This document shows positions 1-55,594 of a DNA stretch of 55,594 nt, piece by piece. Numbering within the stretch: position 1 is the first letter of the stretch; every line of letters begins with the position of its first letter. Source of the DNA: Octopus bimaculoides (Eukaryota). The notes under the pieces were generated by a model that worked only from the letters and a program-made list of their open reading frames with translations, did no database searches and was not told the DNA's origin. The DNA lies in NCBI RefSeq assembly GCF_001194135.2, contig NC_068984.1, positions 50,192,436 through 50,248,029 on the forward strand. The letters are read 5' to 3'. A program made the translations under genes and the position numbers.

Positions 1-35
<35 letters not shown>

Positions 36-450
36 CATACATACATACAGGCATGCGTACAAACAGACACACATATATACAAGCATACATACATCCAAGC
101 GTACACATATATATACAAATACAGAGACAATAGACATGTGTGTCTGTGTCAAAACTGTTGCTGGGATGCGTGTAGTGTGTCAGCTAAAAGGACTGTGGGC
201 TTGTCACGTTTCCCGCCTGTTACATTTCACTACTGTGTAGTAACAACACGAAAAGGATATCCGGGTGCATGAGATTTAAGTTGTTACTACATCAATAAAC
301 TCTATGCACATGTCTGTTCTTGCTGAGAGACTTGGGGTGACTTGGTGTCCTTGGCTAAACTTATTTGTTATTCAGTGATATGGAATTTATAACCTGCGCT
401 ATAGGAAAATGTTTTAGCGCCAATCAAGATTCCCAGTTATGAAGAAAATA

Positions 451-861
451 CTCTTTTATTCTTTTTCTCTTTTACTTGTTTCAGTCATTTAACTGCGGCC
501 ATGCTGGAGCACCGCCTTTAGTCGAGCAAATCGACCCCAGGACTTATTCTTTGTAAGCCTAGTACTTATTCTATCTGTCTCTTTTGCCGAACCGCTATGT
601 TACGGGGACGTAAACACACCAGCATTGGTTGTCAAGCGATGTTGGAGGGACAAACACAGACACAAACACATACATATATATATATATATACATATATACG
701 ATGGGCTTCTTTCAGTTTCCGTCTACCAAATCCACTCACAAGGCTTTGGTCGGCCCGAGGCTATAGTAGAATACACTTGCCCAAGGTGCCACGCAGTGGG
801 ACTGAACCCGGAACCATGTCGTTGGTAAGCAAGCTACTTACCACACAGCCATTCCTACGCC
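451..861 (-). mobile_element. tRNA-headed SINE, family A (near full length)
   Basis: Minus strand starts GGCGTAGGAATGGCTGTGTGGT (A-box-like) with B-box GGTTCAGTCCC (798-808). It has an internal CA/TA tract, a 3' stem-loop and an AAAAGA(G/A)-type tail at ~451-475. Further copies occur at 22.7 kb and 26.0 kb. Confidence 0.9.
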
Positions 862-1339
862 TATGTAAACATATAAAAATAGTAAACAATTGCTTTATGA
901 TTGTTTATAATTTTAGGAAGAATAAGGGACTTAATGTACTAAAAAAATTTTAATCTGGTGAGTAGCCTCATAGGTAGTTTAGATTTGTGACAGCATTAAT
1001 TCTGGTAACTACTGCAGTCAACCTGATACCAGTCATATCTATACTACTTTTGCTTAATATATTACTAGCAAGAGCAACAGAAAGATGGAGGAAGTTTGTA
1101 AAGCATGTGCAACCCAGTTTAGTTATAATTCTTCCCAGAGGACTGCTCGGGAGAGGAAATTCCAATTGCAAACATATACATGCATAAATATACTAGAAAA
1201 AAAGCGTCAATGTGAGCTTTGTACAAAGATTTCAAATAATAAAATGAGCACACATCAAAAAGAAACAAAGCAAAACAAAACAGATTTTAACTTATATGAC
1301 CATATAAGCATATCAGTTTCATTATGACTGTGTGAGTAT

Positions 1340-1354
1340 GTGTTTGTGTGTGTA

Positions 1355-1387
<33 letters not shown>

Positions 1388-1421
1388 CTTTGCATTGTAT
1401 ATATATGTGTGTGTGTGTATG

Positions 1422-1465
<44 letters not shown>

Positions 1466-1533
1466 AATGAATGTATATATACATATATAGACACACATGG
1501 CTATATCTATGTCTGTATATTTATACATATGTA

Positions 1534-1576
<43 letters not shown>
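1340..1576. repeat. Compound (GT)n/(AT)n microsatellite
   Basis: Read directly. It is representative of dozens of similar tracts that generate most of the spurious ORFs. Confidence 0.95.
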
Positions 1577-1578
<2 letters not shown>

Positions 1579-1580
1579 TG

Positions 1581-1695
1581 GGACTCCCTTCAGTCATGAC
1601 TGACCATGGGATTGCACCTAGAAAGTTACCATCCTAGGCACAAGTCCGGGCAAGGTTGTTTATGGAAGACCAGCAGTCGCCCATGCATACTAGCC
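1581..1695 (-). mobile_element. SINE family B, 3' fragment
   Basis: GCACCTAGAAAGTTACC..GCACAAGTCCGGG..TTGTTTATGGAAGACCAGCAGTCGCCCATGCATAC matches the copies at 4515-4843 and 25758-25943. Confidence 0.85.
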
Positions 1696-1867
1696 ATACT
1701 GGCTGCATTACGTAAATAGTTTACTACAGTATCGACGCATACTAGACCGTCTATAATACATATACACATCAAAATATACAGATGCATGCATACTGACTAC
1801 ATACATATACAGGCATATATATGTAAGACATAAATATACGCACAAATACACATATACACAGGAAGGA

Positions 1868-1948
1868 ATTTCAACCATGTTTCGTGGTCTGCTACCACAA
1901 CAGCTCCTTTATAGGATCCAGTTAGCTCAAGACATCATCAGGAGGAAC
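1868..1948 (-). ncRNA. Hammerhead ribozyme-like motif (degenerate type I)
   Basis: Minus strand: CTGATGA (1941-1935), a long imperfect stem II (GTCT/AGAC, GCTA/TAGC, TCCT/AGGA), then GAAAC-ATG-GTT (1883-1873). Stem I is only 2 bp. Confidence 0.45.
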
Positions 1949-2000
1949 CACGACCGGTTTCGGCCCCTACTCCTCTACTTTCGGAGGTGTCTTCAGCTCT
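1948..2000 (-). ncRNA. Hammerhead ribozyme-like motif (degenerate type I)
   Basis: Minus strand: CTGAAGA (1996-1990), a CCTC/GAGG hairpin, then GAAA-CCGG-TC (1961-1952) with a palindromic stem III. Core-proximal pairs of stems I and II are broken. Confidence 0.45.
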
Positions 2001-2468
2001 GGTGTTGGGTGCATGTCTTCTTTCACTGTTTGTGACTGTTCTAATTCAACTGTGGAATGTCCCTCGCTATGCATGCAACCATACCTGCATACGAAAATCT
2101 CTTGATGTACACATATTGAAGTTATAACAGACATGATAGATGAGAAGTATATCTTAAACGTAGGGAGGGGAAAAGAAAAAGGAAACGGATGGATTCTTAA
2201 CGTAACAGTTAGCAAGAAGAGGAACGCATTGTTAAAGAACGCTATAGAAGTAAAGAATAGGGAGAGAAAGGATGCTTCACGTTACGAAAAAATGGAAGAT
2301 AGGTGGCGGAATATGTGTAATAAATGTACACAAATTAAAATTACGTAAATATGTATATACAAAAGTGTATAGTACCATAAATACATATATAAGATCACGC
2401 ATATAAATATATGGACATATGCACGTAAATACACATCCACACAAATATAAGTGTATATGTAAGTATGT

Positions 2469-2675
2469 ATGTTATCAATCAGTTTCATTTCTGTATTTCT
2501 TGTCCATAGAGAAAGAGCCGGACTCTAACATACATTCAAGGCTCCGTCATTGGAACTTTTATCAACATCATCTAGGTATTTGTGCATATGTGTGTGTGTG
2601 TGTGTGTGCAGTATTTGGTGTTAGTGTATGCGCAGATTTGTATGTTTGTTTTATGGATGCGTTTTTATGTATATA
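2469..2675. repeat. Dispersed ~200-bp repeat, copy 1
   Basis: Near-identical to 24843-25041 (about 6 substitutions plus a GT-tract length difference). Confidence 0.9.
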
Positions 2676-3181
2676 TTTTCATGTCTAGATGCATGCATAT
2701 GTATTTATGTGCTAAATTTTTGGAAAGTTTTACATATCTTTACAGTTCCATTGATGGCTTGAATCTGTAGTCTTGTAATTAGCCTTTTTCTTTCAGGTTT
2801 TGAGAACGCTAATTTTTCCAGGTTTTTGTATGTATGTATGTATGTATGTATGTATGTATGTATGTATGTATGTATCTATGTATGTATACAAGGGTCAAGG
2901 AATGGAATAGATAATATCCAGGCTATACATATTTCATAGTGTGTGGAACCTCGGAAGTGGTAAATATCTAAGAGAGAGGTGTATACCACAAGCTACTCTT
3001 CAGAACAAGGGTATCTTGATTAAATGAAGTTTACCTTGCCGTAAGGAGGTACACCTCAACACACGGAAGATTCGATTACAATTTTCGTAAAAGTTGTTTT
3101 TAATGTTTTCTACGGTTTACTTGAAGCACACCTTCTTCCTACATCTCGATCCTTGGACCTCACATTTATATACTCTCAAAG

Positions 3182-3242
<61 letters not shown>

Positions 3243-4328
3243 NNNNNNNNNNNNNNNNNNNNNNNNNNNNNNNNNNNNNNNNNNNNNNNNNNNNNNNNNN
3301 NNNNNNNNNNNNNNNNNNNNNNNNNNNNNNNNNNNNNNNNNNNNNNNNNNNNNNNNNNNNNNNNNNNNNNNNNNNNNNNNNNNNNNNNNNNNNNNNNNNN
3401 NNNNNNNNNNNNNNNNNNNNNNNNNNNNNNNNNNNNNNNNNNNNNNNNNNNNNNNNNNNNNNNNNNNNNNNNNNNNNNNNNNNNNNNNNNNNNNNNNNNN
3501 NNNNNNNNNNNNNNNNNNNNNNNNNNNNNNNNNNNNNNNNNNNNNNNNNNNNNNNNNNNNNNNNNNNNNNNNNNNNNNNNNNNNNNNNNNNNNNNNNNNN
3601 NNNNNNNNNNNNNNNNNNNNNNNNNNNNNNNNNNNNNNNNNNNNNNNNNNNNNNNNNNNNNNNNNNNNNNNNNNNNNNNNNNNNNNNNNNNNNNNNNNNN
3701 NNNNNNNNNNNNNNNNNNNNNNNNNNNNNNNNNNNNNNNNNNNNNNNNNNNNNNNNNNNNNNNNNNNNNNNNNNNNNNNNNNNNNNNNNNNNNNNNNNNN
3801 NNNNNNNNNNNNNNNNNNNNNNNNNNNNNNNNNNNNNNNNNNNNNNNNNNNNNNNNNNNNNNNNNNNNNNNNNNNNNNNNNNNNNNNNNNNNNNNNNNNN
3901 NNNNNNNNNNNNNNNNNNNNNNNNNNNNNNNNNNNNNNNNNNNNNNNNNNNNNNNNNNNNNNNNNNNNNNNNNNNNNNNNNNNNNNNNNNNNNNNNNNNN
4001 NNNNNNNNNNNATATGCATATGTGGGCACAGGACGTCACGAAACGTGTACAACAAAACAAAATACGAAGCAGGAGTGCATGGAACATGAACTATTCTTTC
4101 GAACAAGTAAAAGCACAAATGGAAAACAAGTCAAAAGAACGACCATTCATCAATTGTTGTCTGTCTTTCTACTTTTGTATTTCCAGCATTTAACAACAAT
4201 ATACGCTTTCTATAAAACAGTTACTACTGCAAGGTAAATTAAATAAAATTTTGGATTTTGCGGAGAGTCAAATTGGTAACAGAAACAGAACAGTGAAAAC
4301 AAATAGAAAGAGCTGCTAAGCCTCGACG

Positions 4329-4463
4329 AGGTTGTGGTGGAGAACGCGTGAGTCAAGCTATGACAGGAGACAAACACGAACACGTCTTCCTTGTTCCAGC
4401 TACAACGGAGATATGTGTGCGTGTGTGTGTGTGTGTGTTTGTGCATGTTTGTGTGCGTGTGTA
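4329..4463. repeat. Left arm of inverted duplication
   Basis: Reverse complement of 4913-5059; the ~85 bp of unique sequence is identical. Confidence 0.9.
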
Positions 4464-4514
4464 TTTGTCTGTGTATGTGTGTGTGTGTGTTCGTATACAT
4501 ATGAATAAACACTT

Positions 4515-4843
4515 CGTTCGGTTATGTATGTCCATGCGAATGCACCTAGAAAGTTTTCCTCTGAAGCACAAGTCCGGGTAAGGTTGTTTATGGAATGCCA
4601 GCAGTCACCCATGCATACCAGACTCCCCTCTCCACGTCACTGATGTTATCCAAGGGAAAGGCAAAGGCCGATACTGCTTGGCATCAGCGATGTCGCAACT
4701 CATTTCTACAGCTGAATGAACTAGAGTAACGTGAAATCAATTGTCTTGCGCAAAAACACAACACACAGCCAGGTGCAGCAATCGAACTCACTACCTCATG
4801 GTTGTGAGGCCAGCACTCTAAACAAAGATCCATGCACCTTCAC
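4515..4843 (-). mobile_element. tRNA-headed SINE, family B (near full length)
   Basis: Minus-strand head GTGAAGGTGCATGG..TTAGAGTGCTGG..GTGAGTTCGATTGC (B-box-like), followed by the family B body shared with 1581-1695 and 25758-25943. Confidence 0.85.
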
Positions 4844-4912
4844 AACACATATGCATATACGTATATATATATATATATATATAATAATATTATTAGGGAC
4901 AAAATCCAAAAT

Positions 4913-4931
4913 TACACACGCACACAAACAT

Positions 4932-4974
<43 letters not shown>

Positions 4975-5059
4975 TATCTCCGTTGTAGCTGGAACAAGGA
5001 AGACGTGTTCGTGTTTGTCTCCTGTCATAGCTTGACTCACGCGTTCTCCACCACAACCT
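4913..5059. repeat. Right arm of inverted duplication, ending 5 bp before an N-gap
   Basis: Reverse complement of 4329-4463. Confidence 0.9.
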
Positions 5060-5718
5060 AAAACNNNNNNNNNNNNNNNNNNNNNNNNNNNNNNNNNNNN
5101 NNNNNNNNNNNNNNNNNNNNNNNNNNNNNNNNNNNNNNNNNNNNNNNNNNNNNNNNNNNNNNNNNNNNNNNNNNNNNNNNNNNNNNNNNNNNNNNNNNNN
5201 NNNNNNNNNNNNNNNNNNNNNNNNNNNNNNNNNNNNNNNNNNNNNNNNNNNNNNNNNNNNNNNNNNNNNNNNNNNNNNNNNNNNNNNNNNNNNNNNNNNN
5301 NNNNNNNNNNNNNNNNNNNNNNNNNNNNNNNNNNNNNNNNNNNNNNNNNNNNNNNNNNNNNNNNNNNNNNNNNNNNNNNNNNNNNNNNNNNNNNNNNNNN
5401 NNNNNNNNNNNNNNNNNNNNNNNNNNNNNNNNNNNNNNNNNNNNNNNNNNNNNNNNNNNNNNNNNNNNNNNNNNNNNNNNNNNNNNNNNNNNNNNNNNNN
5501 NNNNNNNNNNNNNNNNNNNNNNNNNNNNNNNNNNNNNNNNNNNNNNNNNNNNNNNNNNNNNNNNNNNNNNATATACATATATATACTTAAAAGGATTTTA
5601 TCCTGTATATATACCATTCGGTATTTACGTGTTGAAAAAACATATCTTTCTTATTGTGCTACCATACATTTCAACGCTTCAAAAACAAACTTATGTCTGT
5701 TTACATATGAGGAAACAT

Positions 5719-5771
<53 letters not shown>

Positions 5772-5893
5772 GCGTGTGTGCGTATGTATTCATATATATG
5801 TATGTATAAGCGTGTCTGATTGTTATGCGCGTTCTTGTGTACTTTATGTGTTGTTATGATTATGTACGAGATTTTATATCTTTATGATGTTAA

Positions 5894-5937
<44 letters not shown>

Positions 5938-6125
5938 AAATCTTTACCACATTTGCATATTTCTTCCTTGTTCCATGTGGAGAAACTCGAATCTCACGAA
6001 TGACCATTCCGTTGAGGAGTAGGCTTTGACTTTTCCGTTGTCCTTCTTTGCTCCAATCTCGACATTTAAAATTATACATTATATCATAGACATGACATTT
6101 TCCAGTGCATATTTTAGGTCGTTAG

Positions 6126-6410
6126 ATGGGCAACATGGCATTTTAGATATGATGAACGACTATAATACTGCTGCTGCATCTTATGACGGTTGTGTGAATG
6201 ATGACAACAACAATGATGATGGTGATAGGGAGGAGGGGAGGAGGAGAAGGATGAGGAGGTGTGTGGACGACAACGGTAATAATGATCATGGTGACAATGA
6301 TAATGATGTTAGTGATAATGATGAGGATGATGATTACGACTACAACAACAACGACGACGATGATGGTTACGACGACGACGATGATGGCTGTGAGGATGAT
6401 GAGAAAGATA
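6126..6410. repeat. Cryptic trinucleotide (GAT/GAC/AAC/GAG) low-complexity tract
   Basis: Read directly. It yields a D/N-rich pseudo-ORF. Similar tracts occur at 14040-14190 and 23665-23860. Confidence 0.85.
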
Positions 6411-8666
6411 TTTATAGTATGTAGCATTCAAACACGTTATTGTGCAAGATCATGTATACATTTGCAAAACTATTCTCATGCATTATGTGGAAAGATTTAA
6501 TTTTACAATTAAACATTCAACACACACACACACACACACACACACANNNNNNNNNNNNNNNNNNNNNNNNNNNNNNNNNNNNNNNNNNNNNNNNNNNNNN
6601 NNNNNNNNNNNNNNNNNNNNNNNNNNNNNNNNNNNNNNNNNNNNNNNNNNNNNNNNNNNNNNNNNNNNNNNNNNNNNNNNNNNNNNNNNNNNNNNNNNNN
6701 NNNNNNNNNNNNNNNNNNNNNNNNNNNNNNNNNNNNNNNNNNNNNNNNNNNNNNNNNNNNNNNNNNNNNNNNNNNNNNNNNNNNNNNNNNNNNNNNNNNN
6801 NNNNNNNNNNNNNNNNNNNNNNNNNNNNNNNNNNNNNNNNNNNNNNNNNNNNNNNNNNNNNNNNNNNNNNNNNNNNNNNNNNNNNNNNNNNNNNNNNNNN
6901 NNNNNNNNNNNNNNNNNNNNNNNNNNNNNNNNNNNNNNNNNNNNNNNNNNNNNNNNNNNNNNNNNNNNNNNNNNNNNNNNNNNNNNNNNNNNNNNNNNNN
7001 NNNNNNNNNNNNNNNNNNNNNNNNNNNNNNNNNNNNNNNNNNNNNNNNNNNNNNNNNNNNNNNNNNNNNNNNNNNNNNNNNNNNNNNNNNNNNNNNNNNN
7101 NNNNNNNNNNNNNNNNNNNNNNNNNNNNNNNNNNNNNNNNNNNNNNNNNNNNNNNNNNNNNNNNNNNNNNNNNNNNNNNNNNNNNNNNNNNNNNNNTGTG
7201 TGTGTGTGTGTGTGTGTATACACATAAATGCATAATATATACATACATGTACATACATACATGCATGCATGCATTCATATATACGCACATCGATATGCGT
7301 ATAAGGAAAGCTTAAGAGTGATTTCGAAGTTTTGTTTTACATTCTGTCATCAGACAGGTTACCACACTGGAAGTAATGATATCCCATCGAATTTAATGCT
7401 AAACTGTAATATATAACTTAGCATATAATCAAACTTTAATGCTTACATAGATAAATACATACATACATGCATACATACATACACAAACGCACACACACAC
7501 ACACAAACACACGCACACACATATATATTATTTTGGTGAATCAGTCTCTTCGCTTTTCGCTCATGGATACAAAGGATTTTCTGGAAAGTTGTGATAGGCG
7601 AAATTATGGAATTCGCACATAAGGTTTCTACCATAGGATATGGTGATGGAGACAAAATCTGAAAAAGAAAGAAAAAAAAAGTAAGGACAAAGAGAAAAGG
7701 AGTCAGAAGAAAGGGATAGGGAAAAGGAAAGGCACAAAGAAAGACACAAAGAAAAGAGAGAGTAGGAAAAAATATTTCTTCTCTTTTACTTTCTTTACCT
7801 AATTTTCCTTCTGTTTCTTTTTTTCATTGCCCCATTTTATCATATTCTCTTTCCATCGCATAACAAGAATCCTACATATAGATATGCAAAGCAAATTCCA
7901 TCAGTTTTTCTGTCATAAGCCGCACGCGAAACTCACACTATCAAGTGACTGATCCGATCAACATAAAATTTATTAATAATCTCTTTCATGGCATTAAGTA
8001 CTCTCTTCTCCGACAGTCAAAACTAAATGATGTATATATATANNNNNNNNNNNNNNNNNNNNNNNNNNNNNNNNNNNNNNNNNNNNNNNNNNNNNNNNNN
8101 NNNNNNNNNNNNNNNNNNNNNNNNNNNNNNNNNNNNNNNNNNNNNNNNNNNNNNNNNNNNNNNNNNNNNNNNNNNNNNNNNNNNNNNNNNNNNNNNNNNN
8201 NNNNNNNNNNNNNNNNNNNNNNNNNNNNNNNNNNNNNNNNNNNNNNNNNNNNNNNNNNNNNNNNNNNNNNNNNNNNNNNNNNNNNNNNNNNNNNNNNNNN
8301 NNNNNNNNNNNNNNNNNNNNNNNNNNNNNNNNNNNNNNNNNNNNNNNNNNNNNNNNNNNNNNNNNNNNNNNNNNNNNNNNNNNNNNNNNNNNNNNNNNNN
8401 NNNNNNNNNNNNNNNNNNNNNNNNNNNNNNNNNNNNNNNNNNNNNNNNNNNNNNNNNNNNNNNNNNNNNNNNNNNNNNNNNNNNNNNNNNNNNNNNNNNN
8501 NNNNNNNNNNNNNNNNNNNNNNNNNNNNNNNNNNNNNNNNNNNNNNNNNNNNNNNNNNNNNNNNNNNNNNNNNNNNNNNNNNNNNNNNNNNNNNNNNNNN
8601 NNNNNNNNNNNNNNNNNNNNNNNNNNNNNNNNNNNNNNNNNNNNNNNNNNNNNNNNNNNNNNNNNN

Positions 8667-8698
<32 letters not shown>

Positions 8699-8718
8699 TA
8701 AAACACGTGAGACCGAAA

Positions 8719-9099
8719 ATGCCAGAGAAGACTAATACTTCGGATAAAATTACAAACGAGGGCATACTTAAAGAACTCAAAAATATTAACTCACACTTCA
8801 TTACCTTAAATAACAACATCGAGGACTCAAATCTACTCGCCCGGGAAACGGAAAACAGTGAAGACACAGCTCCAGCTCTCTACACTGATTAGATTAGTAA
8901 TAACTTACAACGTTTATGCACAAACCTCAACTCAATATTCATTAACAAGCCCAATAATGAACAACCTCTTCTCCACGACACTTTCAACGAATTCAAGCAA
9001 GGACAAATTAGTAACGATTTAAACACTACACTAAAGTCGGTATTCACATTTATCCCAAAACAATATTACTATACGCAAAATGTTATAACGTTTTTCTAA
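8719..9099 (+). pseudogene. Possible retroelement ORF1/gag-like remnant
   Basis: 126 codons (MPEKTNTSDKITNEGILKELKNINSHFITLNNNIE...) with one in-frame TAG at 8890-8892. A/C-rich sense strand and a coiled-coil-like start. No diagnostic motif. Confidence 0.3.
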
Positions 9100-9365
9100 C
9101 ATAACGATTTAAATGCATTCTTCAACCGTATAACACAAGCCTTCTGTAGATTTTGCACTCTATTTTGTCTTTNNNNNNNNNNNNNNNNNNNNNNNNNNNN
9201 NNNNNNNNNNNNNNNNNNNNNNNNNNNNNNNNNNNNNNNNNNNNNNNNNNNNNNNNNNNNNNNNNNNNNNNNNNNNNNNNNNNNNNNNNNNNNNNNNNNN
9301 NNNNNNNNNNNNNNNNNNNNNNNNNNNNNNNNNNNNNNNNNNNNNACACACACACATATATATAG

Positions 9366-9402
<37 letters not shown>

Positions 9403-9433
9403 TGTCTGTATATAGGCTTATGCATGCTTATAT

Positions 9434-9473
<40 letters not shown>

Positions 9474-9663
9474 ACAAGACGTATATAAGTCCCTTAATGT
9501 CTATACCATAATTAGTCTCAGTGAGTTTAGATTAAAAGTTCATAAAATAACTTTCATGTAAAATGAACTATTTGCTATTACGGCACGAAGTGTATCCATT
9601 GAAATAAGTAAATAAATAAAGAATTAAATCGTCTCCCTCTAAGCCCATCGTGCTTATCGAAAG

Positions 9664-9825
9664 GAAAAAATTATTTCGCGTATGTTTGATACTACAGAAA
9701 TGTACTTTCAAGACATCTATGGTAACGGAGAAATATGGTATTACTACCTGCTATGCAGTTGTATTCAGTTACTGAATTTATGGAGAAAAGAACTTAACAT
9801 TCTCAAAGGTGAAAACGCGAGTAGG
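9664..9825. repeat. Local direct repeat, copy A
   Basis: About 85% similar to 11013-11171. Confidence 0.85.
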
Positions 9826-10437
9826 AACTTCGTTATGTCGCAGTTAGCAGCAGGACCACTATGTACTTAACGACTGTTTCATTAGCTTACATTTTTATTT
9901 GAAACACAAAAATTTCCTCTCCATAGACTGAAAAATGTAGTGGGAAACTACTCCAGTGTATTATTCCTTGGGGCATTCTGTTGATGTTTTGTCTATAGGG
10001 ACACCAGTCAACTTCTTTTTTCAAGATGGCTGACTTAACTTATGATAAACGAAGGAATTTAAGGCTTTACCAAAAACAGGAATAAATAAATAAATAATTT
10101 GGTGCCTATAGGAATTAAGAAATATATATCGTTGAGTTACTAACTAAAAATAAAATTTGCAATGAAAGTAAAGACAAAAACAAATCTGCTGATTGAAGGA
10201 TAATGCAAAGTTTACATAAGCATTTCGACCTAAAGAAAAAATGTTTCTCCTCCTTGTGTCCAATATTTAATCATATAACAGAATTCATACAGCTTAATGA
10301 GTTGACGTTATGTGGTGACATGAAGAGATTAGAAAAGTTTTAATTTTTTGCTAGCTTAAGAAGAGTGAGATTTTTTGAAAGCAAAATCTCCCTAAGGATT
10401 CAGCCCATAAGAAATGTATAAAACATGTCCGCACGCT

Positions 10438-10472
<35 letters not shown>

Positions 10473-11012
10473 TCCCTCACACTCCCTCACACACACATAC
10501 ACAAGCACACATACAAACACACACACACACACACGCACGCATACACACACATACTATATATGCACTGGCATATAAGCATACATATGCTTACAATGACATA
10601 TATACACACACGGTTATGAATGTTTGATAGTGCGTTTTCGTATGCATGAGAAGAATCGAGAAAAATGTACTGAATCATAAACCACTAACCCTATCAACCA
10701 CTTTAGTAGAATCCTCAAACCACACATGTCTTCCATAATCTAATGTATAAAATTATTTAAATATCAAATAATAAATACAACTTTTAATTCAGTTGTGTAA
10801 CAGAATCGGAATCGTTTTGCCTCGCGCTATCAATCTCTGAAGTATTCAATCTATCTTCAGTTCTGTATATTTTGGCACTCGAGCTATTGCTACAGAAATT
10901 TATGACATCAACGAGCATTCTGCTAGATCTAGGACACAGGAAAACTGTAGCTGCAAAGTTAGAAACCGTCATCGTAACTGTATTAGACAATGCGGGAATC
11001 GAAATATCCAGA

Positions 11013-11171
11013 GGAAAAATTGTTTCTCGTGTGTTTGACACTACAGAAATCTATTTTGAAGACGTCTATGGTAACGGAGTAATATGGTATTACTACTGCT
11101 ATGCAGTTGCATTCCGTTACTGAATTTATGGTAAAACTACTTAACATTCGCAGAGGTAGAATTTACGTAGG
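11013..11171. repeat. Local direct repeat, copy B, containing a T-shaped fold
   Basis: About 85% similar to 9664-9825; nested inverted repeats at 11071-11120. Confidence 0.85.
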
Positions 11172-11978
11172 TAGCGGGCTACTAGCTGTAGAATGTAACA
11201 GAAGTAGGTATTAATGAAGACATGTTAGTGATGTCGTATCACGGTGGATCGCGGTGGATGGCAGCAGTTTCCGTTGTTGGATTGAGGATCTACTTAAAGT
11301 GCTCATGTCCTGGTTCAGATCAGACTTCTCGGTAAAGAAAAACGCAAAAGATTTCACGAGTAGTGCAGCCAATCTCACTCAGAAATGAACTGAGAGAAAG
11401 TAGTTCCTGGTAGGTCAATCAAAAACAGGGAGTTTCCAGATTGCATTGGCGGAGAATTAAAGTTTGATCAACTTGATTTGTATCTGGAAACAGTTAATCA
11501 AATTTCTTCCTTTATTATTTCATTTCCTTTTGAAGGGAAAGGAAATCCATTTGGCTGCCCGCAAACACTTCACAGGAAGAGAGGGTGGTGCTACCTTCAG
11601 ATTGTTTTATGAAAGGTAGGTGAGAACTGCACTATTAATCAAGCTAAAATAAGGCTAATCTGATAATATAACTGTAAACCAGAGAAAAAAAATTATGAGG
11701 GGAAACTCTGCTTTGTGTAGGGTACACCGATTTACCACAGGTGATTTTTCCACCTATTGGAGACCTATTCGCTTTGGTAGTGTATTATTATCAGTTGCTT
11801 TTGTTGATTCCGCATTCTTTCTAGTCAGTCAAAACATTTAGGCCTATGTAGCCAAGAAAAGAAACTATCATCATCATCTTCATCATCATCATCATCATTA
11901 ACGATGATTTGACGCAGGTTCGTTCTTATTCCTGTTAGAATTTATATAGATAGCAGGTTACTACCTGTAACCTTAGGT

Positions 11979-12369
11979 TATTACTATTACTGAATGGGGT
12001 ACACATATACGAAGCCCAATATACCCATCATGACTACCCGTCTGATAAGGGTACACCAGGCACATACATCACAACAATATGTATGCGACATGGTGATCGC
12101 ATATCAAGATAAACAGCGCATGACCTTGCAAGTGGGGCCCAGTTTGAATCTTTTTCAGAATGTATAGTCCATCCCGCTCAAAAGGACCCTGAATGGGACA
12201 TGCTCAAATGGTTATCGTCAAGCAACTGACAAACATATCTGTGGCATTGAGCAGAATATTTTTGTTAGCTCATCTCCTCCACCAAGACAAAATAATGTAC
12301 ATGATAACACTTCAAATCAGTTAAGATGAAAAGCCGTGAGAGACAGTGCCTGGTACTGCATCAGGGCAT
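11979..12369 (-). mobile_element. Non-autonomous retroposon-like repeat (family D), probably internally deleted
   Basis: The end TGCCTGGTACTGCATCAGGGCAT matches 32760-32782. It is flanked by ATT/GTT trinucleotide runs. Extent and deletion are inferred from familiarity with the family. Confidence 0.6.
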
Positions 12370-12394
12370 TTATTGTTGTTGTTGTTGTTGTTAA

Positions 12395-12580
12395 GGCGGC
12401 GAGATGGCAGAATCGTTAGCACGCCGGGCGAAATGCTTAGCGGTATTTCGTCTGCCGCTAACGTTATGAGGTCAAATTCCGCCGAGGTCGACTTTGCTTT
12501 ATTATTTCGGGGTCGTTAAATTAAGTATCCCTCCCCTAAAATTTTAGGCCTTGTGCCTTTAACAGAAAGGATTATTATTA
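12395..12580 (+). mobile_element. SINE family C
   Basis: GGCGGCGAG.TGGCAGAATCGTTAGCACGCCGGGCGAAATGCTTAGCGG head, GGTCAAATTCC B-box-like motif and an ATT tail. Confidence 0.9.
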
Positions 12581-12620
12581 CTAGTGTTGTTGTTGTTGTT
12601 GATGTTGTTGCTGTTGTTAA

Positions 12621-12806
12621 GGCGGTAAGCTGGCAAAATCACTAGCACGCCGGGCAGAATCCTTAGCGAGATTTCGTCCCTCCATGTTCAGAGTTTAAAA
12701 GCTGCTGTGATCGACTTTGCATTTCATTTTTCGGGGTCCGTGTCATCGACTGACGATCTTTCCCTAAAATTTCTGGCCTTGTGCCAACATTTTAAAAATT
12801 ACTATT
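12621..12806 (+). mobile_element. SINE family C, second tandem copy
   Basis: Same head and body as 12395-12580, again preceded by (GTT)nAA. Confidence 0.85.
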
Positions 12807-15377
12807 TTTGTTGTTGTTTATGTCGATATTGCTCTTAACCTCAGTTCGACCGGACCTGTAACCATCTATCCTTTTCATTTGTGGAGGGAATTTAAGGCTG
12901 CATTATCTTCTGTGAAGAACCGTGTTCATCGTCGTTTCATGCACATAACTTTATCTTAATTTCATTCATTCCACTTCTGGCAAAAAATATTTAGGTGAAT
13001 CGAGTGTTCTACTAGTTATTTCTATTAACTTTAGAATTTCGTTTCTAATTTCCATCTACGCAAGCCACTATTCTGTTTATTTTTCATTTACGTTTCGTTT
13101 CAGTTTCAGGTTAAGTTCATATTAACTCTGTACTATCCACCGTTAGTTATAGTCGAATGCCTAACGATTTGAAGTAAAAATCATAATACTTGCCACCACA
13201 TTCTTCAAAGTCTTATTTGTGTTGAAATGTTAGTAGAATTAAAATTTCAGAACAGCATCTGATTTGAATGCTTCCGTTCAGTTGGGTTGCCCTCTATATG
13301 TTTGTGTAAGAACATTTCTAAAACTGACTAATTATGTTATCCAATTAAGCAAAATTAGAAAGAGATTTAAGAAAACTAATGATGGCTTGTAATGAACTCT
13401 TATATCAAACATTAATGAAATTAATCCTATGCTGCAATGAATTCCTCCTCAAAGCGTCAGCATTCAGATTTCATCATGGTACAGGAACTTTATTCTATAA
13501 CATAAATTTTTGTAATTTTTTAGTCCTCTGCTGCTACTGAAATAGAATCAGTACGATTCTAGCATAATTTCAATAAGCGCAATACATTCTGCCCATGAAT
13601 GATCAAACGAAACTTTTAATTAACTGTATTCAATACACGCTACGATGTCATTAATGCATTTGGAAAAGACACGGAATATTAGTCTTATTTATTCATTTTT
13701 CACTAATCAATGTGCTTGACCTCACGAAGAAAACTATTATTGTGTGTAAATGCTTGAAAGGAAGCTACCTATGAGTAGATGCTGACTGTCCGCTTTTAAA
13801 TGTCATGCTGATGCCCTTGTAATAACTTCATTGTTCATCCATGTCACAAAATTAGAAGATTCGCTCAGAAAACGAAGAAAAACATTATAATGTTAAATCT
13901 TATAAGTTTTATCTTTTAAACGTCAGTCTTTTTTGTGGTGATGGAGATCATTCATGGGGGTAGGAGCAGGATTCTCAACCCATTCGTTATTTACATTCAC
14001 ATCATTAAATTCATTAATAATTATAGTATCCTAAAATCCCCCCAACATCGTTTCCATCATCATCAGCAGCAGCATTGATATCATACGCATGATCATTGTT
14101 ATCGTCGTCGTCGTCGTCGTCAAGCGCGAACACTACCACCGCACCAACATTGCCGTCTTCTTCATCATTATCATCATCATCATCATGATGACCTTGCTGG
14201 CGTCAAGCATTACTTGCTATATTGCACTAAAGACACCATAATGAAAACCACTATGCCAAATGTGCGCACATATACGTTTGCGCACTTGCGGTGTTATATG
14301 TGGTATATGACTGTGTGTGGTAGTATTCGTTGATTGGCGAACACAAAGGCAGGTACATACTGGCAAAATAAAGCACATGGCTGAAACGAGTATATAATGG
14401 TGGCAGTCAGCAATTTGGTTTTAAATGCTAGTAATTGTATGTAGGCGCGCTAATATAGCATACGTATAGACTAACTCGTAGAATTTTTTTTTTATCCAAA
14501 TCCCCAGAAAGGGAATGCAAGAAATTTATGTTAATAAATTTATTTCTCATGTATCCCTCTAGCGAATTCTTAATGAGATAGTTTACTGGTGTTTTGGAAG
14601 AAATTTTACTGTAGAGATTAACGAAGTTGAAATGANNNNNNNNNNNNNNNNNNNNNNNNNNNNNNNNNNNNNNNNNNNNNNNNNNNNNNNNNNNNNNNNN
14701 NNNNNNNNNNNNNNNNNNNNNNNNNNNNNNNNNNNNNNNNNNNNNNNNNNNNNNNNNNNNNNNNNNNNNNNNNNNNNNNNNNNNNNNNNNNNNNNNNNNN
14801 NNNNNNNNNNNNNNNNNNNNNNNNNNNNNNNNNNNNNNNNNNNNNNNNNNNNNNNNNNNNNNNNNNNNNNNNNNNNNNNNNNNNNNNNNNNNNNNNNNNN
14901 NNNNNNNNNNNNNNNNNNNNNNNNNNNNNNNNNNNNNNNNNNNNNNNNNNNNNNNNNNNNNNNNNNNNNNNNNNNNNNNNNNNNNNNNNNNNNNNNNNNN
15001 NNNNNNNNNNNNNNNNNNNNNNNNNNNNNNNNNNNNNNNNNNNNNNNNNNNNNNNNNNNNNNNNNNNNNNNNNNNNNNNNNNNNNNNNNNNNNNNNNNNN
15101 NNNNNNNNNNNNNNNNNNNNNNNNNNNNNNNNNNNNNNNNNNNNNNNNNNNNNNNNNNNNNNNNNNNNNNNNNNNNNNNNNNNNNNNNNNNNNNNNNNNN
15201 NNNNNNNNNNNNNNNNNNNNNNNNNNNNNNNNNNNNNNNNNNNNNNNNNNNNNNNNNNNNNNNNNNNNNNNNNNNNNNNNNNNNNNNNNNNNNNNNNNNN
15301 NNNNNNNNNNNNNNNNNNNNNNNNNNNNNNNNNNNNNNNNNNNNNNNNNNNNNNNNNNNNNNNNNNNNNNNNNNNNN

Positions 15378-15414
<37 letters not shown>

Positions 15415-15904
15415 TTATATGCCATCACACACATATATATGTATGTATTTGTATGAATATTTAAGCTTTTCCACAATTTCTCGAATATTTTACGGTTTTT
15501 GCGGATCGCGGGAGATGGCAATAAATTAAGTGAAGAAAGAAGTAAATAGATCGTAACCCTAACCGCGAAAATTATTTTGTTGATATCAAGAAATAATATA
15601 TTTTAAGGGATACTGGAAATTAGATAGTGTCATAGATAACGACGCATAACTACATATGATTATATATACATACGTGCATGAATACTTATATACATATAAT
15701 TACACATATATAAGCGCATATACATACTACATACATACACACATGTTTGACGCAGGAAGTATTTTTATTGTCGCAGATAACATAAAGTGTCATAGGAATA
15801 TATGTCAAGGAGACGTTTATAGTTGCAAGAAGCCCCTTAACCATGTTTTTGAGGAAATCTGAATGGTACGTATATGGTTCACCGGATGACAGGAACACCG
15901 GCTT

Positions 15905-16155
15905 GACACTTTGCTTCTTTGTGGGTTACCGGAAAATTATATGCCAAAAATACAGATGGTATGTGGAAGAGTATTGACCTGGTTAACAGATTCTCGAAAG
16001 ATATAGGAAAGGAACTGTTTCAAGATAAATGTTCCTGCAAGATAGAATCACAAACCTATCTAGATGCATCAATGGTCTGTCAATTTTTTCCATATTTTGC
16101 AAGAGATGCAACATTCGAGTTGTTCAAACAAAAGATGAAAATGCATTCCAAATAG
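15905..16155 (+). mobile_element. R4/Dong-like non-LTR retrotransposon RT remnant
   Basis: Translation KLYAKNTDGMWKSIDLVNRFSKDIGKELFQDKCS matches the R4-clade post-YxDD motif (KLYAKN..FSKDIGMEFGLDKC). A decayed HLLFVDD-like stretch lies just upstream. Confidence 0.65.
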
Positions 16156-16950
16156 GGTCTTATAACAAGGAACATGTAACCACTGAATAAATATAACATG
16201 AAAGTAAGTTGAATACAGTTATCAGCGCTTCTTGCATGGAGTAATTAAGGGGCCAGCAATATGTTTGCTACACTCGTCGTCATACTAATATCTGGGCTGC
16301 TCGATCGGACTAGAAGGGATCTGGACCATCGATGTTAAAGCCAGAACAATCTTTAACAATTTCCACATCAATAATGGACTTCATCGACGTGACCCAAAGG
16401 GAATAGAAAGAGAAACATGTTTAAGATCAATATAAACATCTTTGAATGTAATATTATATCCCTTCGATAAAGCTTACAAAAGGTTTCATTATAGAGATTT
16501 AGACGATAACTATTCAAACATCAGACAATATAAGATCGATTGGTTTTTCGAAATTAATCATAAAACTGTTACAGATATGTTAATACAAGCGGTATCTACA
16601 GCATTACAAGTATATTGCTCTATAATAGTACTGAGTACACTATTTTTTACATATAATTTCGTTTACAGCACACACACACACACACACGCACACGTACTCA
16701 CACTCGCACGCAAACACACGCGCGCGAAAACTCAGACACACATACACATATATATATAAACTTTTATTAGGAAAAAGTTAAATACGTAGTCTACTAGAAA
16801 GTATTAATTCAGTTTAATGTACATATGCTCTCCCAGTCAAATAAGGACAAGTCGTCTAAGTTATAATGGAAATTTTGCCAGTTTGGTAACAACATACAGA
16901 AAGCTACTGTGAAACTGGTAACCATGTTAGGTTGCGTGTTCGCGTATATG

Positions 16951-16983
<33 letters not shown>

Positions 16984-17159
16984 TTATATATTCACAATTT
17001 AGGTTAGTTGAAATATGTTTCTCACATATTTCAACTGGTAAAGGCAAATACACTGCAGTTACCTTGAGAAAACATCTCTCTTATGGTACAAAGGTATGAA
17101 AACACCCCGTTCGTTCAGTGTCGCCCTCTCTCGGGAATCTCAGACATTGATGTTTTGAG

Positions 17160-18227
17160 TTTAAAAATCGTTAAAGTGTTTCAGCTTCAAAGCTGCGGTC
17201 GTGCTGGGGTTGGATAAGCTACACCAATATTTGAAACCTCCTCTGATATGTAGCATTTGGTCAACGAGGCAGTTTGATGCCGCTGCCCTTATCTGTGTTT
17301 CTTGCCGTGAGGTAGGCTCATCTGGATCCCTTCACAGGAAGAGATCCAGTTTTGTTTTTAAGACACTTAAATCCACATCATGCAGGTCTTTTAGGCATTT
17401 TGGAAGGATATTGAAGAGCTGTGGGCCCTTGCATCCCAAGCTGCTGCAGTATCTAGTCCAGTATTTTGATTGCAATGCTGGGACCTTTGGCACTATGCAG
17501 TGGAGCCCCGTTCTGCAGTTTGAGTAACTTTCAATGCCAAAGTTTGGTACAAGACCTTCGAGCATTTTCCACTGCATATCTTTCCCGCCTTCGTTCTAGA
17601 GAGAAGAGTCTTAATTCTTTCAGTCTTTCCCAGTAGCTGATACGTTGCATCGAGACGATTTTCATAGTGTAGCTTCGTTGGATTGCTTCTAGTTCTGCCG
17701 TAGATTTTATATTGTGTGGGAACCATAGTTGGGAGCAGCAGTTTAAGCGGTTGAGGACGTATGTCCTCCGAAGGATCATCAATGTATCCTTTTCTCTTGT
17801 TTTGAAAGCTCGAAGGATCTATCCAGATAGCTGTTTGCATTTCATTACCAAATCGGTAATATACACTTGAAAAGATGCATCATGGCTCATGTCAATGCCC
17901 AGGTCACGCACTGATATTGATTCAGGGATTTCAATTCCTCCTGGGCCAGTATATTGTGTCTGCATGTCGTTTAGATTTGTGTGCTGGTAGCATAGGGTCT
18001 GGAATTTTCCTGCATTAAACTGCATGCTGTTGTTCTCAACCCGCCTGTACATTGCGTCCAACTTCTGTTGCAGATGTGCAATATTTCCAGGGTTTTGTAT
18101 TGTCTGACAGATTTTTGTGTCATCTGCATAGCTAACAAGGGTAGCTATATGAGCAGCTGAGGGCATGTCTGAGAGGGCCACTATAAATAGCAGTGGCCCT
18201 AAGACAGTGCGCTGTGGAAAACCCTTG
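17160..18227 (-). mobile_element. CR1/L2-like LINE, 5'-truncated RT C-terminus plus 3' end
   Basis: GFPQRTVLGPLLF, YADDTK, FNAGKFQ, RDLGI and LFSLERRRERY motifs, with stops and frameshifts. The 3' stem-loop is at 17177-17207 and the 5' truncation abuts (TA)n. Confidence 0.93.
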
Positions 18228-18302
<75 letters not shown>

Positions 18303-18345
18303 TAAATAAATGGAGTTAAACGCAGATTTTATTTAAATTCTTTTA

Positions 18346-18431
18346 CTTTCGACATATGTTTCGAAGACAACATTGGTTTTATTCCAAAGAAATAGACGGT
18401 GTAAAATAATGTAATCTTCTCATCGGGAAAG
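18346..18431 (-). ncRNA. Type I hammerhead ribozyme with a single core substitution (U4C)
   Basis: CTTTC-CCGATGA-GAAGA..TCTTC-GAAA-CATATG-TC-GAAAG: 5-bp stem I, 5-bp (extendable) stem II closed by G-C, palindromic stem III and a GUC cleavage triplet. Confidence 0.8.
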
Positions 18432-19130
18432 AAAGAGAACCCATCTCATCAACAAGACATTATAACAATTTTGATAACAGCATAAATGATAAACAGAACG
18501 CTGTTAATTATTTTTAAATAACCGTTAGTAGATCTGACGTCAAAGGTAGACCATAAGAAGAGAAGGGGTAAAGAAATAATAAAGAGAACAAATAAAGGAG
18601 AAATATAGAGGGATATGTTGTTTGAAAAAATGTTCAAAGGCTTGGAAGTAGATTTCTGTATTGAAGTAAACTGCAAGGTGAACTAAATGTTCAAACTATA
18701 CAGACTGGTATAAATCACTTATATCAGTCAAAGGTGTGTTTCTGCCAATGCTTACATTTGTAAGATCGCTCTATAAGTATATGAACAAGGTGATTCTTAG
18801 AGAAGAGAATATGGCAGAGTTCAGAATTACAAATTTTACAAAGTCCTTTGCCCTTGTCATAAGGGAAAGAAATGAACGGGATGAACCAATCAAAATAAAA
18901 TTCCTTATTGTTGTCTTTAAGATGCCAAACCAATTTAATAAGCCCTGTGCAATTGCGTTTACTGCTATCCCTAAATGAAGAATAATGATTGGAAATTCTC
19001 TTAGATAACTGGGAAGAGGAAGACTACATTGAAACTCCCTAGATCTCTTGTCCATCTTGTAATATTACGTCGCATAAAAATAATTCGCTCTGTAGCTACA
19101 GAGATTCACAACTATATAGTTAACGTTTTT
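18346..19130 (-). mobile_element. Penelope-like element 3' remnant (GIY-YIG endonuclease end, 3' UTR, HHR)
   Basis: Minus frame reads ..QDGQEI*GVS..KRISNHYSSFRDSSKRNCTGLIKLVWHLKDNNKEFYFDW..CKICNSELCHILFSK..SYKCKHWQK, typical of PLE GIY-YIG C-termini. An HHR follows ~300 nt downstream. Confidence 0.8.
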
Positions 19131-21806
19131 ATTGTGTTGTAATGCTTTGATTGATCTTCACACTCGTCTGAGAAAGTTTTTTATTCTTCGATTTCTTCAC
19201 ACTTTCAAAGCAAAAATTTATCTCTAATCACCGAACCAATTTTTAAAGAAAACAAATTTCTGGGAAGAAATATTTTCAATACAATATTGTTTACGATTTT
19301 ATCATTTTTGTGAGATGAAAGCTAAAGCGAACTACAACGACACTTGCCATTCAAACTAAAACATTAACCTCGGGAATTTTTTCGTCATCTAATCTATGTT
19401 CTTATATTTATGCATCATTTTGTTTTCTCTTAAGATTATGGACGCATAACTTTTTACTTTCTTTAGATATCTAAATAGAAATAGTCAGTTATCATCGTGA
19501 GTTAAATTTATTGCAATTGTTATATGTAACCAAGCGTAACAGTTATACGTGTTTAAGATAAAACGGTGGCTTTGTAATTTTAATGTGGGCCACGTTTCAG
19601 TTTCTGAAAAGTGTTGATGTTCGAAAAATAGTGACTGAAGAATCATGAGCTTGCATCATCTCACGAGCATTCTTGTGTAGTCTCTATAAAACACTATATC
19701 TTTCACACACTCGCTTATCCTTGAAGCAGAGATTAAAATGAAGGCAGAATAATAACACAAAAACACTCTACAGTGTTGAACAAACCAGAAATTATCAAGC
19801 AGTCGAGATAATCTTTTACGCTTGCACGGTCACTTGTCCTATAAATTTCTCTCAACCACACCATACTGTCTTTACAGTAAGACATATAAAATAATATAAT
19901 CTGGGATACAATATTCCTCAGGAAATGCGTATGGTCATGGTTTCCCAACTCGATCAGTGATTACTTGTGGACTCACTACAATAGCAATTAGAAATTATGA
20001 AATAGCTAGGAAGGTTACCAATGCCAAGAATAAGTATTCTTGTGCTGCATTGCGACTCATTTAATATGCGGAATAATTAAAAAAAAATTTTAGATTTTAA
20101 TTTAGATAGAGTAGAAAGTTATATCGCACGAAATATAAACATTTGATTGCATTTGACAATCCTCTTCGGATTTTCGAAAGAATTATACAGCTGGACACAC
20201 TTGACATTTGTAGCAGTTTGGCATTGCATTTCTGAATCATTTTATTAAATATGCATTTCGCTGAGAAAATCAAATTGCATAGTGATTTGATTTCATTAAC
20301 TGGGTTCAAAGATTAATCTAGGATTGAATGGAGAATGCATGTTAAAAAAAATGTATAGAAGTAGAATATAAGACGCAAGAAAGTGTGTTCTAAAAGTATT
20401 CACAGGCTTATCCTCTGAGTTAATTCATTGGTTTTCCTGTTGTTATTGTTGATGTTCTTTAACATTGTGGCCGTACCGTCTATTTAGAGATATCTAATAC
20501 TATATTAACGAATACAAGGAAGATTGGCTACTATCACTAGCAAGGCTTCCTGGATGACAAAGTCGTGAGATGTTATTTGATTGTAGTATATAATCAATGT
20601 CTCAAAATTTGTTTACGTTTGTTTTCTTCCTGAGGATCTCCCTATATTGTTATGTATCTCAAAGGACAAACAAACCCGCCACTCTGCATCCATTGTGTCC
20701 ATGAATGTACCTTTCTTACAAACCTTATTCTTTTGACTGACATATACCTCAGAAAGCATTTTTCTGCATAATGCATCACATTCCCGTTCCAAACGCTCTA
20801 AGATTTTATATATATCGTAGTTGCCTGTTCACAATCGTGTTAAAACTATAAAATAGTACAGAAATATGATTTAATGATAATACAAACAGTATCATTGCTA
20901 ACTCTGCACTTCATTTCTCAGTTAAATATTTATCCTTCTCTCTCTTTTTCATTCTCCCTCATCTTCCCTCCACCCATTTGTCTCTGGTGTACACCTTATT
21001 TATCTATCTCACTCTGTTTTTTATACGTTGCATAGCTAATGCGTACAAACACTCTAATTCTGTGTCTGTTCATCTAATTGTTCACCCCCATTAGGTTTCC
21101 GATATTGTGGACGAGGGTCGAATTGAATTGGATCTACTTTTCATTTTTTATCATTCATATACACTTAATCGTATCATAATTAATGCTCTTGCTTGATGAT
21201 ATTAGAATTAAGGCCGAAGACCCACCCTTTCTGTTAATTCAAATATTCACAAGATGATCACTTCTACACATAGTTATGCACATACATATACCTACAATCC
21301 TAGTTGACTATATATATAGTCAACAGATGAAATCCAGAGATTTTCGATGTGGAAAACAGTAGCGCTCAAATGATTCGGACTTAAACTCCGATGTCATTTC
21401 GGGGGATCAATTCCACGAGATAAAGAGTGGCTATAAGAGGAATCCAGGTGAACATGCAGGCATATGTCTGGGCGTGAAATTTCAATGGAATAGTACATTT
21501 GCATATAAATACATTTATTTAATATTTTGGGGAAAGTGGAACGAATATTGCAATCATGGTATCCACTGTATGTCTAGCCCAAATCCAATCACCAATCGAA
21601 AGCTATCAATCAAGTGCTAATATACAGCAAGAGGAAGATATGCTTCATTCTCCTATGAACGCTTTCAGCAGCCGCTCCCAGATGCACTATCACGCAGTTT
21701 TTACCACGAAAGAATTACGTGTCTGTTAATATCATCTAACAACTTCTCCTCTGCAATTATGAAGTCCAATTATATATGGTATAATTCACCATACAATATC
21801 CATTTC

Positions 21807-21945
21807 AAATTTTGGCACACAGTGGGGTGGAGTAAGACGATTACATCAACCCCAGTGCCCAACTAGTACTTATTTCAATATCGACCTCGAAAGTAGGAAA
21901 GGCAAAGTTAACCTCGGTGGAATTTGAACTCAGAACATAAAGAAC
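21807..21945 (-). mobile_element. SINE family C fragment
   Basis: Reverse complement of TTCTGAGTTCAAATTCC..GAGGT..ACTTTGCCTTTC..TTTCG.GGTCGA..AAATAAGTAC, matching 26806-27000. Confidence 0.75.
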
Positions 21946-21961
21946 CATATCTATCTATTTA

Positions 21962-21993
<32 letters not shown>

Positions 21994-22411
21994 NNNNNNN
22001 NNNNNNNNNNNNNNNNNNNNNNNNNNNNNNNNNNNNNNNNNNNNNNNNNNNNNNNNNNNNNNNNNNNNNNNNNNNNNNNNNNNNNNNNNNNNNNNNNNNN
22101 NNNNNNNNNNNNNNNNNNNNNNNNNNNNNNNNNNNNNNNNNNNNNNNNNNNNNNNNNNNNNNNNNNATATATATATATATATACACACAAAATATGGAGA
22201 TTTAGTTCATAGGTGACCTAAACGACTAGATACGCTAAGTAAGTGCTATAACAGATTACTAGGGCTCCAAGGTTATAGCCAAGACGGTAGTTATGGTGCT
22301 ATTGTAGATTTCTGATATAGCGGATATATAATTGCTAGAGAAGGCAACAAACGTTAAGGCAAGACAAACATCTTAAGTCATATACATTACTATAATTGGA
22401 AAAAGAATTCA

Positions 22412-22467
22412 GTCTTACAGCTGTTTCTAGGATATCTCAGAGTAAAGGATATTCCGTCATCCAGGAC
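22412..22467 (-). ncRNA. Hammerhead ribozyme-like motif (degenerate)
   Basis: Minus strand GTC-CTGGATGA-CGGAATATC..GATATCCTA-GAAA-CAGCTG-TA-AGAC. The core has an extra G; same family as 37198-37265. Confidence 0.6.
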
Positions 22468-22675
22468 AAACAGGGAAAATGAGAAGGGTGTAGATTAATG
22501 AAATGAAGACATAGAGGACAGGACTAAAAAATAAGGGAATGAAGAAAGAGAAGAAAAAAGAAGCATAAAAATTCAGAGTTCAACAATCCGATCGTGTAGA
22601 AGTAAGTTCATAAGTCCTTAGGTGCAATCTTGCGTAAATCCATGTAGGTTAAAGTCCTATCAGGATATATATTTA

Positions 22676-23093
22676 TTCTTTTATTATTTTACTTACTTCA
22701 GCCATCTAACTTAAATCGAAGAAATAGGCCCCTGGACTTATTCTTTCTAAGCCAAGTACTTATTCTCTTGTTCTCTTTTATTGAACCGTTAAGTTACAGG
22801 GATGTAAACACATCAACATCAGTTGTCAAGCGATGGCAGCGGAACAAACACACAAACAAACAGATGAATATATACATACATACACATACACACACATACG
22901 CACCCCCCACCACATATATATATACATACACAACGGGTTTCTTTCAGTTTCCGATTACCAAATCTACTCACTAGGATTTGGTCGGTCCGAGGTTATAGTA
23001 GAAGACACTTTCCCAAAGTGCCACGCAGTAGGACTGAACTCGGAATCATGTGGTTTGGCAGCAAACTCCTTACCACACAGCCACGCCTGCGCC
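22676..23093 (-). mobile_element. SINE family A (diverged, near full length)
   Basis: Colinear with 451-861, including the head GGCGCAGGCGTGGCTGTGTGGT and the B-box-like GAGTTCAGTCC. Confidence 0.88.
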
Positions 23094-23142
23094 TATATGT
23101 ATGTATATATATATGTGTGTGTGTGTGTGTGCGTGTGTGTGT

Positions 23143-23173
<31 letters not shown>

Positions 23174-24842
23174 CGTGCGTGCGTGCATGTATTTCAGTGC
23201 ATTATGATCTGTATGTGTGTGTGTGTGTTTGTGTGTGTGATCTTTGTATTCGTTGTATATGATTTTATAGATTTTCCGTATGCGTGTATGCATGTATGTA
23301 ATTCTTCGAGTCTAATATAATTTTTTATTACTCTATCTTCTGTACATTCTCAATAAAATGTCAAGTACTGTAAATTTCTGGTTAGAATATTTTACAATTT
23401 AAGATGCCCACTTGAGGTCAGTTTTTTACTTGCCTTTAAATGTTTTACTTTTTTAGTTACTGGTATTATTTAACTCAATTTAACTGGCTACATCTACCTT
23501 GATATATAAACGACGTTTATCACGTGGAGTGCTGAAATACCTTTTAAAACGTATTTTAATTGGATGCGGAAAATCGACATTAATCATAACTTACCATCCT
23601 AGTTAATTCAAATGCATACAACTTTTCATGTATTTGTGTATTTTTTTTATTCTAGAACTTTGTTATTATCATCCTCATCATTCTCAATCTCCTCATAATC
23701 ATCACTCTAATCCTCCTTGTCATCCTTGTCGCCATAGTCGTCTTCGTCATTGACATCAGCGTCATCATCGTTGTCGTCGTAATTACCATCGTCGTCCTAG
23801 TCGTCCATGTCATCACCATCGCCGTCGCTGTCATCGTCGTCATCACCATCATCATCATCGATTTCAAAGTATTCTTTTTCGTCCAATTCTCCATTTCAAC
23901 TGGTCATCACCCACGAATGATTTTCGGGTTATCAGTAGATATTTAGTATCGTTAATCATCGTGTTTAATTTCTTCAGGTCCTTCTTGAATAATTTAGGCC
24001 CAATTAAGTGTACTTCTCGTTCAGGTAGCCAGAGATGTGAAAGCAGTTTGTATAACAACCTGAGATGATCTATTTCATTAGCATGCTATTTCTGATGGAA
24101 TTTAGAAATAGACGGTTAGCAAATGCAGTGTTTTCGAATAAACACATTCTGAAGTGTCAAAAACTAAATAATCTGTTTAACTCTGATCTGGTGTTGAAAG
24201 TAACCGACAGGAATGACTTTTAGCATATGAAATCACTCTAAAGAACCAAAGGAAAACTTTTTTTTACTAGCTACATTGGAACACCACACATAGCAAGTGT
24301 CCGAATTGCATTTTTATGCACATCTTAAAAGCGAATTTGTAACCAAGACATTAACTTATAGCCCGAAAAAAATGAGTAGGCTTCTCTATTATTATCGCTG
24401 CAATCACAACTTTATGTTTTGGCAAATTATTGAAGGACATTGTCGATGGAACAAACTACACACTCTTACGCGTGCTCACCCTCGCACGTGTGTGTCTCTT
24501 TATTAATAATCTGTATCAAAAAAGCAGCGTCTGAATATTACTTATTTTATTAGACTTCGATGTAAAATATTTGTCTAATCGATATGCGTATACTTTTATT
24601 CATTTCTTTCATAATAGTTATATATTTATATCATTAATATATTTATTACATTTTGTTATTGAATTTTCTCATTGACATACGCACATATTATTTATACATA
24701 CACACATAAAAACTAATAAACATCATAATTCGTTTATATACAATAGTAATATTGATTTTTTTTAAAAATTACACTCCTCTGATGAATTCCGCTCTCTGAT
24801 GCATACATACAAGTATGTATATATGTTTGTCTATCTCTATAT

Positions 24843-25041
24843 ATGTTATCAATCAGTTTCATTTCTGTATTTCTTGTCCATAGAGAAAGAGCCGGACTCT
24901 AACATAGATTCAAGGCTCTTTCATTGGAACTTTTATCAACATCATCTAGGTATTTATGCATATGTGCGTGTGTGTAGTATTTGGTGTTAGTGTATGCGCA
25001 GATTTGTATGTTTGTTTTATGGATGCGTTTTTATGTATATA
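24843..25041. repeat. Dispersed ~200-bp repeat, copy 2
   Basis: Near-identical to 2469-2675. Confidence 0.9.
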
Positions 25042-25472
25042 TGTATGTATGTATGCATGTATGTATGTATGTATGTATGTATGTATGTATGTATGTATGC
25101 GTGCATGTATACACATACACATACACATACATATATCTCTTTCTATATAACTTCATCTAGATCTTTATATCTATATCTGTCCGTCTGACTCTCTCTCTTT
25201 ATGTATCTAGCTATCTACCTATTCTTACATACATACGTATATATATATATATATATAGTATGGATTGATGCGTTTTTGATCGATGATACATACATGCATA
25301 CATATTCACATACATACATACATAAATATATGTNNNNNNNNNNNNNNNNNNNNNNNNNNNNNNNNNNNNNNNNNNNNNNNNNNNNNNNNNNNNNNNNNNN
25401 NNNNNNNNNNNNNNNNNNNNNNNNNNNNNNNNNNNNNNNNNNNNNNNNNTATATATATATATGCACACATAT

Positions 25473-25943
25473 GTGGAGGCGCAATGGCCCAGGGGTTAGG
25501 GCAGCGGACTCGCGATCGTAGGATCGTGGTTTCGATTCCCAGACCGGGCATTGTGGGTGTTTATTGAGCAAAAATGCCTAAAGTTCCACGACGCTGTATT
25601 TTTTCACCACCACTTTCTCTCACCCTTTCTTCCTGATTCTGGTATACCTGTATTTCAAAGCGCCAGCCTTGTCACACTCTGTGCCACGCTGAATCTTCCA
25701 GAGAACTACGTTAAGGGTACACGTGTGTGTGGAGTGCTCAACCACTTGCACGTTAATAAATGAGCTGCGACGTCACTGGTGCGACGTCAGCCTTTGCCTT
25801 TCTCTTGGTAACATCGGTGGCGTGGGGAGGGGAGGTAAGCATGGGCAACTGCTGGTCTTCCATAAACAAATTTGCCCAGACTTGTGCCTCGGAAGGTAAC
25901 TTTCTAGGTGCAATCCCATCGTCATTCATGACCGAAGGGGGTC
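25473..25943 (+). mobile_element. Chimeric tRNA-headed SINE (head + body E + body B)
   Basis: A-box-like TGGCCCAGGGG and B-box GGTTTCGATTCC. 25645-25757 matches the 27.8-27.9 kb body; 25758-25943 matches family B. Confidence 0.85.
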
Positions 25944-26043
25944 ACGACACAATATATGCGCACACATAGATACAGATATAGATATTCAAGTACACGATAT
26001 ACATAAATATACATATAACCATGTATCTATGTATATAGTAGCA

Positions 26044-26310
26044 GGCATAGATCTGTGGTTAACAACCTCCCTTTCTAATCAGGATCAGTCTTGGCCTATG
26101 CATCTTCCACTGTAAAACCAAGCCAAGAGATGCCTTAAGTAAATTTTGTTGACAGAAACTGTGTGAAAGACGGTCGTAAATAGTTGGTCTTTCTGTTTGC
26201 GTTTTCAGCAACCATCGCTTGACAACTGGTGTCAGTTTATTTACTTATCTGTAAAACCAATGGTTCGTCAATAGAGTTCGATAGAAGAAGTATCAGATTT
26301 TCAGAAATAT
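26044..26310 (+). mobile_element. SINE family A, highly diverged
   Basis: CATCGCTTGACAAC and GGTTCG..AA.AGAG..CGATAGAA.AAGTA anchors are colinear with family A. Confidence 0.6.
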
Positions 26311-26805
26311 TGCGCACACAATATTGTATGCCTTTGTTGATGGATATCGGTGTTATGTATCGGTTGATGTGTGTCGGTGTAATGAGTTGCAAACCTTTAC
26401 ACTAAAAGATAACTTAACCGATCACTAGAGGTCGGTAAAATAAATGCCAGATTAATATATGTACTGGATTACCTATGATCAACTAAATCTTTTCAGGACT
26501 TTCCCTTCCCCCTGCCGCCATGGCCTGACACCCATTATTGTAATCACTAAGAAAGTTAAAGAGAATATGTCTGTATAAATGAGTGCTTGCGTGTCTGTGT
26601 ATGTGTGTATACGTGTATGTATGTTTGCATGCGTGTTCCCGACCGCTCCCGAATGACAATCAATTATGGGTATATGTATATATACTTGTATATTTGGATT
26701 ACTTGTGCATAAAAACATGCTCAATTCTTATTTCTGCAGTTGTTATTCAACCTGTCATAAATTAACCATCCCACTATACGTAATATCACATTGCCACCGG
26801 CTCAA

Positions 26806-27000
26806 GGCGGCGAGCTAGAAGAAAGTTAGCACGTCGGGCGAAATGCTTAGCGGTAATTCTTCTGTATTCAGGTTCTGAGTTCAAATTCTGGCGAGGTCGA
26901 CTTTTCGGGGTCGATAAATTAAGTACCAGTTGCGTACTGGGGTCGATCTAATCAACTGGCCCCTTCCTCCAAAACTTCGGGACTTATGCCTAGAGTAGAA
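26806..27000 (+). mobile_element. SINE family C with diverged target-site duplication
   Basis: Full head and body. Flanks ATCACATTGCCACCGGCTC (26785-26803) and ATCACATTGCTACAGGTTC (27004-27022) match at 16 of 19 positions. Confidence 0.9.
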
Positions 27001-27703
27001 CAGATCACATTGCTACAGGTTCTCACTCACTTCAATCTGTTTTGTTTATAAGGAAGTGAATTACTTCCTTGCCGATACAGACTATTAATTACTCGGTTAA
27101 AATCTCGTACGTGATATGATACATATCTGAAAAACGATTGTCATCACTTTTCTAATTGAGAAATTGTGGGATAGTGAACCTTAGTGGAGTGGAATAAAAT
27201 TAATAGCAGGGATTACTCAGTGATAGAAGTTTCACTTTATGCCTGCCTGACTCTTTCTCCCATAATATCCATCTCTGTAATGTTTTTTTAATGTTCTTGG
27301 CCTTCTTATATATTCACATATGCATAAATGCTTTTGCCCTATACATATATATNNNNNNNNNNNNNNNNNNNNNNNNNNNNNNNNNNNNNNNNNNNNNNNN
27401 NNNNNNNNNNNNNNNNNNNNNNNNNNNNNNNNNNNNNNNNNNNNNNNNNNNNNNNNNNNNNNNNNNNNNNNNNNNNNNNNNNNNNNNNNNNNNNNNNNNN
27501 NNNNNNNNNNNNNNNNNNNNNNNNNNNNNNNNNNNNNNNNNNNNNNNNNNNNNNNNNNNNNNNNNNNNNNNNNNNNNNNNNNNNNNNNNNNNNNNNNNNN
27601 NNNNNNNNNNNNNNNNNNNNNNNNNNNNNNNNNNNNNNNNNNNNNNNNNNNNNNNNNNNNNNNNNNNNNNNNNNNNNNNNNNNNNNNNNNNNNNNNNNNN
27701 NNN

Positions 27704-27996
27704 GATATTCGGCTCGAGAACGTAAGCCGTGAGTTCAATTCCCGGCGGCGTGTTGTGTCCCTGACCAAGACACTTTATTTTCGCGTTGATCCTGTTCACC
27801 CAGCTGACAGAAATGAGTAGTATCTGTATTTCAAAGGGCCAACCGTGCGACATCCTTTCTCACGTTGAATCTCACTGATAACTACATTAAGAGTACGCGT
27901 GTCTGTGGCGTGCTCAGCTCCTTGCACGTTAATTTCACGAGCAGGCTGTTCCATTCATCGAATCAACTGAAATCGGCGTCGTCGTGACTTACGGAG
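27704..27996 (+). mobile_element. tRNA-headed SINE with body E (5' end in gap)
   Basis: B-box GAGTTCAATTCC and TTGTGTCC.TGA.CAAGACACTTTATTT, then a body shared with 25645-25757. Confidence 0.8.
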
Positions 27997-28695
27997 AGCT
28001 GAAAAAAAAATACACTTCAAAAATATTAATAATACATTTGTCTACAAAAGCGTTATAATAAGCAATTCTACAAATGGACAAGGTGGTTATTTTTTTACCG
28101 CCAAATAATGTAAGGGGGTATCCCACATATTCTTTCTTCGTAATTCAGACGACGAGTAAGGATCGGAAATGCTGGATCCCTTCTCAAGGCAATTAAGCTA
28201 ATCAATGTCTTCTATAAATTATCCTATCGATTAAATGCCAGTGATGAAGACCATCGGATTCCAGATTTTGCTCAATGAATACAATATATGATGAGATGGA
28301 AAATTGATGGATCGAAATAATTTATAATAGAAGAGAAGGGAGGCAGTTTAATTTAGTTAAGCAATGACCTTTGACTTCATTTGAGATAACCAGTTATCAG
28401 ATAAGAGGCTTCTCATCACATGCTGACCTCCTTGCCTTGACCCAGAACTTGCTTTAATAAGTTCCAGAAACGTCTATTTTAATTCCGCTCAGAACTCTGG
28501 CACCAGAATATGTTTCTATGCTTGTATGTATGTATGTATGTATGTATGTATGTATGTGCGTGTATGTATTTGTGTATATATCCACATGTTAAGCATGTAT
28601 GTATGGTTATATGTACGCTTATATATATATTATGGATGTGTATAAGCTACACGCACATATATATGTAGGAGAAATACATATACTGTATCTATATG

Positions 28696-28730
<35 letters not shown>

Positions 28731-29207
28731 NNNNNNNNNNNNNNNNNNNNNNNNNNNNNNNNNNNNNNNNNNNNNNNNNNNNNNNNNNNNNNNNNNNNNN
28801 NNNNNNNNNNNNNNNNNNNNNNNNNNNNNNNNNNNNNNNNNNNNNNNNNNNNNNNNNNNNNNNNNNNNNNNNNNNNNNNNNNNNNNNNNNNNNNNNNNNN
28901 NNNNNNNNNNNNNNNNNNNNNNNNNNNNNNNNNNNNNNNNNNNNNNNNNNNNNNNNNNNNNNNNNNNNNNNNNNNNNNNNNNNNNNNNNNNNNNNNNNNN
29001 NNNNNNNNNNNNNNNNNNNNNNNNNNNNNNNNNNNNNNNNNNNNNNNNNNNNNNNNNNNNNNNNNNNNNNNNNNNNNNNNNNNNNNNNNNNNNNNNNNNN
29101 NNNNNNNNNNNNNNNNNNNNNNNNNNNNNNNNNNNNNNNNNNNNNNNNNNNNNNNNNNNNNNNNNNNNNNNNNNNNNNNNNNNNNNNNNNNNNNNNNNNN
29201 NNNNNNN

Positions 29208-29238
<31 letters not shown>

Positions 29239-29603
29239 GTACTTTATTACGTACATGCGCATTTTATTACATATTCAGACAGAAGCACTTAGACACAGAC
29301 GCACACCACGCGCGCACACACACACACACAACACGCACACACACAAACACACAAGCAACCACAGGCACATATACACGCAGAGGCCATTTGAAATTAACTT
29401 TAGCATTTAGATTACATATTCTTTACTTTCTTTCAATTTTGCTTTTGTATCTTTTTATTACTATAATTCCTAATTCATTGTAAATACATATGTACATACA
29501 TGTATGTGTGTGTGCGCGCGTGTACATGTGTGTATACATTTCTATTTTTCTTTCTATACATACAGACATACATATACATACACTCATGCAAACACATACA
29601 CGC

Positions 29604-29649
<46 letters not shown>

Positions 29650-29940
29650 TAATCAAGGATAAAATCAATATTGGATTTTATCAAATAGCTACCAAGTAAA
29701 GAATAATTTAAGTTAAAATTAATACTAAGTATTTAATTTTATAAATATAATTATAAAATCAAATACTTTGTACATACACACACACACACAAACAAATTAG
29801 TGTATAGAAATACCAGCTTGCTAGAAATAGGAGTCAACACCCCAAAGCCTATATATTTCGCCTTTTCAGCTTCAACTTCCTGGCCACTTTATTATTGTTA
29901 TTTTTAATAATGGTAATAATACTTTATTATACATATATAT

Positions 29941-30210
29941 GTGGAGGCGCGTGACTTAGTGGTTAGGGTGCCCGCATCATGATCATAAGATTGTGGTTTC
30001 GATTCCTGGACCGGGCGACGCGTTGTGGTGTTGTGTTCTTGAGCAAAGCACTTCATTTCACGTTACCCCAGTCCACTCAGCTGGCAAAAATGAGTAACGC
30101 TGCGATGGACTGGCGTCCCGTCCAGCGGGGGAACACATATGCCATAGAAACCGGGAAACGGGGCCCATGAGCCTGGCTAGGCTTTAAAAGGGCGCATTTA
30201 TTTATTTATT
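29941..30210 (+). mobile_element. tRNA-headed SINE with V-domain-like body
   Basis: A-box-like TGACTTAGTGG, B-box GGTTTCGATTCC, central CTGCGATGGACTGGCGTCCCGTCCAG and an (ATTT)n tail. Confidence 0.85.
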
Positions 30211-30231
30211 TTATACATATATATATATATA

Positions 30232-30520
30232 TATATTGTATTAGTTCTTGGTATAATTCAACAAAGAGAGCATTCCATCTGGTGTGAGTCAAATATTTCT
30301 GTTCAAAGATCACAATACATATCTTCGGGCACTTCTAATAGCTTCACGTGTCTGAAAATCCAGACACAGGTCTGCGCCTGAAGAATGTGTTTGGCTTTTC
30401 ATACACGTAAAACTGCTAATAGCGCCCGAAGATATGTATTTTGATCCTTAAACAAATATCTGACTCTCACCAGATAGAGTACTCTCTTTGTTGAATTATA
30501 CCAAGAACCAATGCATTATA
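30232..30520. mobile_element. Palindromic MITE / foldback element
   Basis: Two ~135-bp arms about 85% reverse-complementary around a 17-bp spacer (GGTCTGCGCCTGAAGAA), with TA at the ends. A partial second copy lies at 30659-30741. Confidence 0.8.
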
Positions 30521-30743
30521 CACCTCGCAAAGTCGGCTTTATTCTACAAACTCAATTATTATATAATTGGTATGAATGCCTTGGCAAGTTGAGTGTCTCT
30601 AAAGATTCAACCAAACTACAGAGTAGTATGGATTTATACCACATCGATTATTCTATTAGGGTCTGCGTCTGTGGAACGTGTTTGGATTTTCAGACACTTG
30701 AAATTATTGGTAGTACCCGAATATATGTATTGTGATCCTTGGC

Positions 30744-30779
<36 letters not shown>

Positions 30780-30873
30780 TTAAAAAAAAGACAAAAAACA
30801 ATAACTAAAAACAACAACATGAGGACGATATACGGATAGTGTTATTAGACGCTCGGGAAAGGAAAGAGAGAGA

Positions 30874-30908
30874 CTATGATGTTTCGGGCGGAGCCCTTCG
30901 TCGGAAAC
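30874..30908 (-). ncRNA. Minimal hammerhead ribozyme-like motif (decayed)
   Basis: Minus strand TTT-CCGACGA-A-GGGC-TCC-GCCC-GAAA-CA-TC. Stem II is 4 bp; U4C change, CG->CA in the stem III loop and a weak stem I. Confidence 0.55.
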
Positions 30909-32127
30909 AAGGAAAGTTCAAAGAATGGAAAAACGGAGGAAGAAAAAATCGGCACCGATGCCCACGAGGCTACATATATATANNNNNNNNNNNNNNNNNN
31001 NNNNNNNNNNNNNNNNNNNNNNNNNNNNNNNNNNNNNNNNNNNNNNNNNNNNNNNNNNNNNNNNNNNNNNNNNNNNNNNNNNNNNNNNNNNNNNNNNNNN
31101 NNNNNNNNNNNNNNNNNNNNNNNNNNNNNNNNNNNNNNNNNNNNNNNNNNNNNNNNNNNNNNNNNNNNNNNNNNNNNNNNNNNNNNNNNNNNNNNNNNNN
31201 NNNNNNNNNNNNNNNNNNNNNNNNNNNNNNNNNNNNNNNNNNNNNNNNNNNNNNNNNNNNNNNNNNNNNNNNNNNNNNNNNNNNNNNNNNNNNNNNNNNN
31301 NNNNNNNNNNNNNNNNNNTATACAATTTTAAAATAGGATAAAATCTTTATAAGAATTTATCAAGTAGTCTGCGTGAAAAACCTCATGAAGGAAAAATTAT
31401 TAATTATTCCCTTTAAATATATATATTTATATTAAGAGCATTACTATACATAATTGCCTCACATTACGAGGGACTCTTAAAGTCAAAACTACCATTCTAC
31501 CGAACGCGAGGGAATGCAACTCTCGAAGCGAGCACCTTAAAAACGATGACAAGCGGTGAAATAAATATATCCACCCCTGATACCGCCTGACATTTTATGC
31601 AATAATAGTTTCACTGTACAATAAATTATTTTACATGTATGCATTATACAATACAATTTAATATTTACAAATACAAGTATATGCACACGTACAAATAAAT
31701 ATACGCACATATAAATATCTTAGCACAACAAATATATACATACAGGTTCATATAGTTGCATATTGATATAAACATATAGTTGGTCCATGATGCTATAAAG
31801 TAAACACTTCAATTAGAATGAATCTGCCAAACTGCATAAATCTAATGAATCATGCATAATAACAAAACTGAAATAACAACTAATACAAATTCAAATATGA
31901 GTACATAAAAGATACAGAATTATATATATGCAGAATTATATGTGATTTTAACTTTTTAATTTCATTTTTATTTCCTTATATGTAAACCCCAACACTTCAT
32001 GCCTGTCTTTGTACTGTCCCCCTTATCATTCGCCTTGATGGTGAATAAAAAACATCACCATCATCATCATCATCATCATCATCAACATCATCATCATCAT
32101 CATCATCATCATCACCATCATCATAAG

Positions 32128-32158
<31 letters not shown>

Positions 32159-32170
32159 TTTATTATCATT

Positions 32171-32782
32171 ATTGAGTGANNNNNNNNNNNNNNNNNNNNN
32201 NNNNNNNNNNNNNNNNNNNNNNNNNNNNNNNNNNNNNNNNNNNNNNNNNNNNNNNNNNNNNNNNNNNNNNNNNNNNNNNNNNNNNNNNNNNNNNNNNNNN
32301 NNNNNNNNNNNNNNNNNNNNNNNNNNNNNNNNNNNNNNNNNNNNNNNNNNNNNNNNNNNNNNNNNNNNNNNNNNNNNNNNNNNNNNNNNNNNNNNNNNNN
32401 NNNNNNNNNNNNNNNNNNNNNNNNNNNNNNNNNNNNNNNNNNNNNNNNNNNNNNNNNNNNNNNNNNNNNNNNNNNNNNNNNNNNNNNNNNNNNNNNNNNN
32501 NNNNNNNNNNNNNNNNNNNNNNNNNNNNNNNNNNNNNNNNNNNNNNNNNNNNNNNNNNNNNNNNNNNNNNNNNNNNNNNNNNNNNNNNNNNNNNNNNNNN
32601 NNNNNNNNNNNNNNNNNNNNNNNNNNNNNNNNNNNNNNNNNNNNNNNNNNNNNNNNNNNNNNNNNNNNNNNNNNNNNNNNNNNNNNNNNNNNNNNNNNNN
32701 NNNNNNNNNNNNNNNNNNNNNNNNNNNNNNNNNNNNNNACTGCATCCGGGCATAGCCACTGCCTGGTACTGCATCCGGGCAT
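32171..32782 (-). mobile_element. Family D element, mostly inside the gap
   Basis: Right of the gap, GCCACTGCCTGGTACTGCATCCGGGCAT matches 12343-12369. Left of the gap, ATTGAGTGA adjoins (ATT)n. (ATT)n runs lie on both sides. Confidence 0.55.
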
Positions 32783-32783
32783 A

Positions 32784-32825
<42 letters not shown>

Positions 32826-35800
32826 TACACATTCTGATCGCCATCGTCGTTGTTGTTGTTGTTGTTAGTAATGTTGGTGGCGGTGGTACTATTATTATAA
32901 TATTTATTAGGGAAAATGTTACAGTAAAACAATTACGCTAATGAGAACGTGAGAATTTTACATTATTGAATTCCTGCGGATAGTTTGTATCCAAAACGAA
33001 ATAAAGTGGCAAATCACATAACCTGTATCTCTGAGTTTTTTTTCAGTGGTCTTACATCTTTAATTAGATTCTCAGCAAGGCAATTGACATACCAGGATAA
33101 ATTAGGTAGGCGTTTGCAGTATCTTATTTCTTTGAACTTGTTTTGCTGATCGATCAAAATTTTTTATTACCTACACTAACATACCAAACATTTGTAAACT
33201 GGTTTAAGCATGGAGCAGCCGTAGTCTTACCTGCTGGCGTTCAATATTTGCTCGTTTCTTACTAGTTTTGATACACCATCTATGATCGTCTGATATACAA
33301 AATATTATGGGGGCGTTATCTCTAGCGTTTTAACGCTCTCAATTTATACGAGTGGTAAATGACTTGCACTGTTTAGTTAGGTTCGGACTTCAGAAACCTT
33401 CCTTAATTTGAATCACTAAAATAAATACCTTACACACTATCTCACTGATTATGCCCCCCCCCCCCAAAAAAAAACAAATAATAAGTGGTTTTGTGCTAAT
33501 TTAGTAGTGATTATATCTTAGTAACTGGTAAAGAACTTCAAAGCGAAAACAGTAGATCGGCAAAGAGTTTTTCAGTATTTCGTTGCTGTCTATTTACACT
33601 CTGAGGTGTAAGTGAATGCCGAGATGTATATCCCCAACAAGTTCCAAATGAGACATGCAGCGAGTAGTAGGTGTAAATGCAACCCAGTTTAACAGTGCCA
33701 CCAATCTTTTGCTGCCTTCCGTGGAAGCATTCAGACCATACCACCTCTGTTCACTACACCTTCATGATTTCTTTTTCTGCTATCATTGACTGGCAATATT
33801 CAGACAAACTATTACCAGGAAGATATATATTGGATCTGAACATCTTCCCATGATTAGTATATAAAAATACACTGCTTAGACTTCTGGATACATTCAATTT
33901 GCTATGATGTAACGCATACAGATAAACCCACAACTATCACAATATACAACCATCTCGGGCTGACAGAACTTTGAATTCTGATAAACTATAAATATTAATC
34001 TACAAACGTAATTGTTTCTTCGTTTATATACTGTAGGTCTTCCGGCTTTTATTACTTTGAACAAAGCTGCACTATACTATTTTGTCCAATCCAACCTACG
34101 TCTCTCCTCATCTTGGTACTCCAAATTTACACATCTCGGACCCAAATCACCACCAATAAGTTGTTTATCTGTCGCCACCACATAATTTCAGCTTTCTCAT
34201 CGTCCACTTTTTCCATGTCTAAACACTTAAAGTTGTAGACGTATAAGCTGAATGCTAGCTATGGAAATCGTCCAATCCAGGCGAGTCCCCGAAAGGAATC
34301 TACGACAACCCATTTCTTGTTCTTCTCCAATAAAAAATAATAACCACGTAAAGAAATTGAATTACCTTTATCTACAGTATTCCAAACCAAACCGGGAAAT
34401 TTATATTATCAGAAGCTTAAGCGTCACGTTTGTTTGTCTACTATATCTGTGGAGTTTTTGATGTGTCACAAAGTAAATAGGATACTTCTGAGGTCGTTCT
34501 TAATGTTTTAGATCGCTGAAGCCTACTAACTTTTATATGAATAATGCTTGTAATCTTTCTTCGACTACATAGTGTAAAGAAGGATCAAATTATATGAGCA
34601 TGACAACAAATATTAATAGAGAAACCACATTGAAACATCTAACTCCCGCAACTAGTAAGTAAGTATTCATAGAGTAAACGTCACTTCTTGGAAAATTTGT
34701 AATTGCATAATTTATAGACTAAAGTAATTAAATTTTGGAAAATAAAGTTTTTAAGAATTTTGTTTCGAAAAATTTGACAAGTAGGAAATATGACGTTTGA
34801 GAAACAGTTTACAATTTGTAAAACTGTACTGTGCTACAGAATGGAGATATGGAAAGTTGGAAGGTTTTTTTAGATTGATTAGTTATTTGTATCACAAATC
34901 TATTGCTATTTGCCTAATAAGATAATCGAGATAATCTTCTATTTCATGTTATTGTTTACATTAACAAGCAATATTTATCTATTTTGCTTGCATGCTTAGC
35001 GAACGTTTTGAAATTTTCGTGAATGGCAATATTGTGACAACTGGAGAGCAATGAATTGTAAATAGTAAACATATAACTGAAAAGATAATCTGGATATGTG
35101 CACGAAAATAGATTGTTACATGAAATACATATAAATAGTCAAATATGTCTAGAATGGATCTTTGTATGCGAGACATTTTGTTCATGTGGCTGTTGAAGCT
35201 CTCTATCAAATTTGACATCTGAGTGGCAAATTTATTTATGGATATGTAGTAACATATTTGACTCAGTGTAGGAAACACTGCTTAAAAAATTTTCCTTTTT
35301 GCAAAATGCCAGCATTTACCTTGAATCGTATATTTGATTATTTATTTGTCTATTGCTGAGACATTCCTAGATATATATTTTTATCCGCAATGTATTTCTC
35401 CATTCTTTTCAATGATAAATTAAAAACCTCTTTTGAATGTACACTTGTCGAAACGTTTGAGGAATGTGGTGAGTCTTACTGCTGTTCTCCCTGTAGAACA
35501 GCAGGAAATATTAAAAATAATATATCCGCTTATATAGAAACACTCTAAGAAAGCATGCTTATTTCAGGTACTTCAAGGAGTAAAATGCAATTAATGTAAG
35601 AACAACTAAGTTGAAATCGCGATCTTTCGGTTTTTTGAATCACATCTTTGAAGTTTTCTCCCCATCTCCAAAATAGAAATATAGGATGTGGATGCATATA
35701 TATCTATATACATGTGTGTGTGCACATGTGTGTGTTGATGATCTTGACTGAATATACATTTGTATATTGAGATTATTCATGTTTCGTAGTGTGAAACATA

Positions 35801-36214
35801 ATGAAATATCTGGTTAAGTACCACTCTTATGGACATCTCTAAAGTCGGTGACAAACACAGTAGTAGAAAACGACTACTATTCACAGTTTTGAATAAACTA
35901 TTGGGTTCGTTTTACTTGGAACTCTGTACAGGATCGGAAATGAAATGCCCTATTACTATATTTCTAAAGGCTTTAGTGAAGTACATAAAAGAAATTGAAC
36001 ACAACCCTGAAAGGAATCCTCAGCTCAATTAAACGCTTTCTGGTTATCTGTTTTATGGTGTTTCATCGTAATCCGTTATTGTCTGTTTCCAACAGTTTGA
36101 ATAGAAATGGATCGTCATCGTCGTGTTTTTTCTGCTGTTTTTATACATTCACTGAAATTTAAGCCTGCCTAGTTCTTGATATTCTCTGATCATGTAGTTC
36201 TTAGATTTTCACTA

Positions 36215-36660
36215 TCATCTTTTCTCATTTATGTCGCCTTCTACAATATGTCCCAGTGAACCATATTTTCTAATTAAGTGTCCAAAATACCTTAGCTTCC
36301 TTTTTTACGGTACTTCATAAAATATTCTCAGCTTTTATCATTCTTAGTATTTTAGCACTGGTTTCCTATTCTGCCCATGATATTCTCAAAAACCTTTCTA
36401 CACACCCTCATCCCAAAGGCTTCTAATCTGTTTGATAATACTATTGCTAAAGTCGATGTGTCAAATACATATAGAAGATGGGATCTGACATAACATTTTG
36501 ATAATATATTTCTAGCTTCAATATAAATATCGTGGTGTTAGCGTTGGGACATTTTCAAAGGACTTTTTAGCTCACTCAATCTTTCTTTGCTTTACATTTC
36601 CCGTTTTCCAATTGCATATATCTCATGTGTTTACTTTGTTATTACGGATCAATGATTTCA
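36215..36660 (-). mobile_element. RTE-clade LINE RT C-terminal remnant
   Basis: KCYVRSHLLY..RLEAFGMRVCRK..RISWAE..RKLRYFGHLIRK..IVEGDI, frameshifted, is typical of the RTE C-terminus. Confidence 0.75.
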
Positions 36661-36961
36661 TCAAGCTAGTTGGAGGAACTGCTTCATGGTTGATGAATCT
36701 GCAAAAAGAGCCAAATCATCTTAATGGTTCACCCTTTATTGTCCTAAAAATGCAGAGAAACATAAAGTAAATGTAGTCCCATATACATTATGTCCAAAAA
36801 TATTTTGATCATAGCCCTGCTAAATCATGGTGAACCTGGGGTTTAAAGAGCAGCAACAGCAGCTATAACGACAAAATAACATTTTCTGTGTAAACGCTAA
36901 ATGATACTAGGAGGCAAAACGGGGAGCGGTCATGTTAATTTCTGTATTAGATTCCTTCAAC

Positions 36962-37270
36962 ATGGACGCAACATTCAAAATACTGCCAAAATACTGCTTC
37001 GATTTACAAAGGATTATACTTAAGAATCTATACTTTCACGGAAGTACAGACCAACCTCCATACCCTCTGGAAGAAGATGAGCTGTGAACATTATTCCCCT
37101 GTCTGTATTCTTCTATCTACTATTTTACTCTTTATTCTTCTATCTACTATTTTATTCCTTTATAAACTGTGAATTCCCTATCTAGATATTTCATACACTG
37201 ATGACCGGATACCCAGTGTATGGATTTGATAACCTTCCACTTGGTATATCCCAGAAACAGCTGTAAGAAG
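36962..37270 (+). mobile_element. Penelope-like element 3' remnant with HHR-like motif
   Basis: DATFKILPKYCFDLQRIIL / ESILSRKYRPT (one frameshift) resembles GIY-YIG C-termini. An HHR-like motif follows on the same strand. Confidence 0.5.
37198..37265 (+). ncRNA. Hammerhead ribozyme-like motif (type I, degenerate stem I)
   Basis: CTGATGA-CCGGATA..TATCCCA-GAAA-CAGCTG-TA: intact core, palindromic stem III and a GUA triplet. Confidence 0.6.
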
Positions 37271-37883
37271 CCAATAATTAATTAATTAACTAATTAATTA
37301 GTTAATTACCTCAAATTCATCTTATTCTAAGTAAATATTTTAAATGACTTGAGATCTTCATCCTGCCTTGGTCTTGTTGTCCTTTTTTCTCTAATACACA
37401 CACACACACACACACACACATATTTGTTTTGCTATGTTGTAGGATTTTGATGTCGTATGGTGCTATCTTAGAGTTTCGTTTGTTGTGAAGTGGTTGTGCT
37501 ACGTTGTGAAAAATTGTGATAAATTTTTGGATGTTGGTATTTGACTCAGATGCACTGGTTATTTAGTTTTAAGCATTTTAAGTGTTGGACGTTGGTTGTT
37601 GCGAGGGTGTAATGTAATACATGAGTTGTCTTATTGCGACTGTATAGAAGGTGAAATGTGCCAGTTTATTGCGTTGTAGCATCGAACAGCGATTATTTGA
37701 GAGTTTGTATTCTATTATGTTGATGGAGATTGAATTTGAACAGAATATGTTGCATTATATGTTTGATAAGCGATTCCGTAGAATCTCTATGACATGTATT
37801 GTATTATTGTATTGGCTGGTTATTGAGTTAAGCAAGAATCGAGAATATAGGTGTGTGTATGTGCGTTTGTGTGTGCGTGTGTT

Positions 37884-37926
<43 letters not shown>

Positions 37927-39147
37927 NNNNNNNNNNNNNNNNNNNNNNNNNNNNNNNNNNNNNNNNNNNNNNNNNNNNNNNNNNNNNNNNNNNNNNNNNN
38001 NNNNNNNNNNNNNNNNNNNNNNNNNNNNNNNNNNNNNNNNNNNNNNNNNNNNNNNNNNNNNNNNNNNNNNNNNNNNNNNNNNNNNNNNNNNNNNNNNNNN
38101 NNNNNNNNNNNNNNNNNNNNNNNNNNNNNNNNNNNNNNNNNNNNNNNNNNNNNNNNNNNNNNNNNNNNNNNNNNNNNNNNNNNNNNNNNNNNNNNNNNNN
38201 NNNNNNNNNNNNNNNNNNNNNNNNNNNNNNNNNNNNNNNNNNNNGGAGAGAGGGGAGAGAGGGGGAGAGAGACAGGCAAGGGAGATGGTGGGAGTGAGTG
38301 AGAGTTTGTATAAGTTTACACAGCTGTCCTTTCATATAAGAAAATATAAGTTCAAATATTGAGCTGAATTCATCAACATGCTTGACATCATTATGCTACA
38401 CATCTAATCACAAAATATCAATTTTTTTCTGGTGAAATACAGTGACCTCAGCAGGGATTCCTTCTGAGACACGCCCCTGTATCTCAGACAGGATGTAGGG
38501 AACACTGCACCTTCACTTCATTATCATTATCATAGCCCCATTCTGTCTCTATTTCACTTTTTCTCCTTTCAAATATATATGCATTCATTCATGCTACTTA
38601 ATTTATTAGTATCTTAGTTGAATGAAAAGAATAAGTCAACCATAGCGTAATTGAAACCCGGAACTTCTGTGGTCTTGGAGTTGTATACAAATACGATGTA
38701 TTCATATGATATTTATGTTCCAATTATTTTTGTATCCCTCACTAGTTAACAAGAAACAGAAATTAACTCGTTTATATAAACTGACTGAAACGTAGTGTTA
38801 GTAAATATATGTGTGAACGGAGAAATTTATAGCTTTAGGATCTGAAAGTACTTAGTTTTTCTTTTCTTAAATATTTCCAGCATTTCAGATATGATAGTTT
38901 GTTAGTTTGTGCGAACTTTCACACTCGGATGAAGTCATATGAAATCAATTAAGTACCGAGATTTAGTCGGTTTGGCTTCCAGCATCAATTCTGTTCGAAT
39001 TGATTCTCATATTCAGTGTAATGATACATTTTTATTGGCTAATGAATGATGTGAAAATCACTTTCGCTATTAATCAATAAATAAAGAGTTATTAGCAATT
39101 AAATTTTGGTAATTTTAGCCAATCGTAAGCCAGAGACACATTCATAC

Positions 39148-39990
39148 CTATTTCCATAGTAACAAGAAGAACATGAGAACTCTTTTGTCTGCGAGAAAGC
39201 ACGTGTTGACAAATATATTGAAAGCACTTGTTTTACCTACATGTTTGACAATTGAGCATGGGAATTTATGTAGCACAGGAGATAGGAAAATTGTGGTTTG
39301 TTCGAGAAGTTGATTGAATGCATTTTTAACTTTCGCTTTCAATGAACTGGTCAACAAAATGTTTGTTTTTTAAAAATATTTCATTTGTAATGTGCTATTT
39401 TGTTTTTAGATAAATCTTTAAAGTTCGTGCTATCGCATTAGATGCATATTGAATGCTTAAACTACAAAAGACGCAATTTTTTTTTCTTTTTCTTTGTTAA
39501 CCCGAAAGATTGTAACCGCACTCAACAAATGGAGAGTACGTGGGCCTCTGTGAAGCGAGGTAATAACGCTGGTAGATCTATGGTAGATTCATATCTCTTT
39601 GAATTTATGTGGCGCAGGAGATACGAAAACAGTGATTTGTTTGAGAAATTGATTGAATGTATTTCGGACTCACGTTTTTAATTTTAGAAATATTTTGTAA
39701 TGTGTTGCTTATTGCATGCTTAAATGTTTACTTTTTAAGTATATTTTGCTCACTCTTATTTTCGTATATAACATATAAACGTGTATATCTTTTAGAATAT
39801 TGTCATTTTATAAGATTTTGCTGGCAAATTTTTAAATTAACATAAATATTTATTTACATGAAAGAAAATTACAGAACTTCCNNNNNNNNNNAAGAAAATT
39901 ACAGAACTTCCACCTAATTCTTCCAAATGTTTCTGTTAAAACTGTATTGAAACCATTTGTGGGGAGTGCTAAAAATAACTGCTAAATAAC
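39148..39990 (+). mobile_element. Merlin / ISXO2 (IS1595-like) DDE transposase C-terminal remnant, partly duplicated
   Basis: FVNPKDCNRTQQMESTWASVKR..MVDSYLFEFMWRRRYENSDLFEKLI (39493-39681). A degenerate second copy of the EFMWRRR region lies at ~39260-39325. Confidence 0.7.
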
Positions 39991-41119
39991 GTTTTTTTTT
40001 TTTTATAAATCTTTTAAGTTCGTGCATTAAATGCATATTGAATGCTTCAAACTACAAAACACATGTTGTTTATAAATGTTGACAACATGTAACTATTTTC
40101 AGGATGTTGAAGATAAAATGTGCAGTCACGCACAAAATGACAGCTTCCAAATCCTGTTTACTGATTGGGTGAAAATGGTCAAACTTTAAACCTCTATTAC
40201 ATTTTAGAAACATTTTTCTGAAAAAAATGAAATTACTCCAGCAATTCATCTTGGAAAAGTATATTATTGTGCCAAATTTTAAAATTTTCTATCAATTTTA
40301 ATTTTTGGAATGCTCGCGGCCAAACAAACTAGATCCAAGTGCCGTTATAAATACCAAGAGATGGTGTTTTCTTTCGCTATAGAGAAAGGTACAACGGAGA
40401 TAAACGATGAAGGAAAGAAAAGGCCAGGAAAGAAAGAAGTATAAAAGGGATTAAATAAAGAGTAAGAGAGTTGTACAGAATTTAGATACATACTTACAAG
40501 GTGAGCAAAAGTGTACGCACGCCGTTATATGTATATGTAATTCCAAACAATGGAACAAGAACGCAACAGACGACAATAAAACATCCGGACAATTATACGA
40601 TACAAAGACGGACAGGAAAAATAACAAAAAGGCAGACAGGAAAAAGCAAGGATGGGTCATTCGCAGCCTTCTCTCATCAGTTAAGTTTCCAGGTTATCCT
40701 TACAGTTTCGGCCGGTAACGCTTGAGACTGTTCAAATCTGGCTGGCCCAAAAAATCTAAGCTAAGAGCATTAAATTTTGGGGGAGAAAGTAAGCGAATGT
40801 GTATGACAACAAAGACTAAAAGAAACAGAGAAAATGTTACACAATTACAAATACATAAAGACGATTTCCACAACACACACACACAGAGTTACTACCACAG
40901 ACACGCACACATTGCCACACACATATACATACACGCACAAGCATATACATATTGACCATCGTCACACTCTGTTGTCCATCCTCCACCCCGCAAAAACATT
41001 TCCATTATCTCTTTCTACTTTCAGTAACTTCAGCAATGGAACTACAAGTGTGCCGTTGGCGATTTCTTTTCGGATTACTTTTCCATCTTTAGACTTTTCC
41101 CTTTCTCCGCGTAAACAGA

Positions 41120-41140
41120 GAGCCATGCTCGAAATGTCAA
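41120..41140 (+). ncRNA. 3' half of a minimal hammerhead-like motif
   Basis: GAGC-CAT-GCTC-GAAA-TG-TC-AA; the CUGANGA core is lost. Same family as 30874-30908. Confidence 0.35.
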
Positions 41141-41249
41141 ACTCTGTCCTTTCACTCAGCATCAAGCTAATGCTTTTCTTTCGCACGTCCTCGCGTTCGT
41201 TTTCCTTTCGTATTATTATTATTCGTTTACCTGAATTGACTATATAATG

Positions 41250-41303
<54 letters not shown>

Positions 41304-41334
41304 CGTACGTATGTATGTATGTATATGATATGTA

Positions 41335-41870
41335 CAAGGTGATTGAAAAGTACCTTCCTGTTTTAAAATACTTATAAATTATTTATTAATTGCAATTTTT
41401 TTCCAAAACTTTTTGTTTGTTTTTTGAAGTGTGAGATTTTAATCTATAATCGTATTGTTCTTGTCGTTCGTGGATGGCTGAATGCTCATTTCCCCAGGAG
41501 ATGGATAGGTCGTTGTGGTCCACATAAGTGACCACCCAGGAGTCCCGACTTAACACCCAGTGACTTCTTTCTTTGAGGTTGGTTAAAGGAACAAGTCTAC
41601 TGTATCAAACCAAAGATTTTGAAAGAACTTGAAGGGCAAATACGAGAAGTTAGGTTTTTTTCCATCCCAGAAGAGTTTTGGGTGAAAGCAGTTGACGCAA
41701 TTCCTAGGCGACTCAAGACGCTAGTGGTGACATCTGGAGCCCACATCGAACTTTAAATAAAACCTCATACTAAAACCTTTCCTCTCATATCCATTTTGAG
41801 TTGTAAACATTACAATTAATAAATGATTTATAAGTATTTTAAAATATGGAGTTACTTTTCAATCACCCTG
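41335..41870 (+). mobile_element. Internally deleted IS630-Tc1-mariner transposon
   Basis: ~60-bp TIRs (CA[A/G]GGTGATTGAAAAGTA..), TA on both sides, and the transposase tail RWIGRCGPHK*PPRSPDLTPSDFFL*GWLK..GAHIEL* (41475-41756). Confidence 0.93.
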
Positions 41871-44800
41871 TATATGATAAGTGCTGACGTCCTTGGTCAC
41901 TCTGTTACTTCTAACAAATATTAATAAAATATATTTCGCTTTTATATTTCGTTTGCAAGAATCTTGATGTGTATTCGTGTGTTCAAACAAATCTTTTGTA
42001 TTAGGAAGGTTATTACGTCAATGGTAATGAACATGTACATACATGCATACATATATGCACGCACAAACATGCATACATACACATGCATACATATATATCC
42101 ACACACGAACATGCATCCGCAAACACACAAATATTCATACACGCATAAACCACCTGTTGCGCATGACCTTGAAGTTCATGCAATTTATGGAACAGAAATA
42201 TTCCCCCAGTGAAAATAACCTAATCATGTATCCTTTTATCTTTAATATTCCTGTGGGTCATATTTAAATCGTTAGAAGTCGTATTTGAAGTAAGAATTTA
42301 TTACTAAAGCTTATTTCAACAATTCGTCGAAATATTCATAGCTGCTACTGTCTCCATTGGCCAATTGTTAGATTGGGCACAACTATTAAATATACACATA
42401 TATACATATGAAATATCGGAACCATGTGTGCAGTTTTTAATACATTGGACCATTATAGCAGAGAGAACTTATACACAAGTTTGTTTGTAGTGTTAGATAT
42501 AGGTTAAGGTCTAGTTATGTTTATAGCAAATTTCTAAGCAAATATCAAGCTTCTTTTATATCTACGGATTTTTTAAGTAGTTTATTTTGTTGAGAGCACA
42601 TGACTTCTAACACAGAAACAGAGCACATATTTTAGGGAGGAAAAACATTGTAGACCGTATTGATCTCATTATTTGAATTATTGCATTGATAAAGAAAGGA
42701 TGAAAGGAAAAATCCACAATATCGGAATGTAAAACGTTGTAAGTAAATATTGCAAAATATTCTGTTCACCACTCTACTCTTTCTGTCCCTTCACCTCCTG
42801 ACTAAACGTGTAATACTGATGATTAAAGATGAGGAATAGTTGGTTTTGTAAAACTAAGTTTTTCCTATCAAGAAATGATGCAGCTGTATTTAATAATACG
42901 AATGTACATAACCAAGCTTTGTGCAGTTTGACAGAGTGATGCAGCATGATATAAAAGATAATAACGCAATCAACACCGCATTGATCAGTTATACTTATAA
43001 AAGCAATCATGATAAACCAACCAGAGGTTTCTATTTGGTCAACTGGCCAGTTAAAAACAGAAGACAAATTTTCGTTAAATTACAGTCTGTATTTTAGAAA
43101 ATGAAGAACATGTTAGGAATGTAATAGTATGTACTCTTAAAAATATGGAATGATCACGGCTAAAATCTTTTTGATTATATATGTCTACTCGTACAGAATT
43201 TGACCTGATGTTAACCCATTAACAATCAAGAAGGATGCGTATATGTTGTTATTTATGAACAATGTAATCTGGCAGACGAAACTGAAATTTGCTCATATAT
43301 ATGGAAATATTTGCAATCAGATAATGAACCGTTTAGCAGTAATCATAAAAAAAGCTGTTAATCGAATAATAAAAGTACAAGGAAGATACAAGAAAAATAA
43401 TGAATAATAATTGATGAATAAAAGAATGTATTGGTCAATGCCAAAAATAATGGTACTGTTTCTTTTTTTTTTCTTTGCTTCTACAGTTGCATCAAATTTA
43501 ACCTGCACAGGGGTCTAGTAAGATCGGAAAGAATCAAGTAAGATAAATTCTTTAGTTCTAACGTGATCATTATAGAGACGACTATTCGAAAATCATTTTA
43601 CAATTTGAAACTGAAATTATAATCAGTATATCACTGAAGCAAACGCTTCTATATGTTAACCTAAGTTTAAAGCGAGATGAGAATATTTCTTACCTTATAT
43701 ATGAGTGTACTGGTACTGGACTGTCTTTGCAAAGTCACTCTGTCAGCCAGAAATAGCTGATATATCTTGCTCTTACTATATCTGTCGTCTTAAAAAATGA
43801 AAAGAAAGAAGAAAAACAACAGTTTATATCATTATAGAGGACTGTCTAATAAAACAAAAGTAATACCTATAGCCTGAAGACATTTTATGATTGATCAGAG
43901 CTGACCTAGAACTTACCAGCAATATCAGAAACATCCACAATGCCCAATTTCTTACCTGCAATATCATATTTTTGAACTGATCGTTTTAAGAACAGAATGA
44001 ATACACAGAATGTCTTCACAAACAAATTGCCGTAACTATCGAAGAGACCAATGTATATGTTCTAACACGACTTCAAACCCAGTTGCTTTAAAAATATATT
44101 AAAGTCGAGGTAAAAAAAAAAAAAAACCCAGCTTTTGTGTCTGCAAGTGTGTACAAAACATTTTCAGGCGTGTTTAAAAAAAGAATCGACGAATTTCATT
44201 ATATAATCGCTCACATGGGAGACCTTTTATTTAAACTTTTGTCAGCTTATATATAACAATGTGTATAACCATGTATTCTTGTCATTGTTAATTAGAGGTT
44301 AAAGTGCATGGGATTAAATTACAAGATGCAATTTGATTATTCCGGGAAATATAGATTTCTCTATTCAGTAATGTAGTGTATAGTTACTATTTGAGGATGG
44401 TTTTGGTGTCTTTCATTTGTATAAGTTTTACAATCCTCTGTTTTTACTTCCAGGCTTCCCTTTGAAAAACAAAGAGAAATTAACTGCAAAGACTATAACC
44501 TCGTTGTCATTCATATGAGATTGCTATTTCCCGACAGAGTTCCTTTTCATGAGTTACTAAGGTAATTATTGATAATTAATGACCTACATACATACATGCA
44601 TACATACATACATACATACATACATACATACATACATTCATACATACATACATAAAACTGTTATGTGTGTGTACATGTATGTATGAATTCATCCACTCTA
44701 AGTCACACTCACATATAAATGTCCAAATACGTGTGTAAATTTTAAATAAGAAACTATGTCTAATGAAGAACATGTCTACACTGTTATAGAGACATCTTGA

Positions 44801-45439
44801 TCCCGTAGACCTATCTATTCGAGGCCAATTATTGAAAGAAAGCCAAATATTCACCAACACANNNNNNNNNNNNNNNNNNNNNNNNNNNNNNNNNNNNNNN
44901 NNNNNNNNNNNNNNNNNNNNNNNNNNNNNNNNNNNNNNNNNNNNNNNNNNNNNNNNNNNNNNNNNNNNNNNNNNNNNNNNNNNNNNNNNNNNNNNNNNNN
45001 NNNNNNNNNNNNNNNNNNNNNNNNNNNNNNNNNNNNNNNNNNNNNNNNNNNNNNNNNNNNNNNNNNNNNNNNNNNNNNNNNNNNNNNNNNNNNNNNNNNN
45101 NNNNNNNNNNNNNNNNNNNNNNNNNNNNNNNNNNNNNNNNNNNNNNNNNNNNNNNNNNNNNNNNNNNNNNNNNNNNNNNNNNNNNNNNNNNNNNNNNNNN
45201 NNNNNNNNNNNNNNNNNNNNNNNNNNNNNNNNNNNNNNNNNNNNNNNNNNNNNNNNNNNNNNNNNNNNNNNNNNNNNNNNNNNNNNNNNNNNNNNNNNNN
45301 NNNNNNNNNNNNNNNNNNNNNNNNNNNNNNNNNNNNNNNNNNNNNNNNNNNNNNNNNNNNNNNNNNNNNNNNNNNNNNNNNNNNNNNNNNNNNNNNNNNN
45401 NNNNNNNNNNNNNNNNNNNNNNNNNNNNNNATATATATC

Positions 45440-45781
45440 GAATAGCCCCCTGCATCCACGAATAGTGAAAGACCACGAATATTGGACGTGGTCCATAAAA
45501 ATGCCTGTAAATATCAAAATATAACATTATATATATATATAATATTTAATAATAATTTAATAAAAAATAAAGTAAAATGTACGGCTACTCACAGTATATT
45601 GTTATTAATAATTTAGCCTCAAAAACTGTGAAAATATATATTTTGCCACGAAAAATGCCACAAAAAATCGCGGGCGATATTTACGATTCCGCAAATATGC
45701 GGCGGTTTCCGTGAACAAATATTAGTTCCACGAATAACCGGAACCGCGAATGCCGAACCGCGAATAAGCAGAGATACACTG
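45440..45781. mobile_element. pogo/Tigger-type MITE right end
   Basis: Terminal ..AACCGCGAATGCCGAACCGCGAATAAGCAGAGATACACTG-TA, with internal CCACGAATA subrepeats. The left end is probably in the gap. Confidence 0.55.
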
Positions 45782-45906
45782 TAAATATATATATGAGTGA
45801 AAACAACTCTTAGCCACGGGAGAAGCACTATCTATTTACTGACAAAGGAGACAACCTCCCTACAACTAGCGAGAGCGTCAGATCACCAGTGATTTCGGAT
45901 AGAATT

Positions 45907-46317
45907 TGTAAAAGGTTGATAGTAACATTGAGACTTTAGCCTCTCTCTATCACCTTTCAACAAAAATATATATTAGGAGACAGTAGAACAAAGGCAGGTG
46001 TGAACAATTAACAACACAATAAAATAAGTTTTATTTTGCTGATGCATTGCTTTACAAAACTTGTACCATTCAGCCTGGTCGCCGCTGCTTAACTTGTAAT
46101 CAGCATCTGGAGATTAAGAGCTTCGTTGAGGCATCCCAGAGGAGCGAGTTGTTGTCACATCGAAGGCATCGTGCTAAAGAGGCTTAAAAAACGCGTGAAG
46201 CGCTTTAAGTACTAGTTTACTACGCATGCGTACTCGAGGGACTTCCGGGAAGGCAAGTCCCTTGCGCATGCGTAGATTGCACTTCCTTAATGGCGGCCAT
46301 AATTTCGCGCCACTACA
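45907..46317 (-). mobile_element. Solo LTR (Gypsy-like)
   Basis: 411 bp reading TGTAGTGG..CTTTTACA on minus, flanked by AATT (45903-45906 and 46318-46321). AATAAA on minus at 46030-46035; CpG-rich promoter motifs near its 5' end. Confidence 0.8.
46203..46310 (-). promoter_or_regulatory. LTR U3 promoter-like motif cluster
   Basis: TTTCGCGC (E2F-like), ATGGCGGCCAT (YY1-like), two GCGCATGCG-like motifs (NRF1-like), ACTTCCGG (ETS-like) and a TATA-like TACTTAAAG. These are motif matches only. Confidence 0.55.
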
Positions 46318-46553
46318 AATTAATCCTCATTAGTGATGTTACTCCGTTGTCTAGTGTTAAACTAACTCACTTTGTCAGTTTATAGAAGATACTATAGGAA
46401 TCAGTGGCTGATTTAGTAAAATCGTAAAGAAAAAATTATAAATTATTAAAGTGGCTAATCGCAATTTAAAAACCAAACGGCACAAGTATAATTGTCTCTA
46501 AAGTGACTAAGAGTGGACGTTTGCTCTCTCAGACTAGGGTTAAGCTAACTCAG

Positions 46554-46982
46554 CTAGCAATGCCAGTCCTGACTTGCACCCTTTGTCACTTTAGTGACGA
46601 TGATTGTACTTGTGCTTTTTGGTCTTAAATTCCGACTAGCCACTTTAATAATTCATAATTTTCACTTTACGTTTTTACTGAGTCAACTAGATTCCTACGG
46701 TATTTTTCTAAAAATTGACAGAGTTAGCTTAACCTTAGACAATGGAGTAGCGTCACTGATGAGGATTAATTCTATTATGAATCACCGACGACCCGACGCT
46801 ATCGCTTGCTGTAGGGAGGTTGTCTCCTTTGTCTGTAAACAGATGGTGCTCTGACCGTAGCTAAGAGCTGTTTCGACTCTCATTTCTAGCAATGCCCGTG
46901 CTAACTTGCACCCTTAGTCACTTTCGTTACGATTGTACGTGTGCCTTTTGGTTTTTAAATTGCGACTAGCCACTTAAATAGT
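46554..46982 (+). mobile_element. HHR-bearing unit, 1.3 tandem copies (period 332 bp)
   Basis: CTAGCAATGCC..ACTTGCACCCT..GTCACTTT..GACTAGCCACTT occurs at 46554 and again at 46886. HHR 5' half TAGCGTCA-CTGATGA-GGAT is at 46748-46766. Confidence 0.85.
46748..46801 (+). ncRNA. Type I hammerhead ribozyme, intact 5' half and mutated 3' half
   Basis: TAGCGTCA-CTGATGA-GGAT-TAATTCT-ATTA-TGAA-TCACCGACGA-CC-CGACGCTA. The paralogous 3' half at 45874-45906 (minus) restores all stems. Confidence 0.7.
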
Positions 46983-47221
46983 TTACATATACATATATAT
47001 ACACACACACGTGCCCATTTTAAGTTTATTTGTAAAGCAAACTCTTGGGAAATTGACATATTTTGAAGGATTTAAGTATTATTTACGTTGAGGAATTCTC
47101 ATAATCTTAGTTAGTAAATGTCCTTGATATCATCGGAATTATTTGGGTTGTCATTCCTAGCCTAGTAATTTCTGTTTGTGTTTTTACTGTATTTTATAAC
47201 TGTTGTTGTTATTTTTCATAC

Positions 47222-47292
<71 letters not shown>

Positions 47293-47301
47293 AAGTAGTA
47301 G
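47222..47301. repeat. (AGT)n microsatellite
   Basis: Read directly. Confidence 0.95.
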
Positions 47302-47805
47302 TCTTTTCTTTACTAACCACAAAGGCTTGACGTGATACAGAAAAAATACAAGGAAGCGTTAAAGTCTTTTACAACAAAGGATGTGAAATGAGGCAGAAAA
47401 GGAATACAAGCACGCAGGAAGGTGTGGATGATGTTTATACATACATACATATATATATATATANNNNNNNNNNNNNNNNNNNNNNNNNNNNNNNNNNNNN
47501 NNNNNNNNNNNNNNNNNNNNNNNNNNNNNNNNNNNNNNNNNNNNNNNNNNNNNNNNNNNNNNNNNNNNNNNNNNNNNNNNNNNNNNNNNNNNNNNNNNNN
47601 NNNNNNNNNNNNNNNNNNNNNNNNNNNNNNNNNNNNNNNNNNNNNNNNNNNNNNNNNNNNNNNNNNNNNNNNNNNNNNNNNNNNNNNNNNNNNNNNNNNN
47701 NNNNNNNNNNNNNNNNNNNNNNNNNNNNTATGTATGTATGTATGTATGTATGTATGTATGTATGTATGTATACATATATATATATATTTACATATACATA
47801 TACAC

Positions 47806-47838
<33 letters not shown>

Positions 47839-48778
47839 CATATATATGTGTGCGTGTGTGTGGGTGGGTGTGTTCGTATGTATGTTTGCATGTATTTATG
47901 TGTATATGTATGTATGCATGCATTTATATGTATGTATATGTGAGTGTGCATGTATGTATGTATGTATGTGTTAGAATTTAGAGACCACGGAAATTTACAC
48001 GGAAACAAAATACAGTAAAACACATTATAATTAAAACAATTTTCTTAGATAGAATTTAAAGTTCCGTCTGTATTGAACACGGTATCCAGTTTCCTGATTA
48101 TTGTCTCACTGAATTTTCTTTGTTGTATAGGTGGTATATTGCAAAGCGTTCCAATAGGAGTTGTGTTCTAGTGAACCCACTTCTCCTTGACCGTTGACAT
48201 ATAACGCTTCGCAAATTTTATCCAAAAGTTGCATCGTTTTCTTTTATGCAGTTTAAGATTAAACCCCCATTTGCATCTCGATCCGTACTTCGTATGAATA
48301 TTCTTTGGATATATTCAATATGAGTCTTACTACTGCTCTCTTCTTTTGATACATGGGTGTAAATTTAATTTCGTTCAACGCTGGGGCTAGTTTCACCTCA
48401 GAGTTCATTAGTTATTTTTTTTGTAAGATGCCGGTTCTTTCTCAACGGAAAGAGTTTCTTCTTTGAAGAGGTTGTATCCTAAATCACATCATTTCATTGG
48501 GTTTTATTTTATTTTATTCATTTATTTAATGGCAGGAAGTCAGCTGGTTTCCAAAAACCTCCAACTGGTCACTGGTTGCCATCCTCATAAGTGGACATAG
48601 TGGCATTGCTATGAGGGGGTGCTTCTTGGACATTCAGTATTAGTTGCTGTTGATGTTGTTGTTGTTGCGGTGGGTGACTATTAAATAATACCCACTTTGG
48701 TATAAAAGTTGTCGTGCTATACACATACACACATACGCAACACACACACACACAGATATGCACACACGCATATATACC

Positions 48779-48829
<51 letters not shown>

Positions 48830-48831
48830 CT

Positions 48832-48880
<49 letters not shown>

Positions 48881-49685
48881 NNNNNNNNNNNNNNNNNNNN
48901 NNNNNNNNNNNNNNNNNNNNNNNNNNNNNNNNNNNNNNNNNNNNNNNNNNNNNNNNNNNNNNNNNNNNNNNNNNNNNNNNNNNNNNNNNNNNNNNNNNNN
49001 NNNNNNNNNNNNNNNNNNNNNNNNNNNNNNNNNNNNNNNNNNNNNNNNNNNNNNNNNNNNNNNNNNNNNNNNNNNNNNNNNNNNNNNNNNNNNNNNNNNN
49101 NNNNNNNNNNNNNNNNNNNNNNNNNNNNNNNNNNNNNNNNNNNNNNNNNNNNNNNNNNNNNNNNNNNNNNNNNNNNNNNNNNNNNNNNNNNNNNNNNNNN
49201 NNNNNNNNNNNNNNNNNNNNNNNNNNNNNNNNNNNNNNNNNNNNNNNNNNNNNNNNNNNNNNNNNNNNNNNNNNNNNNNNNNNNNNNNNNNNNNNNNNNN
49301 NNNNNNNNNNNNNNNNNNNNNNNNNNNNNNNNNNNNNNNNNNNNNNNNNNNNNNNNNNNNNNNNNNNNNNNNNNNNNNNNNNNNNNNNNNNNNNNNNNNN
49401 NNNNNNNNNNNNNNNNNNNNNNNNNNNNNNNNNNNNNNNNNNNNNNNNNNNNNNNNNNNNNNNNNNNNNNNNNNNNNNNNNNNNNNNNNNNNNNNNNNNN
49501 NNNNNNNNNNNNNNNNNNNNNNNNNNNNNNNNNNNNNNNNNNNNNNNNNNNNNNNNNNNNNNNNNNNNNNNNNNNNNNNNNNNNNNNNNNNNNNNNNNNN
49601 NNNNNNNNNNNNNNNNNNNNNNNNNNNNNNNNNNNNNNNNNNNNNNNNNNNNNNNNNNNNNNNNNNNNNNNNNNNNNNTATATAT

Positions 49686-49716
<31 letters not shown>

Positions 49717-49828
49717 CATATATGTATGTATATATATATATATGTATGTATGTATATATATATGTATATATATATATATGTGTCTGTGTGTGTGTGTGTG
49801 TATTTGTGTGTGTGCGTGTGTGTATAAA

Positions 49829-50644
49829 CAAGGTGCGGTGAATATATTGTCGTCTAAATTACACAAAAATGAAAATAACACTGACATCTCATTTTAGCAA
49901 ATATATTTACCAATATTGCATAGACATATCTTTAAATGGCCTCCATTCAACTTCGTATTCTTCTGCAACTCTTCTGGATGGTCTCCTTGTTTATGTTGGT
50001 AAATGCTCCCATAATCCTTGCCTTTAGTTCATCTTTGGTGTTACAAAGAGTTTTGTTGGTTTGTCGTTCAGCTGTGCTGCACACATAATAATCAAGGGTG
50101 TTGCAGTCTGGGGAGTAAGGTGGCCAGATGTTAGGGGTTATGTGATCGTAGAAATTGTCTGACAGCCATGACTGGGTTCTCCTGCCAGTGTGGCACGGTG
50201 CAGAGTCCTGTTACCAGCCATAGGGTTTTCCAACAGCCACTCTCTTGACCCGGAGCAGTACTACCTCCTTCAGGTACTTGATCTAGGCCTTCGTGTTGAA
50301 TCTGAGATCGTGTGGGAAGATGAATGGAGGCATAACATCGCCATCACTAGTGATCACTCGAAACACCATAATGTTGACTGGAAGTTTGATTTCTTTCACT
50401 CTTGGTACATGCACTGGCCTCAGATTGACACCCCTACACTCTGAAATGTTCGTATTGGATCGAATGTCAAGCAGTAGAGCATGTCGTTTCCAAATTTCTG
50501 GCAGAGTGAATTACGTCATGGTGCTGTTTTTCTCACAGACTATGCCCAACTACCCTACTATATTGTGTAATCGACAAAATCAAAAACAATACGCGTGCTG
50601 AAATAAAAAATATAAAATGGCGACAATTTACCCATCGCACCCTC
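49829..50644 (-). mobile_element. Internally deleted DD37D (maT-like) Tc1/mariner transposon
   Basis: ~27-bp imperfect TIRs (GGTGCG.TG..TA.ATTGTCG.C). Minus frame QDSAPCHTGRRTQSWLSDNFYDHITPNIWPPYSPDCNTLDYY has 37 residues between the last two catalytic D; stops and a frameshift are present. Confidence 0.92.
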
Positions 50645-53025
50645 TATGTTTGTGTGTTTGTGTTTATATATGTGTGTGTGTGTGTGTGCATGTGTATATC
50701 TTTGTGTGTGTATGAGTGTGTTTGCGTTTGAGAAAGAGAGAAAAAGAGTGAGACAAATCAACCTGTTATACAGCGCTATGCAAATGCTAAAGTACTTGGA
50801 AAGTATTACTTTATAAATATAAGGTTCTTGGTGATATTTGTGATAAATCATCCTATTTCAAATTTTCAACGGAACACAATGAGATAGAAATTGATTGATC
50901 TCTTAGAATGACATAGTTTCTGCGTAGTCAAAAGAACATGACTGAATAAATTTGGAAACTGAATTAGTGGATTGTGTTCCATATATATTTTCAAATATGA
51001 TGACTATGAATTATCGCTTGTAATAATATCAGACCTAACTTGATTCAAGCTGGCTGTTGGTAATCTGTTTATGATTTTTATTTATATGCATTGATATTAT
51101 ACAATGGAAGAGTAAGTTATTAAAGCTATTTAATAAAGAGAAAACTAACATTGCATATAATCATAGATACTCGTAAGAATATAATACAGAAGAATCAGAA
51201 TTAATCACGATCTCGTCAAAATAATAATACAAACTTGTAATCTGTTGTATATGTTTGTAATAACGATTGTGATATGCTATTTTCCATTTCTTTTGTGAAA
51301 ATTCGTTTTTGTAAACTTCATAGTTCATGTTGATACAAGGGATACATGTGTACGATACTTTCTCAGCAGTTAACCACACATATGTAAAAAGGGACAATTA
51401 TAATATGTTATGCTATGATATGTTATATTATAAATTATTCTGCAATGCAAAACTAGAGAGGAAAATATTTTAATATATGCTTGTAGTATTTATTTTCAAG
51501 TGTCTATTCACTTTATTTCTTGTATGTTTGCAGATGTGAATCTCTTTTTATATCAGAGTAAACGAAGTGAAAGAAAAATACCAGCAACACAATACAGAAA
51601 TAAAGTAATGAAAAAAAATTTTTTTCTCAATAATGATAACAACAATAATAACAATAACAGCGATAACAATAGCAATAGCTGTTGAGTATATCTGCACTGA
51701 ATGGAATTCATGTGGGTGTCGATGTTATTGAAGTCTAACATACAACAAATGATAGCGACACTGCATGCAGAACTAATTCTGAACGTTCCATTTATTTTAT
51801 TTAGATTTTGGAGTCAGGCATACATTCACCGAATGTCATCTGTAGTTCATTTTTAAACAGACGGCTTGACTGTTTTTGCTTCAAAAACTATGTGTATAGT
51901 TTAGGGAAGCTTCGTCTTCAGATAGGATATGGTGAAGAGTTTGGTAGAGCGGGTGAAGTAAAAAATGTAGCTGGTAATGGAGAGGGTGGAAAGATGAGAA
52001 AAACGTTGGATGAAAAGGGGAAGAACGTATGTGCTGAATTTTCTGTAAGATAACTTGACATTATTCATCACTCAAACGTCATATCGCTCGCGAAGCTAAA
52101 TTCAAAGGAAATAAAATAAAAATAAGTATTGAAAAATTGTAAGAAAGGAAGAGAGAAAAAAAAAAAAGAAATTGATTTCTGAATCAATTCTTCTGAGATT
52201 TGATTGAGACTGAGTGGATGGCAAAGTTCTGTATATATACATATATATATTTACTTAGATGCAAACATTCATGAAAACAAATATATGCATATATATATAT
52301 ATANNNNNNNNNNNNNNNNNNNNNNNNNNNNNNNNNNNNNNNNNNNNNNNNNNNNNNNNNNNNNNNNNNNNNNNNNNNNNNNNNNNNNNNNNNNNNNNNN
52401 NNNNNNNNNNNNNNNNNNNNNNNNNNNNNNNNNNNNNNNNNNNNNNNNNNNNNNNNNNNNNNNNNNNNNNNNNNNNNNNNNNNNNNNNNNNNNNNNNNNN
52501 NNNNNNNNNNNNNNNNNNNNNNNNNNNNNNNNNNNNNNNNNNNNNNNNNNNNNNNNNNNNNNNNNNNNNNNNNNNNNNNNNNNNNNNNNNNNNNNNNNNN
52601 NNNNNNNNNNNNNNNNNNNNTATATATATGAATGTATATTTCCATATGTGTGTGTGTATGTGTGTACATGTATGTATAGGACGCGTAGGTGTGTGAGTGA
52701 TTTCTTTCAAATTTCCCCATATTTTTTTTTCAATAGATACTGAATTATACTTTTTAAAGTACATCCGAGCATCCACATGCAGAGATACACGGGCTAACTT
52801 ACAGACACATATCACTTTTTTAACTTATCTCTATAGATAACTTTAAAAAACACTGAAAGTTTTGACGTTTTGTTTACTGATTCTCTACAGAAGAATTTCT
52901 GGCATATGCACATACACCTATAACCTATTTTTTTATCTTCGATCATATTGTATACGAAATGATGTGGCTCTCAGTGCTGGCTCTAATTTTTATAGAAAAT
53001 CTGTAGAAATAATTTTAAAAAGTGA

Positions 53026-53146
53026 TTGAATCGCACTGCTAACACAGATTGGACACAACACTACTATTGAATCGCACTGCTAACACAGATTGGACACAGC
53101 GCTACTATTGAATCGCACTGCAAACACAGATTTGAGACAGCAGTAC
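53026..53146. repeat. 41-bp tandem minisatellite x3
   Basis: TTGAATCGCACTGC(T/A)AACACAGATT.. starts at 53026, 53067 and 53108. Confidence 0.92.
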
Positions 53147-53662
53147 GTTATGGTTGGTTGTATAACGAAATATGGTGTCCCTACCAGCAATTAATACGTA
53201 CCGGCTGACAAGAATGTATTTAATTTGTAAAACTGGTACATCCAACTGTATTGCACCACTTTATTTTGTGGGTATTTAAACAATGCGTTTCTGTATGGTT
53301 AATTCGCTGAATGTTGCGCTGAAGGAGAAGCAAGAAGTCCTTAAACATGCATATATATACATTACCAGCTTTTTTCGCACTTAGTTGCATTGTTTACATA
53401 TATGTATTCGTATACAAGCCGTCATAACTTTTAGTGCTGGCTTTAATTTTTATAGAAAATCTATAGAAAAAACTTTAAGAAGTGATTGAATCGCACTGCA
53501 TACACAGCTGTAATGGAATGATGATAGAGGATTATTATTAATTCATTATTTAATTACTTTATTTATTTATTTATTTATTTTCCTACAATGATACCACTTG
53601 GCAATACATGCTGGAAGCTACGGAGCTAGTAACCACAATCGCTGTGATGCAGACCAAGTGGC

Positions 53663-53710
<48 letters not shown>

Positions 53711-55561
53711 ACACTTATACACACACAGACGCACATACATATACACATACATTCATACACACACAGACACAGCATTTAGTGTAGAACTAATGTGGCGCCA
53801 GATGCTTCCAGTGCAGATTCATCAAATCTATGCGATAAATGAGGAAATTTTGTTATGCAATTGGTGTTTGCTAATATTTTGTTTGAACTCCTTCTATCAT
53901 TATACCATTTATCATACTAATACAAATTAAGAGAAATTCTATTTCTGCGCGAATTTCTCTAAATTTATATATATGGTTTCTCATCTGTATGTATCGAAGT
54001 ACATTGTTCAATGTGACCTCTCTAAATTTCGGAATGTGATCTGAGGGAAATTGGATGCTATTTCTGGCTCGTGGTGGAATGACCGCGTAGAGGCTTTATT
54101 TCATAGGCTTTCACGAAATCTTATTCAGAACGAAAAGTGACGAACAATTTTACGAAATGCTTTTCTTTTTTTTTTCTATAGCTCTAACAGTTTTGACCAC
54201 AGTATGAATTGAACTCAGAACCGAAATGAAACAAAGTAAATGCCACAAGTTCAATGATTCTAACATATCACTGTCTTTATGAAACTATATTTACATATAT
54301 TCTCCCAAAAGCACATCTTTCTGAGGAACATAAAAACAGCAAATGAAATGAGTTTAAACAGCAATTCTCTAAGAATATCATTTACTGTGATTTTACCAAC
54401 ATATACGTATAAAATTTGATAAGAAATGCAATGGATCCCAATTATATAATAAACTAAATTTCACACGTGGACTTCATTGCAGATAAGTAGTGAATATATT
54501 AGTAACTTCAAAAGACCTGCTGAAGTTTAATAGCTGAATTAAACTTCACTAGATCTTTCAAAGTGATATTTCTTCATTTGTCCTTAATGTTTTCTTTTGA
54601 ACAATAACTTTCCCAACTGTATCGAATTTTCAATATTTTGCCTATTTTTATCTCTTGGGCGGTAATTCTTTGTGATTTTTACATTGTGGGCGAGAATCAT
54701 AGGAACAGTGTTGAGTTTCTTTTGTATTCGTTATCGCAAGACTTTTCTGATCGTCGACGTCGAGTTTCTTTCAATGGTATCGAGATAATTTTACTGCGGA
54801 GTTTTGTGATGTTCTTTTGCTAGTGTATACTGTCTGTCTGTTTAGTTATGTGTTATCTGCTGTTATTCATATATAGCTTCCATGCCAAGTGTTCTATGTT
54901 CTTTTCTAAGGCCTGTATTCTATGAGAGATATTTGTTTTTTCCTACTGTAATCTTTTGCTATTAAGTCAAGCTAGCGTTAGCATTTTTAATGCCTGTCGC
55001 ATAAATCCTAATCAGAAATGATAATTAAACGGTGATTGATAATTCAGAGCAAGTGTTGGGGTATGCACCGTTGCAGTGCGTTGCTGTATTCACCACTTGT
55101 TGGTATATTCCTTGGTGGTCCGTCAAGCAGAGACCTCTTCTACGCGAGATACCTCCTCGTCTGCTGTGATCATGGGGCATGTGATCAGTCAATAAGAGCC
55201 ATCAATCCAACCGGATCATCAGTGAAGAGAAGAGTGAAACTGATATTTATTATTGTGAAAGTATCGTATGTTCTATGCTTTTCTGAAAATATCAGGTTAG
55301 GAGCGAATCAAGCCACATGTATTTCACGTCGTTAATGTAATAGCTTTAGTTAGCTTTTTAATGTTCTCTAACATAAACAGGAAATAACTGAATGATCTAA
55401 ATTAAAGAGAGAAAAGTGTATTCTCTCTCAGCGCCGAAGGTCTTAAAATACCCGGGAATCTCTTTTCGCCACACTATGCGAACTAGTGCCTAATTGCAAA
55501 CTTCACTAAATATATAGAAAATTAGGAATCTCAAAATACCTATTGTACGCATACAAAAGTG

Positions 55562-55594
<33 letters not shown>

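What the first reader, a model, noticed from the sequence alone, without database searches (positions are those of the whole stretch)
45791..46982. Retrozyme-like array: 332-bp non-coding unit with one hammerhead ribozyme per unit, in tandem and inverted orientation
Seen: a unit starting CTAGCAATGCC at 46554 restarts at 46886 (period 332), and an inverted copy spans 45791-46524. Combining the plus copy's 5' half (46748-46766) with the minus copy's 3' half (45874-45906) gives a canonical type I HHR: AGCGUCA-CUGAUGA-GGAU-UAAUUCU-AUCC-GAAA-UCAC(U/C)GGUGA-UC|UGACGCU. It has a 7-bp stem I, a 4-bp stem II closed by G-C, a (near-)palindromic stem III and an AUC cleavage site. No credible ORF is in or next to the unit. 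Established: metazoan non-LTR retrozymes are few-hundred-nt tandem repeats with type I HHRs that give monomeric linear and circular RNAs, and Penelope-like elements carry HHRs in direct or inverted pLTRs. Inference: this is a decayed copy of a cephalopod retrozyme or non-autonomous PLE family. I do not know whether it has been described.
Basis: partly seen in the sequence, partly recalled or inferred. Interest (0 to 1): 0.88.

Follow-up and report, generated by a model that had tools for sequence, protein, structure and literature searches.

The report
Fossil hammerhead-ribozyme retroelement insertion
This is an old, dead insertion of a short non-coding mobile element whose relatives elsewhere in the same genome carry a classic self-cutting hammerhead RNA motif; it is a new example of an already known kind of animal element, not a working ribozyme array.

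Summary
The repeat is real: a 332-bp unit (46554-46885), a partial second unit (46886-46983), and an inverted copy lying head-to-head with them.

Neither extant copy is an intact hammerhead. Rfam finds nothing, even at E<=10, and each copy has core lesions.

The reconstruction still holds. Genomic reads and contigs from related copies leave the decayed plus copy at 46775. They continue CCGAAATCGGCCGGCCGATCTGACGCCCTC, which supplies the missing half of stem II, GAAA, a palindromic helix III, the UC cleavage site and the stem I partner. Three different helix III sequences were seen, all self-complementary.

The locus has 1.3 tandem units, an inverted 5'-truncated copy, a 32-bp spacer and TA-microsatellite flanks. 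That matches published Penelope-like-element insertion architecture. No RT or GIY-YIG remnant is present.

Best reading: a fossil non-LTR retrozyme or non-autonomous PLE-mobilised element.

Caveats:
- RNA-seq gave no reads over the ribozyme and no sign of circles.
- About 55% of related copies carry C at core position U4.
- The host taxon could not be verified.

It is a new member of a known kind, of modest interest.

The parts
45776..45795 (.). Left flank: TA-rich microsatellite (…TAAATATATATAT) abutting the 3' end of the inverted copy; presumed half of the (TA)n target.
   Evidence: Sequence read directly; repeat families D2 and I9-I14.
45795..45906 (-). Inverted copy, 3' part (unit positions 215-326). 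Holds the hammerhead 3' half (45874-45906 = AAUUCUAUCCGAAAUCACUGGUGAUC|UGACGCU on the minus strand). The cleavage-site equivalent lies between 45881 and 45880.
   Evidence: BLAST 79% to unit 215-326; collinear alignment; sequence.
45907..46317 (-). Secondary 411-bp insertion of an unrelated high-copy repeat. It has TGTAG…TTACA ends, an AATAAA, and a 4-bp AATT target duplication at 45903-45906 / 46318-46321, so it looks like a solo LTR. It interrupts hammerhead loop 2 of the inverted copy. It is not part of the retrozyme-like family.
   Evidence: The alignment is gapless once it is removed. DNA read depth is about 300, against about 1 for unique parts, with sharp read breaks at 46317/46318. It is transcribed. 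No tRNA and no Rfam hit.
46318..46521 (-). Inverted copy, 5' part (unit positions 18-218), 5'-truncated. Holds the hammerhead 5' half at 46318-46345 (GGAGUAACAUCACUAAUGAGGAUUAAUU on the minus strand), with core G5>A.
   Evidence: BLAST 80%; alignment; inverted repeat pairs I2-I6.
46522..46553 (.). 32-bp spacer between the head-to-head copies. It contains an 18-nt inverted fragment of unit 168-185 (46534-46551, 17/18 match). It may be the 'tail' or extension described for PLE insertions.
   Evidence: Inverted pair I7; BLAST 94% over 18 nt; sequence. The PLE tail is described in PMC8557442, section 6. The assignment is inference.
46554..46885 (+). Full 332-bp unit: 40% G+C, non-coding.
   Evidence: No ORF or Pfam domain.
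46744..46803 (+). Decayed type I hammerhead of the plus unit. Stem I 5' strand, CUGAUGA, stem II 5' strand and loop 2 are intact. The 3' half is mutated (AUUA-UGAA-UCACCGACGA-CC|CGACGCU). The cleavage-site equivalent is at 46793|46794.
   Evidence: Sequence; alignment to the minus copy; family reads diverge from it at 46775 and supply the canonical 3' half.
46886..46983 (+). Partial second unit (unit positions 1-100) in direct tandem. Together with the full unit it gives a pseudo-LTR-like partial tandem.
   Evidence: Families D3 and D5, spacing 330-332; 84-88% identity.
46984..47010 (.). Right flank: TA/CA-rich microsatellite (TACATATACATATATATACACACACA); presumed other half of the target.
   Evidence: Sequence; family D1.

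Best explanation
The region 45795-46983 is one ancient composite insertion of a short (332-bp), non-coding retroelement. It sits in a TA-type microsatellite, and its family carried a canonical type I hammerhead ribozyme.

Shown:
- The anatomy is a 5'-truncated inverted copy lying head-to-head with a full unit and a 100-bp partial tandem unit.
- There was a later unrelated 411-bp insertion.
- Both local hammerheads are mutationally dead.
- The family consensus elsewhere in the genome has the full motif: stem I GCGUCA/UGACGC, CUGAUGA, stem II GGAU/AUCC with a 7-nt loop, GAAA, a palindromic helix III, and AUC|U.

Inferred:
- In source copies, multimeric transcripts cut themselves after C17. Two neighbouring ribozymes probably pair through their self-complementary helix III to form a double hammerhead.
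- The unit-length RNA with 5'-OH and 2',3'-cyclic phosphate ends is circularised by a host RtcB-type ligase.
- It is then copied and integrated in trans by the RT and GIY-YIG endonuclease of an autonomous Penelope-like element.
- That would explain the partial tandem, the inverted truncated copy, the spacer and the microsatellite target.

The element is therefore a fossil member of the metazoan non-LTR retrozyme / non-autonomous PLE class. At this locus it does nothing.
For: 1. Repeat geometry is confirmed. Pairwise K2P distances of 0.14-0.20 among the three pieces are compatible with one old event. Both copies share the 10-nt UCACYGRYGA helix III, unlike the 12-nt family majority.
2. Family consensus from independent data:
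   - Raw DNA reads of three runs leave the plus copy at 46775 and continue CCGAAATCGGCCGGCCGATCTGACGCCCTC (13, 8 and 7 reads).
   - Assembled contigs of two other samples give the same string (10 contigs each).
   - That string completes stem II, GAAA, helix III, UC and a 6-nt complement of the stem I 5' strand. By my rough count that is about 19 constrained positions, so chance is negligible.
3. Three helix III versions were seen, all perfect or near-perfect palindromes: UCGGCCGGCCGA, UCAUCGAUGA and UCAC(C/U)GGUGA. The C-G to U-A difference lies outside CpG context.
4. Cofolding two reconstructed ribozymes gives stems I and II plus an intermolecular 12-14-bp helix III.
5. The helix sizes (I about 6 bp, II 4 bp, palindromic III) fit the 'canonical metazoan type I' description in PMC4209133.
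6. The unit is 332 bp, 40% G+C and has no ORF. This is within the 150-450 bp, <45-50% G+C range given in PMC7229834.
7. The partial tandem, inverted 5'-truncated copy, tail and (TA)n target match PLE insertion structure (PMC8557442, section 6).
8. The family has tens of copies (ribozyme part, about 30-55) to hundreds (junction part, about 400-780) at >=80% likeness.
9. The locus is present without differences in four samples.
Against: - No extant intact ribozyme is present. Rfam finds nothing.
- About 53-58% of related copies have C instead of U at core position 4 (46757 T>C). Whether U or C is ancestral is unresolved, because the site is a CpG in the C form.
- RNA-seq raw reads from three runs gave zero depth over 46756-46835. 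RNA-run contigs show only low-depth decayed relatives and no circle-type joint.
- Multi-unit arrays with two or more ribozymes elsewhere in the genome could not be demonstrated.
- The ribozyme-bearing part is about 10-fold rarer than the junction part. Most relatives may therefore lack a recognisable ribozyme or belong to diverged subfamilies.
- The consensus strings come from 4-13 reads or contigs with 0.65-0.83 agreement.
- PLE mobilisation is inferred from architecture only. The host taxon is unverified.
Confidence: 0.68

Rival explanations
1. It is a heavily 5'-truncated copy of an autonomous Penelope-like element. The '332-bp unit' would be the 3' terminal / pseudo-LTR region of a coding PLE, with its resident hammerhead, rather than a separate non-autonomous retrozyme family.
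For: Hammerheads lie in PLE pLTRs, and PLE insertions are typically strongly 5'-truncated partial tandems with an adjacent inverted copy and microsatellite targets (PMC4209133; PMC8557442, section 6). That is exactly the architecture seen here. Retrozymes and pLTRs are reported to be sequence-related in frogs (bioRxiv 10.64898/2026.07.22.740005). Penelope elements are reported as abundant in coleoid cephalopods (PMC8967140, PMC13282606), if that is the host.
Against: - The head-to-tail period is 332 bp, not kilobases.
- The unit-end to unit-start junction is the most abundant and most conserved segment of the family (about 400-780 copies), and reads cross it without a break.
- Family contigs are collinear around the whole unit.
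- The ribozyme has the canonical architecture (helix I 6 bp, helix II 4 bp). Metazoan PLEs are described as having a minimal variant with a long helix II and short helix I (PMC4209133).
- No RT or GIY-YIG remnant was found in six frames of 45431-47220.
- The only RT-like fragment in the window is 28 kb away and matches only the general RT family RVT_1, weakly (E 0.005, below Pfam's cut-off).
Confidence: 0.2
2. It is an ordinary SINE-like or satellite-like repeat, and the hammerhead resemblance is non-functional. On this reading the family never depended on self-cleavage, for example because the ancestral core was CCGAUGA. The local direct/inverted arrangement would come from local duplication and inversion.
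For: More than half of related copies carry C at core position 4. No ribozyme-region RNA was seen. The ribozyme-bearing segment is the rarer part of the family. Rfam finds nothing in the window.
Against: - A complete three-helix hammerhead is recovered in the family consensus, with all other core positions, the G10.1-C11.1 closing pair, the A15.1-U16.1 pair and C17. That is far beyond chance.
- Helix III stays palindromic in three sequence versions.
- There is no tRNA/5S/7SL head and no poly(A) or LINE-type tail.
- The two local copies end at different unit positions (about 326-332 versus 100). That does not fit a fixed-end SINE.
Confidence: 0.08
3. It is an assembly artefact: the inverted and direct copies were mis-joined in a gap-rich draft assembly.
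For: The window has 7,753 N. The block holding the array lies between gaps at 44862-45430 and 47464-47728.
Against: A 678-nt contig assembled independently from four runs matches 46554-46969 with no differences. It extends 262 nt upstream, across the head-to-head junction and into the 411-bp insert. Raw reads at >=99% likeness also cover the stretch.
Confidence: 0.02

Closest known systems
Metazoan non-LTR retrozymes (Cervera & de la Peña 2020, PMC7229834)
   Same: A unit of a few hundred bp (332), low G+C (40%), no ORF/LTR/PBS/PPT, head-to-tail repetition, and one type I hammerhead per unit in the family consensus. Helix III is self-complementary, which suggests dimeric action. The family has multiple copies with heterogeneous sequence.
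   Different: Only 1.3 units are present here and both ribozymes are dead. No unit-length linear or circular RNA was detected in the runs sampled. Helix III is longer than the 1-2 bp stem with a 2-4-nt loop described for most metazoan examples: a 10-12-nt palindrome giving a 4-5-bp hairpin. About half of the relatives have C at core position 4. Multi-unit arrays were not demonstrated.
Penelope-like element insertions and their pLTR hammerheads (PMC4209133; PMC8557442)
   Same: A partial tandem forming a pseudo-LTR, an inverted 5'-truncated copy adjacent upstream, a short spacer or 'tail', flanking TA-type microsatellite, and a hammerhead inside the repeated part.
   Different: No RT/GIY-YIG ORF or remnant is present. 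The repeat period is 332 bp. The ribozyme has the canonical rather than the minimal PLE architecture.
Amphibian satellite 2 / axolotl retrozymes and Schistosoma Sm-alpha hammerhead repeats (as summarised in PMC7229834 and PMC4209133)
   Same: Roughly 330-bp tandem units with a type I hammerhead whose helix III is palindromic and which works best as a double hammerhead.
   Different: Those families have thousands to more than 100,000 copies and abundant transcripts. This one has tens to hundreds of recognisable copies and no detected ribozyme-region RNA. There is no sequence similarity beyond the conserved core.

Membership tests
Hammerhead ribozyme, type I (Rfam Hammerhead_1) | Conserved core CUGANGA … GAAA … H17 present in the sequence itself | tested here: not met
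   The plus copy has UGAA for GAAA and C for U16.1. The minus copy has CUAAUGA and a 411-bp insertion in loop 2. The descriptor scan found 0 hits in the window.
Hammerhead ribozyme, type I (Rfam Hammerhead_1) | Covariance-model score at or above the Rfam gathering threshold | tested here: not met
   0 hits at gathering score in the whole window. No hammerhead at E<=10 in 45400-47400. The reconstructed consensus could not be submitted to Rfam with these tools.
Hammerhead ribozyme, type I (Rfam Hammerhead_1) | Core plus three helices (open helix I; helices II and III closed) in the family consensus | tested here: met
   The 5' half comes from the window and the 3' half from paralog reads and contigs: …GCGUCA CUGAUGA GGAU-UAAUUCU-AUCC GAAA UCGGCCGGCCGA UC|UGACGC…. 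Stems I and II and the intermolecular helix III are predicted. Caveat: U4 is C in about 55% of relatives.
Hammerhead ribozyme, type I (Rfam Hammerhead_1) | Site-specific self-cleavage | not testable with these tools
   Needs in vitro transcription of the consensus monomer and dimer.
Metazoan non-LTR retrozyme | Short (about 150-450 bp), low-G+C, non-coding unit without LTR/PBS/PPT | tested here: met
   332 bp, 40% G+C. No ORF or Pfam domain.
Metazoan non-LTR retrozyme | Tandem repeats (dimer or longer) so that two ribozymes flank a monomer | tested here: not met
   There are 1.3 units and one ribozyme position per strand at this locus. Genome-wide, the junction is contiguous in hundreds of copies, but arrays with two or more ribozymes could not be counted.
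Metazoan non-LTR retrozyme | Expression as unit-length linear and circular RNA | tested here: inconclusive
   There were zero RNA reads over 46756-46835 in three runs and only low-depth decayed relatives in four RNA-run contig sets. The libraries are probably not suited to small circles, and only >=80%-alike relatives are seen.
Penelope-like element (autonomous) | ORF with telomerase-like RT and GIY-YIG endonuclease | tested here: not met
   No Pfam hit in six frames of 45431-47220. The only RT-like ORF, 17819-18181(-), is 28 kb away and matches RVT_1 weakly (E 0.005, below Pfam's cut-off).
PLE-type insertion architecture (autonomous or non-autonomous) | Partial tandem (pseudo-LTR) with an adjacent inverted 5'-truncated copy, a short tail and a microsatellite target | tested here: met
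   compared with the description in PMC8557442, section 6. The identification of the spacer as a 'tail' is inference.

The most novel reading that the evidence does not exclude
The family could be an undescribed, still partly active retrozyme lineage of this host, claimed to be a cephalopod. It would have an unusually long, fully palindromic helix III (10-12 nt, obligate or facultative double hammerhead). It would also have two co-existing core variants, U4 and C4. The C4 form might persist because uncleaved multimers are better templates for PLE-mediated integration. Diverged members not captured at 80% likeness might produce about 330-nt circular RNAs in tissues or libraries not sampled here.
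Probability: 0.15. Interest if true: 0.5.

Novelty: new member of a known kind. Interest (0 to 1): 0.3.

Why it matters
If the host is a cephalopod, this would extend hammerhead-bearing retrozyme-like elements to a clade where the searched literature describes Penelope elements but no ribozymes or retrozymes. The locus also shows, in one place, a retrozyme-like unit inserted with the full PLE-type architecture: partial tandem, inverted truncated copy, spacer and TA-microsatellite target. That is circumstantial support for the recent proposal that animal retrozymes are non-autonomous PLE derivatives. The local copy has no function.

Tried and rejected
- Rfam at gathering score and at E<=10 gave no hammerhead. 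The weak miRNA/sRNA hits are chance matches to microsatellite and to the hairpin in the 411-bp insert.
- Tandem Repeats Finder does not report the 332-bp period, because there are fewer than 2 copies.
- A specific pattern search for CTGATGAGGAT-N7-ATCCGAAA with 3 mismatches gave 0 hits. BLAST of the unit against the window found no other copies.
- Monomer MFE folds of the reconstructed ribozymes recover stems I and II, but the fold is not better than shuffles (z -0.5 to -2) and helix III is mis-paired. Thermodynamic folding alone is not evidence here.
- RNA runs show no circle-type joints. The 'goes back 323-326' joints only reflect the two homologous copies of unit 1-100 in the reference.
- I tried to decide whether U or C is ancestral at core position 4 from the CpG decay pattern. 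This was inconclusive: TG about 45%, CG about 45%, CA about 10%.
- The organism's identity is coded in the run tables, and no protein-coding gene in the window allowed a check.
- A tRNA-derived SINE origin was rejected for both the unit and the insert.
Full report
**Observation**

The sequence and the repeat search confirm a direct repeat with 332-bp spacing: CTAGCAATGCC at 46554 and again at 46886. BLAST of the unit 46554-46885 against the window gives four related segments:
- the unit itself;
- 46886-46983, which is unit 1-100 at 84% identity on the plus strand;
- 46515-46318, which is unit 24-218 at 80% on the minus strand;
- 45906-45795, which is unit 215-326 at 79% on the minus strand.

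There are no other copies in the 55.6-kb window. The 'array' is therefore 1.3 direct units plus one inverted copy, head to head. Tandem Repeats Finder does not report it.

**A missed insertion**

The two minus-strand segments are separated by 411 bp (45907-46317) that do not belong to the unit. When this stretch and one copy of AATT (45903-45906 / 46318-46321) are removed, the inverted copy aligns collinearly with the unit from position 18 to 332. The alignment has no gap at the junction GAGGATTAATTCTAT.

Genomic reads show about 300-fold depth over the insert, against about 1 for unique parts, with sharp breaks at 46317/46318. It is therefore a separate high-copy repeat that landed later, inside loop 2 of the inverted copy's hammerhead. 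Its TGTAG…TTACA ends, its 4-bp target duplication and an internal AATAAA suggest a solo LTR. I did not pursue this.

**Neither copy is a ribozyme**

- Rfam finds nothing at gathering score in the window, and no hammerhead at E<=10 in 45400-47400.
- A simple CUGANGA/stem II/GAA descriptor finds nothing on either strand.
- The plus copy keeps GGAG-UA-GCGUCA-CUGAUGA-GGAU-UAAUUCU. It then reads AUUA-UGAA-UCACCGACGA-CC|CGACGCU, so half of stem II, G12/A13 and the A15.1-U16.1 pair are lost.
- The minus copy keeps AUCC-GAAA-UCACUGGUGA-UC|UGACGCU. It has CUAAUGA (G5>A), two stem I mismatches and the 411-bp insertion.

**Is the chimera justified?**

Yes. Runs of the same (coded) organism were found. 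I laid raw genomic reads from three runs on 46700-46835 at >=80% likeness. Reads from paralogous copies follow the plus copy through …CTGATGAGGATTAATTCTAT and leave it at 46775, exactly where it is decayed. They continue with a consensus CCGAAATCGGCCGGCCGATCTGACGCCCTC (13, 8 and 7 reads). Assembled contigs from two further samples give the same string (10 contigs each).

That string supplies:
- the missing CC of stem II;
- GAAA;
- a 12-nt perfect palindrome as helix III;
- U16.1-C17;
- UGACGC, the exact complement of the stem I 5' strand GCGUCA.

Chance cannot produce this. The family consensus is a complete type I hammerhead with helix I about 6 bp (plus a possible GAG/CUC extension across a small internal loop), helix II 4 bp closed by G10.1-C11.1 with a 7-nt loop, and cleavage at AUC|U. 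These helix sizes are those described for canonical metazoan type I hammerheads (PMC4209133).

**Helix III**

Three versions were seen:
- UCGGCCGGCCGA, the family majority;
- UCAUCGAUGA, from a loose-end consensus at 45874 and from co-occurring variants at 45886/45888/45889 in about 40% of reads;
- UCAC(C/U)G(G/A)(U/C)GA in the two window copies.

All three are self-complementary. Part of the variation is CpG decay, which is symmetrical in a palindrome. The C-G to U-A difference between the second and third versions is not in CpG context.

Cofolding two reconstructed ribozymes predicts the classical double hammerhead with an intermolecular 12-14-bp helix III. Monomer MFE folds are not informative.

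**A caveat in the core**

Position 46757 (U4 of CUGAUGA) reads C in 34 of 63 raw reads. It also reads C in 53-58% of contig depth, 10-13 contigs per sample. So about half of the recognisable relatives carry CCGAUGA. Whether this is a subfamily, or whether C is ancestral and T arose by CpG decay, could not be settled.

**Copy number and fixation**

I used the depth of the contig identical to the window as the single-copy reference (11.9, 5, 37 and 53 in four samples). On that basis:
- the ribozyme 5' half has about 30-55 relatives at >=80% likeness;
- unit 76-105 has about 75-120;
- the unit-end/unit-start junction has about 400-780;
- unit 136-165 has about 2.

The junction is crossed without a break by hundreds of copies. 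Other contigs are collinear across the remaining parts. The family is therefore circularly collinear, as expected for head-to-tail units, although arrays with two or more ribozymes could not be counted.

The locus itself is present with 0 differences in four independent samples, including the head-to-head junction. It is not an assembly artefact and it is old. K2P distances between the pieces are 0.14-0.20.

**Expression**

In three RNA-seq runs of about 1.9 Gb sampled each, depth is 0 over 46756-46835 and <=0.4 over 46716-46755. DNA runs sampled to the same depth gave 20-60 reads there. Only the junction segment and the 411-bp insert are transcribed, from few start positions. That suggests particular paralogs embedded in longer transcripts.

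Contigs of four older RNA runs contain low-depth, decayed relatives, for example CUGAAAUUAGUUGGCCGAUCUGAUGG, and no circle-type joint. There is therefore no evidence for the abundant linear or circular monomers that characterise described retrozymes. The libraries and the 80% threshold limit this negative result.

**Architecture and mobilisation**

The composite has these features:
- It is flanked on both sides by TA-type microsatellite (…TAAATATATATAT | … | TACATATACATATATATACACACA).
- It consists of a 5'-truncated inverted copy next to a full unit followed by a partial unit.
- A 32-bp spacer between the head-to-head copies holds an 18-nt inverted fragment of the unit (I7).

This matches the published description of Penelope-like-element insertions: partial tandems forming pseudo-LTRs, an adjacent inverted 5'-truncated copy, a 30-40-bp tail, and a preference for (TA)n (PMC8557442, section 6).

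No RT or GIY-YIG remnant is found in six frames of the block between the assembly gaps. The only RT-like ORF of the window lies at 17819-18181(-), with a weak RVT_1 match (E 0.005, below Pfam's cut-off), 28 kb away. No tRNA-like head is present.

The best reading is a non-autonomous, hammerhead-bearing element mobilised in trans by a PLE. That makes it a non-LTR retrozyme in the sense of PMC7229834 and of the 2026 preprint arguing that animal retrozymes derive from PLEs (10.64898/2026.07.22.740005). The main rival is a very short 5'-truncated fragment of a coding PLE's terminal repeat. It is disfavoured by the 332-bp period, the abundance of the junction, the canonical (not minimal) ribozyme architecture and the absence of coding remnants.

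**Novelty**

Metazoan retrozymes are established from cnidarians to amphibians and in a mussel. PLE hammerheads have been known since 2014. In the searchable library, no paper links hammerheads or retrozymes to cephalopods, and cephalopod repeat surveys list Penelope elements without mentioning ribozymes. The host taxon could not be verified here.

This is at most a new member of a known kind, seen as a dead fossil. Interest is modest (0.3). The long palindromic helix III and the U4/C4 split are the only features that might repay a genome-wide follow-up.

Noticed in passing
window 45907-46317 (minus strand): A 411-bp high-copy repeat is inserted into the inverted copy with an AATT target duplication. 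It has TGTAG…TTACA termini, an internal AATAAA and a long perfect hairpin (CTACGCATGCG…CGCATGCGTAG, about 46219-46277). DNA depth is about 300x single-copy and it is transcribed. It looks like a solo LTR or a non-autonomous LTR-type element. No tRNA or Rfam match.
   Followed up: partly
window 46836-46925: The unit-end/unit-start junction segment is about 10-fold more abundant in the genome (about 400-780 copies) than the ribozyme segment (about 30-55). It is the only part of the unit with clear RNA coverage, coming from a few paralogs; for example, a 2,915-nt RNA contig at depth 203 contains it. It may be a conserved module shared with a larger repeat family or embedded in an expressed gene's UTR.
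   Followed up: partly
window 46757: Core position U4 of the hammerhead reads C in about 55% of related genomic copies (34/63 raw reads; 53-58% of contig depth in four samples).
   Followed up: partly
window 17493-18181 (minus strand): An ORF fragment containing YADD gives a weak RVT_1 match (E 0.005, below cut-off). It is a decayed reverse-transcriptase remnant of unassigned type, unrelated in position to the array.
   Followed up: partly
window, whole: The window is a gap-rich draft assembly with 7,753 N in many runs, for example 44862-45430, 47464-47728 and 48881-49678. Most gaps are bordered by TA/CA/TATC microsatellites. A long (AGT)27 tract lies at 47222-47302. G+C is about 35% excluding N.
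   Followed up: no
window 44000-48000: Two RNA runs of a second coded organism (organism B; X25, X26) hold 5-6% of the sampled 31-mers of this stretch. This may come from the high-copy insert or from simple repeats shared between species.
   Followed up: no
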